Assembly (NCBI GenBank): GCA_035503615.1 | Contig: DATJTI010000031.1 | Span: forward strand, 27,507-91,506 | Length of the DNA stretch: 64,000 nt | DNA from: Stellaceae bacterium | Lineage (GTDB): Bacteria > Pseudomonadota > Alphaproteobacteria > ATCC43930 > CGMCC-115725 | Direction of reading: 5' to 3' | Part shown: positions 1 to 64,000 of the stretch, in pieces | Layout: every line of letters begins with the position of its first letter | Position numbering within the stretch: the first letter of the stretch is position 1 | Notes under the pieces: generated by a model | The model's database searches: none | Told to the model about the DNA's origin: nothing | Seen by the model: the letters and a program-made list of their open reading frames with translations, nothing else | Translations under genes and position numbers: made by a program

Positions 1-87
1 GCCGCCCATTTCGGTGATGATGTTGTTCAGCCGGTGCAACTCCTCGTCATAGCTCTTGACAACATGCTCGGACGACATCGGCGACAT
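1..87 (-). CDS. phoU: PhoU phosphate-signalling regulator, N-terminal fragment (gene continues past the left edge)
   Basis: Reverse-strand ATG at 87 (second in-frame ATG at 78) reads MSPMSSEHVVKSYDEELHRLNNIITEMGG, a typical PhoU N-terminus. A GGGAG Shine-Dalgarno lies in the 11 nt after the pstB stop. The gene sits directly after pstSCAB. Confidence 0.8.
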   Translation of the reverse strand, partial: MSPMSSEHVVKSYDEELHRLNNIITEMGG

Positions 88-98
88 GCTCCCGTGGC

Positions 99-923
99 TC
101 AGCCGAAGCGGCCGGTGATGTAGTCTTCGGTCCGCCGCTCCTTCGGATGGGTGAAGATGCGCTCGGTCTCGTCGAACTCGACAAGCTCGCCCAGATACAT
201 GAACGCGGTATAGTCGGAGCTGCGCGCCGCCTGCTGCATGTTGTGGGTGACGATGGCGATGCAGTAATCGGGTTTCAGCTCGGCGATCAGCTCTTCGATG
301 CGCTGGGTCGAGATCGGATCGAGCGCCGAAGCCGGCTCGTCGAGCAGCAAGATCTCGGGCCGGACCGCGATCGCGCGGGCAATGCACAGCCGCTGTTGCT
401 GACCGCCGGACAGACTGAGCCCGGACTGCTTCAGCTTGTCCTTGACCTCGTCCCACAGGGCGGCGCGGCGCAGCGCCTGCTCGACCCGGTCGTCGAGCTC
501 GGTCCGCGGCAGCTTTTCATAAAGGCGGATGCCAAAAGCGATGTTGTCGCGGATCGACATCGGAAACGGCGTCGGCTTCTGAAACACCATGCCGATCTTG
601 GCGCGCAGCAGATTGAGGTCGATTCCCGCGGCCAGGATGTTCTCGCCATCGACCAGCACCTCGCCGGTCGCACGCTGGCCGGGGTAAAGCTCGTAGATCC
701 GATTGAGGATTCGCAGCAAGGTCGACTTGCCGCAGCCGGAGGGGCCGATAAACGCGGTCACGCGGCGGTCATTCAGCGACAGGTTAATATTCCTCAGCGC
801 CCGCATAGCACCATAATAGAAGCTGACATCGCGGAGCTGCACCTTCGGGTGGGCAGCGGCCGCGACGGCCGGGTCCGGGGCAACGGGCGATGTCCGCATC
901 GCGACAGCGGAGGCCGAGCTCAT
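99..923 (-). CDS. pstB: Phosphate ABC transporter ATP-binding protein PstB
   Basis: Walker [10 protein letters not shown], signature LSGGQQQRL, Walker [12 protein letters not shown] and the PstB-type C-terminus EDYITGRFG are present. The ORF is open to 1028, but ATG 923 (MSSASAV...) gives a normal-length protein, so the start is uncertain. Confidence 0.93.
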
Positions 924-1090
924 GGCTTGTCTCTGCTCCAGCAAGAAGCGAGGTCCGGATTTGGTATTGGCGCGCTCAATTCCATGCTCCAGCCCAGAGG
1001 GGTCGATCGCCCGATCCGCGGGAGACATTACGACGCTGTGATCACAGTTTTATGACGCCCGCGGCAGCTCGCGGTGCCGCCATCCTCGGT

Positions 1091-2029
1091 TCAACCACGC
1101 TGGCGATCGAACACGAAGCGCGAGACGACGTGAACCAGCAGCACAAAGCTCGTCACCAGAAACGCGGCGGCATAGGCGAGCGCGTGCGCCGAGGCGAAGG
1201 GCTCGTTGATAAAGGTCCAGATTGCATAGGTCAGATAGCCGATCGGGGAATGGGTCAGCCGGCCGTTCCACAGATAGTCCGACCAGCCGGCGGTGTAGAG
1301 CAATGGTGCGGTCTCGCCGACCGAGATCGCCAGCGCCAGCAGAATGCCGGTCAGAATCGACGGCAGCGCCGCCGGCAGGCAGACCCGCAGAATCACCCGC
1401 CGGTCATCGGCGCCGAGGGCAAAGGTCGCCTCGCGCAGATCAGCCGAGATCTGCTGCAGCGCGAACTCGGTCGTGCGGCAGATATAGGGCAGGCAGATGA
1501 CCGCGACCGTGATCGAACCGGCAGCGATGCAGAAATTCCAGCCGAGCCCCTCGACCATCGTTACATAGCCGAAATAGCCGAGCACGATCGACGGCACACC
1601 GACCAGGATGTCGGCGAGAAAACCGATGATCGGCGCCCAATAGCCGTGACGGTACTCCGAGATGTAGATGCCGGAAGCCAGGCCCAGCGGCACCGCGATC
1701 AGCAGCGCGCCGACCGAAAGCAGCGCGGTTCCCTCGATGGCGTTGAGCAGACCGCCGCCATTCCCCTGGGTCACGGTCACGAACAGGGACGGCGTCAGCG
1801 CGTTGAGACCGCCGATCAGCACCATTGTCAAGATCCACAGCATCGCCGCCGACAGCAGCAACAGCGCAAGGCCGGTCGAGACCCAGCCGGCGATGCTGTA
1901 TAGCCAGCGCCGCGGGCGCACCCGCGCCGCACCGGCAAAGGCGAGGCGCGGCAGAGCGATCCGGTTGGAAGGCATCACCTCATGCCATTTGCTAGACGAC
2001 ACCGGCAACGCGCGAGCTGCGGTCTTCAA
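1091..2029 (-). CDS. pstA: Phosphate ABC transporter permease PstA
   Basis: Polytopic ORF between pstC and pstB with the permease loop REATFALGADDRRVILRVCLPAALP...GETAPLL. An alternative in-frame ATG at 1975 would remove the 38-nt overlap with pstC. Confidence 0.88.
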   Translation of the reverse strand: MKTAARALPVSSSKWHEVMPSNRIALPRLAFAGAARVRPRRWLYSIAGWVSTGLALLLLSAAMLWILTMVLIGGLNALTPSLFVTVTQGNGGGLLNAIEGTALLSVGALLIAVPLGLASGIYISEYRHGYWAPIIGFLADILVGVPSIVLGYFGYVTMVEGLGWNFCIAAGSITVAVICLPYICRTTEFALQQISADLREATFALGADDRRVILRVCLPAALPSILTGILLALAISVGETAPLLYTAGWSDYLWNGRLTHSPIGYLTYAIWTFINEPFASAHALAYAAAFLVTSFVLLVHVVSRFVFDRQRG

Positions 2030-2960
2030 ATGCCAGCAGCAGGCGGGCGAGTGCGTTGATCAACAGCGAGATGAACGACAATACCAGCGCGATTTCGGCC
2101 AATGAACGCACCGCCATGCCGGTCGGGTCCTGCAATGCGCTGTCGAGCTGCGAGACGATGAAGGCGGCCATCGTCGAGATCGGCGCGTAGATGTTCTGCG
2201 GCAGGTAGTTGAGGGCGTTGCCGCTGACCATCAAGACCGCCATCGTTTCGCCCAAGGCGCGCCCGAGCGCCAGGATCGAGGCGCCGACCAGCACCTTCGA
2301 AAGGCTCGGCAGCATGACTTTGGCGACGACCTCGAAGCGGGTCGTGCCGAGCGCGGTGGCGGCCTCGCGGACCGCCGCGGGCTGGTTGACCAGTGCGTCG
2401 CGCAGGGTGGCGACAATCAGCGGCACGATCATCAGCGACAGCACCACGCCCGAGGTCAACAGGCCATAACCGCTGCCCGATGGTCCGGCAAAAATCGGAA
2501 TGAACCCGAGGGTGCGCGCCAGCAGCGGAAACAGGTGATGACCGAGAAACGGGATCACCACGACATAGCCCCACAACCCGAACACGACGCTCGGGATCGC
2601 CGCCAGCAGCTCGACAAAAAACGAGAGCCAGAGGCGCAGCCGGCCGGGCACCGCCTCGGCCAGGAAAATCGCCGCGCCGACGCCGACCGGCACCGCGATC
2701 ACGAGCGCGATCAGCGTCGACAGCAGGGTTCCGACGACCAGAAACAGGATGCCGTAATGCGCGCCCGGCTGGATCGCCATGCCCGCGACGGTGACCGGGT
2801 TGGCATAGAGATTGCCGAGGTTCCAGGTGTCGCTGACGACAAAGTCAAAGCCGTTGAAGCGGATCGCCGGCCAAGCATAGATCGCAAGGAAGGCGACCAC
2901 CAGCACCAGGCTCGCCGGCAGCGCGCCGGCGACGATTGCGAGCCAGGTCTTGAACCGCAC
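1992..2960 (-). CDS. pstC: Phosphate ABC transporter permease PstC
   Basis: 322-aa polytopic ORF with a GTG start and the permease loop REAATALGTTRFEVVAKVMLP...LGETMAV. It lies between pstS and pstA. Confidence 0.9.
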   Translation of the reverse strand: MRFKTWLAIVAGALPASLVLVVAFLAIYAWPAIRFNGFDFVVSDTWNLGNLYANPVTVAGMAIQPGAHYGILFLVVGTLLSTLIALVIAVPVGVGAAIFLAEAVPGRLRLWLSFFVELLAAIPSVVFGLWGYVVVIPFLGHHLFPLLARTLGFIPIFAGPSGSGYGLLTSGVVLSLMIVPLIVATLRDALVNQPAAVREAATALGTTRFEVVAKVMLPSLSKVLVGASILALGRALGETMAVLMVSGNALNYLPQNIYAPISTMAAFIVSQLDSALQDPTGMAVRSLAEIALVLSFISLLINALARLLLAFEDRSSRVAGVV

Positions 2961-3011
2961 CGGCCTACCCCGCCGCTCGCCGGCGCCGGCCCGCCAGCAG
3001 CCGGCCCGCCA

Positions 3012-4124
3012 TCAATGGATCATCTGCAGCTGCGCCTTGCTCAGCGCCGCGATCTCCGGCGGCAGGGCGACAAAATTGACCGCCGTCATGTAGTGCGGCG
3101 CGTTGCCGCCATCGCGGCTGATCGCCCATTCGAGAAACCCTTTGACGGCCGCCGCGATTTCGGGGCTCGGCTGCTGCGCTTTGACGATTGCGTATTCATA
3201 GTTGATGATCGGGTAGGATTCGTCGCCAGGCGCGAAGATCAGGCTGAGGCGCTCGTCCTTCGGCGTCTTGGCGGCAGTCGCGTGCACCGCCGCCTCGACC
3301 GTCTGGTCGCTCGCCAACACGAATTTGCCCGCGCGATTTTTCAGCATCGCCTCGCCCAGCCCCGCCGCCTCGATCGCCTTTTTGAAGCTGATGCCGATAT
3401 AGGCGATCGAATAGGGGTTACCCTTCGCCGCATTGACCATCCCGGGATTGCCCTCGGCGCCGATCCCGCCCTGTACCGGTGGCCAGCTGATCGTCGTGCC
3501 GTAACCGGGATTTTGCATCCAGTGGGGGTCGCTGAACGACAAATATTGCGAGAAGATGAACGTGTCGCCGCTGCCGTCGGTGCGGTGCACCGGGATGATC
3601 GCCTGATGCGGCAAGGCCACCCCCGGATTCATCTCTTTCAGCATCGGATCATCCCAGAACTTGATCTTACCGCTGTAGATGCCGGCCAGCGCCGGACCGC
3701 TGAGCTTCAGATGCGTCTGGTTGAGACCCGGCAGGTTGTAGTTGATGATCTGCGAGGAGATCGCCAATGGAACATTCAGAACGCCTGGGGTCTTTTTCAG
3801 CTGCGCTGGGCTCATATAGGCGTCCGAGGCGCCGATTTGAGCGATGCCGGACGCCGCTTCCGAAATGCCGGTGCCGCTGCCGGTGCCCTGGGTCGTGATC
3901 TGCATTCCCGGGTGTGCCTTGACGTAATCCGGGACCCAAAGATTGAACAGCGGATAGAGCAGCGTCGAGCCGGTCTCCAGCAGATGGACCGACTGGGCGA
4001 GCGCAGCCCCGCCCGACAGGATCATCGCACACGCCACTGCCGCGAGGATACGCGGGGCAAAGCGGCGGCCGGCCGGCCGCAAGCTTGGTGGCGTGCTGCA
4101 ATGCCGCCCCCGAAAATTGCTCAA
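3012..4124 (-). CDS. pstS: Periplasmic phosphate-binding protein PstS
   Basis: TTG start preceded by a G-rich SD. The N-terminal signal is RRFAPRILAAVACAMILSGGAALAQ. PstS-like GTGSGTGISEAASGIAQIGASDAYM is present. This is the first gene of pstSCAB and lies downstream of the Pho boxes. Confidence 0.9.
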   Translation of the reverse strand: MSNFRGRHCSTPPSLRPAGRRFAPRILAAVACAMILSGGAALAQSVHLLETGSTLLYPLFNLWVPDYVKAHPGMQITTQGTGSGTGISEAASGIAQIGASDAYMSPAQLKKTPGVLNVPLAISSQIINYNLPGLNQTHLKLSGPALAGIYSGKIKFWDDPMLKEMNPGVALPHQAIIPVHRTDGSGDTFIFSQYLSFSDPHWMQNPGYGTTISWPPVQGGIGAEGNPGMVNAAKGNPYSIAYIGISFKKAIEAAGLGEAMLKNRAGKFVLASDQTVEAAVHATAAKTPKDERLSLIFAPGDESYPIINYEYAIVKAQQPSPEIAAAVKGFLEWAISRDGGNAPHYMTAVNFVALPPEIAALSKAQLQMIH

Positions 4125-4199
4125 AGGACCCCCCTTTTTCGGCGCGATGGGATTGGACCCCGGCAGGGTCGCGACGGCGCAGGCATATAAGCAGGCGGG

Positions 4200-4239
4200 A
4201 TGACGGGCGCGTTACAATCTTGTGGCACCTTGATGACAC
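4200..4239 (-). promoter_or_regulatory. Tandem Pho boxes (PhoB binding sites) of the pstS promoter
   Basis: On the minus strand the sequence reads GTGTCAT caag GTGCCAC aaga TTGTAAC gcgc CCGTCAT. These are four 7-nt direct repeats with 4-nt spacers at an exact 11-bp period (starts at 4239, 4228, 4217, 4206). A TTATAT -10-like hexamer (4190-4185) lies about 10 nt downstream, and the pstS start is 76 nt from the last repeat. Confidence 0.75.
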
Positions 4240-4267
4240 CGGTCGGCCGCGGGCAACCGGCCGAAAC

Positions 4268-5701
4268 TCAGCCCGGCCTGGCTTCTGGCGGTGCCGCCCC
4301 GTCGGGACGCAGCAGCACGGTGAACACCGAGCCCTCGCCGACGCGGCTGTCGATTTCGAGAAACCCGCGGTGGCGGTTGACGATGTGCTTGACGATCGCC
4401 AGCCCGAGCCCGGTGCCGCCCATCTCGCGCGAGCGCGCGGTGTCGACGCGATAGAAGCGCTCGGTCAGGCGTGACAGATGCTCGCGGGCGATGCCGGCGC
4501 CGTGATCGCGGATCGCGACCGCGACAAACCGGCTTGCCGCCGGGTCCGCTGCGGCGGGACGACGCGACATCACCGCCGCGGTGACCATGATCTCGGTGCC
4601 GGCATCGCCGTATTTGATCGCGTTGTCGAGCAGGTTCTGGAACAGCTGGGTGAGTTCGTCACGATCGCCCATCACCGCGGCAAGATCGGCGGGCAGGTCG
4701 AGCCGGATGCGCATGCCGCGTTCTCCGGCGTGCAATTCGAGCGCTTCGGCGAGCTGCGACAGCAGCGGTGCCAGGGCAACCCGACCCGCAGGTGCGACAT
4801 GCTCGTTGAGCTCGATGCGCGACAGCGACAGCAGATCCTCGACGAGGCGGGTCATGCGCGCCGCCTGTTCGCCCATGATCGCCAGAAAGCGCTCGCCGGC
4901 CGCCGGATCGTCGCGCGCCGGGCCCCGCAGCGTCTCGATAAACCCGCTCAACGTGGCCAGCGGCGTGCGCAGTTCGTGGCTGGCATTGGCGACGAAGTCG
5001 GCGCGCATCTGCTCAGCGCGCTTCAGCTCGGTAACGTCGTGCAACGTCAGCAATGCGACCGCACCCTCGGGCGAGGGCGTCGCGATGCGGGCGAAGCGGG
5101 CACGCAGCTGGCGTTCGAGCGGGATCGCCAGGGCGAATTCGACAACGCGCGCCGCCTCGCCGCGCAGCACCGCATCGGCCGCCGCCAGGACCGACGGATT
5201 GCGCAGCGCCGTCGCAAGGTCGCGCGGCGGCGTGAGCGCGCCGACAAAGCCGGCGGCCGCGGCGTTGGCGCCGACGATCCGCCGGTGCCGGTCGATCAGG
5301 ATCAGCGGGTCGGGCACGGCGGCGATGATCGCCTCGGCCGCGACCAGGCGCGCCTCGCTGCCCTGCAGCCGCTCCCGCCAGCTGCGTGCCAGCCGCAGAA
5401 CGCTAAGCCGGGTCTCGTCCGCCGATCGGCGCGGGTCGAGCCCGAGCCAGCGGCGCGGCAGCACGCCTTCGGCAGCCTCGGTCGCGATCTGGTCGACGGT
5501 TTCGTGCACCGCCGCGGCCGCGAGGACGAAGCGGCCGATCACCACCGCGGTCAGGACCAGGATCGCGAGGCCGCCGGCGAGTGCGGTTTGCGCCGCCAGC
5601 GCGCGACCCATGGCCAGGATCGCGAGCACGATCAGCCCGGGTGCGGCGGCCGGCAGAGTCAGCGCCAGCACCTGGCAGACGCTCCCGGCCCGGCGCATCA
5701 T
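4268..5701 (-). CDS. phoR: Phosphate regulon sensor histidine kinase PhoR
   Basis: N-terminal TM segments and a PAS-like region are present, with the H-box FVANASHELRTPLATLSGF, N-box LLDNAIKYG and G-box GGTGLGLAIVKHIV. The gene is adjacent to pst. Confidence 0.9.
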   Translation of the reverse strand: MMRRAGSVCQVLALTLPAAAPGLIVLAILAMGRALAAQTALAGGLAILVLTAVVIGRFVLAAAAVHETVDQIATEAAEGVLPRRWLGLDPRRSADETRLSVLRLARSWRERLQGSEARLVAAEAIIAAVPDPLILIDRHRRIVGANAAAAGFVGALTPPRDLATALRNPSVLAAADAVLRGEAARVVEFALAIPLERQLRARFARIATPSPEGAVALLTLHDVTELKRAEQMRADFVANASHELRTPLATLSGFIETLRGPARDDPAAGERFLAIMGEQAARMTRLVEDLLSLSRIELNEHVAPAGRVALAPLLSQLAEALELHAGERGMRIRLDLPADLAAVMGDRDELTQLFQNLLDNAIKYGDAGTEIMVTAAVMSRRPAAADPAASRFVAVAIRDHGAGIAREHLSRLTERFYRVDTARSREMGGTGLGLAIVKHIVNRHRGFLEIDSRVGEGSVFTVLLRPDGAAPPEARPG

Positions 5702-5731
5702 GCTGCCGCGACCGAAGGAGTCGCCTCGCGC

Positions 5732-7999
<2,268 letters not shown>

Positions 8000-8331
8000 G
8001 CTGATCGACGCTCCTCATCGGCTCGGGCCGAAATCGGGCACGGGCCCGTTTCTTGTTGGCGACCACCAATTTAGGCGGCGCAACCATCAGCGTCAAAGCA
8101 CAGCGCGATGACGAACCCCGTTTACGGTCCCGACGATGCCGCCGGGGGCGGCTGATCGAGGCGCTTGAAATCGCCGCTTCGATCGCGGTTACTGCTGCGC
8201 GTGACCGGTTTGATCATGCCTCGCCCATTCGCGCGACGGCGGGGGCGGTGGCGAATCCCCGCCCGCGGCGAGATGCTGCGCAACACCGCGTCTGCAGGCC
8301 GGGCGGCGCCCCCGGCGCCAACCCTCGGCCG

Positions 8332-9183
8332 ATGATCACCGAGTTTGGCGAGGAGCGGCAGCGCCGCCTGATCCTCGATTATTTTGGCAGCGACGCGCGG
8401 ATCCGGTTGCTGCGCCGCACTCCGACCTTCGGATCGCCGGTCTTCGTCGTCGATTTCGACCGCGGCCCGCGCCATCTGCGCACCCTCGGCTCGTTTGGCA
8501 GCAGCATCCAGGTGACCGAGCAGTCCTGCATGGACCTGATGTACCCGGCGCGCCTCGTGTTTCACTATGAGCGGCTGATGTCGCTGGCGCTGGCGATGAG
8601 CCGGCAGGCGATCAACGTGCTGCTGCTCGGTGTCGGCGGGGCGGCGATGTGGCGTTTTCTGCGCGCTTATGCGCCGGATTGTGCGGCGACCCTGATCGAT
8701 GCTGACGAGAGTGTGGCGGCAATCGCCCGCCGCTGGTTCTACCTGACCCAGAGCGTCACGATCGACCCGGCGCAGCAATACGTCGCCGCCACGATGCACC
8801 GTTTCGACGCGATTTTGGTCGACCTCTACAATTCGTCGGGGCCGGCCGAGATGAGCGAGCTGTTCTGGGGGCATTGCCTCGACGCGCTGAACCCGGGCGG
8901 CGTGCTCGCCAACAACTGGGCGGATTTCTCAGTCAATCCGGCGGTACGGCCGATGTCCGACGCGCTCGCGGCCGTCGCCCGTGCCCGGGGCTTCGAACCG
9001 GTCTATGTGACCCGGCGCGGGTTTCGCGACAACCTCGTGCAATATGTGCCGACCGAACCCGGCGTCACCGCGGAGGCGATGGCCGAGGTGCATGAACGCT
9101 TTGTGCGCGCGCACCACCCGCCCGACCGCGGCCGCGGCATCCTCGAAAACTGCATCATCACGACCCGCTTCCCGCTCGCCTGA
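8332..9183 (+). CDS. Spermidine synthase-like (PABS-fold) methyltransferase family protein
   Basis: Motifs VLLLGVGGAAM, IDADESVAAIARRWF and FDAILVDLYNSSGPAEMSELF...LNPGGVL are present. The ORF is open from 8053, but the upstream part is Arg-rich junk. ATG 8332 (MITEFGEE) was chosen. Confidence 0.65.
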   Translation: MITEFGEERQRRLILDYFGSDARIRLLRRTPTFGSPVFVVDFDRGPRHLRTLGSFGSSIQVTEQSCMDLMYPARLVFHYERLMSLALAMSRQAINVLLLGVGGAAMWRFLRAYAPDCAATLIDADESVAAIARRWFYLTQSVTIDPAQQYVAATMHRFDAILVDLYNSSGPAEMSELFWGHCLDALNPGGVLANNWADFSVNPAVRPMSDALAAVARARGFEPVYVTRRGFRDNLVQYVPTEPGVTAEAMAEVHERFVRAHHPPDRGRGILENCIITTRFPLA

Positions 9184-9314
9184 CCCGCGCGGGCCCGGTG
9201 CCGCCGGTGATCGTGGCTCACGAATTCGTGAAGGCGCAGCCCGGCGAGATTGTGGCAAAATTAAGGGGAATTGGAAACCGCGCTGTACATTCGGGGAGGC
9301 GACACAACGGGTTA

Positions 9315-9399
9315 TCACGCACATTGGAATGTCACGCACCTTGGAAGGTCACGCACCTTGGAAGGTCACGCATATTGAAATGTCCGCACATTTCGGCCG
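9315..9399. repeat. 17-bp tandem repeat array (4 good copies plus 1 degenerate)
   Basis: The units are TCACGCACATTGGAATG / TCACGCACCTTGGAAGG / TCACGCACCTTGGAAGG / TCACGCATATTGAAATG / TCCGCACATTTCGGCCG, arranged head to tail. The array lies in the convergent spacer between the PABS-like gene and cytochrome b561. Confidence 0.85.
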
Positions 9400-9541
9400 C
9401 GGCGCAGGCGTCGCTTGCGCTGCGGTTGCAGCGACGCGGTTCGCCGGGACCGGCGAGGGGCCGGCCGGGTAGCTTGCCTGCAAGGTCTCGCCCTAGGGGT
9501 GGCGCGGCCGCAACATTCTCGTTGGCACTGGCGTCGGCGCC

Positions 9542-10153
9542 TCACATCGGTCGCGTTTTCGCCCGCAGGCGGCGGGGCGGCAGCATCCGGTCGAGCACCC
9601 CGTCGCGCCGGATCAGGGCGTGATGCAGCGCGCCGGTCACGTGCAGCGCGACGAGCAGGTAAACCAGGTATTGGCCGAGAAGATGCACCGCGATCGCGAA
9701 TTGCGACAGGCGCTCGTCGACCGGCAACAATGGCGGGATCGCGACGACGCCGAACAGGCTGACCGGATGTCCGGCGGCCGCGGCATTGACATAGCCGGCG
9801 AGCGGCATGATCAGAAAAATCGCCTCAAGCCCGGATTGGGTCAGGTGGGCGACGGCGCGCTGCAGGCGTCCGACCGTGGCCGGCAGGGGCGGGGCCCGGT
9901 GCCGCAGCCGCCACAAGATATGGAAGACCACCAATGCCAGGATGACGAGGCCGAGCGAGCGGTGCAGCAACAGCAGGTTGTCGCGCGCCGCGGTGTTGCG
10001 CGGCGCCGCCTCGCTGGCCCAGCCAAAGCTGACGACGATCACCGCCAGCGCCGCAAGCAGCCAATGGGTCGCCCGCGCGACCCGGTCATAGCCGCTGCCC
10101 GCGGCGAAAGCGGTGCTGCTCAACCTGCGGCACCTGCAGCCATGAGGTCGCAT
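9542..10153 (-). CDS. Cytochrome b561 family protein
   Basis: Four-TM ORF with conserved His positions: RATHWLLAALAV, LLLHRSLGLVILALVVFHILWRL and AVHLLGQYLVYLLVALHVTGALHH. The start is uncertain. Confidence 0.75.
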   Translation of the reverse strand: MRPHGCRCRRLSSTAFAAGSGYDRVARATHWLLAALAVIVVSFGWASEAAPRNTAARDNLLLLHRSLGLVILALVVFHILWRLRHRAPPLPATVGRLQRAVAHLTQSGLEAIFLIMPLAGYVNAAAAGHPVSLFGVVAIPPLLPVDERLSQFAIAVHLLGQYLVYLLVALHVTGALHHALIRRDGVLDRMLPPRRLRAKTRPM

Positions 10154-10286
10154 GCAATTGCGGTGCTGCTATCGCCGCCGCCCATCGCTCCGCCCGGTGC
10201 CGCCGACAGCGCCCTATAGCCGAGGGCGCGGCGTGACGCTATCAAGACCGGGCAAGATTCGGCGAATCGGGGGAGAAGAAACCGTA

Positions 10287-10811
10287 ATGGCGCAATCTGT
10301 CGGACGCGGCATGAGGTTGGCCCTGCCGCTGCTGGTGATATTGCCGGCTCTTTCGCTGCCGGCCGCGGCGCAGCAGGCGAGCACGGCGCAGCGCAACGCA
10401 ATCCGCCAGGCCTGTCCCACCGACTACCAGCGGCATTGCGCCGCGGTCCCGGCCGGCGGCAAGGCGTCGCTCGACTGCCTCGAACGCAATCTGGCGAGCC
10501 TGTCGCCGGCATGTCAGCAGGCGGTCAAGGCGGTCAGCGCCGGTGGTACGGCGCCGCACGCAACCGCAGCACCTGCGACGGGCTCGGCGGGAGCGGCACC
10601 CGCACCGTCCGCCGGTACTGCAGCACCGCCGCCGATGTCGCCGCGACAGCAACTGATGGTGGTGCGCCAATATTGCGGCAGCGACTATCGCGCCTTGTGC
10701 AGCGGCGTGCCGCTCGGCGGCGGCCGGGCGACCGCCTGTCTGCGGGCCAACGCGTCCGCTCTGTCACCAGGCTGCCGCAATGTGCTGAGCGCCGCCCGCA
10801 GCAGCCGATAG
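10287..10811 (+). CDS. Secreted protein with two cysteine-rich repeats
   Basis: ATG 10287 follows GGGGGAGAAG. The signal peptide is MRLALPLLVILPALSLPAAAQQ. Two copies of C-x2-DY-x3-C-x2-VP-x-GG-x5-CL-x9-P-x-C are joined by an Ala/Pro linker. Confidence 0.7.
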   Translation: MAQSVGRGMRLALPLLVILPALSLPAAAQQASTAQRNAIRQACPTDYQRHCAAVPAGGKASLDCLERNLASLSPACQQAVKAVSAGGTAPHATAAPATGSAGAAPAPSAGTAAPPPMSPRQQLMVVRQYCGSDYRALCSGVPLGGGRATACLRANASALSPGCRNVLSAARSSR

Positions 10812-10838
10812 TGCTGGCGGGGCCGATAGTGCTGGCGG
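10804..10838. repeat. 17/18-bp tandem duplication spanning a stop codon
   Basis: GCCGATAGTGCTGGCGG is followed directly by GGCCGATAGTGCTGGCGG. The first copy contains the TAG stop (10809-10811) of the Cys-rich protein gene. Confidence 0.8.
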
Positions 10839-11049
10839 AGGATACCGTCGCGGGGCCTTGCCCTGGGACCCGGAGCCGCCGATCTGCTGCGCGACGACCG
10901 CGACGGGTGGTGGTCTGCGGCTTGCCGGGCGGATGGTCGAGGATGGTCGGGGCCGCGGCGCGCGCCTAATCTTCGGAGCGACATCCCCGGGGCGACATCT
11001 TTGTGGCGACATCTCCGGGGCGGCCGGGCCAGGAGCGGGGGCGGGCGCG

Positions 11050-12573
11050 ATGATCGATCTCCAGACGGCGGCAGCAACCCTGCGCGACCCGTTGGTCGTG
11101 GCACTGGTGGTGTTCGCCCTGAGCGGCCTCGTGACGCACCTGCTGTTTCGCCGGCACCCGGTGCGGCGGGCAATCGTGCGGGTGGTCTTTCTGGTCGTCC
11201 TGACGATTCTGCTGATCCACGCCGGGGTGGTTCCTTATCAGCCGCTGCGGATGACCAACGGGCCGTTCCGCGATGTCGCGCATGCGATTTTGAAGATCGC
11301 CTGGTGGCTGTGGTCGGCCTGGTTCGTAGTCGGGATCCTGCGCGCCTTTGTCGTCACCGAGCACCGGAGCCACGACAGCAAACTCATTCAGGACCTGCTC
11401 GCCGGGCTCGTCTATCTCGCCGCCCTGTTCGCGATCATCGCCTATGTGTTCGACCTGCCGGTCAAGGGCCTGCTGGCGACGTCGGGGGCGATCGCGATCA
11501 TCCTCGGGCTGGCCTTGCAGAGCACATTGAGCGATGTCTTCTCGGGCATCGTACTGAATTTCAGCCGCCCCTACCGGCCGGGCGACTGGATCAGCATCGA
11601 CGGCACGACCGATGGCCGGGTGATCGAGATGAACTGGCGGGCAACGCACGTGCTGACCGCCAAACGCGACCTGGCGATCGTGCCGAACAGCGCCATCGCC
11701 AAAGCGAAGCTCGTCAATTCGAGCTCGCCTTCCGGCATTCACGGTCTCACCGTGACGATCGAACTCGATACCGCAGCCTTGCCGGCGGCCGGTGCCGAAA
11801 TCCTCGAACAGGCGATCCTGAATTCGCGGCTGATCCTGGCGACACCGGCCCCGTCGATCACAATCAAGTCGATCACCGCCAGCGCCATCGAATACGACAT
11901 CTCGGTTTTCGTCGAAGAGCTGGGACAGTCGACGCGCGCCCAGAATGAATTGTTCGACTACATCTCGCGGCATCTGGCGGCGGCCGGGATCGCGTTGGCT
12001 TCGAGCCAGAGCGTGGCTTATCCGGCGCTGCCGATCGCCGACCTGCCATCGCCCCGGAAGACCCGCGTCGAGCGGGTGTTCGACCTGCTCGACCTGTTCG
12101 TCGGTCTCAATGCGGCGGAGCGCAAGACGCTCGCCGGCAAGACCACGCAGCGCCATTACGAGAAGGGCGAGGTGCTGGTCGAACCGGGCGAGGTATTGCA
12201 TTCGCTCTACATGATCGGCTCCGGCGTGGTTTCGCTGAGCGTGATGGCGTCAGAAGGGGAGATCGAGCTGATGCGGCTCGGTCCCGGCGACCATTACGGC
12301 GAGGTCGGGCTGCTGACCGGCCACGCGACGGCCGGCCGGCTGTCGGCGCTGACGCCGGTCACGATCTATGAGCTGGCCAAGGAGGATTTGGCGCCGGTGC
12401 TGGAAGCTCGGCCCGAAGTCTCGCACGAGTTGTGCCGCGCGTTGGCGCGCCGCCAGGCCGCCGGCCAGCTGATCGCCTCGCCGGAGATCGACACATCATT
12501 GCCGGCCAACCGCGTCGCCGGCTGGTTCTCCGACCGGCTGCACCGCCTGTTCGACCTGGCTAGCACCGAATGA
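11050..12573 (+). CDS. Mechanosensitive (MscS-family) channel fused to a C-terminal cyclic-nucleotide-binding domain
   Basis: N-terminal TM helices are followed by the MscS core (LQSTLSDVFSGIVLNFSRPYRPGDWISIDG..GRVIEMNWRATHV) and then a cNMP-binding fold (GEVLVEPGEVLHSLYMIGSGVV...GPGDHYGEVGLL). The ORF is open from 10858. ATG 11050 was chosen. Confidence 0.8.
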   Translation: MIDLQTAAATLRDPLVVALVVFALSGLVTHLLFRRHPVRRAIVRVVFLVVLTILLIHAGVVPYQPLRMTNGPFRDVAHAILKIAWWLWSAWFVVGILRAFVVTEHRSHDSKLIQDLLAGLVYLAALFAIIAYVFDLPVKGLLATSGAIAIILGLALQSTLSDVFSGIVLNFSRPYRPGDWISIDGTTDGRVIEMNWRATHVLTAKRDLAIVPNSAIAKAKLVNSSSPSGIHGLTVTIELDTAALPAAGAEILEQAILNSRLILATPAPSITIKSITASAIEYDISVFVEELGQSTRAQNELFDYISRHLAAAGIALASSQSVAYPALPIADLPSPRKTRVERVFDLLDLFVGLNAAERKTLAGKTTQRHYEKGEVLVEPGEVLHSLYMIGSGVVSLSVMASEGEIELMRLGPGDHYGEVGLLTGHATAGRLSALTPVTIYELAKEDLAPVLEARPEVSHELCRALARRQAAGQLIASPEIDTSLPANRVAGWFSDRLHRLFDLASTE

Positions 12574-12668
12574 GCGCGCCGGCTCTGCACCCGGGCTCGA
12601 ATAGCGGCCTCGACGCAAGCGGCCGGGTTGCGCTAGAGCTTGTTGCGACCGACCGGGAGAACCGAAGC

Positions 12669-13043
12669 ATGGGCCGTTTGTTTCCGACCGTTCGCGGGTC
12701 GCTGATGGCCGCGGCGATCCTCGTCGCGGCGACCCCCGCCTTCGCCGGCTATGGCGCGATCGCCTGGGACCGGACGAGCGGCAAATATGGCGGCACCTGG
12801 AACCAGGCGACGGCGCAGGCGGCGGCCGAGCGCGCGCTCAGCGATTGCGGCGCCACCGGCTGCAAGGTGATCATGCGCACCGGCACCGGGCAATGCGCGG
12901 CACTGGCAACGATCGCCAGCGGCAAATTCGTCGGTGCGGCGTCGCGCAAGACCGTCGAGGAAGCGCGGCTCGCAGCGCTCAGCAATTGTCAGAAAGGCAA
13001 TGCCGGCGACTGTGTCGTGCGCGCCAGCAACTGCAATAAATAG
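12669..13043 (+). CDS. Secreted DUF4189-like protein
   Basis: The signal peptide is LMAAAILVAATPAFAGYG. The body is two halves with paired Cys (ALSDCGATGCKV...QCAALA; ALSNCQKGNAGDCVVRASNC), as in DUF4189 proteins. Confidence 0.6.
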   Translation: MGRLFPTVRGSLMAAAILVAATPAFAGYGAIAWDRTSGKYGGTWNQATAQAAAERALSDCGATGCKVIMRTGTGQCAALATIASGKFVGAASRKTVEEARLAALSNCQKGNAGDCVVRASNCNK

Positions 13044-13080
13044 GGCCGGCTGAGAGAATGGGCTGGCACGGAACCGCAGA

Positions 13081-13941
13081 TCAGCCGAGTTGGTCGGCGG
13101 TGCCAAGGCCGGCCGCCTCGAGACCGGCCATCCGGGCCTGGCGCACCAGCTCGTCGCGCCCGTCGAGCATGTCGTCGAGCGAGCCGAACGCATTCATGTA
13201 GTGGCCGGTGAACCCGGCGGTCTCGATCCGCCGGAACATATCGACAAAATCAAGATCGCCGGCGCCAGGCTTCAGATGCACTTCATGACCGTTACGCCAG
13301 CAATCGGCGAGACGAACCTCCGCGACCCGGCTGATGTCGAGTGCTGCGACAAACCCGGCGACACCGTCAGCGACCAGATGCGCATGGTTGACCGTGAATG
13401 ACAGCCTGAACAGCGGCGAGCGGATCGCATCGAAGTAATAGCGCCACTCCTCGATCGTGTGCGCCAGATAGTGGATCTCGGCGTCGGTCGGCTCCTTGTT
13501 CAGGTTTTCCAGCAGCAGCGGCACGCCATGCGTCTCGGCCAGCGCCACGACGCGCTGCAGCCGCTCGCGCCCGGCCGCCATGCGCGCCGCCTTGTCAGAG
13601 CCGAAATGATAGCCCGCATGCACGATGATCCATCCGGCCCCGAGCCTCGGCGCGATCTCGACATGGGCGCCGAGATAGCGATCGACCGCGTCACCGACAT
13701 AGGGCGCCAACTCGGCGACGTTGACCGCCGAGGAGGTGTGCAAGCCGAACGCGACCCGGTGCCGCCGGCACGCCTCACGCACCCGCTGCGCGCGCGCATC
13801 ATCGAACCCGTCGAGCGAGTTGAGCGCGGTGCCGAGCTCGATATCGATCCGGCGGACCCGATGTTCGCCGGCCCAGGCGATGGCGTCCTCGAGGCTGAGG
13901 CGCCGTCCGACATCGACCCCGATCCGATCGTACAGATTCAT
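13081..13941 (-). CDS. Sugar phosphate isomerase/epimerase (xylose-isomerase-like TIM barrel)
   Basis: ATG 13941 is preceded by GGGAGG. The ~286-aa product has features of the family (IIVHAGYHFG, LLLENLNKEP, HAHLVADG). The ORF-track N-terminal extension to 14148 overlaps zur and is unlikely to be real. Confidence 0.65.
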   Translation of the reverse strand: MNLYDRIGVDVGRRLSLEDAIAWAGEHRVRRIDIELGTALNSLDGFDDARAQRVREACRRHRVAFGLHTSSAVNVAELAPYVGDAVDRYLGAHVEIAPRLGAGWIIVHAGYHFGSDKAARMAAGRERLQRVVALAETHGVPLLLENLNKEPTDAEIHYLAHTIEEWRYYFDAIRSPLFRLSFTVNHAHLVADGVAGFVAALDISRVAEVRLADCWRNGHEVHLKPGAGDLDFVDMFRRIETAGFTGHYMNAFGSLDDMLDGRDELVRQARMAGLEAAGLGTADQLG

Positions 13942-14116
13942 TCCATTGCCTCCCGGCGATAGCACAGCAGGCGCCCTGCCGCGATCGCGCCGCTTATACA
14001 GCAGCAGGCCGTCGCGGCAGGGCCGGCGGCGCAGTGCCCTCGGTCTTGCGCCGGCTCGGCCCGGTACCATAGAATCGCTGCAATCGACGCCCAGACTGGG
14101 CGCGAGGAGACCGGCG

Positions 14117-14590
14117 ATGAGGCCCCGGGATATCGAGGGTCCGGACATCGAGGGCGGGCTGGCGCGGGCACAGCGGCTTTGCGCTCTGCAAGGGAGGCGG
14201 CTGACCGCGATCCGGCGTCGGGTGCTCGAACTGATCCTCGCCGCCGACCAGCCGGTTGGCGCCTATGCGCTGCTGGCCGAATTGCAGCGCGAGCGCGGCC
14301 GGCTCGGTCCGCCGACGGTCTACCGCGCGCTCGATTTTCTGCTTGCCGGCAAGCTCATTCACAAGATCGAGAGTGCGAGCGCCTATGTCGCCTGCGCCGA
14401 TGTCGAGCACCCGCATGAAAGCCAGTTCGTGATCTGCGACGACTGCGGCGCCGCCGAGGAGATTCGCGACGAAGACATCGTGCAGCGGCTGCGCCGCCTG
14501 GGCGAAGGCCGCGGCTTTGCCGTCGTCCGGCAGGTGATCGAGGTGCGAGGGCTGTGCCCGCAATGCCGCGACGGCCAGCACCGCGGCTAG
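14117..14590 (+). CDS. zur: Fur-family metalloregulator, Zur-like
   Basis: A winged-helix region (RLTAIRRRVLELILAADQPVGAYALLAEL...PPTVYRALDFLLAGKLIHKIE) is followed by metal sites HPHESQFVICDDCG...GLCPQC. ATG 14117 was chosen within the longer ORF. Confidence 0.75.
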   Translation: MRPRDIEGPDIEGGLARAQRLCALQGRRLTAIRRRVLELILAADQPVGAYALLAELQRERGRLGPPTVYRALDFLLAGKLIHKIESASAYVACADVEHPHESQFVICDDCGAAEEIRDEDIVQRLRRLGEGRGFAVVRQVIEVRGLCPQCRDGQHRG

Positions 14591-14694
14591 GCTTGTGCCC
14601 GCGCGCGCTGCCGCCGCCGCTTGGCCTTGAGCTTGGCCTTGCGCCGGGCGATGCGCTCGCCGGTGCGGGGATGCCGCGGCTGGGCTCGCTTCAT
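14587..14694 (-). CDS. Possible 35-aa highly basic small protein
   Basis: The product would be MKRAQPRHPRTGERIARRKAKLKAKRRRQRARAQA. AGGAGA lies 6 nt upstream of ATG 14694. The gene is convergent with zur and overlaps its stop. I recognise no homolog. Confidence 0.35.
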   Translation of the reverse strand: MKRAQPRHPRTGERIARRKAKLKAKRRRQRARAQA

Positions 14695-14755
14695 GATCTT
14701 CTCCTGCGATGTAACGCGCCTCGGTGCATGGCGGGACCGTTCATCGCCGCACCGG

Positions 14756-15022
14756 TCATAGCCGCATCCAGGGCGGAAACAGCTCGTCGGGATCGTTGAC
14801 CCATACAAACGGGATGCCGTTCTGATCGGCGCAATCCACGACATGTCGGAACTCGGCGAGCACACCGGCATCGGGCCGGCTTTCGTCGACCAGCGACGAC
14901 CGGCCATGGACGAAGCGCCAGCTACCGATGATGCGGTCGGGGTCGGTCGCGCTGCGCGACACCTTGAATTCGATCAGGATGGCGTCGCCGGCCTCGCGTC
15001 TGTCCTCGATCACCGCCACCAT
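14756..15022 (-). CDS. Hypothetical 88-aa protein
   Basis: The product, MVAVIEDRREAGDAILIEFKVSRSATDPDRIIGSWRFVHG...GIPFVWVNDPDELFPPWMRL, has balanced, non-repetitive composition, unlike the antisense artefacts. No family is recognised. Confidence 0.5.
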   Translation of the reverse strand: MVAVIEDRREAGDAILIEFKVSRSATDPDRIIGSWRFVHGRSSLVDESRPDAGVLAEFRHVVDCADQNGIPFVWVNDPDELFPPWMRL

Positions 15023-15089
15023 CGGCGCCTCCTGCCGGCATCGCCGGTGCTCTTAACCGAAGCCCGCCCCGGCCATGCATTGCGGCGGC

Positions 15090-15167
15090 TGGGGCGAGTG
15101 ATCGGATTCGAACCGACGACATCCAGATCCACAATCTGGCGCTCTAACCAACTGAGCTACACCCGCC
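15090..15167 (-). tRNA. tRNA-His (GUG)
   Basis: The cloverleaf can be folded by hand. The acceptor stem is GCGGGTG/CACTCGC, the anticodon loop is TTGTGGA (GTG), and the T-loop is TTCGAAT. G-1, discriminator C73 and CCA are all encoded. Confidence 0.92.
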
Positions 15168-15204
15168 ACCGCCGGCGGAGGTAACGGTTCGCGCGCGATC
15201 CGTC

Positions 15205-15344
15205 AAGCACGGGCGATCGGACAAGCGCGGGCGATCCGGCAAGCGCGGGCGATCCGGCAAGCGCGGGCATCGGGCGAGCGCGGGCATCGGGCGAGCACGG
15301 GCGATCGGGCAAGCGCGGGCATCGGGCAAGCGCGGGCATCGGGG
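15205..15344. repeat. 17/18-bp tandem repeat array (about 8 units)
   Basis: Units of the form AAGCGCGGGCGATCCGGC / AAGCGCGGGCATCGGGCG and variants are arranged head to tail. The array fills most of the divergent spacer between tRNA-His and nnr. Confidence 0.85.
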
Positions 15345-15401
15345 TCGAAAGGACGGCGCGGCCGGCTTTCCGGCGCGGCGTCGGCGTCCCACATTCGGGC
15401 G

Positions 15402-16922
15402 ATGATAATTTCCCCCGAAGGCTGGCACCGGCACGCGCTGTTGGCGCCGCGGCAGATGGCCGAGGCCGACCGGCTGGCAATCGCCGGGGGTGCCGCCGGT
15501 AGCGTGCTGATGGAGAATGCCGGCGGTGCCGTCGCCGACGCAGTCTCGCGGCGCTGGCCGCCGCGGCCGGTCGCCGTGCTGTGCGGACCCGGCAACAATG
15601 GCGGCGACGGCTTTGTCGCGGCGCGCATCCTCGCCGCGCGCGGTTGGCCGGTGCGGCTGGCCTTGCTCGGCGAGCGTGCCGCATTGCACGGTGACGCGGC
15701 GGAAGCTGCGGCGCGTTGGCCGGGACCGGTCGAGCCGCTGGCGCCGGCGGCGCTCGACGATGCCGGCCTCGCGATCGATGCGATATTTGGCGCCGGGCTG
15801 GCACGCCCGATCGAGGGGGCGGCGCATGCCGTCATCGCGGCGCTGGGCACCAGGACGTTCGCTGGACGGGCCATCCCGGTCGTCGCGGTCGATGTGCCGA
15901 GCGGGATCGACGGCGCCAGCGGCGAGATCCGCGGGGCCGCACCGCGGGCGGCGTTGACCGTCACATTCTTTCGCAAAAAGCCCGGCCATCTGCTGCTGCC
16001 CGGCCGGATCTATTGCGGCGAGACCATATTGGCGCCGATCGGCATCCAGGATGCGGTGCTCGACCACATCGCCCCGGACACCGCCGCGAACGACCCGGGG
16101 TGGTGGGGCGGCGGTTTGCCGCGCCCCGGCCTCGAAGGCCACAAATACACCCGCGGGCATGCGCTGGTCGTCGGGGGCAGCGTGATGACCGGGGCCGGAC
16201 GCCTGGTCGCCGCCAGCGCCGCCCGGATCGGCGCCGGGCTGGTCACGCTCGCCGCGCCCGAGGCGGTGTTTGCGGTTTATGCCGCAGCGTTGACCGGTGT
16301 CATCGTCCATCCGGTGAGCGGGCTCGACGATGTCCGCGCATTGCTCGCCGACCCGCGGCGCAACGCTGCGGTGATCGGGCCCGGGGCCGGGGTCGGCCGG
16401 GAGACCCGCGAGGCGGCGCTGGCGATTCTCGCCGCCGGCAAGCGCGCGGTGCTCGACGCCGATGCTTTGACCTCCTTCGCCGGCGACCCCCAAGCCCTGT
16501 TTGCGGCGATCCGTTCACCGGTCGTGCTGACCCCGCATGAGGGCGAGTTCGCCCGCCTGTTCGAGGTCACCGGCAGCAAGCCCGAGCGGGCCCGTCTGGC
16601 GGCGCGCCAGAGCGGCGCCATCATCGTGCTCAAGGGTGCCGACACGGTGGTCGCCGCCCCGGACGGACGGGTCGCGATCAACAGCAATGCACCGCCCGAT
16701 CTCGCCACCGCGGGGAGCGGCGATGCGCTGGCCGGCATGGTGCTCGGCCTCCTGGCGCAGGGCATGGATCCGTTTGCTGCGGCCGCAGCGGCGGTCTGGC
16801 TGCATGGCGACGCCGCGCGCCGGGTCGGCGCCGGACTGGTCGCCGAGGATCTGGTCGGGGCGTTGGGTCCGACGCTGCGCGACCTCATCGCCGGTCGGCA
16901 GGCGCGCGCGCTTGGGGGTTGA
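15402..16922 (+). CDS. nnr: Bifunctional NAD(P)H-hydrate repair enzyme (epimerase / ADP-dependent dehydratase)
   Basis: The N-terminal YjeF_N domain carries LCGPGNNGGDGFVAAR. The C-terminal carbohydrate-kinase-like domain carries HKYTRGHALVVGGS...VLDADAL...LTPHEGEFARL...KGADTVVA...GSGDALAG. Confidence 0.9.
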   Translation: MIISPEGWHRHALLAPRQMAEADRLAIAGGAAGSVLMENAGGAVADAVSRRWPPRPVAVLCGPGNNGGDGFVAARILAARGWPVRLALLGERAALHGDAAEAAARWPGPVEPLAPAALDDAGLAIDAIFGAGLARPIEGAAHAVIAALGTRTFAGRAIPVVAVDVPSGIDGASGEIRGAAPRAALTVTFFRKKPGHLLLPGRIYCGETILAPIGIQDAVLDHIAPDTAANDPGWWGGGLPRPGLEGHKYTRGHALVVGGSVMTGAGRLVAASAARIGAGLVTLAAPEAVFAVYAAALTGVIVHPVSGLDDVRALLADPRRNAAVIGPGAGVGRETREAALAILAAGKRAVLDADALTSFAGDPQALFAAIRSPVVLTPHEGEFARLFEVTGSKPERARLAARQSGAIIVLKGADTVVAAPDGRVAINSNAPPDLATAGSGDALAGMVLGLLAQGMDPFAAAAAAVWLHGDAARRVGAGLVAEDLVGALGPTLRDLIAGRQARALGG

Positions 16923-16981
16923 CGGCGGCTGCGCCGTCGCGTCTCTGTCGGCCTCCGCCACAGCCCCCTGCCAACGCCATC

Positions 16982-18415
16982 ATGAGCGATCGTCCACCCG
17001 TCGGTTTTTTCGAGGGCGTTTTCGACCGGACGTTGACAAATCTGCGCACCGCGTGGCGCGATATCGCACTGTCCGCACGCGGGGTGCTGACCCGCACGCC
17101 GCGCCCAGAGCTGTCCGGGGACGACGCCGGAAGACTGCGCGAGCAGATGCTGCGCTGCCTTGACGGACGCGGTGGCGAGGTCACCGCCCGGGCCCGGGCC
17201 GCCGATCTCGGCCGCACTTACCTGTTGCTCGACGGCGACGGGCGCGAGCGCTTTCTGCGCCTCTTGGCCGGCGAGTTCGACGTCGACCGCGAGGCGATCG
17301 ACCGCTGCTGTGCCGCATTGTCGCGGGCCGAGGGAACCGCCGCGCGCGCCGCTGCCGAGCGCGAGCTGCGCAACGCCCTCGAACCGCCGCGCATCACCCT
17401 GCTGCGCCAGTTCAATGCATTGCCCGAAGGCGTCAAGTTCCTGGTCGACCGGCGGGCGGAGCTGATCGATCTCGGCCGGCACGACCCGCTGCTGCACGGT
17501 CTCGAAGAGGATTTGCGGCGGCTCCTGGCCAACTGGTTCGATATCGGTTTTCTCGAGCTGAAGCGGATCGGCTGGGAATCGCCGGCAGCTCTCCTCGAAA
17601 AGCTGATGGTCTACGAGGCGGTGCACGAGATCCGCAGCTGGACCGATTTGAAGAACCGGCTCGAAGCCGATCGCCGCTGCTTTGCCTTCTTCCATCCGCG
17701 CATGCCCGACGAGCCGCTGATCTTTGTCGAGATTGCTCTGGTCTCGGGCATGGCGAGCGATGTCAACGCGCCGCTCGACGAGGCCGCGCCGATCGGCGAT
17801 CCGCACGCGGCCGATACCGCGATCTTCTATTCGATCTCGAACTGCCAGCACGGGCTTGCCGGGATCAGCCTCGGCGACTTTCTGATCAAGCGGGTTGTCG
17901 ATGCGCTGACGCGCGACCTGCCGCAGCTGAAGGTGTTCGCGACGCTGTCGCCGATCCCCGGGTTCCGCAACTGGCTCGACCGGCAGGGCGAGGCGAACGG
18001 GGAGGCGCTGCTGCTGCCTGCCGAGCGCGCCGCGCTCGAACCCTTTGCCGAGCGGAACGAGGGGGGCCCGTTGCCGGCGCTGCTCGACCGCCGGGGCTGG
18101 CACGAAGAGCCGCTGCTCGCCACGGCGCTGCGCGAGCCGCTACTGCGTTTGTGCGCGCGCTACCTGCTGCGCGAGCGCGCGCCCTCGGGCCGGGCGCTCG
18201 ACCCGGTAGCACATTTTCATCTGACCAATGGCGCCCGCGTCGAACGGCTGAACTGGCAGGGCGACGTCTCGGTCAAGGGCTTGCAGCAATCCGCCGGGAT
18301 CATGGTGAACTATCTCTACCGGCTGGCGGAGATCGAGGCCAATCACGAGGCCTATCGCGGCGAAGGGCGGGTTGCCGCCTCGGGGGCGGTGCAGGCCCTG
18401 GCGCGGGCCGGTTAG
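16982..18415 (+). CDS. Malonyl-CoA decarboxylase
   Basis: Family-typical blocks are FFHPRMPDEPLIFVEIAL, FYSISNCQHGLAGISLGDFLIKRVV, ATLSPIPGFRNWL, VAHFHLTNGARVERLNW and GIMVNYLY. ATG 16982 (MSDRPPVGFF) was chosen. Confidence 0.88.
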   Translation: MSDRPPVGFFEGVFDRTLTNLRTAWRDIALSARGVLTRTPRPELSGDDAGRLREQMLRCLDGRGGEVTARARAADLGRTYLLLDGDGRERFLRLLAGEFDVDREAIDRCCAALSRAEGTAARAAAERELRNALEPPRITLLRQFNALPEGVKFLVDRRAELIDLGRHDPLLHGLEEDLRRLLANWFDIGFLELKRIGWESPAALLEKLMVYEAVHEIRSWTDLKNRLEADRRCFAFFHPRMPDEPLIFVEIALVSGMASDVNAPLDEAAPIGDPHAADTAIFYSISNCQHGLAGISLGDFLIKRVVDALTRDLPQLKVFATLSPIPGFRNWLDRQGEANGEALLLPAERAALEPFAERNEGGPLPALLDRRGWHEEPLLATALREPLLRLCARYLLRERAPSGRALDPVAHFHLTNGARVERLNWQGDVSVKGLQQSAGIMVNYLYRLAEIEANHEAYRGEGRVAASGAVQALARAG

Positions 18416-18615
18416 GCGACGGCCGCCCGCCCCCTGCGAACGCCGGGCATCGATGCGCAGACCGGCCTTGATCAGGATCGAGTGGCAAACCAGCTGATGC
18501 CTCTGCCGTCCGGTTGATGGCTCTGTCGCTAGGTGAGGGCCGATGTCTGTGCTAAGAACCGGCTCCGGCTGGCCCGGCGGGCCGCTCCGGCAGGGTGCCG
18601 CGACAGGAAGCTGGG

Positions 18616-18700
18616 GCGGGCGTGGCGGAACTGGCAGACGCACTGGATTTAGGTTCCAGCGATGCAAATCGTGGGGGTTCAAATCCCCCCGCCCGCACCA
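18616..18700 (+). tRNA. tRNA-Leu (UAG)
   Basis: The acceptor stem is GCGGGCG/CGCCCGC, the anticodon loop is TTTAGGT (TAG), a long variable arm is present, the T-arm is GGGGGTTCAAATCCCCC, and the 3' end is ACCA. Confidence 0.92.
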
Positions 18701-18799
18701 TGGGCGCGCCGGGATCATTGAAGAGAGGCTGTTGGCGATGAGGGGTTTGATGTCGATCGCTCGGACCGGGCGATCGCCCGGCTGCGGGGGCTGCACGCG

Positions 18800-20362
18800 A
18801 TGCAGGTGACCGAAACGAGCGCCGACGGGCTCAAGCGCGAGTTCCGGATTGTCGTCCCGGCCGACGAGCTTGAGGGCAAGGTTGTCACCCGGCTCGACGA
18901 GCTCGGCCGCACCCTGCGCCTGCCGGGCTTCCGCCCCGGCAAGGTCCCGATGCAAATCCTGCGCCGCCGCTACGGCCCTTCGGTGCTCGGCGAGGTGCTG
19001 GAAAGCACGGTGCAGGGCAGCTCGGCCGAGACCCTCCGCGAGCACAATCTGCGCCCGGCTTTGCCACCCAAGGTCGATATCGTTGCGTTCGCCGAAGGCA
19101 CCGACCTCGAATACAACATGCAGGTCGAAATCCTGCCCGACATCCCCGAGCCGAGCTTCGCCGATCTCGGCATCGAGCGGCTGGTGGTCGAGGTGCCGGA
19201 AGACAGCGTCGATGCGGCGATCGCGCGGATCGCCGAGCAGCAGCGCAAATCGGAGCCGGTCGAGCGGCCGGCGGCGAGTGGCGATATCGTTGTCGTCGAT
19301 CTCGACGGCCGGATCGGCGACGAGGAGATCCCCGGCGCCGGCGGCAAGGATCGCCAGATCATGCTCGGCGCGAGCGGGTTCATCCCCGGCTTCGAGGACC
19401 AGCTGGTGGGCGCTGCCGCCGGCGAGCACCGCACCGTCGAGGTCACGTTTCCGGAGGATTACGCGATCCCGACACTCGCCGGCAAGGCGGCGGTGTTCGA
19501 GGTCGATGTCAAGGAGGTGCGCGAGCGGCTGCCGGTGGCGATCGATGACGAGCTCGGCAAGGCCGTCGGGCTCGAAACCCTGGCCGAGCTGCGCGCCGAG
19601 GTACAGCAGCAGATGGAGCGCGATTTCGCCGCGACCTCCCGTCTGCGGCTCAAGCGGGCCCTGCTCGACAAGCTCGCCGAACGCTACGATTTTCCGGTCC
19701 CGGCCGGCATGGTGGAGCTCGAATTCGAGAACATCTGGGCCCAGCACCAGGCCGAGCGAAACCAGGCCGAGCAGGCGCGCCAGGCCGAAGCGGGCGAGGG
19801 TGGCGACGAGCCGTCATCACCCGATACGGCGTCTGTCGAGCCGGCGGCAGCGGCGCCTGAATTCGCTGCGTCACCCGATGCCACGGCCGCTGCCGCGGTG
19901 GGCGCTGGCGATGCCGGTGCCGCCGAGGCGGTCGCGGCCGAGCCCGGTGCGGCGGCGCAGGCCGGCGAGGCCGGTGCGGACAATCAGCCTGATGAGGCCG
20001 AAGAGCGCAGCAAGGCGGAATACCGCATGATCGCCGAGCGCCGCGTGCGCCTCGGCCTGCTGCTGGCCGAAGTCGGGCGCACCAACAACATCACGGTCAG
20101 CCAGGAAGAGCTCAACCAGGCGATTACCCGCGAGGTCCGCCGGCATCCCGGATATGAGCGCCAAGCGCTGGATTTCTACCGCCAGAACCCGGAAGCAGTG
20201 GCCAGCCTGCGGGCGCCGATCTTCGAGGACAAGGTCGTCGATTTCATCGTCGAACTGGCAAAGGTCGAAGAGCGCCGGGTGACCCCGCAGGAATTGCTGG
20301 CGGTGCCCGACGCCGACGACGACAATGCGGCAGCTGGCGGCGACGGGCCGGCGGCAGCCTGA
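18800..20362 (+). CDS. tig: Trigger factor
   Basis: The N-terminus MQVTETSADGLKREFRIVVPADEL is typical. An FKBP-type PPIase core is present, and the C-terminus has an acidic/Ala-rich insert. The gene lies upstream of clpP-clpX-lon. Confidence 0.93.
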   Translation: MQVTETSADGLKREFRIVVPADELEGKVVTRLDELGRTLRLPGFRPGKVPMQILRRRYGPSVLGEVLESTVQGSSAETLREHNLRPALPPKVDIVAFAEGTDLEYNMQVEILPDIPEPSFADLGIERLVVEVPEDSVDAAIARIAEQQRKSEPVERPAASGDIVVVDLDGRIGDEEIPGAGGKDRQIMLGASGFIPGFEDQLVGAAAGEHRTVEVTFPEDYAIPTLAGKAAVFEVDVKEVRERLPVAIDDELGKAVGLETLAELRAEVQQQMERDFAATSRLRLKRALLDKLAERYDFPVPAGMVELEFENIWAQHQAERNQAEQARQAEAGEGGDEPSSPDTASVEPAAAAPEFAASPDATAAAAVGAGDAGAAEAVAAEPGAAAQAGEAGADNQPDEAEERSKAEYRMIAERRVRLGLLLAEVGRTNNITVSQEELNQAITREVRRHPGYERQALDFYRQNPEAVASLRAPIFEDKVVDFIVELAKVEERRVTPQELLAVPDADDDNAAAGGDGPAAA

Positions 20363-20376
20363 GGCGGGCGGTCGCA

Positions 20377-20415
20377 GCGAGGGGACGGGGCGAGAGGACG
20401 GGGCGAGGGGACGGA
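20377..20415. repeat. 13-bp G-rich tandem repeat x3
   Basis: The units are GCGAGGGGACGGG / GCGAGAGGACGGG / GCGAGGGGACGGA, located between the tig stop and the clpP start. Confidence 0.8.
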
Positions 20416-20468
20416 GATAGCAGCCGACCCAACCCGTGCGCCGGGTGGTACGGCCGAGGAGAAGGCAA

Positions 20469-21104
20469 ATGTCCGACTATTTCGAGCAGTATATGAACAA
20501 TCTGGTGCCGATGGTCGTCGAGCAGACGAATCGCGGCGAGCGCGCCTATGACATCTATTCGCGGCTGTTGAAGGAGCGGATCATTTTTCTGGTCGGTCCG
20601 GTCCATGATGCGGTCGCCAGCCTGATCTGCGCGCAGCTGTTGTTCCTCGAATCGGAAAACCCGACCAAGGACATCGCCTTTTACATCAATTCGCCGGGCG
20701 GGGTGGTAACCTCCGGGCTCGCGATCTACGACACGATGCAGTACATCCGTTCGCCGGTATCGACCGTGTGCATCGGACAGGCCGCCTCGATGGGTTCGCT
20801 GCTGCTGTGCGCGGGTGCGCATGGCAAGCGGTTCTCCCTGCCGAATTCGCGGATCATGATTCACCAGCCATCGGGCGGCGCTCAGGGCCAGGCCACCGAC
20901 ATCGAAATCCAGGCGCGCGAGATCCTGGCGATGCGTGCGCGGCTCAATGAAATCTACGTGCGCCATACCGGCCAGCCGCTCGAGGTCATCTCGGCCGCGG
21001 TCGAGCGCGACAAGTTTCTGTCGCCGTTCGAAGCACGGGATTTCGGCCTGGTGGACGAAGTGGTCGAGGCCCGGCCGGGCGGCTTCGAGGATCTCTCCCA
21101 CTGA
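20469..21104 (+). CDS. clpP: ATP-dependent Clp protease proteolytic subunit ClpP
   Basis: The product reads [29 protein letters not shown]..., with the catalytic region [11 protein letters not shown] and [12 protein letters not shown] 20469 follows GAGGAGAAGG. Confidence 0.95.
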
Positions 21105-21276
21105 GGCGGCAACCTCGCGGGCACGGCAACATGATTAAGCAGTTGTTGATCCGTGGCCAGCACATATACTCGATGGTTGCGGCAGGGCCGGTTGCCCGAC
21201 GCTGCCGGCTTGCGCGGTGCGCCGGGCGATCGAACTCGGGGCTGTCGACAAGCGTTCGGCCGAAGACGGAGTGGCG

Positions 21277-22542
<1,266 letters not shown>

Positions 22543-22669
22543 GGCGGGCCAGGCGTCGCCGGCAGCGGGTTACTTGACTGCCGGCAAAACCGGGCCAACC
22601 TAGAGACGACATGCCTGTTCCCGGCCGCCCGGCCCTTCCCGGGACGGCCCCGAGAAAAAAAGAGGGCTC

Positions 22670-25075
22670 ATGCTAGAACACGTGCGCGGTACGCTCTATC
22701 CGGTCCTGCCCCTGCGCGACATCGTCGTGTTTCCGCACATGATCGTGCCGCTGTTCGTCGGGCGCGAGAAGTCGGTTCGGGCTCTCGAGGACGTCATGAA
22801 GGATGACAAGCAGATCCTGCTCGTCACCCAGAAAAATGCGGCGCAGGACGATCCCGGCACGGCCGACATTTATTCGGTCGGCACGATCGGCACCGTGCTG
22901 CAGCTGTTGAAGCTGCCGGACGGCACGGTCAAGGTGCTGGTCGAGGGCGGCCAGCGCGCCCGCATCACCCGCTTCGCCGACAACGAAGCCTTCTTTCAGG
23001 CCGCCGCCGATCCGGTCGCCGAGAAGACCGGGGAGCCGCAGGAGATGGCGGCGCTCGGGCGGACCGTGGTCGCCCAGTTCGAGCAGTACATCAAGCTCAA
23101 CAAGAAGATCCCGCCCGAGGTCCTGGTGTCGATCAACCAGATCGACGATCAGGCCAAGCTCGCCGACACAGTGGCCTCGCACCTCAATCTGAAGATTCCC
23201 GAAAAGCAGGAGCTGCTGGAGACCGAGGCGGTGTCCGAGCGCCTCGAAAAAGTGTTTGGCTACATGGAAGGCGAGATCGGCGTGCTGCAGGTCGAAAAAC
23301 GGATCCGCAGCCGGGTCAAGCGCCAGATGGAGAAGACCCAGCGCGAATACTACCTCAACGAGCAGATGAAGGCGATTCAGAAGGAGCTCGGCGAGGGCGA
23401 GGACGGCCGCGATGAGATGGCCGAGCTCGAAGAGCGCATCAACAAGACCGCCTTCTCCAAGGAAGCCCGCGACAAGGCGACAGCGGAACTCAAAAAGCTC
23501 AAGAGCATGAGCCCGATGTCGGCCGAGGCGACGGTCGTGCGCAACTATCTCGACTGGCTCCTATCGGTGCCGTGGCACAACCGCACCAAGATCAAGCGCG
23601 ACGTCAAGGCGGCGGAAAAGGTGTTGAACGCCGACCATTTCGGGCTCGAAAAGGTCAAGGAGCGGATCCTCGAATACCTCGCGGTGCAGCAGCGCATCAA
23701 GAAGATGAAAGGCCCGATCCTGTGCCTGGTCGGCGCACCCGGGGTCGGCAAGACCTCGCTCGGCAAGTCGGTGGCCCGGGCCACCGGGCGCAATTTCGTG
23801 CGCATGTCTCTGGGTGGCGTGCGTGACGAAGCCGAGATTCGCGGCCACCGGCGCACCTATATCGGCTCGATGCCGGGCAAGGTGCTGCAGGGCATGAAAA
23901 AAGCCAAATCGTCGAACCCGTTGTTCCTGCTTGACGAAGTCGACAAGCTCGGGGCCGATTGGCGCGGCGACCCGTCCTCGGCGCTGCTCGAAGTACTCGA
24001 TCCCGAGCAGAATGGCGCGTTCAATGATCATTATCTCGAAGTTGATTACGATCTGTCGGATGTCATGTTCGTCACCACAGCGAACACGCTGCGCATTCCG
24101 CAGCCGCTCCTGGACCGCATGGAGATCATCCGCATCCCCGGCTACACCGAGGACGAGAAGGTCGAGATCGCGCGCCGTCACCTGATCCCCAAGCAGATGA
24201 CTGCGCACGGCATCCGCAAGAGCGAGTGGAACATCAGCGAAGACGCGATTCGCGACCTGATCCGCCACTACACGCGCGAAGCCGGGGTCCGCAACCTCGA
24301 GCGCGAGATCGCCAATCTGACCCGCAAGGCGATCAAAGACATCCTGATGAAGAAGACCGAGAAAGTGGCGGTCACCCGCCGCAATCTCGAAAAATATGCC
24401 GGGGTCAGGCGGTTCCGCTTTGGCGAAGCTGAGAGCGAGGATCTGGTCGGGGTCACGACCGGGCTCGCCTGGACCGAGGTCGGCGGCGAGTTGCTGACGA
24501 TCGAGGCGGTGACACTGCCCGGCAAGGGCCGCGTGACCGCGACCGGCAAGCTCGGCGACGTGATGAAGGAATCGGTGCAGGCAGCGGAGAGTTTCGTCAA
24601 GTCGCGTAGCCATGCCTTCGGCATCCGCCCGACCGTGTTCGACAAGCGCGACATCCATGTGCATGTGCCGGAAGGGGCGACGCCGAAGGACGGTCCGTCG
24701 GCCGGGGTGGCGATGGTGACCTCGATCGTCTCGGTGCTGACCGGGATCCCGGTCAAGAGCAGCATCGCGATGACCGGCGAGATCACGTTGCGCGGCCGTG
24801 TGCTCCCGATCGGCGGCGTCAAGGAGAAGCTGTTGGCGGCACTGCGCGGCGGGTTGAAGACCGTGCTGATCCCGCAGGACAACGAAAAAGACCTTGCCGA
24901 GATCCCGGACAACGTCAAGCGCGGCCTCAAGATCATCCCGATCCGCACCGTGGACGAATTGTTGTCACACGCGCTGGCCGGGCCGCTGACGCCGGTGGAT
25001 TGGACCGATGACGGCGAGCCGGCGCCGGTCATTCCCTCGGTTGGCGAAGAGCGCCCGGGGCTGATGACCCATTAG
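22670..25075 (+). CDS. lon: Lon protease
   Basis: The LON N-domain starts [20 protein letters not shown]. The AAA+ motif is GAPGVGKTS. The protease domain carries [11 protein letters not shown] with the catalytic Ser. Confidence 0.96.
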
Positions 25076-25251
25076 GTCATTGTAGCCGGGCCCAAGACGG
25101 AGCAACCACAGCATCGAGAACGTATTGTAATGCTTAACAAACGTCTCGATGCTGGTCCGCACGGGCGATTGACCGCGGGTCCCTTGCGCTCTAAACTTCT
25201 CGGCGAAAGAGTCCAGCCAACGATCTCGCACTCTCGTCAGGGGGGCAGCCC

Positions 25252-25524
25252 GTGAACAGGAACGAACTCGTCGATGCCGTAGCCAGCAAATCGGAATTGA
25301 GGAAGTCGGAGGCAAGCCGGGCCGTCGACGCGGTGTTTGATGCTATCACCGCGGCGCTCAAAGGTGGGGAAGAGGTACGGCTTGTCGGCTTCGGCACATT
25401 TTCGGTAGCCGCCCGAGCGGCTTCCGAGGGGCGCAATCCGCGCACCGGGGAGAAGATCAAGATTGCCGCATCGAAGCAGCCAAAATTCAAGGCCGGCAAG
25501 GGGTTGCGCGATTCGCTGAACTGA
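25252..25524 (+). CDS. hupB: DNA-binding protein HU
   Basis: GTG start, 90 aa. The product reads NRNELVDAVASKS...GFGTFSVAARAASEGRNPRTGEKIKIAASKQPKFKAGKGL. Confidence 0.93.
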   Translation: MNRNELVDAVASKSELRKSEASRAVDAVFDAITAALKGGEEVRLVGFGTFSVAARAASEGRNPRTGEKIKIAASKQPKFKAGKGLRDSLN

Positions 25525-25671
25525 GCGCGGACAGCCGCCAGAGCGCGGCCCGGAAGATCCAGGGCATGGACAACCGGCGCGAAAGATGCGGCACCGTCCC
25601 GAGCCGATAAGGCGTCCCGCAGAAGCCGGCGCCTGAGAGGCTCGCCGCAACACATCGGCGGATGACGCGAT

Positions 25672-25747
25672 GGGCGATTAGCTCAGCTGGCAGAGCATCT
25701 CGTTTACACCGAGGGGGTCGGGGGTTCGAATCCCTCATCGCCCACCA
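25672..25747 (+). tRNA. tRNA-Val (UAC)
   Basis: The acceptor stem is GGGCGAT/ATCGCCC, the anticodon loop is TTTACAC (TAC), the T-loop is TTCGAAT, and the 3' end is ACCA. Length 76 nt. Confidence 0.92.
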
Positions 25748-25803
25748 GACACACGCTGGCGACGCCGTACCGATCGGTCCCGTCGTCACCGCGATGGCCG
25801 GTC

Positions 25804-25890
25804 CGCCTCGCCATGGTGCCCGCCTCGCCTTGGTGCCTACCTCGCCATGGCCGCACGATGTTGCCTCGACGCACGATGTTGCTTCGATGA
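25804..25890. repeat. Two adjacent short tandem repeats (17 bp x3, then 18 bp x2)
   Basis: The first array is CGCCTCGCCATGGTGCC / CGCCTCGCCTTGGTGCC / TACCTCGCCATGGCCGC. It is followed directly by ACGATGTTGCCTCGACGC / ACGATGTTGCTTCGATGA. Both lie in the tRNA-Val to tRNA-Asp spacer. Confidence 0.8.
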
Positions 25891-26115
25891 GACGCCGGGG
25901 ATCGGCAGCCGGTGCCTGCTGTCGGTATTCTTGCGGCTGCCACCCACCGCACTGCACTCACCACGGCAAAGGATCTCGCGCGAGGCTCGCCTGGGGCAGG
26001 TGCAACGGCTCGCTTGCTCGCCGCCCGAAACCCACGCGGCTTGACACCCTTGCGGGGGAGGGCTAAGGCTGAGCGCCCCAACGGTACGGGATATATCCGC
26101 CTGGTCGAGGGCCGA

Positions 26116-26192
<77 letters not shown>

Positions 26193-26340
26193 TCGACCGT
26201 AGGCCGTGCCGGCGGCGGTCGCGGCGATCCCGCACTGATGTTCCCGAAGGAGGATCGGACCGATACCGAGTGGATCAGGTCGCCGGCTGGCCGCCTTTGC
26301 ACATGAGGAGCCGTTGGCTGGCGCCGATCGGAGTTGAACG

Positions 26341-26706
26341 ATGGACCGCCTGCTGCACGAATATTTCCCGATCCTGATCTTCCTGATCATCGCCGGCGCG
26401 ATCGCGGTGGCGATGGTGGCGGGTTCGTTCGTGGTCGCCCGACAGCGGCCGGACAGCGAAAAGCTGTCGCCCTACGAATGCGGCTTCGAGCCGTTCGAGG
26501 ATGCCCGGATCCGCTTTGACGTGCGCTATTACCTCGTCGCCATCCTGTTCATCATCTTTGATCTCGAGGTCGCCTTCCTGTTTCCGTGGGCGGTGGCGCT
26601 CGGCGATGTCGGGCTGTTCGGCTTCTGGTCGATGCTGGTTTTCCTCGGGGTGCTGACCGTCGGGTTCATCTACGAGTGGCGCAAGGGAGCGCTCGAATGG
26701 GAATGA
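26341..26706 (+). CDS. nuoA: NADH-quinone oxidoreductase subunit A
   Basis: 121 aa with 3 TM segments and the [10 protein letters not shown] motif. It is the first gene of the nuo operon. Confidence 0.93.
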
Positions 26707-27254
26707 GCGACGCACCACGATCGGCCGCGCCCACGGGTCCGGTGTCCGTCGCCGGCCAGCCGAGCCTGCTGTTGCGGGCGGCGACCGACGATCTTCAGGA
26801 CAAGGGGTTTGTGACCGCCCGCCTCGATGCGCTGCTCAATTGGGCGCGCAGCGGATCGTTGTGGCCGATGACGTTCGGCCTCGCCTGTTGTGCCGTCGAG
26901 ATGATGCACACCGGTGCCAGTCGCTACGACCTCGACCGCTTTGGTGTGGTGTTTCGGGCGAGCCCGCGACAGTCGGACGTGATGATCGTCGCCGGCACAT
27001 TGTGCAACAAGATGGCGCCGGCCTTGCGCAAGGTCTACGACCAGATGGCCGAGCCGCGCTGGGTGATCTCGATGGGCTCCTGCGCCAATGGCGGCGGCTA
27101 TTACCACTATTCCTACTCGGTGGTGCGCGGCTGCGACCGGATCGTCCCGGTCGATGTCTATGTGCCGGGCTGTCCGCCGACGGCGGAGGCATTGCTTTAC
27201 GGCGTGCTGCTGCTGCAGAAGAAAATCAGGCGCACCAACAATTTCACCCGCTGA
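26697..27254 (+). CDS. nuoB: NADH-quinone oxidoreductase subunit B
   Basis: The cluster N2 ligands are present: [20 protein letters not shown] and VPGCPP. ATG 26697 (or 26703) overlaps the nuoA stop. The ORF-track start at 26586 is an out-of-gene extension. Confidence 0.93.
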
Positions 27255-27892
27255 TGCCGGCGATGGAGGACCGACTGAACGCGCTCGCCGAGCACCTCGC
27301 GGCGACCCTGCCTGACGCGATCGGCGAACGCCGGATCCGCCACGGCGAGTTGTGTGTGAATGTCGAGCGCACTGCGCTGGCGCAGGTGCTCCGGTTTCTG
27401 CGCGACGACGCCAAGTGCCGCTTCACCGTATTATGCGACATTTGCGGAGTCGATTTCCCCGACCGCCCGATGCGTTTCGAGGTCGTCTATAATCTGCTGA
27501 GCATGAGCCTCAACCAACGGATTCGCGTCAAGGTCGTGACCGATGAAAACGCGCCGGTGCCGTCGGCCACGACGCTTTTCAGCAGCGCTGGATGGTGGGA
27601 GCGCGAGGCCTGGGACCTCTACGGGATCCTGTTTGCCGACAATCCCGATCTGCGCCGAATCCTGACGGATTACGGGTTTGATGGGCACCCGCTGCGCAAG
27701 GATTTCCCGCTGACCGGCTATGTCGAACTGCGCTACGACGAAGAGCAGAAGCGGGTCGTCTACGAGCCGGTGCGGTTGCAGCAGGAGTTTCGCAGCTTCG
27801 ATTTTCTGTCGCCCTGGGAGGGGATGGACAAGATCCTCCCGGGAGACGAGAAAGCCGGTGGTACGGCGGCGCCGGATGGGGGAAACGGGTGA
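27254..27892 (+). CDS. nuoC: NADH-quinone oxidoreductase subunit C
   Basis: The 30-kDa-subunit blocks are [16 protein letters not shown] and [15 protein letters not shown] 27254 overlaps the nuoB TGA. Confidence 0.92.
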
Positions 27893-29115
27893 GCGAACCG
27901 CGCCCCCGCTCCGCGCCCAGCTCCGGAAGCGAGCTCGAAGGCCCGCCGCGGATCAAGAATTTCATGATGAATTTCGGGCCGCAGCATCCGGCGGCGCATG
28001 GCGTCATGCGGCTCGTCCTCGAAATGGACGGAGAGATCATCGAGCGCGCCGACCCGCATATCGGCCTGTTGCACCGCGGCACCGAAAAGCTGATCGAATA
28101 CAAGACCTATCTGCAGGCGATTCCGTATTTCGACCGGCTCGACTACGTGTCGCCGATGTGCCAGGAGCACGCTTTCGCGCTCGCCGTCGAAAAGCTGATG
28201 GGGATCACCCCGCCGCCGCGCGCCCAGTATATCCGCGTGCTGTTCGCGGAGATCACGCGCATCCTCAACCACCTCTTATGCATCTGCGCGTTCGGCCTCG
28301 ATGTCGGCGCGATCACCCCGTTCCTGTGGGGGTTCGAGGAGCGCGAGCGGCTGATGGAGTTCTACGAACGCGCCTCGGGTGCGCGCATGCACGCCAACTA
28401 TTTCCGCCCCGGCGGCGTCCATCTCGACCTGCCGGCCGGCCTCACTGACGACATCCTTGCCTTCTGCGCCACCTTCCCGAAGACGATCGACGACATCGAG
28501 CGGATCCTGACCGAAAATCGGATCTTCAAGGAACGCACCGTCGATATCGGCGTGGCGAGCGCCGAGCAGGCGGCCGATTGGGGCTTTTCCGGCCCGATGC
28601 TGCGCGGCTCCGGAATCGCCTGGGATTTGCGCCGGGCGCAGCCCTATGACGTCTACGACCAGATCGAATTCGATGTGCCGATCGGCAGGAATGGCGATTC
28701 CTACGATCGTTATCTGGTGCGGATCGAGGAGATGCGGCAATCGGTCAGGATCATCGAGCAGGCAGTGGCGCAGCTGCCGCCGGGGCCGGTCAAGGTCAAC
28801 GACCGCAAGATCGCCCCGCCGCCGCGGGCCGAGATGAAGACTTCGATGGAAGCGCTGATCCATTTCTTCAAGCTCTATACCGAGGGCTACCACGTACCGG
28901 CCGGCGAGACCTATACGGCGGTCGAGGCGCCAAAGGGCGAGTTCGGGGTCTATCTTGTCGCCGACGGCACGAACCGGCCCTATCGCTGCAAGATTCGGGC
29001 GCCGGGCTTCGCTTTTTTGCAGGCGGCCGACTTCATGTGCCGTGGCCACATGCTGGCCGATGTCGTTGCGATCATTGGTTCGATGGACATCGTCTTCGGT
29101 GAGATCGACCGATGA
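27889..29115 (+). CDS. nuoD: NADH-quinone oxidoreductase subunit D
   Basis: [15 protein letters not shown] is present and the C-terminus ends DIVFGEIDR. The GTG start overlaps the nuoC stop (GTGA). Confidence 0.95.
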
Positions 29116-29765
29116 ACACCACCACCGCCGGGGCGCCGGTCGCGCAGCCGGAGAGCTTCGCATTCACGCCGGAAAACCTTGCAGCGGCACGGGCGCACAT
29201 CGCCAAATATCCGCCGGGCCGCCAGGCGAGCGCGGTCTTGGCGCTGCTCGATCTGGCACAACGCCAGGCCGGCGGCTGGTTGCCGCGGGCGGCGATGGAT
29301 CATGTTGCGCAACTGCTCGAAATGGCGCCGATCCGGGTCTACGAGGTCGGCAGCTTCTATACGATGCTCAATCTGCGACCGGTCGGGCGCTATCTGCTGC
29401 AGGCCTGCACGACGACACCGTGCTGGCTGCGCGGCTCGGACGCGGTGGTCGGCGCCTGCGAGAAGCAGCTCGGCATCGGCGTCGGTGGCACGACCGAGGA
29501 TGGCTTGTTCACCCTGGTCGAGGTCGAATGCCTCGGCGCCTGCGTCAACGCGCCGATCTTGCAGGTCAACGACGATTTCTACGAGGATCTGGATGGACCG
29601 GCGACCGAGGCGCTACTCGAGGCGCTGCGCGCCGGCCACCCGCCGCCACCGGGCTCGGTGATCGGGCGGCACGGCTCCGAGCCAGAGGGCGGCCGCACCA
29701 CGCTGAACGAGCCGGCGGCGCGCAACCCGGCCGGTGACCCCGGCGCCGGTTCCGAGAGGACATAA
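29112..29765 (+). CDS. nuoE: NADH-quinone oxidoreductase subunit E
   Basis: The 24-kDa 2Fe-2S subunit shows [14 protein letters not shown] and [12 protein letters not shown] Pro/Gly-rich C-terminal tail is present. Confidence 0.93.
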
Positions 29766-31055
29766 ATGCTTGCCGACACTGACCGCATCTTCACCAATCT
29801 CTATGGCCAGGACGACTGGCGGCTCGATGGCGCGCGGCGCCGCGGCGATTGGGACGGCACCCGCGAACTGATCCTCAAGGGGCGTGACTGGATCGTCAAC
29901 GCGGCCAAGGAATCCGGGCTGCGCGGACGCGGCGGTGCCGGGTTTCCGACCGGGCTCAAATGGTCGTTCATGCCGAAGGAGAGCGAGCGGCCGACTTATC
30001 TCGTCGTTAATGCCGATGAGAGCGAGCCCGGCACCTGCAAGGACCGCGACATCATCCGCAACGATCCGCACAAGCTGATCGAGGGGGCATTGCTCGCCTC
30101 GGCCGGGATGGGGGTGCACCACTCTTACATCTACATCCGCGGCGAGTTCTACAACGAGGCGGTGCGCCTGCAGGCGGCGATCGACGAAGCCTATGCGGCG
30201 GGGCTGATCGGCAAGGATGCGTGCGGATCCGGCTACCCGTTCGAACTCCATCTGCACCGCGGCGCCGGTGCCTATATCTGCGGCGAGGAGACCGGGCTGC
30301 TCGAAAGCCTCGAAGGGCGCAAGGGCCAGCCGCGCCTCAAGCCGCCGTTTCCGGCGGCGGTCGGGCTTTATGGCTGTCCGACCACGGTCAACAATGTCGA
30401 GACGATCGCGGTGGTGCCGACCATCCTGCGGCGCGGTGCTGCCTGGTTCGCCGGGATCGGCCGGCCGCGCAACAGCGGCACCAAGGTGTTCTGCATCTCC
30501 GGGCACGTCAACCAGCCGTGCAATGTCGAAGAAGAGATGGGCATTCCGCTCAAGGAACTGATCGAGCGCCATGCCGGCGGGGTGCGCGGCGGCTGGGACA
30601 ATCTCCTGGCGGTGATCCCGGGCGGCTCGTCGGTGCCGGTCTTGCCGAAATCGATCTGCGACACGGTCTTGATGGATTTCGACAGCCTGGTCGCGGTCAA
30701 GAGCGGGCTCGGCACGGCCGCGGTCATCGTCATGGACAAGACGACCGATATCGTCAAGGCGATCGCCCGCTTGTCCAAATTCTACAAGCACGAGAGTTGC
30801 GGGCAATGCACGCCGTGCCGCGAGGGCACCGGCTGGATGTGGCGTGTCGTGGAGCGGATGGCCGAGGGCAATGCGGCACCGGCCGAGATCGATGCGCTGC
30901 TCGACGTCTCCTACCAAGTCGAAGGCCACACGATCTGCGCCTTGGGCGACGCCGCGGCCTGGCCGATCCAGGGGCTGATCCGCCATTTCCGACCGGAAAT
31001 CGAGCGCCGCATCGCGCTACATCGAGCAGCCGCGCTGCCGCAGGCGGCAGAGTAA
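29766..31055 (+). CDS. nuoF: NADH-quinone oxidoreductase subunit F
   Basis: The FMN/NADH site is [16 protein letters not shown]. The 4Fe-4S motif is [12 protein letters not shown]. Confidence 0.96.
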
Positions 31056-31374
31056 AAATGCAAATCAAAAGAGCTGAACCGCTCGCTATTCCTGGCGCAA
31101 ATAGGGGCTATCCCAGGAACACCGGGCGGTTGACATTGATCACAACCCGTCAGCCCTTTTTCGTCTTGGCCGGGCTTGTCCCGGCCATCCACGCTATAGG
31201 CGTTCGTCGTGATCTCGTGGGTGTCCGGATCCGGTCCGGGCATGACGAAGCGTGGTGGGAGATGCTCGGTTATAAACCCTGTTTGGGTTGCAAATCCGAT
31301 TTTGCCTCATCGTCTTCTCGCGGGGGCGATGAATCCGCATCGCGAACCGCACAACGCCAGTCGAGTGTAGCCCG
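31056..31374. repeat. Non-coding spacer with a palindromic repeat element between nuoF and nuoG
   Basis: This 319-bp gap lies in an otherwise tightly packed operon. It contains a perfect hairpin GGCCGGG-cttgt-CCCGGCC (31168-31186) and the palindrome CCGGATCCGG (31225-31234). Six-frame pseudo-peptides (..GLVPAIH.. on plus, ..VDGRDKPGQDE.. on minus, ..SGHDE.. on plus) resemble a repeat family I recall being commonly mis-called as ORFs in alphaproteobacterial genomes. Confidence 0.5.
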
Positions 31375-33453
31375 ATGCCAAAGCTGACGATCGATGGTGA
31401 CGAGATCGAAGTGCCGTCCGGCACGACGATCTTGCAGGCTTGCGAACTGGCCGGGATCGAAGTCGCCCATTTCTGCTTTCACGAGCGGCTGGCGATTGCC
31501 GGCAATTGCCGCATGTGCCTGGTTGAAGTCGAAAAATCACCAAAGCCGATCGCGTCATGCGCAATGCCGGTCGGCGATGGCATGGTCGTGCACACCAATT
31601 CGGAAAAGGCGGTCAAGGCGCGCCATGGGGTCATGGAGTTCCTGCTGATCAACCATCCGCTCGATTGTCCGATCTGCGACCAGGGCGGCGAGTGCGATCT
31701 GCAGGATCAGGCGATGGCCTACGGCTTCGATCGCGGAAGATTCGAGGAAAACAAGCGGGCCGTGCGCGACAAGAATTTCGGTCCGCTGGTCGAGACCCAT
31801 ATGACCCGCTGCATCCATTGCACGCGCTGCATCCGCTTTCTGACCGAGATCGCCGGGGTGCAGGAGCTTGGCGCCACCGGACGCGGCGAGGACATGGAGA
31901 TCGGCACCTATATTGAGCGCGCCCTCGGCTCCGAGCTGTCGGCCAACATCATCGATCTGTGCCCGGTCGGCGCCCTGACCTCGAAGCCATACGCGTTCAC
32001 CGCCCGGCCGTGGGAGTTGACCAAGACCGAATCGATCGATGTGCTCGACGCGGTCGGCAGCAACATCCGTATCGATGCGCGCAACGGGCAAGTGCTGCGG
32101 GTGCTGCCGCGGGTCAACGAGGCGGTCAACGAGGAGTGGATCTCGGACAAGACCCGCTATGCGATCGACGGGTTGCGCCGGCGTCGGCTCGATCGCCCCT
32201 ATGCCGGAAGGCGCGGCCAATCATCGAGCGGGCGGGTCGAGACCGAATGGCGCGAAGCGCTGGATCTGGTCGCCGAGCGGTTGAGGACGGTGCCTTGCGA
32301 GCGCATCGCGGCGATCGCCGGCGATCTCGCCGATCTCGAAGCGATGTTCGCCTTGCAACAGCTGCTGCAAGGCCTTGGCGCGGTCAGCCTCGATTGCCGC
32401 CAGGACGGGGCGAAGCTCGACCCGCGCTGCCGCGCCGGTTATCTGTTCAACACGACGATCGCCGGTATCGAACAGGCCGATGCCTGTCTTTTGATCGGCA
32501 CCAACCCGCGCGCTGAAGCCCCGCTCGTCAATGCCCGGCTGCGCAAGCGCCATCTGCGCGGCGGCTTCGCGGTGGCGGCGATCGGTCCGGCGCTCGATCT
32601 GACCTATCCCGCCGAGATACTGGGCGAAGGCGGCGACACGCTCGCCGCGCTCGCGAACGGCCGCCACCCCTGGGCCGAGCAGCTGCGCCAGGCTGAGCAT
32701 CCGATGCTGATATTGGGGCAGGGGGCGCTGGCGCGGCCGGATGGAGCGAGTGTGCTGGGGGTGGCGCGCCGGATCGCCGAGGAGTGCCGGCTGGTGCGCG
32801 ACGGGTGGAACGGGTTCAACGTGCTGCACAGCGCGGCGGCGCGGGTCGGCGGGCTCGATCTCGGCTTTACGCCCGGACCGGGCGGACATGATGTGGCCGG
32901 GATCCTCAAAGGCTGCCGGTCGGGTGCCATCGAACTGCTCTACCTGCTTGGCGCCGACGAGATCGACACCACCGACCTCGGCAATGCCTTTGTTGTCTAT
33001 CAGGGTCATCACGGCGACCGGGGTGCCGCCGGCGCCGATGTGATCCTGCCGGGCGCCGCCTATACCGAGAAGGATGCCACCTGGGTCAACACCGAAGGCC
33101 GGGTGCAAGAGGGCCAGCGCGCCGTCTTCCCGCCCGGCGATGCGCGTGAGGATTGGCGGATCGTGCGCGCATTGTCGGCGGCGGTCGGCCGGCCGCTCGC
33201 TTTCGATACGCTCGACGAGTTGCGCCGGCTGATGCGCGCGGCCCATCCGGCACTGGCAGCGGGCGGTCCGGCGGCCGCGGTGTGGGGCGAGTTCGGCACG
33301 ACTGGTCCGCTCGATCCGGCGCCGTTTACCTATCCGATCACCGACTTCTACCGTACTGACCCGATCAGCCGGGCCAGCCAGACGATGGCCGAGTGCAGCG
33401 AAATCTTTGTCGCGCATCGCCGCGAGCCGGCGCGGACTGGCACCGATGGCTGA
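31375..33453 (+). CDS. nuoG: NADH-quinone oxidoreductase subunit G
   Basis: The N-terminal 2Fe-2S motif is [19 protein letters not shown]. The 4Fe-4S motifs are [18 protein letters not shown] and [11 protein letters not shown] molybdopterin-like domain follows. Confidence 0.95.
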
Positions 33454-34450
33454 TTTCTGGAGCGGTTACGCCGGGTTCACGCTGATCACGATTGGCGAGG
33501 TGCTGGCGGTGGTGGTGCCGCTTTTGATCGCGGTCGCCTATCTGACCTATGCCGAGCGCAAGGTGCTGGCGTTCTCGCAGCTGCGCAAGGGGCCGAATGT
33601 CGTCGGCCCGTTCGGCCTGCTGCAACCTTTCGCCGACGGCCTCAAATTGTTGATCAAGGAGACGGTGGTCCCGAGCGGCGCCAACCGACTCGTCTTCATC
33701 GTCGCACCGATCGTCACTTTCACGTTGGCGCTCGTCGCCTGGGCGGTGATCCCGTTCAATCCGGGGATGGTGATCGCCAACATCAATGTCGGCATTCTCT
33801 ATCTGTTTGCGATCAGCTCGCTCGGTGTCTACGGCATCATCCTTGCCGGCTGGGCGTCGAATTCGCGCTACGCTTTTCTCGGTGCGCTGCGCTCGGCGGC
33901 ACAGATGGTGTCCTATGAGGTGGCGGTCGGGTTTGTGCTGGTCACCGTGCTGCTATGCGTCGGGTCGCTCAATCTGAGCGATATCGTCTTGGCGCAGCGC
34001 CACCTGTGGTTCTGCGTGCCGCTGCTGCCGATGTTTGTGATCTTCTTCATCTCGGGGCTTGCCGAGACCAACCGGGCTCCGTTCGACCTGGTCGAAGGCG
34101 AGACCGAGCTGGTGGCCGGCTATTTTGTCGAATACTCGGCGATGGCCTTCGCGCTCTTCTATCTCGGCGAATACGCCAACATGATCCTGATGAGTGCCAT
34201 GACCAGCGTGTTGTTTCTCGGCGGCTGGCTGGCCCCGTTCGGGGTGGTTCCGTTCACCTGGGTGCCGGGACCGATCTGGTTTCTGCTCAAGATCGCCTTT
34301 GTGCTGTTCTGTTTTTTGTGGGTGCGGGCCACCTTCCCGCGATTTCGCTATGACCAGCTGATGCGGCTCGGTTGGAAGGTGTTCCTGCCGTTTTCGCTCT
34401 TATGGCTGGTGCTGACCGCGGGCGTGCTGATCGCCGGCGGCTGGCGCTGA
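33446..34450 (+). CDS. nuoH: NADH-quinone oxidoreductase subunit H
   Basis: Polytopic protein with [30 protein letters not shown] and [24 protein letters not shown] 33446 overlaps the end of nuoG. Confidence 0.94.
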
Positions 34451-34476
34451 GCCGGCATCGACCGAGGATCAATACG

Positions 34477-34965
34477 ATGGCATTTGGGGCACGCGGCGCG
34501 CGCAGCCTGCTGCTGAGCGAGCTGTTGTCGGGGATGGCGCTGACCCTGCGCTACATGTTCCGGCGCGCGGTCACGGTCAACTACCCCTACGAGAAGGGCC
34601 CGCTCAGCGCCCGCTTTCGCGGCGAGCATGCGCTGCGCCGCTACCCGAATGGCGAAGAGCGCTGCATCGCCTGCAAATTGTGCGAGGCGATCTGTCCGGC
34701 GCTGGCGATCACGATCGAGGCCGAGCCGCGCTCCGATGGCAGCCGGCGCACGACGCGCTACGACATCGACATGACGAAGTGCATCTATTGCGGCTATTGC
34801 CAGGAGGCTTGCCCGGTCGATGCGATCGTCGAGGGGCCGAATTTCGAATTCGCCACCGAGACCCGCGAGGAGCTGTTCTACGACAAGCAGAGATTGCTCG
34901 ATAATGGCGACCGCTGGGAAGCCGAGATCGCGAAGAACCTGGCGATCGATGCACCTTATCGGTGA
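34477..34965 (+). CDS. nuoI: NADH-quinone oxidoreductase subunit I
   Basis: Two 4Fe-4S ferredoxin motifs are present: [12 protein letters not shown] and [15 protein letters not shown] 34477 was chosen within the longer ORF. Confidence 0.94.
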
Positions 34966-35053
34966 TCATGGTCGAGTGCCGACGCGCTGTTCACACCCGC
35001 TGCCGCCATGCCGGACCGGGTGTCGGGTGCGGTGAGGCGGGTGAGGGGCGGCG

Positions 35054-35668
35054 ATGATCCTCCATACGATCCTGTTCTATGTCTTTGCCGTATCGGCGGT
35101 GGCCGCCGGGGCGATGGTCGTCGCCGCCCGCAATCCGGTCCATTCGGTGCTGTTCCTGATCCTCGCCTTCTTCGATACCGCGGCGCTCTTCGTACTGATC
35201 GGCGCCGAGTTCCTGGCGATGATCCTGGTCATCGTCTATGTCGGCGCGGTGGCCGTCCTGTTCCTGTTTGTCGTGATGATGCTTGACATCGATTTCATGC
35301 AACTGCGCAGCGGCTTTGTGCGCTACCTGCCGATCGGCGCCGCGGTCGGGCTGGTGCTGCTCGCCGAACTCGTCTTCATCATCGTCAGCTGGGCGGTGAT
35401 CCCGGCTGCGACCGGGCCCGCGAACACACCCTCGGGCGGGGTCGCGATCAGCAACACGAGGGCGCTCGGTGACGTGCTCTACACCCGCTACCTGTTCGCC
35501 TTCGAGGCGGCCGGATTGATCCTCCTGGTGGCGATGATCGGGGCGATCGTCTTAACGCTGCGCCACCGCGCCGATGCCCGCCGGCAGTCGATCGCGGCAC
35601 AGCTGGCCCGCACCCGGGCGCAATCGGTCGAGGTGGTCAAGGTGCCGGTCGGCGGAGGTGTCGGATGA
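35054..35668 (+). CDS. nuoJ: NADH-quinone oxidoreductase subunit J
   Basis: 204-aa hydrophobic ORF at the operon position between nuoI and nuoK. The product includes [14 protein letters not shown] and [17 protein letters not shown]. Confidence 0.9.
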
Positions 35669-35973
35669 CGATCGGGCTGGCGCAATATCTGACCGTCGCG
35701 GCGATCCTGTTCACGCTCGGGATCTTTGGCATCTTTCTCAATCGCAAGAACGTCATCATCATTCTGATGTCGATCGAACTGATGCTGCTCGCCGTCAACA
35801 TCAATTTCGTGGCTTTCTCGGTGTTTCTGAACGATATCGTCGGTCAGGCCTTTGCCATGTTCATCCTGACCGTTGCCGCCGCCGAAGCGGCGATCGGCCT
35901 CGCCATCCTCGTCGTCTATTTCCGCAATCGCGGCACGATCCGGGTCGAAGACATCAACCTGATGAAAGGGTAG
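35665..35973 (+). CDS. nuoK: NADH-quinone oxidoreductase subunit K
   Basis: 102 aa with 3 TM segments. The product includes [20 protein letters not shown]...[13 protein letters not shown]. The ATG overlaps the nuoJ stop. Confidence 0.93.
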
Positions 35974-35978
35974 CGGCT

Positions 35979-37916
35979 TTGGCTGTCGCGATCGTCTTTC
36001 TGCCGCTGCTCGCCTCGATCATCGCCGGTTTTTTCGGCCGCCAGATCGGCGACCGCGGCGCGCAGCTCGTCACCTGCGGCGCGCTGCTGCTGGCGGCAGC
36101 GCTGTCGATCCCGCTGTTTCTGCAAATTCTTGCGGCAAGCCACCCGCTGGTAACACCGCTCGCGAGCTGGATCGTATCGGGCGGGGTCGATGTCAGCTGG
36201 GCGATCCGGCTCGACACGTTGAGCGGCGTGATGATCGTCACCGTGACCGTCGTGTCGTCGATGGTCCACGTCTACTCGATCGGCTACATGGCCGAAGATC
36301 CCTCGATCCCGCGCTTCATGTCATATCTGAGCCTGTTCACGTTCTTCATGCTGGCGTTGGTGACCTCGGACAATTTCGTGCAGCTGTTTTTCGGCTGGGA
36401 GGGGGTGGGCCTGATGTCCTACCTGCTGGTCGGTTTCTGGTACGACCGGCCGAGCGCCAATGCCGCCGCGATCAAGGCGTTCGTCGTCAACCGGGTCGGC
36501 GATTTCGGTTTCGCCCTCGGCATTTTCACTGTCTTTGTGATTTTCGGCACGCTCGATTTCGGCACTGTCTTTGCCAAGGTGCCGCATGCCGTCGGCCTGA
36601 GCATGGATTTCCTCGGCTGGCGGGTCGATGCGCTGTCGCTTGCCGGCGTTCTGTTGTTTATCGGCGCGATGGGCAAGTCGGCGCAGATCCCGCTGCACAC
36701 CTGGCTGCCCGATGCGATGGAGGGCCCGACACCGGTCTCGGCGCTGATCCATGCCGCGACGATGGTGACTGCCGGCGTGTTCATGGTGGCACGCCTGTCG
36801 CCGCTCTTCGAATATACGCCGACCGCGATCGGCGTCGTCGGCGTGATCGGTGCCACCACCTGCTTTTTCGCCGCCACCATCGGCATGGCGCAGAACGACA
36901 TCAAAAAGGTCGTCGCCTATTCGACCTGCAGCCAGCTCGGCTACATGTTTATCGCCGCCGGGGTTTCGGCCTACGCCGCCGGCATCTTTCACCTCTTTAC
37001 CCACGCCTTCTTCAAGGGCCTCCTATTCTTGTGCTGTGGTGCGGTGATCCATGCGATGGGCGGCGAACAGGATATGCGCCGCATGGGTGGGCTGTGGCGC
37101 AAGACCCCGGTCACCTATGTGACGATGTGGGTCGGCGCCTTATCGTTGAGCGCCATCGGCATCTGGGGTGTCGGCTTTTCCGGCTATTTCTCGAAGGATT
37201 CGATCCTCGACGCGGCCTGGGCCTCGGGCAGCGCGGTCGGCCGCTATGGGTGGGTTCTCGGGACTTTGACGGCGTTCATGACCGCTTTTTACATTTCCCG
37301 CGTGATGTTCATGACGTTTCATGGCGAATCGCGCGCCGACGAGGAGACCTTGCATCACGCGCACGAAGCGCCGTGGGTCATGCTCGTGCCGCTGATCGTG
37401 CTGGCGATTGGTGCCGCCTGTTTTGGCGGGCTCGGCTACAGCTATTTTGTCGGCGCTCAGCATGTGAGCTTTTGGAAGGACTCGATTTTTGTGCTGCCGC
37501 AGCTGAATTCGCTCGCGGCCGCCGAGAGCGTGCCGATTGCGGTTCGCTACCTGCCGCTGGTCATGGCGCTCGCCGGGATCGGTGTCGCCTATGTCTTCTA
37601 CATCGTCGCACCGCGGCTGCCGGTGCGACTGGCTGCGCAATTCCGGCTGATCTATCTGTTCGTGCTCAATAAATGGTATTTCGACGAACTCTATGATTGG
37701 GTGTTCGTGCGCGCCGCCTTTATGCTCGGCGATGGGCTGTGGAAATCGGGCGACGGCACCATCATCGACGGGCTCGGCCCCGACGGCGTGTCGGCGCTGA
37801 CCCGCGATCTGGCGCGGCAGGCGAGCCGGCTGCAAAGCGGCTATCTCTATCACTACGCCTTTGTCATGCTGATCGGGCTCGCGGGGTTTGTGACCTGGTA
37901 TCTGCTGCGGCATTGA
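35979..37916 (+). CDS. nuoL: NADH-quinone oxidoreductase subunit L
   Basis: Antiporter-like subunit with WEGVGLMSYLLVGFWY and HAATMVTAGVFMVARL. The ORF-track start at 35574 lies inside nuoJ/K. TTG 35979 is the first plausible start after the nuoK stop and gives AVAIVFLPLLASIIAGFFG. The start is uncertain. Confidence 0.9.
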   Translation: MAVAIVFLPLLASIIAGFFGRQIGDRGAQLVTCGALLLAAALSIPLFLQILAASHPLVTPLASWIVSGGVDVSWAIRLDTLSGVMIVTVTVVSSMVHVYSIGYMAEDPSIPRFMSYLSLFTFFMLALVTSDNFVQLFFGWEGVGLMSYLLVGFWYDRPSANAAAIKAFVVNRVGDFGFALGIFTVFVIFGTLDFGTVFAKVPHAVGLSMDFLGWRVDALSLAGVLLFIGAMGKSAQIPLHTWLPDAMEGPTPVSALIHAATMVTAGVFMVARLSPLFEYTPTAIGVVGVIGATTCFFAATIGMAQNDIKKVVAYSTCSQLGYMFIAAGVSAYAAGIFHLFTHAFFKGLLFLCCGAVIHAMGGEQDMRRMGGLWRKTPVTYVTMWVGALSLSAIGIWGVGFSGYFSKDSILDAAWASGSAVGRYGWVLGTLTAFMTAFYISRVMFMTFHGESRADEETLHHAHEAPWVMLVPLIVLAIGAACFGGLGYSYFVGAQHVSFWKDSIFVLPQLNSLAAAESVPIAVRYLPLVMALAGIGVAYVFYIVAPRLPVRLAAQFRLIYLFVLNKWYFDELYDWVFVRAAFMLGDGLWKSGDGTIIDGLGPDGVSALTRDLARQASRLQSGYLYHYAFVMLIGLAGFVTWYLLRH

Positions 37917-37932
37917 GCGAGGACGTTGATCC

Positions 37933-39459
37933 GTGAGCCACTGGCCGATCCTTTCGCTCGTCACCTTTCTGCCGCTGGTTGGCGCCGCCTTCATCCTGAT
38001 GGTGCGGGGCGAGCCGGAAGCGGTGGCGCGCAATGCCCGCTGGATCGCGCTTTGGACCTCGCTCGTCGTCTTCGCCCTCTCGGTGGTGCTGTGGATCGAG
38101 TTCGACCCGGGCAGTGCGCAGTTCCAGTTTGTCGAGCGCGCCAATTGGGTCACCCTCGGCGGCTTCACGATCAGCTATCATATGGGGATCGACGGGGTCT
38201 CACTGTTCTTCATCCTGCTCTCCACCCTCCTGACCCTGATCTCGATCGTCTCGGCGTGGCGGATCATCCAGTTCCAGGTCAAGGAATTCATGATCGCGTT
38301 TCTCGTCCTGGAAACGTTCATGGTCGGAATTTTTTGTGCCCTTGATTTTATTCTGTTTTATGTTTTCTTTGAGGGGGTGCTGGTGCCGATGTTTTTAATC
38401 ATCGGTATCTGGGGAGGTGAAAACCGGATCTATTCGGCCTTCAAGTTCTTTCTGTACACGCTGCTCGGCTCGGTGTTGATGCTGCTCGCGATCCTCGCGA
38501 TCTATTTCAAGACCGGAACCACTGATATCGAATACGCGCTGAACCATGCCAGCCTGTTTTCCTTTGGTTTGCAGAAATGGCTGTGGCTCGCGTTTTTCGC
38601 CTCCTTTGCGATCAAGGTGCCGATGTGGCCGGTGCATACCTGGCTCCCCGACGCGCATGTCGAAGCCCCGACCGCGGGCTCGGTCATTCTCGCCGGCATC
38701 CTCTTAAAGCTGGGCGGCTACGGCTTTGTCCGTTTTTCGCTGCCGATGTTCCCGCTGGCGACGCATTATTTCACACCGCTGATCTTTACCTTGAGCGCGA
38801 TCGCGGTGATCTATACCTCGCTGGTGGCGCTCGCGCAGACCGACATGAAGAAGCTCGTCGCCTATTCCTCGATCGCCCATATGGGCTTTGTGACGATGGG
38901 CATCTTCGCGCTGACCAGCGAGGCGGTGCAGGGTGCCGTGATCCAGATGCTGAGCCACGGGCTCGTCTCCGCCGCGCTGTTCCTGTGCGTCGGCGTCCTC
39001 TATGACCGGCTGCACACGCATGAGATCGCCCGGTTCGGCGGCCTCGTCCACCGCATGCCGGTCTACGCCTTTGTGATGATGGCGTTCACGCTCGCTGCGG
39101 TCGGCCTGCCCGGTACCAGCGGTTTTGTCGGCGAATTTCTGATTCTGCTCGGCACGTTCCGGGTCAGCACGACCGAATGCACGCTGGCGGCGACAGCATT
39201 GTTCCTCAGCGTTTCCTATATGCTGTATCTCTACCGCCGCGTCATCTTCAGTACGCTGACCCGCGCCGATTTGCGCGGCATCCTCGATCTCAGCCCGCGC
39301 GAGGTGGCGATCTTCGTGCCGTTGCTATTGCTGGTGCTGTGGATGGGGATCTATCCGAATTCGTTCCTGCGGCCGATCCGGGCCTCGGTCGATCACATCA
39401 TCGCACAGGCGAACGCCGCCACCGACGCCGCCGGTCTGCGTCGTGCGAGCCTACCCTAG
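37933..39459 (+). CDS. nuoM: NADH-quinone oxidoreductase subunit M
   Basis: GTG start. The product includes [15 protein letters not shown]..., [36 protein letters not shown]. Confidence 0.94.
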
Positions 39460-39467
39460 GCGCCGCC

Positions 39468-40922
39468 ATGCCGTATCTGACCCCTCCCGACCTGTCGGCC
39501 GCCTTGCCCGAGATCCTGCTCGCGGGCGCGGCGATGGCGCTGTTGATCTTCGGCGCCTTGCGTGGCGAGCGCGCGACCCGCTCGGTCTCATGGCTCGCCG
39601 TGCTCTCGCTGATTATCGTGCTCGCGGTGGTTTTGCTGCGCGGCGGCGAGCGCCGGCTCGGCTTTTACGGGATGATCGTCAGCGACGCCTTTGCGGTGTT
39701 TGTCGACACGCTGGTGCTGGTCGGGTCGGGCGTCACGATCCTGATGGCGATGAGCTATAACGAGGAGCAGAGGATCGCCCGTTTCGAATTTCCGGTGCTG
39801 CTGCTGCTGGCAACGACCGGAATGATGGTGATGATCTCGGCGAACGACCTGATCGCCCTTTATGTCGGCCTCGAATTGCAGAATCTGGCACTTTATGTCG
39901 TCGCCAGCTTCGATCGCGATTCAGCACGGTCGAGCGAGGCCGGGCTCAAATATTTCGTGCTCGGCGGACTGTCCTCGGGGATGCTGCTTTACGGCCTATC
40001 GCTGATTTATGGCTTTGCCGGCACCACCGCCTTCGCCGACCTGGCTCGGCTGCTGGCGGCCAATGGTGCGGCGATCTCGCCCGGCTTGATCATCGGCCTC
40101 GTCTTTGTCGTCGCCGGTCTCGCCTTCAAGATCTCGGCGGTGCCGTTCCACATGTGGACCCCCGATGTCTATGAGGGCGCACCGACCCCGGTCAGCATGT
40201 TTTTCGCGATCGCGCCAAAGATGGCGGCGCTGGCGCTGTTCATCCGCGTCATGATCGCACCGTTTGGCCCGCTGGTCGGCGATTGGCGACAGGTCGTCGT
40301 GTTTCTGTCGATCGCCTCGATGATCCTCGGCTCGGTGGCCGCGATCGCCCAGCCCAACATCAAGCGGCTGATGGCCTATAGCTCGATCGGCCATGTCGGC
40401 TATCTGCTGATCGGTGTCGCCGCCGGCACCGCCGAGGGCATCCGCGGCACCCTTGTCTATCTCGCGATCTATCTGTTTATGAATGTCGGCGCCTGGGGGG
40501 TTATTTTGTGCATGCGCCGGGAGGGGCGGATGCTCGAACAGATCGCCGATCTCGCCGGCCTGTCGCGGACCCGGCCGGCTTTGGCGCTGGCGCTCGGCAT
40601 CTTCCTGTTCGCGCTGGCCGGGATCCCGCCGACCGCCGGGTTCTTCGCCAAGCTTTACATCTTCTTCGCCGCGATCGATGCCAATTTGACCGGCCTTGCG
40701 GTGATCGGCGTCGTCACCAGTGTGGTCGGAGCCTTCTATTATCTGCGCGTCGTCAAGGTCATGTATTTTGACGAGCCGGCCGGGGCGCTCGATGTGCCGA
40801 TCGCCGCCGAACTCAAGGGGATCCTATTCGTCACTGCGGTCGTCACACTGTTCTTTTTCCTGCTGCCCGGCCCCGTCATCGGCGGCGCCGCCGCGGCGGC
40901 GTCTTCGCTGTTCGCCAGATGA
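39468..40922 (+). CDS. nuoN: NADH-quinone oxidoreductase subunit N
   Basis: ATG 39468 gives [18 protein letters not shown]. The product includes [21 protein letters not shown]. It is the last nuo gene. Confidence 0.93.
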
Positions 40923-41704
40923 ACCCGGCATCACGACTGCCTGCCTGTTGCCGGCTCGTCTCTTACGACACGATCGGCAGCACCAGCGACGAGGCAAAGC
41001 GGCTGGCGCGGGCCGGTGCGCCGGCCTGGACGGTCGTGTGGGCGCGCGAACAGACCGCCGGGCGGGGCCGCCGCGGTCGCCCTTGGGTCTCGCCGCGCGG
41101 CAACCTCTACGTTTCGTTGGTGCTGCGGCCGGCCTGTCCGCCCGATCATGCCGCCCGGCTCGGCTTTGCCGCGGCGCTGGCGGTCGGCGATGCGCTGGCC
41201 GATCTCGTGCCGGGTCTGACCGGACTTTCCTGCAAATGGCCAAACGACGTCTTGCTGGACGGCGGCAAGGTCGCCGGGCTCCTGCTCGAATCCGAAGTCG
41301 GCCAGGCCGCTGAAACGGCCGCTGAACCGGGGAATGCCGAAAACTTCGCCTTTCTGGTCGTTGGCATCGGCATCAACCTTGCCGCGGCACCGGCCGGGAC
41401 CGAGTTTCCGGCGACGAGCCTCGCCGCTGCGAGGCATGCTCCGCCCGAGCCGGCGGTGATGCTCGAATCCCTGCTGCGCAATTTTGTGATTTGGGAGCAG
41501 CGCTGGCGGGAGGAGGGTTTCGCGCCGATCCGCGCGGCCTGGCTCGAACGCGCCGCCGGCCGCGGTGAAGCGATCCGGGTTCGGCTCGAACATGCTACGC
41601 TGCATGGTACCTTTGCCGATCTCGACGAAGGCGGGTCGCTGGTGCTGCGGGCCGTGGACGGGCTGCGGCGGATTGCCGCCGGCGACGTGTTCCCGGCAGG
41701 CTGA
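40919..41704 (+). CDS. birA: Biotin--[acetyl-CoA-carboxylase] ligase (no HTH domain)
   Basis: The motif [19 protein letters not shown] is present in a 261-aa product. The ATG overlaps the nuoN stop. Confidence 0.88.
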
Positions 41705-41712
41705 CGGTAGCG

Positions 41713-42486
41713 ATGCTGCTCGCGGTCAACGCCAACAACACCAACACGGTCTTCGCCGTGTGGGACGGGGCGCGCTCGGCCGGTGCCTGGCGCGCCGCGA
41801 CCGATGTGCGCCGCACCGCCGATGAATATGTCGTGTGGCTCGATCATCTGCTCGGGCTGCGCAGCCTGTCGCGGCGCGATCTCGATGGCGCTGTCATCGC
41901 CAGCGTCGTGCCCGAGGCGAATTTCAACCTGCGCCGTCTCTGTCGCGAATATCTCGGCAACGAACCGCTCGTCATCGGTGAGCCGAACGTGGCGATCGGC
42001 ACGAGGGCGCTCGTCGATCGGCCGGAGGAGGTCGGCGCCGATCGTCTGGTCAACACGGTGGCCGCGCACGACCGCTACAAGGGGCCGCTGATCGTCGTCG
42101 ATTTCGGCACCGCGACCACATTCGACCTGGTCGACGCGCAGGGCGACTACCGCGGCGGGGTGATCGCACCCGGCATCAACCTGTCGCTGCAGGCGCTGGC
42201 GATGGCCGCCGCGAAGCTGCCGAGCGTGCCGATCGCGCGCACCGAGAAGGTGATCGGCACCAGCACGGTCGGGTGCATGCAATCGGGCATCTTCTGGGGC
42301 TATGTCGGTCTGATCGAAGGTCTCGTCGCCCGGATCAAGCGTGAATATGGCGCGCCGATGCGTGTCATATCCACCGGCGGCCTCGCCCCGCTGTTCGATG
42401 GCGCCACCGCTGCGATCGAGCGAACCGACCCCGATCTGACGCTATGGGGGTTGCGGCTCATATACCATCTCAACAGCAGGCGATGA
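41713..42486 (+). CDS. coaX: Type III pantothenate kinase
   Basis: The product includes MLLAVNANNTNTVFAVW, IVVDFGTATTFD and GGL near the C-terminus. It sits in the conserved birA-coaX arrangement. Confidence 0.9.
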   Translation: MLLAVNANNTNTVFAVWDGARSAGAWRAATDVRRTADEYVVWLDHLLGLRSLSRRDLDGAVIASVVPEANFNLRRLCREYLGNEPLVIGEPNVAIGTRALVDRPEEVGADRLVNTVAAHDRYKGPLIVVDFGTATTFDLVDAQGDYRGGVIAPGINLSLQALAMAAAKLPSVPIARTEKVIGTSTVGCMQSGIFWGYVGLIEGLVARIKREYGAPMRVISTGGLAPLFDGATAAIERTDPDLTLWGLRLIYHLNSRR

Positions 42487-44204
42487 GCGGACGGCGCGAT
42501 CACATTGGCGGCTCGGCCGCGTTGCGGCAACCAGCCGGGGCAGGCGGGGGGTCGGGCGATCCCGATGCGCTCTATTTCGTGGCGCTCGGCGGGGCCAACG
42601 AGATCGGCATGAATCTCGGCCTCTATGGCTGCGCCGGGCAGTGGTTGATCATCGATTGCGGGGTCACCTTCGGCGACGATGCGCAGCCGGGGCTCGAGGT
42701 CGTGATGCCCGATCCGGCATTCATCGCCGAACACCGCGAGCAGCTGCTCGGGATCATTGCGACCCACGCCCATGAGGACCATATCGGTGCCATCCCTTAT
42801 TTGTGGCCGCAACTGCGCTGCCCGGTCTGGGCAACCCCGTTCACCGCGTCGCTGCTGCGCGCCAAGCTCACCGAATTCGGGCTTGCCGGCCAGGTGCGGA
42901 TCAACATCGTGCCGATGGCCGGCCGCTTCACGATCGGACCGTTCGACCTCGAATTCGTGACCCTGACGCATTCGATCCCCGAGCCGAACGCGGTCGTGCT
43001 GCGCACCCGTGCCGGGACCGTGCTGCATACCGGCGACTGGAAGTTCGATCCGGACCCGCTGATCGGCATGCCGGCTGACGAGACGGCGCTGCGCCGGCTC
43101 GGCGACGAGGGTGTGCTGGCGCTGATCGGCGATTCGACAAACGCGCTCAGGCCCGGCCGCTCCGGCTCCGAGGCCGAGCTGCGCCGCTCGCTCGTCGATC
43201 TGGTCGGCCGCTACGACGCCCGCGTCGCGGTCGCCTGCTTTGCCTCCAACGTCGCCCGCCTCGAAACCATCGCCCATGCCGCAGCGGCGCATGGCCGCGA
43301 GGTGGCGCTGGTCGGCCGCTCGCTGTGGCGGATCGACAAGGCGGCGCGCGAGAACGGCTATCTCGCCGGCCTGCCACCATTCCTCAGCGAGGAGGAAGCG
43401 GCCTACGCGCCGCGCGACAAGATCGTCATGATCTGCACCGGCAGCCAGGGCGAGCCGCGCGCCGCACTCGCGCGCATCGCCCGCGACGACCATCCGAATG
43501 TCGAGCTCGAACCGGGCGATGTCGTGATCTTCTCGTCGCGGATCATCCCGGGCAACGAGAAGGCGATTGGCCGGCTGCAGAACGCCTTGGCCCGGCTCGG
43601 TGTCGAGATCGTCACCGAGGAGGACCATTTCGTGCACGTCTCGGGCCATCCGGCGCGCGACGAGCTGGTTCGCATGTACCAGCTGATCCGTCCGAGGATC
43701 GCGATCCCGGTGCATGGCGAGGCCCGCCACCTGATCGCCCATGCCAGCCTCGCCGGCGAGTGCCAGGTGCCGCAGCCGCTGGTCATCGAAAACGGCGATG
43801 TGGTCAGGCTCGCATCCGGTATGGCGGCGATCGTCGACGAAGTGCCGGTCGGCCGGCTGGCGAGCGACGGCAAGCTCCTGCTGCCGGTCGAAGGGGCGGC
43901 CCTCAAGGACCGCCGGCGCGCCGGATCCGGGGGCAGCGTGGTCGCCACTTTGGTCCTCGATCGCGGGTCGCGGCTGGCGGCGCCGCCGGCGATCGCGATG
44001 CTCGGGCTGGTCGAGCCGGAGATGGCTGAAGCAGCACTGCCCTTTCTGCGCGCTGCGGTAGTACGGGCACTCGACGAATTGCCGGCGGCGGCGCGTGGCG
44101 ATGATGGCGTCGTCACCGATGCTGCCCGGCGGGCGCTGCGCCGGGTGCTGAACGAACGCTTTGGCAAGCGGCCGCTCGCCGAAATTCAGCTGGTGCGGAT
44201 TTGA
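42483..44204 (+). CDS. rnj: Ribonuclease J (metallo-beta-lactamase / beta-CASP)
   Basis: The metallo-beta-lactamase motif HAHEDHIGAIPYLW is present, with beta-CASP blocks (GDSTNA, HVSGHPARDEL). ATG 42483 overlaps the coaX stop. Confidence 0.88.
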   Translation: MSGRRDHIGGSAALRQPAGAGGGSGDPDALYFVALGGANEIGMNLGLYGCAGQWLIIDCGVTFGDDAQPGLEVVMPDPAFIAEHREQLLGIIATHAHEDHIGAIPYLWPQLRCPVWATPFTASLLRAKLTEFGLAGQVRINIVPMAGRFTIGPFDLEFVTLTHSIPEPNAVVLRTRAGTVLHTGDWKFDPDPLIGMPADETALRRLGDEGVLALIGDSTNALRPGRSGSEAELRRSLVDLVGRYDARVAVACFASNVARLETIAHAAAAHGREVALVGRSLWRIDKAARENGYLAGLPPFLSEEEAAYAPRDKIVMICTGSQGEPRAALARIARDDHPNVELEPGDVVIFSSRIIPGNEKAIGRLQNALARLGVEIVTEEDHFVHVSGHPARDELVRMYQLIRPRIAIPVHGEARHLIAHASLAGECQVPQPLVIENGDVVRLASGMAAIVDEVPVGRLASDGKLLLPVEGAALKDRRRAGSGGSVVATLVLDRGSRLAAPPAIAMLGLVEPEMAEAALPFLRAAVVRALDELPAAARGDDGVVTDAARRALRRVLNERFGKRPLAEIQLVRI

Positions 44205-44217
44205 TGGACGGCGGCAG

Positions 44218-44622
44218 ATGATCGGGCGTCTCAACCATGTGGCGATCGTGGTGCCGGACCTCGCGGCCGCCGCCGCAATCTATCGCGATGGGCTCGGCGC
44301 CCGCGTCTCGGAACCGCACGCTTTGCCGGCGCATGGCGTGCAGGTCGTCTTTGTCGAATTGCCCAATACCCGGATCGAACTGCTAGAACCGTTGGGTGAC
44401 ACCTCGCCGGTGCGGGCATTTCTCGAGCGCAACCCATCGGGCGGGATGCACCACCTCTGCTATGAGGTTGCCGATATTCGGGCCGCGCGCGATCGCCTGG
44501 TCGCTGCGGGCGCGCGAGTGCTGGGTGATGGCGAGCCGCGGCCGGGCGCCCACGACAAGCCGGTGCTGTTTCTGCACCCCAAGGATTTCTGCGGCACCCT
44601 GATCGAGCTCGAACAGGTGTGA
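44218..44622 (+). CDS. mce: Methylmalonyl-CoA epimerase (VOC/glyoxalase fold)
   Basis: The product reads MIGRLNHVAIVVPDL...IELLEPLG..SPV..FL......GMHHLCYEV.D.....LHPKDFCGTLIELEQ, 134 aa. Confidence 0.85.
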   Translation: MIGRLNHVAIVVPDLAAAAAIYRDGLGARVSEPHALPAHGVQVVFVELPNTRIELLEPLGDTSPVRAFLERNPSGGMHHLCYEVADIRAARDRLVAAGARVLGDGEPRPGAHDKPVLFLHPKDFCGTLIELEQV

Positions 44623-44698
44623 GCCGGATTGAACGACAACGCGGGGGGCGCCGGCGCTGCGATCCGAGGAGGTGGCGGGCAGTGCGGGCCTGTCGGAG

Positions 44699-45244
44699 AT
44701 GAGCGCCGCCTATTGCCGAATGGCGCCGACCCATCCGGTGCATGCCGCCTATCACGACCGCGAATACGGTTTTCCCTCGCGCGACGAGGGGGTGCTGTTC
44801 GAACGGCTGCTGCTGGAGATCAATCAGGCCGGTCTCTCATGGCTGACGATTCTCAACAAGCGCGCGGCGTTTCGCGCCGCTTACGCCGATTTTTCGGTCG
44901 ACCGCGTCGCCGGCTTCACGACCGACGATCTCGATCGCCTGCTCGCCGATCCAGGGATCGTTCGCAATCGGCTCAAGATTGAGGCTGGGATCGCCAATGC
45001 CCGCCGCATCATCGAATTGCGCCAAACCAGCGGGTCGTTCGCCGGCTGGCTCGACCAGCATCACCCGCGCTCGCTCGAAGCCTGGACCCGGCTGTTCCGA
45101 CAAACCTTCCGATTTACCGGTGGGCAGATCGTCAACGAATTCTTGATCAGTCTCGGCTATCTACCGGGTGCGCACGAACCGGATTGCCCGGTTTTCACCC
45201 GGATTGCAGAGCTGGCGCCGCCCTGGTTGGGCGGCCTCGAGTGA
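44699..45244 (+). CDS. tag: DNA-3-methyladenine glycosylase I
   Basis: The product includes AYHDREYGFP..DE..LFE.L.LE..QAGLSW.TIL.KR..FR.A...F and IVRNRLKIEA...NA. The start is ATG 44699 or 44672. Confidence 0.88.
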   Translation: MSAAYCRMAPTHPVHAAYHDREYGFPSRDEGVLFERLLLEINQAGLSWLTILNKRAAFRAAYADFSVDRVAGFTTDDLDRLLADPGIVRNRLKIEAGIANARRIIELRQTSGSFAGWLDQHHPRSLEAWTRLFRQTFRFTGGQIVNEFLISLGYLPGAHEPDCPVFTRIAELAPPWLGGLE

Positions 45245-45477
45245 TCCGGGTCGAGCTTTGGCGAGAGCGGGTTTGACCGTGCCGCACTTTCCTGTTACCC
45301 AGGCGGCCGATCGGGGTTCGGCGCGTCAACCGGGGGGTTGGCCACGCGTCGCGAGAGGAAATCAGGCAGTCGGGTGTAACCAAGGCGCGGCTTTACGTCG
45401 GTCGTGCCTAGCTGCGCCCGGCCGCCATTGACAACGAGGCGGGGTTTCGGCCGGTCATCGACAACGAGGCGGAATTG

Positions 45478-45888
45478 ATGTCGCTGCGAGAGAAATATCG
45501 AGGGGTTCTGTCGGGCATGGTTCCGCTCGGAGTGGCTGGTGTTGCGCTGCTGCTCGGCACCGCCGCACCCGCTGCCGCAGACCAGGAGATGAGTGCAGCA
45601 TCGGTGCGCGAAACTGCTTCGGTTCCGGTCTCGGCACGTCTCGCTGCCATTCGCGACGCCGTTTCCGATGTCGGCAGGACCGCAGCGAACTCGGCCGCAG
45701 CAAACTCGGCCGCAGCAAACTCGGATGAAGGGGCGACCCGGCTCGCCTGGTGGGCATGGCGCAATGGTGGCGGTGGCTGGCGCAATGGCGGTGGCGCCTG
45801 GGGCAATGGCGGTGCCCGTGCCTGGGGCAATGGCGGTGCCCGTGCCTGGGGCAATGGCGGCTGGCACAATTATTGGCGAAATTTCTGA
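45478..45888 (+). CDS. Precursor peptide A1: signal-peptide-bearing Trp/Asn/Gly-repeat protein (rSAM-associated Gly-rich-repeat, GrrA/OscA-like)
   Basis: 136 aa. GAGGCGG lies 6 nt before the ATG. The product has an n-h-c signal-like N-terminus, the leader box RLAAIRDAVSDV, and the core WWAWRNGGGGWRNGGGAWGNGGARAWGNGGARAWGNGGWHNYWRNF with 7 W-x-N triads. A paralog and an rSAM/SPASM gene lie directly downstream. Confidence 0.8.
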   Translation: MSLREKYRGVLSGMVPLGVAGVALLLGTAAPAAADQEMSAASVRETASVPVSARLAAIRDAVSDVGRTAANSAAANSAAANSDEGATRLAWWAWRNGGGGWRNGGGAWGNGGARAWGNGGARAWGNGGWHNYWRNF

Positions 45889-46045
45889 GCGGTCGTTGCC
45901 GGAGCATGGTGAATAACCCGTCGCCGGTGCCCGTTTCTTCGCGAGCGGCGGCGGCATCGGCGAAATGGCGGATGCGTGTTGGCCGACGGGCCGAGCATTT
46001 CGGTCGGAAAAGAGGCGGCGAAGCGTCGACGATGAGGTGGCTGTG

Positions 46046-46426
46046 ATGTCGCTGCGGCAGAAGTATCTGGAGATCCTGTCGGCGATTGTGCCGGCCGGGG
46101 TGGTTGGCGTCTCGCTGCTGCTCGGCACGACGGCGCCTGGCGCTGCCAGCGAGGAGCCGGCTGCTGCCGAGCCTCTGGCCTCGCATCAAATGCGGGTGGC
46201 CGAGCGCCTCGCGGCGATCCGCGACGCGGTGTCGGATGTGGCCGCGAATGCCGCGGCCAAGGCTGGTGATGCTGCTGAGCCCGACAGCAAGGACCTGCGG
46301 CTCGCCTGGGGCAATTGGTGGCGCAACGGCGGCTGGGGCTATCGGCCGTGGGGCGGCTGGGGCTGGCCAAACTGGAACAATTGGCACAACTGGCACAATT
46401 GGAACAACTGGTGGCGGAACTGGTAG
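46046..46426 (+). CDS. Precursor peptide A2: paralog of A1 with an extremely Trp-rich core
   Basis: 126 aa with the same MSLR.KY start, signal-like segment and RLAAIRDAVSDV box. Between the paralogs, 8 of the 12 box codons differ, and all the differences are synonymous. The core is WGNWWRNGGWGYRPWGGWGWPNWNNWHNWHNWNNWWRNW, with 8 W-x-N triads. Confidence 0.82.
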   Translation: MSLRQKYLEILSAIVPAGVVGVSLLLGTTAPGAASEEPAAAEPLASHQMRVAERLAAIRDAVSDVAANAAAKAGDAAEPDSKDLRLAWGNWWRNGGWGYRPWGGWGWPNWNNWHNWHNWNNWWRNW

Positions 46427-46457
46427 GCGGGCGACCGCGCAAGGATGGGAATGCCCC

Positions 46458-47684
46458 GTGCCGGTGATTGACCTGCTGGTGGTCCAGCCGACCCCGTTCT
46501 GCAACATCGATTGCAAATATTGCTATCTGCCCGGCCGGAATTCAAAAGCGGTGGTGACGCCACAGACCCTCTGCAACCTGTTTACGCAGGTCTTCGCCTC
46601 GGGCTGGCTCGATGACCGGCTGTCGGTGGTGTGGCATGCCGGCGAGCCGATGGTGCTGCCGATCTCGTTCTACCGCGAGGCCTTCGCCATGATCGAGGCC
46701 CTGCGCCCGCGTGACGTGACGGTGGTCCACTCGTTCCAGACCAACGGCACCTTGATCGACGAGGCGTGGTGCCGCTTTTTTGCCGAGGTGCCGGTCAGTC
46801 TCGGGGTCAGCATCGACGGCCCGCAACATCTGCACGACCGCAACCGGGTGACGCGCGCCGGCCGCGGCACCTTTGAGCGCACGATCGCCGGCATCCGATT
46901 GCTGCGCAGCCATGCCGTGCCGTTCCACGTGATCTCGGTGCTGTCATCGGCCAGCATGGCCGTCCCGGCAGAGATGTTCGACTTCTACGTCGCCGAAGGG
47001 ATCGAGGAGGTCTGCTTCAACGTCGAGGAAAGCGAGGGCGACCACGTCTCCGAAGCGTTCGGCGAGGAGGGCGTCGAGACCGCCTTTGCCCGGTTCCTGG
47101 GTGAATTCTGGCACCTGTCGGCGGCCTCGCCCGGCAAGATCACGTTTCTGCGCGAGATCGAGCAAGCGCTGCAGCAGGTGATCCGCCCGAAGGAAGCGGT
47201 GTTCCGCAACCAGCTGGTCGAGCCGTTCGCGATCACCAGCATGGATTGGGCCGGCAACATCTCGACCTTTTCACCCGAATTGCTCGGTCTGAAGAACCCG
47301 GCCTATGACGATTTCATCCTCGGCAACATCAATCACGACACTTTGACCGATCTGCCGCACCGCCCGGCTTTCGCCCGGATGCTCGCCGATATCGATGCCG
47401 GTGTGGCGATGTGCCGCGAGGCTTGCGAGTATTTTTCGGTGTGCGGCGGCGGCGAGCCGGTCAACAAGCTCGCCGAGAACGGCACCTTTGCCAGCACCGA
47501 GACGACCTATTGCCGGCTGACCCGAATGCGGGTGACCGATCTCGTGCTCAACGCGCTGGAGCGGGCGCCAGTTGCGGCGCTCGATCCGGCCAGGATCGTG
47601 CTGGCCGAGATCGTGCCGGCCGAGATCGTACACGACACGATGTCGGCGCGCCGACCGCCTGAGGGTGTCGGCGCCGGTGGATAA
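46458..47684 (+). CDS. Radical SAM/SPASM peptide maturase (cyclophane-forming GrrM/OscB-like)
   Basis: The rSAM motif is QPTPFCNIDCKYCYLP (CxxxCxxC). The C-terminal SPASM-type Cys cluster is CREACEYFSVCGGGEP...TYC. The start lies 31 nt after the A2 stop. GTG 46458 (or 46464) was chosen because the ORF-track start at 46086 overlaps A2 in another frame. Confidence 0.85.
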   Translation: MPVIDLLVVQPTPFCNIDCKYCYLPGRNSKAVVTPQTLCNLFTQVFASGWLDDRLSVVWHAGEPMVLPISFYREAFAMIEALRPRDVTVVHSFQTNGTLIDEAWCRFFAEVPVSLGVSIDGPQHLHDRNRVTRAGRGTFERTIAGIRLLRSHAVPFHVISVLSSASMAVPAEMFDFYVAEGIEEVCFNVEESEGDHVSEAFGEEGVETAFARFLGEFWHLSAASPGKITFLREIEQALQQVIRPKEAVFRNQLVEPFAITSMDWAGNISTFSPELLGLKNPAYDDFILGNINHDTLTDLPHRPAFARMLADIDAGVAMCREACEYFSVCGGGEPVNKLAENGTFASTETTYCRLTRMRVTDLVLNALERAPVAALDPARIVLAEIVPAEIVHDTMSARRPPEGVGAGG

Positions 47685-47707
47685 GTAGCGCGGAAGCGGA
47701 GGACAGG

Positions 47708-48460
47708 ATGACCAAAACGTTGCGCTGGCTGGGCTTGCTCGCGCTCGGTGCCGCTCTGCAGACCGGGTTTGCGACGCTGGCCTCGGCCCAGTCGGGCGCC
47801 GGCGCTCCCGCCAGCATGTCGGCCGCCAACGCCAGCGGCCCGGAAGAGGGCTATGGTCCCGGCGCCGACCAGTCGGGCTTTGCCGAGCCGACCGAGATCG
47901 AGCCATCGACCGAACTGCCGGTGCTCTATGTCACCAGCGTCGAGATCATGCGCACGCAGACCCAGCCGCAGCTCGACATCGTGCGGGTGACGGGCCTGAC
48001 CGGAGCCCAAGGGTGGAGTTCACCGGAACTGGTTCCGACGTTTGTCGGCAAGCCGCTCGACGGCATCCTCGATTTGCAGTTCATCGCGACAATGCCGCTG
48101 CAGACCGAGGAGGCGACCGGCTTTGTCCCGATCAGTGCGGTGTTCCCGCTCGAAGCCGGTCATGATTTCAAGGGAGTGCGGGTGCGGGCCTCCGAGAATG
48201 CGATCGAGGTTGACCAGATCCCCGGCACCAAATCGATCAAGATCAACGTCAGCGGCTGCAAGGACTGTGTCGGCAAGAAATTTGCCGAGCGCGGTCAGGC
48301 CGCCCCGGGGACCCCCGGTGTGGTGCGCCAGGAAGATCTACCGAAGACGCTGCGCTGGATCCCGGTCAACCACGGCATCCGGGGTATCACCCACAATCCG
48401 AACCGGCTCAATCTGATGCTCGGGGCGGACAACACGATTCTTGCTGCCTATTGGGAGTAG
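47708..48460 (+). CDS. Secreted protein with a C-terminal peptidase-inhibitor-I78-like domain
   Basis: The signal peptide is MTKTLRWLGLLALGAALQTGFATLASAQ. A low-complexity linker and a beta-rich middle region follow. The C-terminus, CKDCVGKKF......LPKTLRWIPVNHGIRGITHNPNRLNLMLGADNTILAAYWE, fits the I78 pattern (C..C.G...R.I.P....T.D....RLN...D....I). The gene starts 23 nt after the rSAM stop. Confidence 0.5.
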   Translation: MTKTLRWLGLLALGAALQTGFATLASAQSGAGAPASMSAANASGPEEGYGPGADQSGFAEPTEIEPSTELPVLYVTSVEIMRTQTQPQLDIVRVTGLTGAQGWSSPELVPTFVGKPLDGILDLQFIATMPLQTEEATGFVPISAVFPLEAGHDFKGVRVRASENAIEVDQIPGTKSIKINVSGCKDCVGKKFAERGQAAPGTPGVVRQEDLPKTLRWIPVNHGIRGITHNPNRLNLMLGADNTILAAYWE

Positions 48461-49167
48461 CTCGCGACGACCGGACTGCTCGGCTCGGCGGTGGCCAACC
48501 GTGTCGAGCGCCGGCGGCTGCGCGCCGTGCGCTCGGACTGGTGGTGCTCTGCGGAATCGCCGGGTCCGGCCTGATCGTTGCCGTCACGCTCGGCTTCCTC
48601 GCCGGAGGCACGGCGCAGGCCAGCTCGCTTGGTGTGGCAGGCTCGGATGGTGTGACAGGCTCGCTTGTCGTCACCAACAGGGTTGCGCTCGATCGGGTGG
48701 CGCGTGCCGTCCTGGAGGCCGAGTCGAGCGACGGTGCCGATCCCGCCATGTGGCGGCCCGATCCTGACGGCCCGCAGGGGCCGATGCAGGTTTCCGCCGC
48801 GGCCGCCGCCGATGTCGGCAGTGGCGATCGCTTCGACCCGGCCGAAAATTTGCTGCTCGGCCGCGCCTATCTGGCCCGGCTCTATCGGCACTATGCCAAT
48901 TGGGCCGACGCGGTCGCGGCTTATGATTGGGGTCCCGCCCACATGGATAACTGGATCGAAAGCGGCCGGCCGATCGGCAAGCTGCCGCAAGCGGTGGCGT
49001 TCTATCGCATGCGCGTGCTGACGGGTGCGACCGCTTCCGGCGGCCATTTCGGCGTGGTCGGGCATCTGCAGCCGCGCCGGTCGCTGGCCGACCGCCGTCA
49101 TCCGAGCCGAGACAGCATCGCCGTCGAACAGATCTACGCCGCAATCATGGCCAAGGGCCGGCCTTGA
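48451..49167 (+). CDS. Lytic transglycosylase (SLT) domain protein with an N-terminal membrane anchor
   Basis: The TM/signal anchor is LGLVVLCGIAGSGLIVAVTLGFLAGG. The SLT blocks are VLEAESS (catalytic Glu), GPQGPMQVS and AVAAYDWGP. The TTG start overlaps the upstream stop, so the start is uncertain. Confidence 0.65.
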   Translation: MGVARDDRTARLGGGQPCRAPAAARRALGLVVLCGIAGSGLIVAVTLGFLAGGTAQASSLGVAGSDGVTGSLVVTNRVALDRVARAVLEAESSDGADPAMWRPDPDGPQGPMQVSAAAAADVGSGDRFDPAENLLLGRAYLARLYRHYANWADAVAAYDWGPAHMDNWIESGRPIGKLPQAVAFYRMRVLTGATASGGHFGVVGHLQPRRSLADRRHPSRDSIAVEQIYAAIMAKGRP

Positions 49168-49262
49168 ACCGGGTTGCGTCGCGGCGGGATGATCGCGCGA
49201 GGATCGGCGGTGTCGGGTGTGCAAGCGACGATCCAGGATCCAGTCAGCACGCCGCCAGCCTG

Positions 49263-49616
49263 ATGATGGGGGAAGCGATGACCAGCCTGGTCAAGACACT
49301 GCGCTCGCTCGGCAACCGACTGCAGGCCGGTGCCAGCATATGCCAGCTTTATGGTGAACCGGTCGAACAGGGTGGCCGCACGATCGTCCCGGTCGCGCGG
49401 ATGCGCTACGGATTTGGCGCCGGTGGCGGCAGCAAACATGGCGGCGGCGGCGCGGGAATCGATTTTCGTCCGGTCGGGCTGATCGAGATCAGCGACGATG
49501 GCACCCGGTTCGTTCCGCTGCACCGGCCGCTGCCGCTGATCCTCGCCCTGCTCGGCGGGTTGCTGCTCGGCTATAATCTCGGCCGCCGCGCCGGTCCTCG
49601 TGATCGCGGGAGGTAA
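49263..49616 (+). CDS. GerW/YtfJ-family protein
   Basis: The product includes LYGEPVEQGGRTIVPVARMRYGFGAGGGSKHGGGGAGIDFRPVGLIEISDDGTRFVPL, which matches the YtfJ/GerW signature, and ends in a C-terminal TM segment. The start is ATG 49263 or 49278. Confidence 0.65.
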   Translation: MMGEAMTSLVKTLRSLGNRLQAGASICQLYGEPVEQGGRTIVPVARMRYGFGAGGGSKHGGGGAGIDFRPVGLIEISDDGTRFVPLHRPLPLILALLGGLLLGYNLGRRAGPRDRGR

Positions 49617-49676
49617 ACTGCGACGGCACCACCCGACGATCTGCTATCATGCCGTTGTCTGTGATGAGGACAGCGG

Positions 49677-50156
49677 ATGCAATCGACCGGCCTCAGCGTG
49701 AATGGAAAGAGGGTCACCGTCACCGCCCTGGGTGATCCACCGCTCCTTGATGTTCTGCGCAATCATCTGGGCCTCACCGGCACCAAATTCGGCTGCGGCC
49801 TCGAGCAATGCGGCTCGTGCATGGTGCTGATCGACGGCCGTGCCGAAAAATCCTGTGGCAAGCTGCTATCGGCGGTTGCCGGCAAGCAGATTGTCACGAT
49901 CGAAGGGCTGGGGACACCCGATCGGCCGCATCCGCTGCAGCAGGCATTTCTCGACGAGCAGGCTGGGCAATGCGGCTATTGCCTCGCCGGCATCCTGATC
50001 TCGGCGAAGGCGCTGCTCGATCGCAACCCGTCACCGTCGCGGGCCGAGATCGCCGCGGCGCTCGATGACAATATCTGCCGCTGCGGCAGCCACAACCGGA
50101 TCTTGCGCGCGGTCGCCCGCGCTGCCGCGCAGCTTTACCAGGGGGGCACCCGATGA
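49677..50156 (+). CDS. (2Fe-2S)-binding small subunit of a molybdopterin oxidoreductase (IorA/aldehyde-oxidase type)
   Basis: The plant-type 2Fe-2S motif is GCGLEQCGSCMV. The second cluster is GQCGYCLAGILISAKALL...NICRCGSHNRI. Confidence 0.88.
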   Translation: MQSTGLSVNGKRVTVTALGDPPLLDVLRNHLGLTGTKFGCGLEQCGSCMVLIDGRAEKSCGKLLSAVAGKQIVTIEGLGTPDRPHPLQQAFLDEQAGQCGYCLAGILISAKALLDRNPSPSRAEIAAALDDNICRCGSHNRILRAVARAAAQLYQGGTR

Positions 50157-52282
50157 GCCTCTCTGCGGTGCCGCGGCTGCCGCCCGCTCTCGGCGACAAT
50201 CCGCGCCTCGACCAGTGGGTGCGATTTGTCGAGCCCGGCGTTGTCAGCGTAGCGACCGGCAAGGTCGAGATCGGCCAAGGCGTGCTGACTGCGATGCGGC
50301 AGATAGCGGCCGAGGAGCTCGAAGTCGGTCTCGATCAGGTCCGTCTGCAAACCGGCGATACCGATCTGACCCCGAACGAAGGCTATACCTCGGGCAGCCA
50401 GTCGATCCAGTTTGGCGGCGTTGCCCTGCGTTTGGCTTGCGCCGAGGTGCGCGCGCTGTTTCTCGATCATGCAGCGGAGCGGTTCGGCTATCCGCGGGCC
50501 CGGCTGTCGGTTCGCGACGGGGCGATTTTGCACGAAGGCGAACCGACCGGGCAGGATTACTGGTCGCTGTGCGGCGCGATCGATCTTGCCCGCCACGCCA
50601 GCGGCCGCCCGCCGACCAGGGCGGTGAGCGATTATCGCATCATCGGCCGCAATGAGCCGCGCATCGATCTCGCCGCCAAAGTGTTCGGCGAGCCGATCTT
50701 TGTTCATGACCTGAAGCTCGATGGGATGGTGCATGCGCGCGTCGTGCGCCAGCCGCGCCGCGGCGCCAGGATCGGGTCGCTCGACGCGGCGGCGATCCGG
50801 CGCGCCGCCAACGGCCCGATCGAGATCCTGCGCGACGGCAATTTCCTTGCGATCATCGGCGCTGACGAGACCGTCGTCGAAGCGGCCGCCGCGATAGCTC
50901 CAGCTCATGTCGCCTGGGACGATGTCGACGCGTTGAACCCGGCGCAGGAGGAAGCGCGCTGGCTGCTGCAACAGCCGTCGATCGACCGGATCGTCGGCGC
51001 CCCGCCCGCGGCCGTGACACCAGCGGAGCAGCACCACCAGGCGAGATATACGCGGATGCACGTCGCCCACGCCTCGGTGGCGCCATCCTGCGCGATGGCA
51101 CGTTATCGTGACGGGCGGCTCGAAGTGTGGACGCATTCGCAGGGGGTCTATCCGTTGCGCGCGGCACTCGCCCGCACCTTGAAGCTCGACCCGGCGGCGA
51201 TTTCCGTCAGGCATGTGCAGGGCCCGGGCTGCTATGGCCATAACGGAGCCGACGATGCCGCGGCCGACGCCGCGGTGATCGCGATGCGTCGGCCCGGCGA
51301 GCCGGTGCGGGTGCGCTGGCGGCGCGAAGACGAGTTCGGTTTCGAACCGGTCAGCCCGGCAATGGTGGTCGATGTCGCGGCGGTTCTCGATGCCGCCGGC
51401 CGGCCAGTCGATTGGACCACCGAGATCTGGAGCGGGCGGCACACGAGCCGGCCGGGCAGTGGCGGCAACCTGCTCGCCGCCGAAGCGTTGCCGGACCCGC
51501 CGCCACCGCCGCCCGCGACCGAAGCGCCGGGTCCGCCTGGCGCCGGCACGCGCAATGCCGAACCGCTCTATGATTTTGCCGCGCGAAGGATCATCCACCA
51601 TCTGATCCCCGAAACTCCGGTGCGAACCTCGTCATTGCGCGGGTTGGGGGCGACGCTCAACGTCTTTGCGATCGAATCCTCGATCGACCATCTGGCACTC
51701 GAAACCGGCGCCGATCCTGTGGCCTATCGGCTGTCGCTGCTGTCGGATCCGCGGGCGAGCGTGGTGGTCGCGCATGCGGCGCGCCTCGCTGGCTGGGAGC
51801 CGCGGCAGCCTGTCGGCACCGGCAAGGGCCGCGGCATCGCCTTCGCCCGGTATAAAAATCTCGCCGCTTATGCGGCAGTCGTCGCCGAGGTCGAGGTGGA
51901 CGAGGAGGTCCGCTTGCGGCGCGTGTGGTGCGCCGCCGATGCCGGGCTCGTCATCAACCCGGACGGCGCGCTCAACCAGCTCGAAGGCGGCATCATCCAG
52001 GCAGCGAGCTGGGCGCTCAAGGAGGGAGTCCGGCTCGACCATGGCGGCATCAGCTCACGCGACTGGGAGAGCTACCCGGTCTTGCGCTTCAGCGAAGTGC
52101 CGGAGATCACCGCCGAACTGATCGGCGCCGCTGCCGACCAGCCGCCGCTCGGCATCGGTGAAGCTGCCGGCGGGCCGACCGTGGCGGCGATCGGCAACGC
52201 CGTGGCACATGCACTCGGCGCACGGATCCGCGATCTGCCCTTGACCCGCGAGCGCATTATGGCGGCGTTGCTGCAACCGTGA
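50153..52282 (+). CDS. Molybdopterin-binding large subunit (IorB / aldehyde oxidase-xanthine dehydrogenase family)
   Basis: 709 aa, translationally coupled to the 2Fe-2S subunit. Family blocks are VEIGQGVLTAMRQIAAEEL, GCYGHNGADDAA and PLGIGEAAGGPTVAAIGNAV. Confidence 0.85.
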   Translation: MSLSAVPRLPPALGDNPRLDQWVRFVEPGVVSVATGKVEIGQGVLTAMRQIAAEELEVGLDQVRLQTGDTDLTPNEGYTSGSQSIQFGGVALRLACAEVRALFLDHAAERFGYPRARLSVRDGAILHEGEPTGQDYWSLCGAIDLARHASGRPPTRAVSDYRIIGRNEPRIDLAAKVFGEPIFVHDLKLDGMVHARVVRQPRRGARIGSLDAAAIRRAANGPIEILRDGNFLAIIGADETVVEAAAAIAPAHVAWDDVDALNPAQEEARWLLQQPSIDRIVGAPPAAVTPAEQHHQARYTRMHVAHASVAPSCAMARYRDGRLEVWTHSQGVYPLRAALARTLKLDPAAISVRHVQGPGCYGHNGADDAAADAAVIAMRRPGEPVRVRWRREDEFGFEPVSPAMVVDVAAVLDAAGRPVDWTTEIWSGRHTSRPGSGGNLLAAEALPDPPPPPPATEAPGPPGAGTRNAEPLYDFAARRIIHHLIPETPVRTSSLRGLGATLNVFAIESSIDHLALETGADPVAYRLSLLSDPRASVVVAHAARLAGWEPRQPVGTGKGRGIAFARYKNLAAYAAVVAEVEVDEEVRLRRVWCAADAGLVINPDGALNQLEGGIIQAASWALKEGVRLDHGGISSRDWESYPVLRFSEVPEITAELIGAAADQPPLGIGEAAGGPTVAAIGNAVAHALGARIRDLPLTRERIMAALLQP

Positions 52283-52293
52283 CCCCGATCCGG

Positions 52294-53679
52294 TCAGGCA
52301 CTGCGTTTGGCACGCGGGATCGCCGCGGGAACCGCCATGTCGAGGCGGGGCCACCGGCAGCTCGACCGGAGCGGCCAACGCGCGGCAAAGGCGAGGATGA
52401 TCGCGGCAAGCCCGGCGATCAGCCACCACCATAAGAGCTCGCGGCCAAGCCAGAACAGTAGGTCGATGCGTAAGCCTATCCCGCCCGTGAAAATCGCGAC
52501 GGCGAGCCGGTGCACGGCGGCGCGCACCGGCGCTTCCCAGGCCACGAACAGTACAGCGACAATCATCTGCGCCAAAAATCGCCTGACCGGAGGACCTTCG
52601 GCCAGCCGATACAGGCGGATGAGCCCCGGCATGATCAGGACGAAAAAAATGCCGCGGTAATCGACGTTCTGTCCGGCGAAAAAGCACGCAGTCATCAAGA
52701 GCGCGCCGGCCAGCAGGCATTCCTCTTCCAACGAACCGAGGTTGAGAACGCTCACATCGAGCAGACGTGCGGTGCGCCGCGCCCGGCCGGCGGCGACTAT
52801 CGCGAGCAGGGCCAGCAGCAGCAGCCCGGCCGCGCCGCGCAGGCGCGGACCGAAGAGGTTATCGGCGAGACCGAACGGCAGGTTGCGGGCCGAGAACGAA
52901 TCGGAAAAATAGGAAAACGCAGGAATGTTCGCCAACGCCTTTCGCAGCTGCGTGTGATCGAAGCCAGCGAGCCCGACGAGGATCAGGGCGGCGAAGCCCG
53001 CCAAGATCAGCGCATCCCGGCGGCGCTCGCGAACGATCAGGGCCAGCAGAACAAGCGGGTAATATTTGAGCAGGCCGGCAAACAGAAAAATCGCATAAGC
53101 ACCAAAACGCCAAGGTCGCGCCATGCGAGCGAGGACACAGCCGGCTACGACCAACAGAAAGATGACCAGGTCGCAATTGGCGCGTTCGAGCGCATAGACC
53201 GTCATCGGCGACAACGCGATAAGACCGCACAGCAACGCCTCGCCCGGGCCGGTCGGGCGGATCACAAAGGCGAGCGACAGGATGAATATCAGATCGAGCC
53301 CAAGCCCGACCGCGGTCGTCGCACTCGTGTCGAGGACATGCGGGACGATCGCCAGCCACAGCGGCGAATAGACGTGCACGCGGCCCAGTACATCACAGGG
53401 ATCAAAACGGTAGACGTCGATGCCAAGCCGGTGGCATTGCACTGCAGCAAGCACTGCGTGAATGTCGAGAAACGGGAAGCGGAACGGCACGAACCCGAGT
53501 CGGTCAAGCATGGCGAAATAAAGGGTGCGCGGTCCCCGATGCCATAACATCGCGAGTACGGCGAAAATCATCGCGGCCACGCCCGGAATCACCAGGCGGT
53601 ATAACCATCGCCAGGGCGCTCGCCGGTCGGTCGATACGGGTCGGATCGCGGTCATTGTCAGCACCGCGAGCCTATGCAT
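52294..53679 (-). CDS. Polytopic membrane protein, GT-C-like glycosyltransferase (resembles DUF2029/GT87 family)
   Basis: The product has about 12 predicted hydrophobic segments and loop motifs such as FPFLDIHAV.. and LLKYYPLVLL. It neighbours other glycosylation genes. An alternative start is ATG 53655. The family assignment is tentative. Confidence 0.5.
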   Translation of the reverse strand: MHRLAVLTMTAIRPVSTDRRAPWRWLYRLVIPGVAAMIFAVLAMLWHRGPRTLYFAMLDRLGFVPFRFPFLDIHAVLAAVQCHRLGIDVYRFDPCDVLGRVHVYSPLWLAIVPHVLDTSATTAVGLGLDLIFILSLAFVIRPTGPGEALLCGLIALSPMTVYALERANCDLVIFLLVVAGCVLARMARPWRFGAYAIFLFAGLLKYYPLVLLALIVRERRRDALILAGFAALILVGLAGFDHTQLRKALANIPAFSYFSDSFSARNLPFGLADNLFGPRLRGAAGLLLLALLAIVAAGRARRTARLLDVSVLNLGSLEEECLLAGALLMTACFFAGQNVDYRGIFFVLIMPGLIRLYRLAEGPPVRRFLAQMIVAVLFVAWEAPVRAAVHRLAVAIFTGGIGLRIDLLFWLGRELLWWWLIAGLAAIILAFAARWPLRSSCRWPRLDMAVPAAIPRAKRSA

Positions 53680-53771
53680 CCCCGGTTAATTGCGAATAAA
53701 GTGCTCGCGGTTCAAGTTTCGGCCAGCTCGGCTTGCGCACCCGCTACGCCGGTTCGCCCCGGCCCCTGCGA

Positions 53772-55526
53772 TCATTTTCCCGGCGTCTTGCAATATCGTG
53801 CCCAAGACAGCGGCGCGCAGCCGACCTTTGGCGCGAGTTGCTCCCGGCCCGGCGCGTCGGACAAGAGCACGACCACATCGCCCGGCCGGCTGTCGTGCCA
53901 AAGCTCCTCGCGCTCGTGTCGGCAATAGCGGGCGCGGCGCGCGTCCAGCAGCCGCGCATAGTCCGATGGTGAGCGCAGCACGTCACCCCAGTCGAGGCCG
54001 TAGCTCTGCCGCGCCAGATAGACGGTATTGGTCGGAACATTCGCCCGTGCCGCTGCGAGCATCAGCTGCATGTTTGCGGAAAATTGCCTTTCGCGGCTGC
54101 TGCATTGAAAGCTCGGCACGATTTCAAGCCGCCGAGCCCCGGCGACGAGATTGGCCACCTGGCGGGCGTTGAGCGGCGCCCGGCTCGGCGCAGCGGCGAC
54201 GCTGGTGATGATATGCGCTCGCAACGGCTGGATATCGAGCAGCTGCAACAAAGCTGCGGCGAGCAGAAAGCTGACCATCAGCGGCCGCGGCCGGCGAAAT
54301 CCCAGCACGATGACGATCGCGACCTGCGTGTAACCGATCGGCCAGAAGAACCGGCCGCTCGACCGGAAGATTCCGAGTACCGCACTGAAATCATGCGGGA
54401 TCGGCAGGTCCAGCAGCAGACGATGACCGAAGAAGACACGGTTTGTAATCGCAAACGCTGCCAGTGCGGCAAAGGCCGTCAGCAACGCCGCATGCCGCTT
54501 TGCGTTCTGCCGCATCCATCCAAACTCGGCCGGCAGCAGCAGCAGCGAGGCCAGCAGCAATCCCGCCCCGAGATAGTTGTAGCCTTCATACTGACCACCG
54601 GTCGCGTCGATGACCCCGCCGAGCCTGGGAAAGACGCCGCTGAGCTGCGGCGCGAACGGCGAGAGCAGGTTCATCGAGTAGTAGCCATAGCGAGCGAAGG
54701 GCAGACCCCCGCCGGCGCCGAACTGACCGCCAATTGCGATCAGCATGACGATTGGCAATATCGTCCCGAACCCGATCGCGATCGCCCGACCGGTTGTCAC
54801 TTTCCGGTCGAGCCGCCGCTGCACGAGGGCGCTCAGCCAGATGCTCCCAACCATCGCAAACAGGTAGATGTTGGTGAGATAGGCGAGGGCGAGATAGCCG
54901 GCCCAAACCATCGCAAGACCGCGCCAAGTGCTACGGCGGAGTGAAAACAGGTAGAGCGCCAGTGCGCCGATCAGCAGAAACTGTGCTTCGAGCGCGATGT
55001 CGCCCCAGCGCCACAGCAGCGCCGGCATCGTGTCGGCGAAGATCGCTGCGATCATTGTCGCCAGCGCGTATCGCATCCTGGCGGCGATCAGCACGCGGCT
55101 CATCGCGACACCGGGAAGCATAAAACAGAGAAACAGAAAAACACCGTAGGGATTGACTGTGACACAGGTGACGTTACGGAGCAATTTTCCCGCGAGTGCT
55201 ATGATTGGCACCGGATCAGTGAAGATGATATTGGTGCCGGTCGGAATACCCAGACTGGCTACATAGAACAGCGGGAATCGCCAAGGGCTTTGGACATAGT
55301 AGAAATAAGAGCCGAGCACTGTCTGCATATCGACCCCCATTGGGAACCGCCAGAAGTCATCCCGACCGGTGATGAAGTTGCAGTCGAACAGACTCGCGTC
55401 GCAGCAAAGGCCCACCACCGCAGCCAGCCCGAGCAATTGCCAAGCCGGCAATTCTGCCAAGGCGATACGCCCCACTCGCCGAGCCAGTTCGTCGCGGCGG
55501 CTCGCCACCCTCGTTACCCCGGTCAT
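53772..55526 (-). CDS. Polytopic membrane protein (DUF6311-like N-terminus) with a soluble C-terminal domain
   Basis: The N-terminal block is GRDDFWRFPMG....YFYYVQSPWRFPLFYV..LG.P.GTNIIFTDPVPIIALAGKLL. Many TM segments follow, and the last ~150 aa are hydrophilic. The family assignment is tentative. Confidence 0.5.
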   Translation of the reverse strand: MTGVTRVASRRDELARRVGRIALAELPAWQLLGLAAVVGLCCDASLFDCNFITGRDDFWRFPMGVDMQTVLGSYFYYVQSPWRFPLFYVASLGIPTGTNIIFTDPVPIIALAGKLLRNVTCVTVNPYGVFLFLCFMLPGVAMSRVLIAARMRYALATMIAAIFADTMPALLWRWGDIALEAQFLLIGALALYLFSLRRSTWRGLAMVWAGYLALAYLTNIYLFAMVGSIWLSALVQRRLDRKVTTGRAIAIGFGTILPIVMLIAIGGQFGAGGGLPFARYGYYSMNLLSPFAPQLSGVFPRLGGVIDATGGQYEGYNYLGAGLLLASLLLLPAEFGWMRQNAKRHAALLTAFAALAAFAITNRVFFGHRLLLDLPIPHDFSAVLGIFRSSGRFFWPIGYTQVAIVIVLGFRRPRPLMVSFLLAAALLQLLDIQPLRAHIITSVAAAPSRAPLNARQVANLVAGARRLEIVPSFQCSSRERQFSANMQLMLAAARANVPTNTVYLARQSYGLDWGDVLRSPSDYARLLDARRARYCRHEREELWHDSRPGDVVVLLSDAPGREQLAPKVGCAPLSWARYCKTPGK

Positions 55527-55677
55527 GCCGAACCTTTGTCATTGAGCGCGGGTGGGAATTGGCATCGGCTGCTTTCTCCACAAAACGCACTGCCTTGATC
55601 CTATCGGGATCGCGGTTCATTCATCGTTAAGCGGTGCCGGGGCACAGTTGCCCGAACATGATTGGGCGCTGCTTACC

Positions 55678-56682
55678 ATGGCCGACAAGATCGCGATCGT
55701 GATGCCGGTCCTCGACGATTGGGAATCCTTCACCGCGCTGGTGCACGAAATCTCCGAAACGTTCACCGGGTCCGATCTCGATTTTCACATCTGTGCGATC
55801 GATGACGGCTCGACCACGCCATTCGACTCCGCGACACTCGACCTGACGCCGGGGTCGTGCGTCGGCTCGATTGCGATCATCCGCCTCGCCGCCAATCTCG
55901 GCCATCAGCGCGCGATCGCGATCGGCTTGTGCGCAATCGCCGAAACCGGCGATGCCGACCGGGTGCTGGTCATGGACAGCGATGGTCAAGATCGACCGGC
56001 CGACATCGCTACTCTGCTCTCGATGAGCCGGCGCCAGCCAAGGCATGTCGTATTCGCCGCTCGCGCCGAGCGCGCTGAGCCGCGCATGTTTCGCTTTTGG
56101 TACGGCCTGTACCGGCTGCTGTTTCATGGGTTGACCGGACAGGCGATCAATTTCGGCAATTTCTGTGCAATGCCGATGGCGGCGGTCCGCCGGCTCGTGC
56201 ACATGCCGGAGTTGTGGAACCATCTGGCGGCCTCAGTCATGCGCTCCCGGCTGCCCTATACGAGCGTGCCGACAGCGCGCGGTCGCCGCACCAGCGGCCG
56301 TTCGCGGATGAATCTGGTCGCGTTGATCGCGCACGGGTTCAGCGCGATGTCGGTCTATACCGACCAGATCTTCATTCGCGTCCTGCTCGCCGCAGGGCTC
56401 GTTGCCGGGCTCGCCGGCCTTGCCATCGCCGCCGCGGTCACGATCCGCGTCGCGACCCATCTGGCCATTCCCGGCTGGGCTACGACCGCGATCGGCGACC
56501 TGTTGATCATGCTGCTGGAAACCCTGGTCGTCATGGTCGCATCGAGCCTGACCATGCTGGCCCGGCGCAGCTTGCGGCCGATCCTGCCGATCGCCGACTG
56601 CCGGTGCTTTGTCGCCGGGCGCGAAGAATTCCGCTTTGGCTCGCGACAAGCCATCGTCGCGGCGGTGCGGCCTGCGGCATGA
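55678..56682 (+). CDS. Family-2 glycosyltransferase, polyprenyl-phosphate sugar synthase type (ArnC/GtrB/DPM1-like)
   Basis: The GT-A fold blocks are IAIVMPVLDDWES, ICAIDDGSTT, NLGHQRAI and the DxD motif VMDSDGQD. Two C-terminal TM helices are present. ATG 55678 was chosen. Confidence 0.8.
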   Translation: MADKIAIVMPVLDDWESFTALVHEISETFTGSDLDFHICAIDDGSTTPFDSATLDLTPGSCVGSIAIIRLAANLGHQRAIAIGLCAIAETGDADRVLVMDSDGQDRPADIATLLSMSRRQPRHVVFAARAERAEPRMFRFWYGLYRLLFHGLTGQAINFGNFCAMPMAAVRRLVHMPELWNHLAASVMRSRLPYTSVPTARGRRTSGRSRMNLVALIAHGFSAMSVYTDQIFIRVLLAAGLVAGLAGLAIAAAVTIRVATHLAIPGWATTAIGDLLIMLLETLVVMVASSLTMLARRSLRPILPIADCRCFVAGREEFRFGSRQAIVAAVRPAA

Positions 56683-57386
56683 GCTATCATTACGTCGGTT
56701 CCGAGCTCGAGCTGTTTGCGACGGCAATCAACTGGAAATCCTATCTCGCCTCGGTGCTGGACCCGTTCGTCACCGGGCGGGTGCTGGATGTCGGCGCCGG
56801 CATCGGCACCAACCTCGCGTATATGTGCAACCCGCGTGTCGTCGAATGGACCAGCCTCGAACCCGATCCGGAGCTGGCTCGCCAGATCGGTGCCGCTGAG
56901 CCGCGCCGACGGTTGCTCACACCCTGCCGCGTCGTGACCGGCACGATCGGCGACCTCGACCCGGCCTTATGCTTCGACACGATCCTCTATCTCGATGTGC
57001 TCGAACATATCGCCGATGACCGGGCCGAGCTGGCGCGCGCTCGCGACCATTTGGCGCCGGGCGGCCGCCTCGTTGTCGTCGCGCCTGCACACCCGTTTCT
57101 GTTCAGCGGGTTCGATGCGGCGATCGGTCATTATCGGCGCTACGACGACGTGAGCTTGCGCGCGCTGAGCCCTGAAGGGTGCCGCCTCGATGCGTTTCTG
57201 CTGCTCGACTGCGCCGGGTTCTTTGCTTCGCTCGCCAACCGGCTGATCTTGCGCAAGGTGCTGCCGTCGCCGCGGCAGATCGCGGTGTGGGACCGGTCGC
57301 TGGTGCCAGCCTCGCGCCGTCTCGATCCGTTGACCGGCTACAAATTCGGCAAGACCGCGCTCGCCGTGTGGCGCGCCGCCGCGTGA
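56679..57386 (+). CDS. Class I SAM-dependent methyltransferase
   Basis: Motif I is VLDVGAGIGTN. Also present are ILYLDVLEHI and LAPGGRLVVVAP. The ATG overlaps the GT2 stop (ATGA). Confidence 0.8.
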   Translation: MSYHYVGSELELFATAINWKSYLASVLDPFVTGRVLDVGAGIGTNLAYMCNPRVVEWTSLEPDPELARQIGAAEPRRRLLTPCRVVTGTIGDLDPALCFDTILYLDVLEHIADDRAELARARDHLAPGGRLVVVAPAHPFLFSGFDAAIGHYRRYDDVSLRALSPEGCRLDAFLLLDCAGFFASLANRLILRKVLPSPRQIAVWDRSLVPASRRLDPLTGYKFGKTALAVWRAAA

Positions 57387-57616
57387 GTTTCCGCCGCCCC
57401 CGGAAGCTGGTCAGCCCGGCCGCGCCGCTGCTGTTCGGCCCGGCCGGGGCGAATGTCGGCCCGGATCGCCTGATCGCCCTCGCCATGGGGGGCATGGGGC
57501 CGCGCCGGTGGTTGCCGCCCCCGGAGATCGCCTGACACGACGCGGAGGGACGCAATCGACGCAACCCGGTGCGGCACCCTCTTGCACTGCGGCCGCGCGA
57601 GGCCACAATCTGTCGC

Positions 57617-60298
<2,682 letters not shown>

Positions 60299-60423
60299 CG
60301 CCGATTCGAAGGCTCGTTATCCCTTTTGATCGTGAGGGTCCGGCGCAAGTCGATTGAATTCTCTGCGATCTGGCACCCAGGACGAAATTTTGACGTTCGT
60401 TACCTAACCAGCCGCAACCAGGT

Positions 60424-61323
60424 TTGGTTGACGGATCCGGCATGGACGGGAACGAGCGGAGCGATCGGCGCAGCAATCGTGTCTCCGTCTTGGCACGGAC
60501 GGTTGCGGTGATACTGGCCATGCTGGCAGCCGCGTGTGAGCCATTCCCAGTCCATCTCGACCCGTTGAGCGTCAATGGGCGCGATGGCGGTGGTGCGCCC
60601 CCATCCTATGGTGCGCTGATGCGGATCGCCGCCGCGGCCCGCTCCGGCGGCGATTATGCGAATGCGCTCAGCGTGTACCGTCGCGCTGCCGCGATCGCGC
60701 CCGCGGCCCCGGCGCCCTTTGTCGCGATCGGCGACATGCTGCTTGCAGATGGCGCGGTCAACGAGGCGATCCTTGCCTACAATTCGGCGCTGGCCCGCGA
60801 TGCCGACAGCCCGTCGGCACTGCGCGGGTTGGCCAAGGCATATCTCGAAACCGGCCGTCCGCAGTTGGCGCTGGTTCCGCTAGCAAGAGCCGAGAAAGCG
60901 AGCCCCGACGATCCGCAGTTGATGGTCCTGCTCGGCGTCACCGAGGACCTGTCGGGTCGTCACCAGCTGGCCCAGGCCGATTATCGGCGCGGTCTCACAA
61001 AATCGCCCGGCGACCCCGCGCTAACCGTCGACCTGGCGCTGTCACTGTCGCTGAGCGGCGATTTTCCCGACGCGATCGCGGTCCTGCAGCCGGTCGCGAT
61101 GGCACCCTCGTCCTCGGCGCAGGAACGGCAGTCGCTCGCCCTGATCTATGGCCTCGAAGGCAGTGTCGCCGAAGCTGCGCGGCTCGGCCGGATCGATCTC
61201 GACGAGGCGTCGGTCGAACACAACCTCGCCTATTACCAGACGCTCCGCGGCTTGTCGCCGGACGCACGCAGCCGGGCGATCCTGTCGGCGGGGACGAGGC
61301 CGAACGCCGCCGGGCCATCATGA
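60424..61323 (+). CDS. TPR-repeat lipoprotein (TadD-like, Flp pilus assembly associated)
   Basis: A lipobox-like AMLAAAC is followed by repeated TPR units (ALSVYRRAAAIAP..., AILAYNSALARDADSP, LRGLAKAYLETGRPQ...). The start is TTG 60424 or ATG 60442. The gene is adjacent to tadC. Confidence 0.6.
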   Translation: MVDGSGMDGNERSDRRSNRVSVLARTVAVILAMLAAACEPFPVHLDPLSVNGRDGGGAPPSYGALMRIAAAARSGGDYANALSVYRRAAAIAPAAPAPFVAIGDMLLADGAVNEAILAYNSALARDADSPSALRGLAKAYLETGRPQLALVPLARAEKASPDDPQLMVLLGVTEDLSGRHQLAQADYRRGLTKSPGDPALTVDLALSLSLSGDFPDAIAVLQPVAMAPSSSAQERQSLALIYGLEGSVAEAARLGRIDLDEASVEHNLAYYQTLRGLSPDARSRAILSAGTRPNAAGPS

Positions 61324-61439
61324 AACGCCGCCGAGTGGCGAGGGGACCTTCCGGATGGGTGCCCGCAGCCGCCTATGACCGCGTGCCGTGGCATGCGATC
61401 TTCGGCCCGGATCCGACGCCTTGATGCCTCGCGGCCGGT

Positions 61440-62438
61440 TCAATGCCGGCTGAACATATCCATGATGCCGATCGCCGCCGGGCCGAGCAGGACGATGAAC
61501 AGGGTCGGCAGAATAAACACGATCATCGGCACGGTCAGCATCGCCGGCAGCCGCGCAGCCTTCTCTTCGGCGCGGGTCATTCGCGCAGTACGTGACTCGA
61601 TCGATAGAATCCGCAGCGACTGAGCCAGCGGGGTGCCGAATTTCGCCGTCTGCTGCAAGGTGTTGACCACCGCCCGGATGGCATCCGAATCGGTGCGGTT
61701 GTTGAGGTTGTCAAACGCCAGGCGGCGATCCGGCAGAAAGGTCAATTCGGCTGCGGTGATCGCGAACTCCTCGGCGAGCTCCGGCCAGCTCGCGGCAAGT
61801 TCGCGCGAAACCCGGATCAATGTCGCGTCGAGGCTGAGCCCGGCCTCGGCACAGATGACCATCAGATCGAGACCGTCCGGCAGCGCGAGCTGCAATTGCT
61901 TGGCGCGCTTGCCGGCTGCGTTTGTCAGGTACAGCTTTGGCGCGTAAACGCCCAGCGCGACCGCCGCCAACGCCGGCACGAACCGGAATTCGGCCGGACT
62001 CGGCAGCAAATGCAGCGCGTAATCATTGACCAGCATGGCAAAGCCGAACAATGACGGCAGGCACAGCCGCGCGAACAGATAGCCGACCATCGCGTCGGGG
62101 GATCGGATCCCGGCGCGGGCCAGCATCAGCCGCGCTTCGGCTGCGTGCTTGGAGCGAAGCAGGTCGAGCCGCGTCACCGCCTGCCGCATCAAGCCGACCG
62201 GCCGCCGCCATTGCCGCCGGTTGCGTAGAGCCAGAGCCTGGCGGCGCAGCGATTCCTTGCGCCTGGTGATTTCGGCCAGCCGCCGCTCGAATGCATTCCT
62301 CGGTCGCACCGCCTGCCACATCGCAATACAGGTCGCCAGCACCGCGAGCGAGGCAAGACCGGCAATCAGGTCGTCGAGCCCGATCCCAGCGGGTAGCCAG
62401 CGGGCGAGCTCGACATCGCCGGGCTGTACATTGATCAT
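61440..62438 (-). CDS. tadC: Tad/Flp pilus assembly inner-membrane protein TadC (T2SS-F domain)
   Basis: The T2SSF block is LPDGLDLMVICAEAGLSLDATL...RTDSDAIRAVVNTLQQTAKFGTPLAQSLR, with terminal TM helices. ATG 62438 overlaps the tadB stop. The ORF-track extension to 62792 was rejected. Confidence 0.82.
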   Translation of the reverse strand: MINVQPGDVELARWLPAGIGLDDLIAGLASLAVLATCIAMWQAVRPRNAFERRLAEITRRKESLRRQALALRNRRQWRRPVGLMRQAVTRLDLLRSKHAAEARLMLARAGIRSPDAMVGYLFARLCLPSLFGFAMLVNDYALHLLPSPAEFRFVPALAAVALGVYAPKLYLTNAAGKRAKQLQLALPDGLDLMVICAEAGLSLDATLIRVSRELAASWPELAEEFAITAAELTFLPDRRLAFDNLNNRTDSDAIRAVVNTLQQTAKFGTPLAQSLRILSIESRTARMTRAEEKAARLPAMLTVPMIVFILPTLFIVLLGPAAIGIMDMFSRH

Positions 62439-63424
62439 ATTTCGAACCGTGCCATCCTGTTCATGATCGTGATGCCGGTCACCAACATCGCGACTGCAAT
62501 CCCGTCGAGGATGTAGCCGCGGACATCGTGAAACAGCGGTGCCAGGTAGGTCGGCGAGGTCAACATCAACAGGCCGATCACGACGACCGGCAGACCGCCG
62601 AGGATCATTGTCGTCGCCCGGGTCTCGCTCGACATGGCGCGCACCTTGGCCCGCATCTGCCGCCGCCGGCGCAGCGCATCGGCAAGGTTGGACAAGGTCT
62701 CGGCGAGATTGCCGCCGGTCTCGCGCTGGACGCTGAGCGCGATGATGAAAAACCGGAACTCCGGGGTGTCGATGCGCTTGGCGATATCCCACAGCAGGGT
62801 TTCGAGGTCGCGCCCCAAACGCATTCCGCTCTCGATCAGACGTAGCTCGCTGCCGACCGGATCGGCAATCTCGTGACCCGCGCCGATGATCGCCTCGCTG
62901 ATTGGCAGCCCGGAGCGCAGCGCCCGGACCATCAGATCGATCGCATCGGGGAACAGCGCGGTGAACGCGGCGACCCGCCGCCGTCCCATCCGGCCGATGA
63001 TCAAATGCGGAAGAGCCAGACCGAGACAGAGACCGATTGAGACGCAGGCGGCGAGCCCGAGCCGGGTCAGACCGATAAGAGCGAGCACCGACAGCACCGT
63101 AATGCCGGCGATCACGAGCGCGTATTGGCCGATCGAGATGGTCCGCCCGGTGCGCGCCAGGCGGGCGGCGAGCAGATCGCGACGCGGCAGCCAGCGGCGG
63201 GCGGCGCGATCGATCGCCGGGGTTGGGCTCTGGAGGCGCGTGAGCCGCGCCGCCTCGGGACTGACCGGCACACCTTTGGCGCGATCGCGCACCACCGCGA
63301 GGCGCCGCTTGAACCGTCGGCGGGCGGCACTATTGCCGACCGCAACCGCAGCCGCGACAAACCCCGAGACGACGGCGATTGCCGCCATCGTGGCGAGCCA
63401 GTCGACCGTGCCGGGCCCGGTCAT
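62435..63424 (-). CDS. tadB: Tad/Flp pilus assembly inner-membrane protein TadB (T2SS-F domain)
   Basis: The T2SSF block is FPDAIDLMVRALRSGLPISEAI...FFIIALSVQRETGGNLAETLSNLADALR. ATG 63424 was chosen (MTGPGTVDWLATMAAIAV). Confidence 0.82.
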   Translation of the reverse strand: MTGPGTVDWLATMAAIAVVSGFVAAAVAVGNSAARRRFKRRLAVVRDRAKGVPVSPEAARLTRLQSPTPAIDRAARRWLPRRDLLAARLARTGRTISIGQYALVIAGITVLSVLALIGLTRLGLAACVSIGLCLGLALPHLIIGRMGRRRVAAFTALFPDAIDLMVRALRSGLPISEAIIGAGHEIADPVGSELRLIESGMRLGRDLETLLWDIAKRIDTPEFRFFIIALSVQRETGGNLAETLSNLADALRRRRQMRAKVRAMSSETRATTMILGGLPVVVIGLLMLTSPTYLAPLFHDVRGYILDGIAVAMLVTGITIMNRMARFEI

Positions 63425-63470
63425 CGCCCGATCCGGCGCCGTCGGGAGCGGGCACAGGCGGCATCGCCCA

Positions 63471-64000
63471 TCAAATGATCTCGAGCAACGGGCGATCGAG
63501 CCCGTAATATTCGGCGCGTGGCAGGAAGTGCGGGCGCACCCCGCTCGATTTGAAGATGCCGCGCAACCGGCCGTCGGCGCTCTCACCCTGAAATTGATAG
63601 CTGAACAGTTCCTGGGTGGTGATGATATCGCCCTCCATCCCGACGATCTCGATGATGTCGGTCACGCGCCGCATGCCATCGCGCATCCGGCTGATCTGGA
63701 CGATCATGTGGACGGCGGCGGCGATCTGGGTGCGTACCGCATGCGAGGGCAGGTGGATCCCGGTCATGCCGACCATGTTTTCGAGCCGGGTCAGTGCCTC
63801 CCGCGGCCGGTTGGCGTGGATCGTGCTCATCGACCCGTCATGCCCGGTATTCATCGCCTGCAGCACGTCGAGGGCTTCGGCGCCGCGGATCTCGCCGAGA
63901 ATGATCCGGTCGGGACGCATGCGCAGAGTGTTGCGCAACAGGTCGCGCATGGTGATCTCGCCGGTGCCTTCGAGATTCGGCGCGCGGGTTTCGAGCCGCA
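63471..64000 (-). CDS. cpaF: Tad/Flp pilus assembly ATPase CpaF/TadA, C-terminal fragment (continues past the right edge)
   Basis: The product includes [38 protein letters not shown] (secretion ATPase His box region), then ...[18 protein letters not shown]. Confidence 0.9.

What the first reader, a model, noticed from the sequence alone, without database searches (positions are those of the whole stretch)
45478..47684. Two tandem Trp/Asn/Gly-repeat precursor peptides plus a radical SAM/SPASM maturase: a putative poly-cyclophane RiPP locus
Seen in the sequence:
- Two paralogous small genes (136 and 126 aa) have C-terminal thirds built almost entirely of W-x-N triads: 7 in A1 (WRN, WRN, WGN, WGN, WGN, WHN, WRN) and 8 in A2.
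- Both peptides end in WRN(F/W).
- 31 nt downstream is a ~408-aa ORF with the rSAM motif CNIDCKYC and a C-terminal SPASM-like Cys cluster (CREACEYFSVCGGG...TYC).

Established knowledge: rSAM/SPASM maturases of the XyeB / GrrM / OscB / FxsB group form a C-C bond between the ring of an aromatic residue and C-beta of the residue two positions later, giving three-residue cyclophanes (triceptides). Gly-rich-repeat GrrA-type proteins are their cognate substrates.

Inference:
- Every W-x-N would be a Trp-to-Asn crosslink site, so each peptide could carry 7-8 cyclophanes.
- The product of this locus, its two-precursor layout and its extreme Trp density are, as far as I can tell, uncharacterised.
- No RRE-only protein, leader peptidase or ABC exporter is visible nearby.
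Basis: partly seen in the sequence, partly recalled or inferred. Interest (0 to 1): 0.92.

Follow-up and report, generated by a model that had tools for sequence, protein, structure and literature searches.

The report
GrrA/GrrM Trp-Asn cyclophane peptide locus

Summary
Two paralogous small genes carry 7 and 8 W-x-N triads, and a 408-aa radical SAM gene starts 31 nt downstream.

The enzyme scores 414.8 bits on NCBIfam TIGR04261 "GrrM/OscB cyclophane-forming maturase" (cutoff 310). It fails the sulfatase-maturase, AmcB, XyeB, FxsB, DarE and DynA models. A1 reaches the GrrA/OscA1 model exactly at its cutoff. OscB is reported to link Trp-C7 to Asn/Asp-Cbeta, so the proposed chemistry is the family's known chemistry. 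NCBI already names the enzyme's homologues in Stellaceae MAGs; the precursors remain "hypothetical".

New here:
- The locus is conserved in about 80 soil genomes, mostly Stellaceae, plus Acidobacteriota.
- Both precursors have signal-peptide-like N-termini.
- A 250-aa secreted protein (47708-48460) follows the enzyme in 78 of 80 loci and in unrelated neighbourhoods. Its C-terminal domain resembles peptidase inhibitor I78/CI-2.
- The SPASM region is degenerate, with four conserved C-terminal Cys.

Verdict: a new member of a known kind, of moderate interest. The accessory protein and export route are the parts worth following.

The parts
45478..45888 (+). grrA-type precursor A1 (136 aa). Residues 1-34 are signal-peptide-like (net positive n-region, hydrophobic stretch, AAA|DQE). 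Residues 54-65 are the conserved RLAAIRDAVSDV motif. Residues 88-136 are a Gly-spaced core with 7 W-x-N triads.
   Evidence: TIGR04260 GrrA/OscA1 scores 31 bits, equal to the cutoff. It is 57% identical to A2 over the first ~100 aa. An A1-type paralogue is present in about half of the related loci.
46046..46426 (+). Precursor A2 (126 aa). It has the same signal-like N-terminus and the same RLAAIRDAVSDV motif (residues 54-65). Its core (residues 84-126) has 8 W-x-N triads, five of them back-to-back (WPNWNNWHNWHNWNN), and ends in WRNW.
   Evidence: It has 754 homologues. This precursor type lies next to the enzyme in nearly all related loci. The C-terminus is WRNW in 106 of 120 homologues. It is not recognised by TIGR04260.
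46458..47684 (+). GrrM/OscB-family radical SAM cyclophane synthase (408 aa, GTG start). CX3CX2C lies at C15/C19/C22, so there is no N-terminal RRE domain. The SPASM-like region is degenerate (C319, C323, C329, C352), and C105 and C186 are also conserved.
   Evidence: TIGR04261 scores 414.8 bits against a cutoff of 310. Pfam finds Radical_SAM only. Cys conservation holds in 63-65 of 65 relatives. PDB sequence matches are anSME 4k36-39 and the triceptide synthase ChlB 9gm3.
47708..48460 (+). Conserved accessory gene 'P250' (250 aa). It has a signal peptide (..ASA|QS), a low-complexity linker, a beta-rich domain (~68-176), an invariant CxxC (C184, C187), and a C-terminal ~65-aa domain resembling peptidase inhibitor I78 / potato inhibitor I.
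   Evidence: It lies directly downstream of the enzyme in 78 of 80 loci, including Acidobacteriota. The same holds in four further unrelated neighbourhoods found from distant P250 relatives. It has no Pfam, NCBIfam or PDB sequence hit. The AF2 model has pLDDT 85.6. Foldseek top hits are CI-2 and AFUEI (3w0d_A: prob 0.98, target-normalised TM 0.60). Four of ten distant relatives give sub-threshold Pfam I78 hits.
48544..49167 (+). Lytic transglycosylase (SLT domain) gene. Its membership of the system is doubtful.
   Evidence: Pfam SLT E = 9.6e-10. It lies downstream of P250 in only 37 of 80 loci, all Stellaceae-type, and is absent from the distant cassettes.

Best explanation
This is a GrrA/GrrM (OscA/OscB) triceptide operon, probably transcribed as A1-A2-grrM-P250.

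Proposed mechanism:
1. In the cytoplasm the radical SAM enzyme reductively cleaves SAM.
2. The 5'-deoxyadenosyl radical abstracts a Cbeta hydrogen from the Asn at position i+2 of each W-x-N triad.
3. The carbon radical adds to the indole of the Trp at position i (C7 in the characterised OscB).
4. Re-aromatisation, with the electron passed to an auxiliary Fe-S cluster, leaves a three-residue cyclophane and a loss of 2 Da per ring.

Up to 7 rings on A1 and 8 on A2 would result. The enzyme has no RRE domain, so it presumably recognises the conserved RLAAIRxAVS helix, and perhaps the unusually conserved N-terminal hydrophobic segment.

The precursors carry Sec-type signal peptides. The modified chains are therefore probably exported by Sec and cut by signal peptidase I, which would explain the absence of a dedicated exporter or peptidase. 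In the periplasm they would meet the co-conserved secreted protein P250. Its I78/CI-2-like domain suggests protease inhibition or peptide binding.

What is shown: family membership of the enzyme, homology and conservation of the precursors, and linkage of the three genes. What is inferred: ring chemistry and ring number, Sec export, and the role of P250.
For: - Enzyme family: (TIGR04261, 414.8 against 310; all other named rSAM models below cutoff). One search shows NCBI naming homologues GrrM/OscB.
- Chemistry of the family: PMC11002830.
- Precursors: A1 reaches TIGR04260, and 10 of 37 related precursors hit it, best E = 2e-14. A1 and A2 are paralogues. W and N of the triads are nearly invariant across phyla, and R54, L55 and R59 of the leader motif are invariant.
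- Linkage: precursor-rSAM-P250 occurs in 78 of 80 loci. This includes about 25 loci that have lost the RNase J/epimerase/Tag neighbours, and Acidobacteriota loci. It also occurs in L082, L084-L088, found independently from 30-43%-identical P250 relatives.
- Operon: gaps between genes are 157, 31 and 23 nt with no terminator between them.
- Signal peptides: net positive n-region, 15-aa Kyte-Doolittle mean of 2.0-2.2 from residue 10, and AxA-type c-region.
- No peptidase or ABC exporter lies within +/-8 kb.
- P250 fold.
Against: - No experimental data exist for this clade.
- A2-type precursors are not recognised by the GrrA model.
- The SPASM region lacks the cysteines that bind auxiliary cluster I in anSME, and Pfam SPASM is not detected. 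Electron handling, or even regiochemistry, could therefore differ from OscB.
- No signal-peptide predictor was available. The N-terminus could be an uncleaved membrane anchor or simply part of the leader.
- The I78/CI-2 similarity of P250 is weak by E-value (about 0.1 in Foldseek; Pfam hits are below the gathering score and found only in distant relatives). An hhalign comparison with CI-2 was negative.
- The most distant P250-family members stand alone without an rSAM.
Confidence: 0.78

Rival explanations
1. The enzyme belongs to the GrrM family, but its chemistry or extent of modification differs. Only some triads might be crosslinked. The linkage might use another indole carbon, or be a C-N or C-O bond. 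The non-Asn triads (WGY, WGG, WGW in A2) might also be substrates.
For: The SPASM region is degenerate, with only four C-terminal Cys. A2-type cores with back-to-back triads fall outside the GrrA model. Related enzymes (DynA, DarE, XyeB) make other linkages and still score 82-147 bits. A paper reports hierarchical or partial cyclisation for other triceptide synthases (PMC12912966).
Against: The match to TIGR04261 is end to end and well above cutoff. Asn at position i+2 is the dominant and conserved partner: 964 of about 1,560 Trp in the last 50 residues of 120 homologues have N at i+2.
Confidence: 0.15
2. The products are not released peptides. They are membrane-anchored or envelope-resident proteins of about 100 aa whose uncleaved N-terminal helix tethers a rigid Trp-rich tail. 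They would serve the producer's own envelope rather than act as an antibiotic.
For: The N-terminal hydrophobic segment is far more conserved than ordinary signal peptides: LPxGxxG[IV]S is kept from Alphaproteobacteria to Acidobacteriota. The locus sits in a stable chromosomal position between housekeeping genes in most Stellaceae, which suggests vertical inheritance. The partner P250, and in some loci an SLT, are periplasmic.
Against: AxA-like motifs follow the hydrophobic stretch. One paper asserts that characterised triceptides are proteolytically released before the first ring (PMC12912966).
Confidence: 0.15
3. The rSAM is a non-RiPP enzyme, such as an anaerobic sulfatase maturase, and the small ORFs are unrelated secreted Gly/Trp-rich proteins or not genes at all.
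For: The best solved-structure match by sequence is anSME. Long antisense ORFs overlap the region, as expected at 66% GC.
Against: anSME models score 91-165 bits against cutoffs of 349-484. No sulfatase gene lies nearby. The precursors are conserved at protein level in hundreds of sequences and always adjoin the enzyme.
Confidence: 0.02

Closest known systems
OscA/OscB = GRRM system (TIGR04260/TIGR04261; Nguyen et al. 2020 Nat Chem, as summarised in PMC11002830)
   Same: The enzyme passes the family HMM. The precursor is of the same kind: about 125 aa, a hydrophobic N-terminus, and a Gly-rich repetitive C-terminus with aromatic-x-Asn motifs. W-x-N is the reported OscB substrate motif, and each precursor carries many rings.
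   Different: The organisms here are soil Alphaproteobacteria (Stellaceae) and Acidobacteriota rather than cyanobacteria. A second precursor type (A2) has contiguous triads and falls outside TIGR04260. A 250-aa secreted partner gene is co-conserved. I could not check whether cyanobacterial Osc clusters also carry that gene.
XYE system / xenorceptides (XyeA/XncA-XyeB/XncB; bioRxiv 10.1101/2024.12.16.628070)
   Same: It is also a triceptide system: three-residue cyclophanes made by an rSAM, Trp-containing motifs and a conserved C-terminal aromatic residue.
   Different: XyeB scores only 82 bits against a cutoff of 450. XYE clusters encode an aspartic protease, an HlyD protein and a transporter, none of which is present here. 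XYE peptides are short (12-mers with 3 rings).
Darobactin/dynobactin maturases DarE and DynA
   Same: They are anSME-like rSAMs that make Trp-centred crosslinks, including Trp-Asn in dynobactin (PMC10288494). Their products end in an aromatic residue.
   Different: Their HMM scores are far below cutoff (DynA 146.6 against 450; DarE 91.6 against 650). The precursors are different, and there are no repeated triads.
Bufferins (MNIO-modified RiPPs with Sec signal peptides; PMC12452194)
   Same: The precursors carry Sec-type signal peptides instead of classical leaders, are modified in the cytoplasm and then exported. No dedicated exporter is encoded.
   Different: The enzyme class (MNIO) is unrelated, the chemistry is Cys-based and the function is copper binding. 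This is an analogy of logistics only.
Peptidase inhibitor I78 (AFUEI) / potato inhibitor I (CI-2), compared with P250
   Same: The C-terminal ~65 residues of the P250 model superpose on AFUEI and CI-2. Distant family members give sub-threshold Pfam I78 hits.
   Different: The window protein itself gives no Pfam hit. It has an additional N-terminal beta domain with no structural match. No inhibitory activity has been shown.

Membership tests
GrrM/OscB cyclophane-forming rSAM maturase (TIGR04261) | Score above the curated NCBIfam cutoff over the full-length model | tested here: met
   414.8 bits against a cutoff of 310; residues 9-369 align to profile positions 1-363 of 363.
GrrM/OscB cyclophane-forming rSAM maturase (TIGR04261) | CX3CX2C radical SAM cluster motif | tested here: met
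   C15, C19 and C22 are invariant in 65 of 65 relatives. Pfam Radical_SAM E = 3.5e-14.
GrrM/OscB cyclophane-forming rSAM maturase (TIGR04261) | SPASM domain with cysteines for two auxiliary Fe-S clusters | tested here: inconclusive
   Only C319, C323, C329 and C352 are conserved in the C-terminal region, with no Cys at the anSME auxiliary-cluster-I positions. Pfam SPASM is absent in the window protein and sub-threshold (20.5 and 18.9 bits against 21.5) in two relatives. Whether this is typical of the whole family was not checked.
GrrM/OscB cyclophane-forming rSAM maturase (TIGR04261) | Encoded next to a GrrA-type precursor with aromatic-x-Asn motifs | tested here: met
   A1 and A2 lie immediately upstream. 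The arrangement is conserved in 78 of 80 loci.
GrrM/OscB cyclophane-forming rSAM maturase (TIGR04261) | Forms a Trp(C7)-Asn(Cbeta) C-C bond with loss of 2 Da per triad | not testable with these tools
   This needs co-expression, HR-MS/MS and NMR. The chemistry is taken from PMC11002830.
GrrA/OscA1 precursor (TIGR04260) | Score at or above the curated cutoff | tested here: inconclusive
   A1 scores 31 bits against a cutoff of 31 (met, marginally). A2 gives no hit. Of 37 related precursors, 10 hit, with a best E-value of 2e-14. A2 is nevertheless a clear paralogue of A1 (57% identity, E = 4e-22).
Anaerobic sulfatase maturase (TIGR03942 / PRK13745 / PRK13758) | HMM score above cutoff and a sulfatase substrate gene nearby | tested here: not met
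   164.7 against 349; 114 against 484; 91 against 441. No sulfatase lies within +/-8 kb.
Other cyclophane rSAM families (AmcB, XyeB, FxsB, YhhB, DarE, DynA) | HMM score above the curated cutoff | tested here: not met
   AmcB 302 against 425; DynA 147 against 450; YhhB 130 against 445; DarE 92 against 650; FxsB 85 against 370; XyeB 82 against 450.
Sec-dependent signal peptide (precursors and P250) | Positive n-region, hydrophobic h-region and an AxA cleavage motif | tested here: inconclusive
   The features are present by inspection and by hydropathy. No dedicated predictor and no experiment was available.
Peptidase inhibitor I78 (PF11720), tested on P250 | Pfam gathering score, or a clear fold match | tested here: inconclusive
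   The window protein gives no hit. Four of ten distant relatives score 17-22 bits against 23.6. Foldseek gives AFUEI 3w0d_A at prob 0.98 and target-normalised TM 0.60, but E = 0.14. hhalign against CI-2 was negative.

The most novel reading that the evidence does not exclude
The conserved cassette (signal-peptide precursor(s), GrrM, P250) may not make a diffusible antibiotic. It may make Sec-exported, roughly 100-residue envelope proteins. Runs of back-to-back i-to-i+2 cyclophanes would form a pre-organised rigid beta-strand ending in a conserved aromatic residue (WRNW). That resembles the beta-signal mimicry of darobactin and the xenorceptides, so the strand could dock by beta-augmentation onto BamA or another beta-barrel or protease. 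P250, with its I78/CI-2-like domain, would be the dedicated periplasmic partner, acting as carrier, immunity protein or protease shield. This would be the first radical-SAM RiPP family with an obligatory Sec route and a periplasmic partner protein.
Probability: 0.15. Interest if true: 0.75.

Novelty: new member of a known kind. Interest (0 to 1): 0.42.

Why it matters
For the locus as reported, the value is modest. It extends a characterised RiPP class (GRRM-type triceptides) into a large clade of uncultured soil Alphaproteobacteria and Acidobacteriota. It supplies hundreds of natural precursor variants with 5-12 rings each, including cores with five or six contiguous rings that would test how processive the enzyme is.

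- The precursors look Sec-exported, a feature described as rare among RiPPs (PMC12452194).
- A secreted protein family without annotation is tightly linked to the enzyme across phyla.

In the literature I could access, no native function of GRRM-type triceptides is described. A dedicated periplasmic partner gives a concrete experimental handle on that question.

Tried and rejected
- Sulfatase-maturase reading: rejected on HMM scores and on the absence of a sulfatase gene.
- First AF2 run of P250 with 40 close homologues: pLDDT 49, unusable. It was rescued by adding 25-53%-identical representatives.
- Profile search of P250 against PDB sequences and per-member Pfam scans of close homologues: nothing.
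The inhibitor-like assignment therefore rests only on Foldseek and on sub-threshold Pfam hits in distant relatives.
- BFVD fold search: nothing meaningful.
- Rfam scan of 44600-49300: only a chance miRNA-model hit.
- Promoter and terminator scan: no promoter-like site, and one weak terminator-like site inside the rSAM gene.
- The 17-nt direct repeat upstream of A1: its GACAACGAGG core matches only 2 of the 80 related loci (L002, L069), so it is probably not a regulatory element.
- Literature: searches for GrrM, TIGR04261 and AmcB returned nothing relevant, and the primary paper (Nat Chem 2020) is not held. The chemistry is therefore cited second-hand from a review.
- SLT as a system component: rejected as probably mere synteny (37 of 80 loci, absent from distant cassettes).
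Full report
**Observation**

- A1 (45478-45888, 136 aa) has seven W-x-N triads and ends in WRNF.
- A2 (46046-46426, 126 aa) has eight triads, five of them contiguous (WPN WNN WHN WHN WNN), and ends in WRNW.
- The 408-aa ORF (46458-47684, GTG start) begins 31 nt after A2. It carries CNIDCKYC at residues 15-22.

The triad pattern is not a by-product of composition. Shuffling the cores gives 1.25 +/- 0.95 triads against 7 for A1, and 3.24 +/- 1.31 against 8 for A2. Both small ORFs have a GAGG ribosome-binding site 7-8 nt upstream of the ATG. A1 and A2 are paralogues, 57% identical over the first ~100 residues. Nothing similar occurs elsewhere in the window.

**Identity of the enzyme**

Against NCBIfam the protein scores 414.8 bits on TIGR04261, 'cyclophane-forming radical SAM/SPASM peptide maturase GrrM/OscB' (cutoff 310), aligned end to end. 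Every other named model is below its cutoff:

| Model | Score (bits) | Cutoff (bits) |
|---|---|---|
| AmcB | 302 | 425 |
| Anaerobic sulfatase maturase | 165 | 349 |
| DynA | 147 | 450 |
| YhhB | 130 | 445 |
| DarE | 92 | 650 |
| FxsB | 85 | 370 |
| XyeB | 82 | 450 |

NCBI's pipeline already gives the GrrM/OscB name to 76-92%-identical proteins in Stellaceae MAGs. A review states that OscB (IPR026357) was shown by co-expression and NMR to form Trp-C7 to Asn/Asp-Cbeta and Phe-C4 to Asn-Cbeta three-residue cyclophanes (PMC11002830). The primary paper is not in the held library.

**Precursors**

A1 reaches the GrrA/OscA1 model TIGR04260 exactly at its cutoff (31 bits), aligned over residues 22-133. 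A2 does not hit it. Of 37 related precursors, 10 hit the model, with a best E-value of 2e-14. I did not record which members hit, but the two window paralogues fit a split in which the Gly-spaced 'WRNGG' type (A1) is recognised and the contiguous-triad type (A2) is not.

A2 has 754 homologues, and every one that carries a source name is called 'hypothetical protein'. In 120 of them:
- there are 6-10 triads per protein (median 8);
- the last 50 residues are 28% Trp, 23% Asn and 16% Gly;
- the C-terminus is WRNW in 106 of 120;
- the motif [ED][RQ]L[AST]A[IV]RxA is present in 105 of 120.

An alignment spanning Alphaproteobacteria, Acidobacteriota and other lineages shows three conserved blocks. 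The first is an N-terminal hydrophobic segment with LPxGxxG[IV]S. The second is the RLxxIRxAV helix, with R54, L55 and R59 invariant. The third is the triads, where W and N are nearly invariant and x varies.

**Distribution and gene linkage**

The window is a soil metagenome contig. A scan of one genome per species found 80 related loci. Nearly all are Stellaceae or unclassified Alphaproteobacteria MAGs with 69-92% identical enzymes. There are also two Acidobacteriota loci (55%) and one Hyphomicrobiales locus (47%).

Precursor number per locus is 1 in 37 loci, 2 in 40, 3 in one and 0 in two. Of the two without a precursor, L066 is truncated and L080 is the divergent Hyphomicrobiales locus.

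The main new finding concerns the 250-aa ORF directly downstream (47708-48460, 23 nt after the enzyme's stop). It is present in the same position in 78 of 80 loci. This includes about 25 loci where the upstream neighbours (RNase J, methylmalonyl-CoA epimerase-like, Tag) are gone, and both Acidobacteriota loci. The two exceptions are L065, a contig end, and L080.

I then tested the linkage from the other side. Distant P250 relatives (30-43% identity) were taken from an all-against-library search. In L082, L084/L085, L086/L087 and L088 each lies immediately after a GrrM-like rSAM. That rSAM is itself preceded by a precursor with a signal-like N-terminus and 7-12 W-x-N triads. Their neighbourhoods are unrelated: an integrase in one, DnaB/Alr/MlaE in another, TamB and an S9 peptidase in a third.

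The most distant family members (33% identity or less), and a group with five tandem copies of the beta domain, stand alone without an rSAM. The fold family is therefore broader than the cassette.

**What P250 is**

It has no Pfam, NCBIfam or PDB sequence match, even with a profile. Its 1,016 close homologues carry no informative name. The sequence shows a signal peptide (..ASA|QS), an Ala/Gly/Pro-rich linker, an invariant CxxC (C184, C187) and an invariant C-terminal AAYWE.

AlphaFold2 with only close homologues failed (pLDDT 49). With a diverse alignment it gave pLDDT 85.6, and above 95 for residues 70-250. Foldseek against the PDB returns, for the C-terminal ~65 residues, a consistent set of chymotrypsin inhibitor 2 entries and the Aspergillus elastase inhibitor AFUEI (I78 family). 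For 3w0d_A the values are probability 0.98, target-normalised TM 0.60 and 65 aligned columns, but E-values are only about 0.1.

Four of ten distant family members give sub-threshold Pfam Inhibitor_I78 hits at the same place (17-22 bits against 23.6). An hhalign comparison with CI-2 alone was negative. The N-terminal beta domain has no structural match. I regard the inhibitor-like fold as probable and the function as open.

**Enzyme details**

The radical SAM motif starts at residue 15, so there is no N-terminal RRE domain. Conserved cysteines are C15/C19/C22, C105, C186, C319, C323, C329 and C352 (63-65 of 65 relatives).

In the weak C-terminal alignment to anSME, the query stretch MCREACEYFSVCGGG pairs with the anSME stretch ECK-KCKWFRLCKGG. 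Cysteines at the anSME auxiliary-cluster-I positions, as I recall those positions, are absent. Pfam SPASM is not detected in the window protein and is just below threshold in two relatives. 'SPASM-like' is therefore only partly right: the sequence offers ligands for one C-terminal auxiliary cluster, plus two conserved Cys in the barrel.

**Mechanistic model**

Shown:
- family membership of the enzyme;
- homology and strong purifying selection on W and N of the triads;
- three-gene linkage;
- tight spacing of the genes without intervening terminators.

Inferred:
- The enzyme installs Trp-Asn C-C crosslinks at up to 7 + 8 triads.
- It recognises the RLAAIR helix.
- The modified chains are exported by Sec. 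Both precursors have a net-positive n-region, a hydrophobic stretch (Kyte-Doolittle mean 2.0-2.2 over 15 residues) and an AxA-type motif before residue 35.

Sec export would explain why no exporter or peptidase lies within +/-8 kb. Sec signal peptides on RiPP precursors are described as rare, with the bufferins as the studied example (PMC12452194). Three-residue rings leave the chain essentially linear, so translocation through SecYEG after modification is plausible; this is inference. P250 would then meet the product in the periplasm.

**Function**

The function is unknown. Two observations point in different directions.
- The stable chromosomal position of the locus across Stellaceae suggests a physiological role in the producer.
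- Triceptides of the XYE family with a conserved aromatic C-terminus are reported to target BamA (bioRxiv 10.1101/2024.12.16.628070). Contiguous i-to-i+2 crosslinks ending in WRNW would make a rigid beta-strand-like segment.

I give the beta-strand-mimic and dedicated-partner reading about 15%.

**Verdict**

The system is a new member of a known, experimentally characterised kind whose enzyme is already auto-annotated, so the original interest score of 0.92 is too high. The residual interest of about 0.4 lies in three things: the overlooked accessory protein, the probable Sec route, and the large natural library of poly-cyclophane cores.

Noticed in passing
window 47708-48460 (+): An unannotated 250-aa secreted protein is co-conserved directly downstream of the rSAM in 78 of 80 loci and across phyla. 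It is a two-domain model with an I78/CI-2-like C-terminal domain and an invariant CxxC.
   Followed up: yes
window 46458-47684, residues 255-352 of the protein: The SPASM region is degenerate. Only four conserved C-terminal Cys are present (C319, C323, C329, C352), with none at the anSME auxiliary-cluster-I positions, and Pfam SPASM is not detected. Two further conserved Cys (C105, C186) lie in the barrel.
   Followed up: partly
window 45426-45442 and 45456-45472; similar sequence upstream of A2 at about 46026-46042: A 17-nt direct repeat, CAT(T/C)GACAACGAGGCGG, occurs twice 30 nt apart just upstream of A1, and its second copy contains the RBS. Its GACAACGAGG core matches only 2 of the 80 related loci (L002, L069), so it is probably a trace of the A1/A2 duplication rather than an operator.
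   Followed up: partly
window 45680-45724: Three tandem 15-nt units encode (A)ANSA repeats in the linker of A1, between the leader motif and the core. The core itself is built from 21-24-nt repeats, which suggests expansion by slippage.
   Followed up: no
window 48544-49167 (+): An SLT-domain lytic transglycosylase lies downstream of P250 in 37 of 80 loci (Stellaceae only). A YtfJ-like gene follows at 49278-49616. This is probably synteny rather than membership of the system.
   Followed up: partly
L080 (Hyphomicrobiales MAG JAJFHO010000019.1), 4875-6155: A GrrM-like rSAM (47% identity, same Cys pattern) has no W-x-N precursor and no P250 homologue nearby. It presumably has a different substrate.
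   Followed up: no
L083 2468-4594 (protein P0370), also P0381, P0390 and P0396: Proteins of 565-708 aa carry five tandem copies of the P250 beta domain. P0370 is not next to an rSAM; a Fic-domain gene lies upstream. The domain is therefore a reusable module of unknown function.
   Followed up: partly
L019 4049-4501 and L071 4168-4461: A1-type paralogues appear frameshifted or truncated in some MAGs. This could be pseudogenisation or an assembly error in the repetitive core.
   Followed up: no
L044 3449-4970: One Stellaceae MAG carries three tandem precursors, one of them with nine mostly WGN triads and a divergent C-terminus (FWRNL).
   Followed up: no
window 45455-46516 (-) and 45295-46128 (-): Long antisense ORFs (353 and 277 aa) overlap A1 and A2. 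This is expected at 66% GC, and they have no support as genes.
   Followed up: no

What the first reader, a model, noticed from the sequence alone, without database searches (positions are those of the whole stretch)
45478..45747. The RiPP precursors carry Sec-type signal peptides and a leader box under clear purifying selection
Seen:
- Both precursors start MSLR(E/Q)KY, followed by a hydrophobic stretch ending in small residues (VPLGVAGVALLLGTAAPAAA in A1, VPAGVVGVSLLLGTTAPGAA in A2). This is an n-h-c signal-peptide layout.
- Between the signal and the core the paralogs diverge, except for RLAAIRDAVSDV (A1 nt 45637-45672, A2 nt 46205-46240). There, 8 of 12 codons differ, and all 8 differences are synonymous third-position changes.
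- RLAW is shared at the leader/core junction.

Established knowledge: rSAM enzymes are cytoplasmic, and RiPP maturases usually dock on a short leader motif.

Inference: the box is the maturase recognition sequence. Modification would precede Sec export. Signal peptidase would replace a dedicated leader protease or exporter, so the product would be periplasmic or surface-exposed.
Basis: partly seen in the sequence, partly recalled or inferred. Interest (0 to 1): 0.6.

Follow-up and report, generated by a model that had tools for sequence, protein, structure and literature searches.

The report
Export-signal-bearing triceptide precursors with leader box
Two small genes encode precursors of a known class of enzyme-stapled peptides (triceptides), but they carry a probable secretion signal in front of a conserved enzyme-docking motif, so the stapled product is probably sent to the cell envelope by the general Sec export route.

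Summary
A1 (45478-45888) and A2 (46046-46426) start MSLR(E/Q)KY. A hydrophobic stretch follows and ends in small residues. Both share RLAAIRDAVSDV, where 8 of 12 codons differ and all 8 changes are synonymous.

The locus is a GrrA/OscA-type precursor pair plus a GrrM/OscB radical SAM maturase (TIGR04261, 415 bits). This is the known triceptide chemistry.

- **Export signal.** In 93 distinct relatives from 80 loci, the N-terminal 34 residues keep every signal-peptidase-I hallmark. No trained predictor was available, and nothing shows export directly.
- **Leader box.** The box is nearly invariant (pooled dN/dS 0.13, against 0.45-0.79 in the spacers). It recurs in GrrM-linked precursors of other phyla, including some with no signal peptide. 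It is therefore a GrrM-family leader motif, and the signal peptide is an add-on.
The predicted cut (after Ala34) lies 16-19 residues upstream of the box. Signal peptidase alone cannot release the core.
- **Conserved partner.** A secreted 250-aa protein follows the maturase in 80 of 83 loci. No transporter or protease recurs.

Sec-signal RiPPs (bufferins) and an rSAM-matured periplasmic effector (HxsA) are published precedents. This scan has already noted the same architecture in other genomes. I class it as a new variant of a known kind.

The parts
45478..45888 (+). Precursor A1 (136 aa), GrrA/OscA1-type. Seven W-x-N triads in the core.
   Evidence: ORF and translation. TIGR04260 scores 31 bits, exactly at its cut-off. 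490 homologues found.
45478..45579 (+). A1 residues 1-34: signal-peptide-like segment (n-region MSLREKYRG, h-region, c-region APAAA). Predicted SPase I cut after Ala34.
   Evidence: Family column statistics. Charge and length statistics.
45637..45672 (+). A1 leader box RLAAIRDAVSDV (residues 54-65).
   Evidence: R, L, A, A, I, R, A, V and S are each present in 88-93 of 93 relatives.
45739..45750 (+). A1 junction RLAW. The Trp is probably the first residue of the repeat core.
   Evidence: (Q/R)-L-A-W, with L 76/93, A 87/93 and W 87/93.
46046..46426 (+). Precursor A2 (126 aa), the maturase-proximal type found in essentially all related loci. Eight W-x-N triads.
   Evidence: No NCBIfam or Pfam hit.
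46046..46147 (+). A2 residues 1-34: signal-peptide-like segment. Predicted cut after Ala34 (GAA|SEE).
   Evidence: The AF2 model gives helices 3-14 and 20-26, then disorder over 27-50.
46205..46240 (+). A2 leader box RLAAIRDAVSDV (residues 54-65).
   Evidence: Predicted helix 51-73 with pLDDT about 72, the best-defined part of the model.
46298..46309 (+). A2 junction RLAW.
46458..47684 (+). GrrM/OscB-type radical SAM/SPASM cyclophane maturase (408 aa). CNIDCKYC motif, no signal peptide, no detectable RRE domain.
   Evidence: TIGR04261 scores 414.8 bits against a cut-off of 310. Pfam finds Radical_SAM only.
47708..48460 (+). Conserved secreted partner ('D250'). It has its own signal peptide (ASA|QS), a disordered linker, a beta-sandwich, and a C-terminal domain weakly like I78/CI2 protease inhibitors.
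   Evidence: Present in 80 of 83 loci directly after the maturase. Alignment. AF2 mean pLDDT 81. Foldseek best hit is AFUEI, probability 0.96 but E = 0.2.
48451..49616 (+). Peripheral genes: an SLT-domain lytic transglycosylase and a YtfJ/GerW-family protein. They are not part of the conserved core.
   Evidence: Pfam SLT 1.3e-9 and Spore_YtfJ 3.9e-10. SLT is present in 39 and YtfJ in 8 of 83 loci.

Best explanation
A1 and A2 are tripartite precursors of a GrrM/OscB-type triceptide.

1. Residues 1-34 are a cleavable Sec-type signal peptide.
2. A variable spacer leads to the helical box (V)SERLAAIRDAVS. This box is the leader motif recognised by the cytoplasmic radical SAM enzyme.
3. A second variable spacer leads, through (Q/R)LAW, into a Trp-x-Asn repeat core. 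The enzyme cross-links each Trp to the Asn two residues on.

Modification happens in the cytoplasm on the unfolded precursor. The small three-residue rings leave the chain thin enough for SecYEG. The precursor is then exported post-translationally and cut after Ala34.

The exported species is a pro-peptide of about 90-100 residues that still carries the box. In the periplasm it meets the conserved secreted partner protein. It is either trimmed further by an unidentified protease or works as a small stapled protein.

**Shown here:** the sequence architecture, its conservation and selection pattern, family membership of the maturase, co-conservation of the secreted partner, and presence of LepB and SecB in the genome.

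**Inferred:** export, the cleavage site, box-maturase docking, and the order of events.
For: **Maturase identity**
- TIGR04261 scores 415 bits against a cut-off of 310.
- OscB is reported to make Trp-C7 to Asn/Asp-C-beta links in i/i+2 motifs (PMC11002830).
- The cores hold 7 and 8 W-x-N triads.

**Signal peptide**
- Length is 34 residues in 91/93 relatives.
- The n-region has a net charge of +2.3. The h-region is 18 residues with mean KD about 2.1-2.2.
- Pro at -4 occurs in 83/93. The -3 residue is A/G/S/V/T in 93/93, -2 is free, and -1 is Ala in 90/93. Pro was not among the eight commonest +1 residues, which together account for all 93.
- The early mature region has a net charge of 0 or below in 88/93.
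- Four independent SP-bearing GrrM lineages all have AxA sites: Stellaceae, Acidobacteriota, Phaeobacter and alphaproteobacterium G048.

**Box**
- Pooled dN/dS is 0.13, against 0.45 and 0.79 in the spacers.
- Pairwise identity is 83%, against 29-37% in the spacers.
- A BLOSUM best-window test against shuffles finds the box in Phaeobacter (p = 0.0005), Acidobacteriota (0.0005) and G048 (0.016).
- The same test finds it in the SP-less precursors of Nostoc (0.008), L097 (0.0005) and L099 (0.018). Nine SP-less precursors combined give p = 3.4e-5.

**Context**
- The secreted partner is present in 80/83 loci.
- No recurrent transporter or protease was found.
- LepB and SecB are present in the genome.

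**Precedents**
- Bufferins are Sec-exported RiPPs cut at the predicted signal-peptidase site (PMC11626156).
- HxsA is an rSAM-matured periplasmic effector with a signal peptide (PMC13128918).
Against: - No trained predictor (SignalP, DeepSig, Phobius) could be run, and there are no experimental data.
- The 18-residue h-region sits at the upper limit for signal peptides. An uncleaved signal-anchor is therefore possible.
- The SP-like region is more conserved (61% pairwise identity) than the partner's bona fide signal peptide in the same genomes (46%). Y7, G18, G21, L26 and G27 are nearly invariant. This hints at a function beyond targeting.
- The bufferin authors note that macrocyclic peptides may be poor SecY substrates.
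- Three of nine SP-less precursors show no detectable box.
- The box helix is not significantly amphipathic.
- The AF2 model of A2 is of low confidence.
- The maturase has no detectable RRE domain, so the docking site is unknown.
Confidence: 0.55

Rival explanations
1. The N-terminal segment is an uncleaved signal-anchor. The precursor inserts N-in/C-out and the stapled Trp-rich tail stays tethered to the inner membrane, facing the periplasm.
For: The uncharged stretch I10-A34 is 25 residues long, with an 18-residue hydrophobic core of mean KD about 2.1-2.2. G18, G21 and G27 are conserved, which is a packing-like pattern and unusual for a signal peptide. The segment is more conserved than the partner's signal peptide.
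Against: Selection pattern at positions 31-35 matches an SPase I site exactly: Pro at -4, small at -3, free at -2, Ala at -1 in 90/93. Pro16 and three glycines break the helix. A disordered acidic region follows.
Confidence: 0.17
2. The hydrophobic N-terminus is not an export signal. It is part of the leader that the maturase or a cytoplasmic partner binds. The product stays in the cell or leaves by an unlinked transporter.
For: Sequence conservation is unusually high for a signal peptide: MSLRQKY, with Y7 invariant. The n-region is predicted helical with pLDDT about 70. In bufferins a leader role overlapping the signal peptide could not be excluded.
Against: Many GrrM systems have precursors with no such segment, so the enzyme family does not need it. 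The charge distribution and the -3/-1 pattern are those of export signals. The conserved third gene encodes a secreted protein.
Confidence: 0.1
3. The box is not the maturase docking site. It could be a pro-region element acting after export, for example recognised by the secreted partner or a processing protease. It could also be an intramolecular chaperone for the Trp-rich core.
For: The box remains attached after the predicted signal-peptidase cut. It is strongest in SP-bearing lineages. The maturase has no RRE domain. In bufferins, recognition involves the core rather than the N-terminal sequence.
Against: A significant box match is present in SP-less precursors that have no secreted partner: Nostoc, L097 and L099. 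In those precursors it sits at the extreme N-terminus, in the position of a classical leader.
Confidence: 0.15

Closest known systems
OscA/OscB = GrrA/GrrM triceptide system (NCBIfam TIGR04260/TIGR04261; three-residue cyclophane-forming rSAM enzymes)
   Same: The maturase is a clear family member (415 bits). The cores are built of aromatic-x-Asn triads, the motif OscB cross-links (PMC11002830). A1 reaches the GrrA model's cut-off.
   Different: - A2 does not match the GrrA model.
- The precursors are tripartite, with a 34-residue export-signal-like N-terminus.
- The third conserved gene is an unnamed secreted protein with no NCBIfam or Pfam hit.
- In this family the cassette sits among housekeeping genes (RNase J, epimerase, Tag).
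- Sampled cyanobacterial, Chloroflexota, actinobacterial and Bacillus GrrM precursors have no signal peptide.
Bufferins (MNIO-modified RiPPs with Sec signal peptides; PMC11626156)
   Same: The precursor carries an N-terminal Sec signal. Modification is by a cytoplasmic enzyme. Export uses the general Sec route with no dedicated transporter. The product is periplasmic and is a small protein rather than a short peptide.
   Different: The enzyme class differs (MNIO/DUF692 plus DUF2063, against radical SAM/SPASM), as does the chemistry (thiooxazoles on Cys, against Trp-Asn cyclophanes). In bufferins the signal peptide abuts the core. Here a separate leader box of about 50 residues lies between the signal and the core.
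HXS system: HxsA matured by rSAM enzymes and active in the periplasm (PMC13128918)
   Same: A repeat-containing substrate with a signal peptide is modified by cytoplasmic radical SAM/SPASM-type enzymes and then works in the periplasm.
   Different: The repeats (His-x-Ser), enzymes (HxsB/C/D) and accessory domains (peptidoglycan-binding) all differ. HxsA processing was reported as non-canonical and dependent on the other Hxs proteins. Nothing here suggests an anti-phage role.
Anaerobic sulfatase-maturating enzymes acting on Sec-exported sulfatases
   Same: A SPASM radical SAM enzyme (next-best family hit, TIGR03942, 165 bits) modifies an unfolded, signal-peptide-bearing substrate in the cytoplasm before Sec export. 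This rests on established knowledge and was not tested here.
   Different: The substrate there is a large enzyme and the change is a single Cys/Ser oxidation. There is no leader box and no repeats.

Membership tests
GrrM/OscB cyclophane-forming radical SAM/SPASM maturase (TIGR04261) | Full-length match above the curated cut-off (310 bits). | tested here: met
   414.8 bits over profile positions 1-363. Confirmed on the genome.
GrrM/OscB cyclophane-forming radical SAM/SPASM maturase (TIGR04261) | CxxxCxxC radical SAM cluster motif. | tested here: met
   CNIDCKYC near the N-terminus. Pfam Radical_SAM 3.5e-14.
GrrM/OscB cyclophane-forming radical SAM/SPASM maturase (TIGR04261) | Catalyses aromatic-C to C-beta cross-links at i/i+2. 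| not testable with these tools
   Needs co-expression followed by MS/NMR.
GrrA/OscA1 precursor (TIGR04260) | Match at or above the curated cut-off (31 bits). | tested here: inconclusive
   A1 scores 31 bits, exactly at the cut-off. A2 has no hit. Many relatives carry the IMG label 'rSAM-associated Gly-rich repeat protein'.
Triceptide precursor | Repeated aromatic-x-(Asn/Asp/Arg/Ser) three-residue motifs in the core, next to a 3-CyFE gene. | tested here: met
   Seven (A1) and eight (A2) W-x-N triads. The maturase starts 31 nt downstream of A2.
Sec / signal peptidase I signal peptide | Positively charged n-region, hydrophobic h-region, polar c-region. | tested here: met
   The n-region has a net charge of +2.3. 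The h-region is 18 residues with mean KD about 2.1-2.2. The c-region is TTAPGAA or TAAPAAA.
Sec / signal peptidase I signal peptide | Small neutral residues at -3 and -1, and no Pro at +1. | tested here: met
   -1 is Ala in 90/93. -3 is A/G/S/V/T in 93/93. The eight commonest +1 residues (S, N, D, A, E, K, R, T) account for all 93, with no Pro.
Sec / signal peptidase I signal peptide | Call by a trained predictor (SignalP, Phobius) and demonstrated export and cleavage. | not testable with these tools
   No such predictor or experiment was available. Only hand-made criteria were applied.
Tat signal peptide | Twin-arginine motif (S/T-R-R-x-F-L-K) before the h-region. | tested here: not met
   The n-region is MSLR(E/Q)KY, with a single Arg at position 4 in 82/93. 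No conserved RR.
Lipoprotein (SPase II) signal | Lipobox with an invariant Cys at +1. | tested here: not met
   There is no Cys anywhere in A1 or A2.
GRRM system with GrrP orphan binding protein | The third gene is a GrrP-type extracellular solute-binding-like protein. | tested here: not met
   The 250-aa partner has no NCBIfam or Pfam hit at all. Its fold is a beta-sandwich plus an I78/CI2-like domain. That GrrP defines the cyanobacterial cassette comes from memory and an earlier scan note, and was not checked here.
Bufferin-type Sec-exported RiPP | MNIO (DUF692) modifying enzyme with a DUF2063 partner, and Cys-containing precursors. | tested here: not met
   The precursors have no Cys. The neighbouring genes are rSAM, D250, SLT and YtfJ. 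This system resembles bufferins only in its export logic.

The most novel reading that the evidence does not exclude
The strictly 34-residue, unusually conserved signal peptide (invariant Y7 and L26; near-invariant G18, G21 and G27) may be more than a targeting tag. It could be a timing or coupling device, analogous to extended signal peptide regions, that holds the precursor until the radical SAM enzyme, docked on the box, has stapled all Trp-x-Asn units. The exported product would then be a periplasmic 'Trp-ladder' mini-protein of about 90 residues. It would work together with the conserved secreted beta-sandwich/I78-like partner in a cell-envelope function that is part of the core genome of Stellaceae, rather than acting as an antibiotic.
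Probability: 0.15. Interest if true: 0.7.

Novelty: new variant of a known kind. Interest (0 to 1): 0.45.

Why it matters
Triceptides have been treated as classical leader-plus-core natural products whose biological roles are unknown. A large, vertically inherited soil-bacterial branch carries three features together: a general-secretion signal, a separate enzyme-docking box, and a dedicated secreted partner.

- **Biology.** This points to a periplasmic or envelope function rather than a secreted antibiotic.
- **Engineering.** It gives a simple modular rule (signal, then box, then core) for predicting and engineering GrrM substrates.
- **Precedent.** It would extend Sec-dependent RiPP export, so far shown for MNIO-modified bufferins, to radical-SAM cyclophane peptides. 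It would also test whether small side-chain macrocycles pass SecYEG.
- **Genome mining.** The box consensus R-[LIV]-x-x-[LI]-R-x-[AS]-[VL]-[ST] is a practical handle for finding unannotated GrrM precursors.

Tried and rejected
- **Short HMM of the box.** I searched a box-only HMM against divergent precursors. It was insensitive: it even missed the obvious Phaeobacter box. I replaced it with a BLOSUM62 best-window test against shuffles.
- **Amphipathic helix.** The hydrophobic moment of the box is 0.34, and 39% of shuffles reach that value. I dropped the claim.
- **First signal-peptide heuristic.** It merged the Ala-rich c-region into the h-region and crashed. I used alignment column statistics instead.
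- **Moderate h-region hydrophobicity as an argument for SecB routing.** The h-region is in fact more hydrophobic than the partner's signal peptide. I did not use this argument.
- **Phaeobacter upstream secreted protein as a D250 homologue.** BLASTP gave E = 0.024. hhalign gave E = 0.005 but probability 7.5%. This is unproven.
- **Reaching canonical cyanobacterial GrrA/GrrP cassettes.** Plasmid records have no relatives in the genome search, and one look-up found nothing. The canonical Gly-rich GrrA was therefore not examined.
- **Literature.** Nguyen et al. 2020 (Nat Chem) is not held. No held paper links triceptides with signal peptides. The GrrA/GrrM term search returned only unrelated acronyms.
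- **Promoter and terminator scan.** Uninformative.
- **GrrM tree.** It does not resolve whether SP-bearing lineages are monophyletic.

Full report
**What is in the sequence.**
A1 (45478-45888, 136 aa) and A2 (46046-46426, 126 aa) are real, co-directional ORFs. Each has GAGG 8 nt upstream of its ATG. Both begin MSLR(E/Q)KY. The quoted hydrophobic strings are exact.

The box RLAAIRDAVSDV lies at the stated coordinates. Eight of its 12 codons differ, all by synonymous third-position changes. Within this paralog pair the box has Sd/Nd = 8/0, against 11/31 in the two flanking spacers (Fisher p = 1.4e-4). Because synonymous sites have diverged heavily, the amino-acid identity is held by selection and not by recent gene conversion. 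RLAW is shared at the junction (45739-45750 and 46298-46309).

**What the locus is.**
The ORF 31 nt downstream (46458-47684) matches the GrrM/OscB cyclophane-forming radical SAM/SPASM maturase at 414.8 bits, against a cut-off of 310. A1 reaches the GrrA/OscA1 precursor model exactly at its cut-off (31 bits). A2 has no hit. OscB is reported to link Trp-C7 to the C-beta of Asn or Asp two residues on (PMC11002830). The cores carry 7 and 8 W-x-N triads. So the chemistry belongs to a known kind, the triceptides. The genome holds only these two precursors.

**Relatives.**
A1 has 490 database homologues. A scan of species-representative genomes with the maturase returned 80 loci. Almost all are Stellaceae or unclassified alphaproteobacterial soil MAGs, plus Acidobacteriota.

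The conserved cassette has three parts: one or two precursors, the maturase, and a 250-aa protein (window 47708-48460). That protein is found in 80 of 83 loci. In most Stellaceae the cassette sits between RNase J, methylmalonyl-CoA epimerase and Tag upstream and an SLT transglycosylase downstream. It looks vertically inherited. No transporter or protease recurs, including in loci with different neighbours.

**The N-terminal segment.**
I used 93 distinct full-length precursors.

- The segment up to the predicted cleavage point is 34 residues in 91/93.
- The first 13 residues carry a net +2.3 charge.
- The h-region is about 18 residues.
- Pro31 is present in 83/93.
- Position 32 is always A, G, S, V or T.
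- Position 33 is free and includes Asp and Asn.
- Position 34 is Ala in 90/93.
- The residues listed at +1 are S, N, D, A, E, K, R and T, which account for all 93; none is Pro.
- The next six residues have a net charge of 0 or below in 88/93.

Small at -3, free at -2 and Ala at -1 is the signal-peptidase-I signature. There is no twin-arginine motif and no Cys, so the Tat and lipoprotein routes are excluded. LepB and SecB are encoded elsewhere in the genome. The maturase has no signal peptide.

I could not run SignalP or any trained predictor. The call therefore rests on these criteria alone.

Two cautions apply. First, the h-region is long enough for a signal-anchor. Second, the segment is more conserved than the partner protein's own signal peptide in the same 24 genomes (61% against 46% pairwise identity). 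Y7 and L26 are invariant, and G18, G21 and G27 nearly so.

**The box.**
Across the family R54, L55, A56, A57, I58, R59, A61, V62 and S63 are each present in 88-93 of 93 sequences. Pooled Nei-Gojobori dN/dS by region:

| Region | dN/dS |
|---|---|
| box | 0.13 |
| core | 0.12 |
| n-region | 0.22 |
| h-region | 0.28 |
| c-region | 0.38 |
| spacer 1 | 0.45 |
| spacer 2 | 0.79 |

dS is about 1, so the ratios are approximate. AF2 predicts the box as the best-defined helix of an otherwise poorly defined model (residues 51-73, pLDDT about 72). It is not significantly amphipathic.

**Is the box tied to the maturase or to export?**
I examined GrrM-annotated loci outside the Stellaceae.

- **Signal-bearing precursors, each with an AxA site:** Phaeobacter plasmids (AARLETIRQSVTDF), an Acidobacteriota MAG (AARLGEIRAAVSAI), and another alphaproteobacterium with an F-P-N repeat core (IARLSAIRTAYLSA).
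- **Signal-less precursors:** a Nostoc plasmid, Nodularia, Herpetosiphon, Solwaraspora, a Bacillus plasmid, and four metagenomic or MAG loci.

A best-window BLOSUM62 match of SERLAAIRDAVSDV, judged against 2000 shuffles of each precursor, gave these results:

| Precursor | p |
|---|---|
| Phaeobacter | 0.0005 |
| Acidobacteriota | 0.0005 |
| G048 | 0.016 |
| Nostoc | 0.008 |
| L097 (QQRLSSIRAAVSTA) | 0.0005 |
| L099 | 0.018 |
| three others | 0.055-0.069 (marginal) |
| Nodularia, Solwaraspora, Bacillus | not significant |

The nine signal-less precursors combined give p = 3.4e-5. Where the match is found in signal-less precursors it lies at residues 7-18, the position of a classical leader.

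So the box travels with GrrM whether or not a signal peptide is present. This supports a role as the maturase's recognition motif and marks the signal peptide as an optional N-terminal module. On a GrrM tree the sampled signal-less systems form one clade. The signal-bearing ones are not resolved as a single group. The sampling of signal-less systems was biased, because they were found by similarity to the Nostoc enzyme.

The predicted signal-peptidase cut after residue 34 lies 16-19 residues upstream of the box. After export, a pro-region of 54 (A1) or 51 (A2) residues, box included, is still attached to a 48- or 41-residue core. Signal peptidase can replace a dedicated exporter, but it cannot by itself act as the leader protease. 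Either another protease trims the exported pro-peptide, or the functional product is a stapled mini-protein of about 90-100 residues, as with bufferins.

**The secreted partner.**
The 250-aa protein has a typical, poorly conserved signal peptide (ASA|QS) and a disordered linker. It then has a confidently modelled beta-sandwich and a small C-terminal domain (mean pLDDT 81). The best structural match is the I78 elastase inhibitor AFUEI, followed by CI2/eglin-type inhibitors. The E-values are weak (0.2 and above). It has no Pfam or NCBIfam hit. Its strict co-occurrence with signal-bearing precursors is indirect support for a periplasmic destination. Phaeobacter has a different or very divergent secreted protein upstream; homology is unproven. 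The G048 locus has none nearby.

**Comparison with what is known.**
- The bufferin paper describes Sec signal peptides as rare in bacterial RiPP precursors. It shows export and cleavage at the predicted signal-peptidase site for those MNIO-modified peptides. It also cautions that macrocycles may hinder SecY passage (PMC11626156).
- HxsA is an rSAM-matured effector with a signal peptide that acts in the periplasm (PMC13128918).
- Anaerobic sulfatase maturases are the next-closest enzyme family here. They modify Sec substrates before export. This is established knowledge and was not tested here.
- No held paper connects triceptides with signal peptides, and the original triceptide paper is not held. 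I therefore cannot exclude that the feature was noted there.
- Earlier reports of this scan describe the same exported-precursor architecture and a secreted partner in other genomes.

**Verdict.**
The locus is a new variant of a known kind: a GrrM/OscB triceptide cassette whose precursors are modular (Sec-type signal, GrrM leader box, Trp-x-Asn core) and which carries a dedicated secreted partner. Export, the cleavage site and box-dependent recognition remain inferences. Simple experiments would settle them.

Noticed in passing
window 47708-48460: A 250-aa secreted protein with no family assignment follows the maturase in 80 of 83 related loci. The AF2 model shows a beta-sandwich plus a C-terminal domain whose best, weak structural matches are the I78 inhibitor AFUEI and CI2/eglin.
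   Followed up: partly
window 45478-45579 and 46046-46147: The signal-peptide-like segment has a fixed length (34 aa in 91/93). Y7 and L26 are invariant, and G18, G21 and G27 nearly so. It is more conserved (61%) than the neighbouring partner's signal peptide (46%). This suggests a role beyond targeting.
   Followed up: partly
L028:5131-5967: One relative's A2-type precursor has a greatly expanded run of back-to-back W-N-N triads (NWNNWNNWNN..., more than ten units). This shows repeat-number instability of the core.
   Followed up: no
L020:5049-5501; L042:4879-5373; L072:4981-5397: In several relatives the upstream (A1-type) precursor copy is frameshifted or truncated inside the Gly/Trp repeat, while the maturase-proximal copy is intact. 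This is either decay of the second paralog or assembly error in the repeat.
   Followed up: no
L087:1171-1455: In an alphaproteobacterial genome (G048), a GrrM-linked precursor with a signal peptide and a box-like motif has a core made of F-P-N repeats (FPNFPNFNNFPNFPNF...), a Phe-based counterpart of the Trp ladder.
   Followed up: no
L083, L085, L090, L091, L097: Signal-less GrrM clusters (Nostoc, Streptomyces, Nodularia, Herpetosiphon and a metagenomic contig) carry a conserved protein of about 260-320 aa downstream (upstream in the Streptomyces locus L085), with a shared YxAPTExxxHDGST motif. In some of them Pfam finds 2OG-Fe(II) oxygenase hits, suggesting a second tailoring step that is absent from the window's cassette.
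   Followed up: no
G000:C14:13756-14253 (locus L002): The genome holds a second radical SAM/SPASM-like gene that matches the GrrM model only weakly (52 bits). Its function was not examined.
   Followed up: no
window 48451-49616: An SLT lytic transglycosylase overlaps the stop codon of the partner gene and a YtfJ/GerW-family protein follows. They are present in only 39 and 8 of 83 loci, so they are probably not core to the system.
   Followed up: partly

What the first reader, a model, noticed from the sequence alone, without database searches (positions are those of the whole stretch)
46307..46423. The A2 core is about one-third tryptophan, with five back-to-back W-x-N triads
Seen: in residues 88-126 of A2, 14 of 39 residues are Trp. 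From W107 to N121 the triads abut with no spacer (WPN WNN WHN WHN WNN), so each Asn is followed directly by the next Trp. A1 instead separates its triads with Gly-rich spacers (GGGG, GGGA, GGARA).

Inference: if all sites are crosslinked, A2 would form a contiguous ladder of three-residue macrocycles, a rigid and very hydrophobic rod. One enzyme would then have to process both spaced and contiguous motifs, or else only one paralog is the true substrate. Other aromatic triads (WGY, WGG, WGW) would test motif selectivity.
Basis: partly seen in the sequence, partly recalled or inferred. Interest (0 to 1): 0.7.

Follow-up and report, generated by a model that had tools for sequence, protein, structure and literature searches.

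The report
Tryptophan-ladder precursor of a cyclophane peptide
This small gene encodes a peptide whose tail is one-third tryptophan, with five back-to-back Trp-x-Asn units, and it sits next to an enzyme family known to staple exactly that unit into tiny rings; it is therefore an unusual, widely conserved but uncharacterised variant of a known class of modified peptides (triceptides).

Summary
A2 (window 46046-46426, +) ends in WGNWWRNGGWGYRPWGGWGWPNWNNWHNWHNWNNWWRNW. That is 14 Trp in 39 residues and 8 W-x-N motifs, five of them abutting (residues 107-121).

The gene 31 nt downstream (46458-47684) is a full-length GrrM/OscB radical SAM enzyme (TIGR04261, 414.7 bits against a cut-off of 310). 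The literature reports that this family joins Trp-C7 to Asn/Asp-Cβ at positions i and i+2. A1/A2/B is therefore a triceptide locus of a known kind.

- **The ladder is conserved.** A precursor sits directly upstream of the enzyme in 79 of 81 loci, mostly soil Stellaceae MAGs. Its longest abutting run is exactly five triads in 51 loci, six in 3 and thirteen in 1. Asn, Pro and stop codons vary synonymously.
- **A2 is the constant partner.** The Gly-spaced A1 type is present in only 44 of 81 loci.
- **A third gene travels with the pair.** An exported 250-aa protein with no family match (47708-48460) co-occurs in 78 of 80 loci. No protease or transporter does, and the precursors carry signal-peptide-like N-termini.

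Crosslinking of abutting triads is inferred, not shown. Two abutting rings are documented in xenorceptide A2. The "very hydrophobic" reading is not supported.

Verdict: new variant of a known kind, moderate interest.

The parts
45478..45888 (+). A1: 136-aa precursor paralog with 7 W-x-N motifs separated by Gly-rich spacers
   Evidence: Translation. It matches TIGR04260 (GrrA/OscA1) at 31 bits, exactly the curated cut-off. Its leader is 57% identical to that of A2. An A1-type gene is present in 44 of 81 loci. The spacers are built on 21/24/45-nt DNA repeats.
46046..46426 (+). A2: 126-aa precursor (ATG 46046, GAGG 8-11 nt upstream of the ATG, stop TAG 46424-46426)
   Evidence: Translation and upstream sequence. 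There are 755 homologs at E<=0.01. A precursor in this position, directly upstream of the enzyme, is present in 79 of 81 loci.
46046..46150 (+). A2 residues 1-35: signal-peptide-like N-terminus (R4, K6; hydrophobic 10-28; ...APGAAS)
   Evidence: The Kyte-Doolittle 19-residue mean reaches 2.08 at residues 10-28, and the block is highly conserved. No signal-peptide predictor was available, so export is an inference.
46193..46240 (+). A2 residues 50-65: conserved leader helix RVAERLAAIRDAVSDV, the probable enzyme recognition element
   Evidence: R54, L55, A57, R59, A61 and S63 are invariant in 69 homologs. The segment RLAAIRDAVSDV is identical in A1. ARLETIRQSV occupies the same position in the Phaeobacter precursor. 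The recognition role is inferred.
46298..46423 (+). A2 core, residues 85-126 (LRLAWGNWWRN ... WWRNW), containing all 8 W-x-N motifs
46364..46408 (+). The ladder: five abutting W-x-N triads (WPN WNN WHN WHN WNN, residues 107-121)
   Evidence: W107, P108, N109, W110, N112, W113, N115, W116, N118, W119 and N121 are invariant in 69 homologs. The i+2 Asn codons split roughly evenly between AAC and AAT across 53 loci.
46370..46411 (+). 9/18-nt DNA tandem repeat (AACTGGAAC / AACTGGAACAATTGGAAC) underlying the ladder
   Evidence: Tandem Repeats Finder. Expansion of the same 18-nt unit gives 13 triads in L026.
46458..47684 (+). GrrM/OscB-family radical SAM cyclophane synthase (408 aa from GTG 46458; AAGGA at 46441-46445)
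   Evidence: TIGR04261 at 414.7 bits against a cut-off of 310, covering model positions 1-363 of 363. CX3CX2C motif present. Conserved Cys map. The nearest solved structures are anSME and ChlB.
47708..48460 (+). Conserved exported 250-aa partner protein of unknown function (signal peptide ...ATLASA|QS)
   Evidence: It co-occurs with the enzyme in 78 of 80 loci, including two Acidobacteriota loci. There are 1016 homologs, all named hypothetical or left unnamed. It has no Pfam, NCBIfam or PDB match. The AF2 model has pLDDT 51 and Foldseek found nothing significant.
48451..49167 (+). SLT-domain lytic transglycosylase, a looser neighbour
   Evidence: Pfam PF01464 at E=1.3e-9. Present downstream in only 36 of 80 loci, so membership in the system is doubtful.

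Best explanation
A2 is a genuine, translated precursor peptide of a triceptide (three-residue cyclophane RiPP) system of the GrrA/GrrM (OscA/OscB) kind.

**Proposed mechanism.**
1. The precursor is made with a signal-peptide-like N-terminus, a conserved leader helix (RVAERLAAIRDAVSDV) and a Trp/Asn core.
2. The adjacent radical SAM enzyme binds the leader.
3. At each W-x-N, the enzyme uses a 5'-deoxyadenosyl radical to abstract an H atom from the Asn β-carbon. The resulting radical adds to the indole (C7 in OscB). This gives a C-C bond and a loss of 2 Da per ring.
4. A2 offers 8 such sites (up to -16 Da), five of them abutting. The C-terminal 20 residues would become a chain of consecutive small rings, a stiff, β-strand-like, aromatic and polar segment ending in an aromatic residue.
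5. The same enzyme also handles the Gly-spaced paralog A1 (7 sites).
6. The only gene that always travels with the precursor and enzyme encodes an exported protein, and no protease or transporter does. The modified peptide is therefore most likely exported through Sec and acts in the cell envelope or outside the cell, together with the 250-aa partner.

**What is shown:** the sequence anatomy, the enzyme's family, conservation, selection and gene linkage.
**What is inferred:** the chemistry at each site, complete ladder formation, the leader's role, export and function.
For: **Enzyme.**
- Full-length TIGR04261 GrrM/OscB match well above the curated cut-off. The next-best families are all cyclophane or related SPASM maturases: AmcB, anSME, DynA, YhhB, DarW and DarE.
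- CX3CX2C motif plus a conserved C-terminal CX3CX5C...C.
- It is the only radical SAM paralog in the window.

**Chemistry of the family.** OscB links Trp-C7 to Asn/Asp-Cβ at i, i+2 (PMC11002830).

**Precursor family.**
- A1 reaches the TIGR04260 cut-off.
- 11 of 69 close A2 homologs and 48 of 72 diverse relatives match TIGR04260.
- JGI names some relatives "rSAM-associated Gly-rich repeat protein".

**Real gene under selection.**
- All 120 listed homologs keep ...GWPNW.NW.NW.NW.N..RNW.
- Trp and the i+2 Asn are invariant in 69 homologs, while the middle residue varies among N, H, R, P, S and G.
- Asn, Pro and stop codons vary synonymously across 53 loci.

**Linkage.**
- A precursor ends about 35 nt before the enzyme in 79 of 81 loci.
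- The 250-aa exported protein follows in 78 of 80 loci, across two phyla.

**Feasibility of abutting rings.** Xenorceptide A2 (core WVN-A-FAR-WSK-SF) carries three rings, localised by MS and NMR, with FAR and WSK abutting (bioRxiv 10.1101/2024.12.16.628070).

**One enzyme, varied spacing.**
- Core architectures form a continuum from GG-spaced through single-Gly-spaced to 10 and 13 abutting triads within one leader family.
- The title of Purushothaman et al. [quoted passage not shown]
Against: - No mass-spectrometric or structural data exist for any member of this subfamily. Everything about modification rests on homology.
- The window's A2 itself does not match the curated GrrA model, even at E<=10.
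- The enzyme is only about 41-44% identical to annotated grrM genes of Nostoc and Phaeobacter. It also lacks two Cys that the Nostoc enzyme has (C269, C277) and has two others instead (C105, C186). The auxiliary-cluster arrangement, and possibly regiochemistry, could therefore differ.
- Five consecutive strained rings have no documented precedent that I could find. The primary OscB papers were not available.
- Export is inferred only from hydrophobicity and an AxA-like site. The strong conservation of the N-terminal 35 residues is unusual for a plain signal peptide and may mean it is part of enzyme recognition instead.
- The function of the product is unknown.
Confidence: 0.72

Rival explanations
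1. Partial ladder. A2 is a true substrate, but steric strain or enzyme register allows only some triads to be crosslinked, for example alternate triads or only the isolated WGN/WRN sites at residues 88, 92 and 123. The abutting W-x-N run would then be kept for another reason, such as aromatic stacking, binding or membrane-interface affinity.
For: - Only two abutting rings are documented experimentally, in xenorceptide A2.
- Other triceptide synthases show hierarchical or incomplete cyclisation (MicB and ChlB, PMC12912966).
- The motif WxN-W-WRN recurs at both ends of the core (residues 88-94 and 119-125), so the flanks may be the primary sites.
Against: - Within the ladder it is precisely Trp and the i+2 Asn that are invariant, while the middle residue is free. 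That pattern is what per-triad crosslinking predicts. A stacking or interface role would not obviously require Asn at every third position.
- Ladder length is kept at five in 51 of 79 proximal precursors.
Confidence: 0.2
2. Different chemistry. The enzyme makes links other than, or in addition to, Trp-C7 to Asn-Cβ. Examples are another indole carbon, a DarE-like ether or fused bicycle at the conserved W-x-W-x-N (W105-G-W107-P-N109), or Trp-Trp links across triads.
For: - WGWPN has the same W-x-W-x-X topology as the darobactin core, and G106, W107, P108 and N109 are invariant.
- The enzyme has weak similarity to DynA, DarW and DarE.
- Its conserved Cys set differs from the Nostoc GrrM.
- Regiochemistry varies between related enzymes: C6 in XncB/SmcB and C7 in OscB, C5 in WprB.
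Against: - The DarE, DarW and DynA scores (92-147 bits) are far below their cut-offs (450-650), while the GrrM score is above its own.
- The ladder itself contains no W-x-W motif.
Confidence: 0.06
3. A2 is not modified at all. It would be an exported or membrane-anchored Trp-rich peptide that merely shares ancestry with A1, and A1 would be the only substrate.
For: The window's A2 gives no TIGR04260 hit, whereas A1 does.
Against: - The A2-type gene is the one that is always next to the enzyme, whereas A1 is missing from 37 of 81 loci.
- The leader helix is identical in A1 and A2.
- Relatives of A2 do match TIGR04260.
Confidence: 0.02

Closest known systems
OscA/OscB (GrrA/GrrM; TIGR04260/TIGR04261) triceptides, described from cyanobacteria (Nguyen et al. 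2020 Nat Chem; Purushothaman et al. 2024 ACS Chem Biol, cited via PMC11002830 and PMC11851443)
   Same: - Same enzyme family, with a full-length match above the cut-off.
- Same repeated motif, Trp-x-Asn.
- Several motifs per precursor and several precursor paralogs per enzyme.
- The leader family overlaps.
   Different: - The curated precursor family is a Gly-rich repeat ("Cyano_gly_rpt"). A2 replaces the Gly spacers with nothing, giving five abutting triads and 36% Trp, and it falls outside the curated model.
- The host is a soil alphaproteobacterium (Stellaceae), and the locus lies in a syntenic housekeeping neighbourhood, nuoN-birA-coaX-rnj-mce-tag.
- The auxiliary Cys pattern differs from the Nostoc enzyme.
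- There is a conserved exported 250-aa partner. A Nostoc plasmid locus has no such gene, and its precursor lacks a signal-like N-terminus.
Xenorceptides (XyeA/XyeB; XncB, SmcB)
   Same: - Three-residue cyclophanes made by a related radical SAM/SPASM enzyme.
- Include a W-x-N ring.
- Include two abutting rings (FAR-WSK).
- C-terminal aromatic residue.
- The rings hold a β-strand conformation.
   Different: - The XyeB model scores only 82 bits here against a cut-off of 450.
- The link is at Trp-C6.
- Only three rings in a 12-mer.
- A Gly-Gly leader with a dedicated protease and transporters, none of which are present here.
Dynobactin and darobactin (DynA, DarE), the BamA-targeting 'bamabactins'
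   Same: - Dynobactin's first ring is a Trp-Asn C-C cyclophane.
- Peptides with a C-terminal aromatic residue act as β-strand mimics.
- DynA is the fourth-best NCBIfam match of the enzyme.
   Different: - Scores are far below the family cut-offs (147 against 450; 92 against 650).
- The products are 7-10-mers with one or two rings.
- There is no evidence here for ether or C-N links, nor for antibiotic activity.
AmcB (NF041718) cyclophane-forming maturase
   Same: Second-best family match, aligned full length (302 bits).
   Different: Below its cut-off of 425. I did not examine its precursors.

Membership tests
GrrM/OscB cyclophane-forming radical SAM maturase (TIGR04261) | Full-length match to the curated model above its cut-off | tested here: met
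   414.7 bits against a cut-off of 310. Residues 12-372 align to model positions 1-363 of 363.
GrrM/OscB cyclophane-forming radical SAM maturase (TIGR04261) | CX3CX2C radical SAM cluster motif | tested here: met
   CNIDCKYC. The motif is invariant in 77 aligned enzymes.
GrrM/OscB cyclophane-forming radical SAM maturase (TIGR04261) | SPASM-type C-terminal Cys set for auxiliary Fe-S clusters | tested here: inconclusive
   A conserved CX3CX5C...X22...C (C319, C323, C329, C352) is enough for one auxiliary cluster. There is no CX2CX5CX3C. Two further conserved Cys (C105, C186) replace the C269/C277 pair of the Nostoc enzyme.
GrrM/OscB cyclophane-forming radical SAM maturase (TIGR04261) | Catalyses a Trp(C7)-Asn/Asp(Cβ) bond within an Ω-x-N motif | not testable with these tools
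   Needs co-expression with MS/MS and NMR. The activity of the family is taken from PMC11002830.
GrrA/OscA1 precursor family (TIGR04260) | Match to the curated model at or above its cut-off of 31 bits | tested here: not met
   A2 gives no hit even at E<=10. A1 scores exactly 31 bits. 11 of 69 close A2 homologs and 48 of 72 diverse relatives match at E<=0.01. A2 is therefore a fringe relative and not a member by the curated test.
GrrA/OscA1 precursor family (TIGR04260) | Gly-rich repetitive C-terminal half | tested here: not met
   The last 39 residues of A2 are 36% Trp, 26% Asn and 18% Gly. Proximal precursors average 17% Gly, against 32% in A1-type.
GrrA/OscA1 precursor family (TIGR04260) | Encoded next to a GrrM-type radical SAM gene | tested here: met
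   The A2 stop codon lies 31 nt before the enzyme's start. The same arrangement occurs in 79 of 81 loci.
Triceptides (three-residue cyclophane RiPPs) | Core with aromatic-x-X motifs, and a 3-CyFE radical SAM enzyme in the cluster | tested here: met
   8 W-x-N motifs in A2 and 7 in A1, plus the enzyme.
Triceptides (three-residue cyclophane RiPPs) | Aromatic C(sp2) to Cβ(sp3) crosslink actually present in the product | not testable with these tools
   No product data are available.
Darobactin/dynobactin-type maturases (DarE NF038005, DynA NF041298) | Match above the curated cut-off | tested here: not met
   DarE scores 91.7 against a cut-off of 650. DynA scores 146.6 against 450.

The most novel reading that the evidence does not exclude
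All abutting triads are crosslinked. The product would then be a poly-cyclophane ladder of five or more consecutive three-residue rings (up to 13 in L026), a stapled β-strand-like rod with no described counterpart. It would also not be a classical diffusible antibiotic. Instead it would be a Sec-exported, vertically inherited envelope factor of Stellaceae that works with the conserved 250-aa exported protein. Its conserved C-terminal aromatic residue and rigid strand might engage β-barrel assembly or outer-membrane proteins, in the way bamabactins mimic the OMP β-signal.
Probability: 0.2. Interest if true: 0.75.

Novelty: new variant of a known kind. Interest (0 to 1): 0.5.

Why it matters
Triceptide enzymes are attracting interest as tools for rigidifying peptides, and related cyclophane peptides (darobactin, dynobactin, xenorceptides) are leads against Gram-negative bacteria.

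- **For enzymology.** A natural family with five or more rings packed with no spacer would set the density limit for this chemistry. It would show how one enzyme steps along a substrate in a three-residue register, and it would give a genetically encoded, length-tunable rigid rod. Nature already varies the ladder from 2 to 13 units by slippage of an 18-nt repeat.
- **For biology.** The system is found in most Stellaceae-like soil MAGs sampled here, in a housekeeping neighbourhood, with a signal-peptide-bearing precursor and an uncharacterised exported partner. That pattern hints at a physiological envelope role for a RiPP rather than chemical warfare.
- **For experiments.** Cultured Phaeobacter strains carry a three-triad version on a plasmid, so the question can be tested in the laboratory.

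Tried and rejected
- **Wrong frame for A2.** My first translation started at 46047. Corrected to 46046.
- **Function of the 250-aa partner.** Pfam and NCBIfam gave nothing. A PDB profile search gave no hits at E<=10. AlphaFold2 with 49 homologs gave pLDDT 51, with only a β-rich domain at about residues 70-165 reaching 70-77. Foldseek against the PDB had a best E of 1.6. My impression that the C-terminus resembles the I78 inhibitor family got no tool support. Comparison with the exported protein next to the Phaeobacter precursor was inconclusive (BLASTP E=0.024; hhalign probability 0.5%).
- **Primary literature on OscB substrates.** Nguyen 2020, Purushothaman 2024 and Haft & Basu 2011 are not held. 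Term searches for TIGR04260, GrrM and OscA returned only unrelated papers. I therefore could not check whether abutting W-x-N motifs were already tested with OscB.
- **Regulation.** No σ70-like promoter was found, and the only terminator-like site lies inside the enzyme gene. The A1-A2 spacer folds no better than shuffles (z = 0.59). Rfam finds only four tRNAs in the window.
- **Classical cyanobacterial GrrA sequences.** The profile search with the diverse alignment returned only proteobacterial-type relatives. The one Nostoc plasmid locus has a short, different precursor with WDN, WND and WGN.
- **\"Not a gene\" or repeat artefact.** Rejected because of conservation with synonymous change and an in-frame, Shine-Dalgarno-preceded ORF.

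Full report
**1.

Window 46046-46426 (+) encodes a 126-aa protein preceded by GAGG. Residue 88 is nt 46307 and residue 126 ends at nt 46423, as the finding states.

Residues 88-126 are WGNWWRNGGWGYRPWGGWGWPNWNNWHNWHNWNNWWRNW, with 14 Trp in 39 residues. Residues 107-121 are five abutting W-x-N triads. A2 has eight W-x-N motifs in all. A1 (45478-45888) has seven, separated by GGGG, GGGA and GGARA spacers.

With Trp at 1.6% in 13 neighbouring genes, P(>=14 of 39) is 8e-16. Shuffling the core's own residues gives a run of five or more in only 10 of 200,000 trials. At the DNA level the ladder is a 9/18-nt tandem repeat at 46370-46411.

**2. What sits next to it.**

The A2 stop codon lies 31 nt before the start of a 408-aa radical SAM protein (GTG 46458, with AAGGA upstream).

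- It matches NCBIfam TIGR04261, [quoted passage not shown], over the whole model at 414.7 bits against a cut-off of 310.
- The next matches are AmcB, anSME, DynA, YhhB, DarW and DarE, all below their cut-offs.
- It has the CX3CX2C motif and a conserved C-terminal CX3CX5C...C.
- Its nearest solved relatives are anSME and the triceptide synthase ChlB.
- It is the only such gene in the window.

According to a review of the primary work, OscB forms C-C links between Trp-C7 and the β-carbon of Asn or Asp at positions i and i+2 (PMC11002830). W-x-N is therefore the motif this enzyme family is known to cyclise.

**3. Is A2 a real member of the precursor family?**

- A1 reaches the curated GrrA/OscA1 model (TIGR04260) exactly at its cut-off. 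A2 does not match it at all.
- The two proteins share a 57%-identical leader, including the identical segment RLAAIRDAVSDV.
- 11 of 69 close A2 homologs and 48 of 72 diverse relatives do match TIGR04260.
- JGI names some relatives "rSAM-associated Gly-rich repeat protein".

A2 is thus a divergent branch of the same leader family whose core has lost the Gly spacers.

**4. Conservation.**

- A search of 5.8 billion proteins found 755 relatives at E<=0.01. All 120 listed end in ...GWPNW.NW.NW.NW.N..RNW, with at least five abutting triads.
- In an alignment of 69 of them, every Trp and every i+2 Asn of the ladder is invariant. Across 53 loci the middle residue varies among N, H, R, P, S and G.
- Across the same 53 loci the i+2 Asn codons are split roughly evenly between AAC and AAT. 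The Pro uses all four codons and all three stop codons occur. This is the signature of selection on the protein, not on the DNA repeat.
- An exhaustive phmmer scan of 1.84 billion cluster representatives found 188 clusters at E<=0.001. Their cores range from GG-spaced, through single-Gly-spaced, to 10 abutting triads (P0343, P0377) and a His-rich form (P0365).

**5. Genomic survey.**

The enzyme retrieved 80 loci. Nearly all are soil MAGs labelled Stellaceae or Alphaproteobacteria, two are Acidobacteriota, and one is Hyphomicrobiales at 46% identity with no Trp-rich precursor upstream. Counting the window, that makes 81 loci.

- 79 of 81 loci have a precursor ending about 35 nt before the enzyme.
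- Its longest abutting run is 1 in one locus, 2 in thirteen, 3 in eight, 4 in two, 5 in fifty-one, 6 in three and 13 in one.
- The 13-triad case (L026) is an in-frame expansion of the 18-nt unit TGGAACAATTGGAACAAC.
- A second, A1-type Gly-spaced precursor lies about 500 nt further upstream in only 44 loci.

The contiguous type is the constant partner, and the spaced type is an optional extra that shares the leader and the C-terminal [WFY]W[RH]N[WF].

**6. A third component, and what is missing.**

The 250-aa protein encoded at 47708-48460 follows the enzyme in 78 of 80 loci, including the Acidobacteriota.

- It has a clear signal peptide and about 70 invariant residues.
- It has no match in Pfam, NCBIfam or the PDB.
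- The structure model was poor and gave no fold match.

The SLT-domain gene after it is present in 36 loci only. No peptidase or transporter is linked. In about 50 loci the flanks are the housekeeping genes nuoN-birA-coaX-rnj-mce-tag. The system therefore looks vertically inherited in this lineage rather than a mobile antibiotic island.

A2 and its relatives begin with a conserved basic-hydrophobic-AxA-like segment (Kyte-Doolittle 2.08 over residues 10-28). My inference is Sec export after cytoplasmic modification. This is not shown.

**7. Can abutting triads be cyclised?**

- Direct evidence exists for two. Xenorceptide A2 has the core WVN-A-FAR-WSK-SF with three rings localised by MS and NMR, and FAR and WSK abut. 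The same preprint states that such rings constrain the peptide into a β-strand (bioRxiv 10.1101/2024.12.16.628070).
- Annotated grrM loci in cultured bacteria also carry short abutting runs. These are WSNWNNWSN in Phaeobacter piscinae/inhibens plasmids, in a precursor with a signal-like N-terminus and an ARLETIRQSV helix, and WSDWHD in a Bacillus plasmid.
- Five or more in a row is beyond anything I could find described.

**8.

- The core is not "very hydrophobic". It is Trp/Asn/Gly/Arg, with a Kyte-Doolittle mean near -2.
- The WGY, WGG and WGW triads lie in the most variable, length-polymorphic stretch of the core. They are more likely a spacer than alternative sites.
- The exception is WGWPN, a conserved W-x-W-x-N arrangement. 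Its topology recalls darobactin and leaves a small chance of other chemistry.

**9. Verdict.**

This is a triceptide locus of the GrrA/GrrM kind. Its principal precursor belongs to a large, conserved and so far unnamed subfamily with a spacer-free Trp-x-Asn ladder, and it is linked to an unknown exported protein.

- The chemistry is predicted with good confidence for isolated sites and moderate confidence for the full ladder.
- Function is unknown. An envelope-associated role is my best guess.
- It is a new variant of a known kind, of moderate interest, and readily testable by co-expression and mass spectrometry.

Noticed in passing
window 47708-48460: Exported 250-aa protein with no match in any family or structure library. 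About 70 residues are invariant, including a CxxC pair (C184, C187). It co-occurs with the enzyme in 78 of 80 loci across two phyla and is probably the real third gene of the system.
   Followed up: partly
L026:5817-5969 (precursor ending at 5967): The ladder has expanded to 13 abutting W-x-N triads through in-frame amplification of an 18-nt unit (TGGAACAATTGGAACAAC). Natural length polymorphism therefore arises by repeat slippage. An assembly artefact in this long-read MAG cannot be excluded.
   Followed up: partly
precursor cores of window and L001-L080: Asn codon choice depends on position. The middle-position Asn (followed by Asn) is AAC 180 times and AAT 19 times. The i+2 Asn followed by Trp is AAC 244 and AAT 310. 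The background in the neighbouring enzyme genes is 477:383. No explanation was tested.
   Followed up: no
window 46458-47684 (enzyme); L081 for comparison: The conserved Cys set is 15/19/22, 105/186 and 319/323/329/352. The Nostoc GrrM lacks the 105/186 pair but has C269/C277. There is no canonical CX2CX5CX3C SPASM motif. The auxiliary cluster arrangement may differ between clades.
   Followed up: partly
L082:3633-3977 (Phaeobacter piscinae plasmid pP18_a; same locus in three P. inhibens plasmids): A cultured, tractable host carries an unannotated ("hypothetical") precursor with a signal-like N-terminus and WSNWNNWSN, overlapping the start of an annotated grrM by 4 nt. It is preceded by another exported hypothetical protein (2974-3636).
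   Followed up: partly
window 46358-46372 (A2 residues 105-109, WGWPN): A conserved W-x-W-x-N arrangement with the same topology as the fused bicyclic core of darobactin (W-N-W-S-K). G106, W107, P108 and N109 are invariant in 69 homologs.
   Followed up: no
window 46412-46423 and the C-termini of all precursors: Nearly every precursor, A1- or A2-type, ends in [WFY]W[RH]N followed by a terminal Trp or Phe. A terminal aromatic residue is also a feature of darobactin, xenorceptides and (from my own knowledge) the OMP β-signal.
   Followed up: no
window 45427-45443 and 45457-45473: A direct repeat, CAT[T/C]GACAACGAGGCGG, occurs twice 30 nt apart just upstream of the A1 start. A related CGACGATGAGGTGG precedes A2. 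This may be a duplicated 5' UTR or ribosome-binding region, or an operator.
   Followed up: no
window 49164-49616: A 150-aa protein matches the sporulation protein YtfJ family (PF09579, E=3.9e-10) in an alphaproteobacterium. It is present downstream in only 7 of 80 loci.
   Followed up: no
L075 and L076 (Acidobacteriota): The same three-gene unit (precursor, enzyme at 55% identity, 250-aa partner at 37-45% identity) occurs in another phylum. The core there is Gly-spaced and ends in PWHNWHNFWHNW. This suggests old ancestry or horizontal transfer of the whole unit.
   Followed up: no
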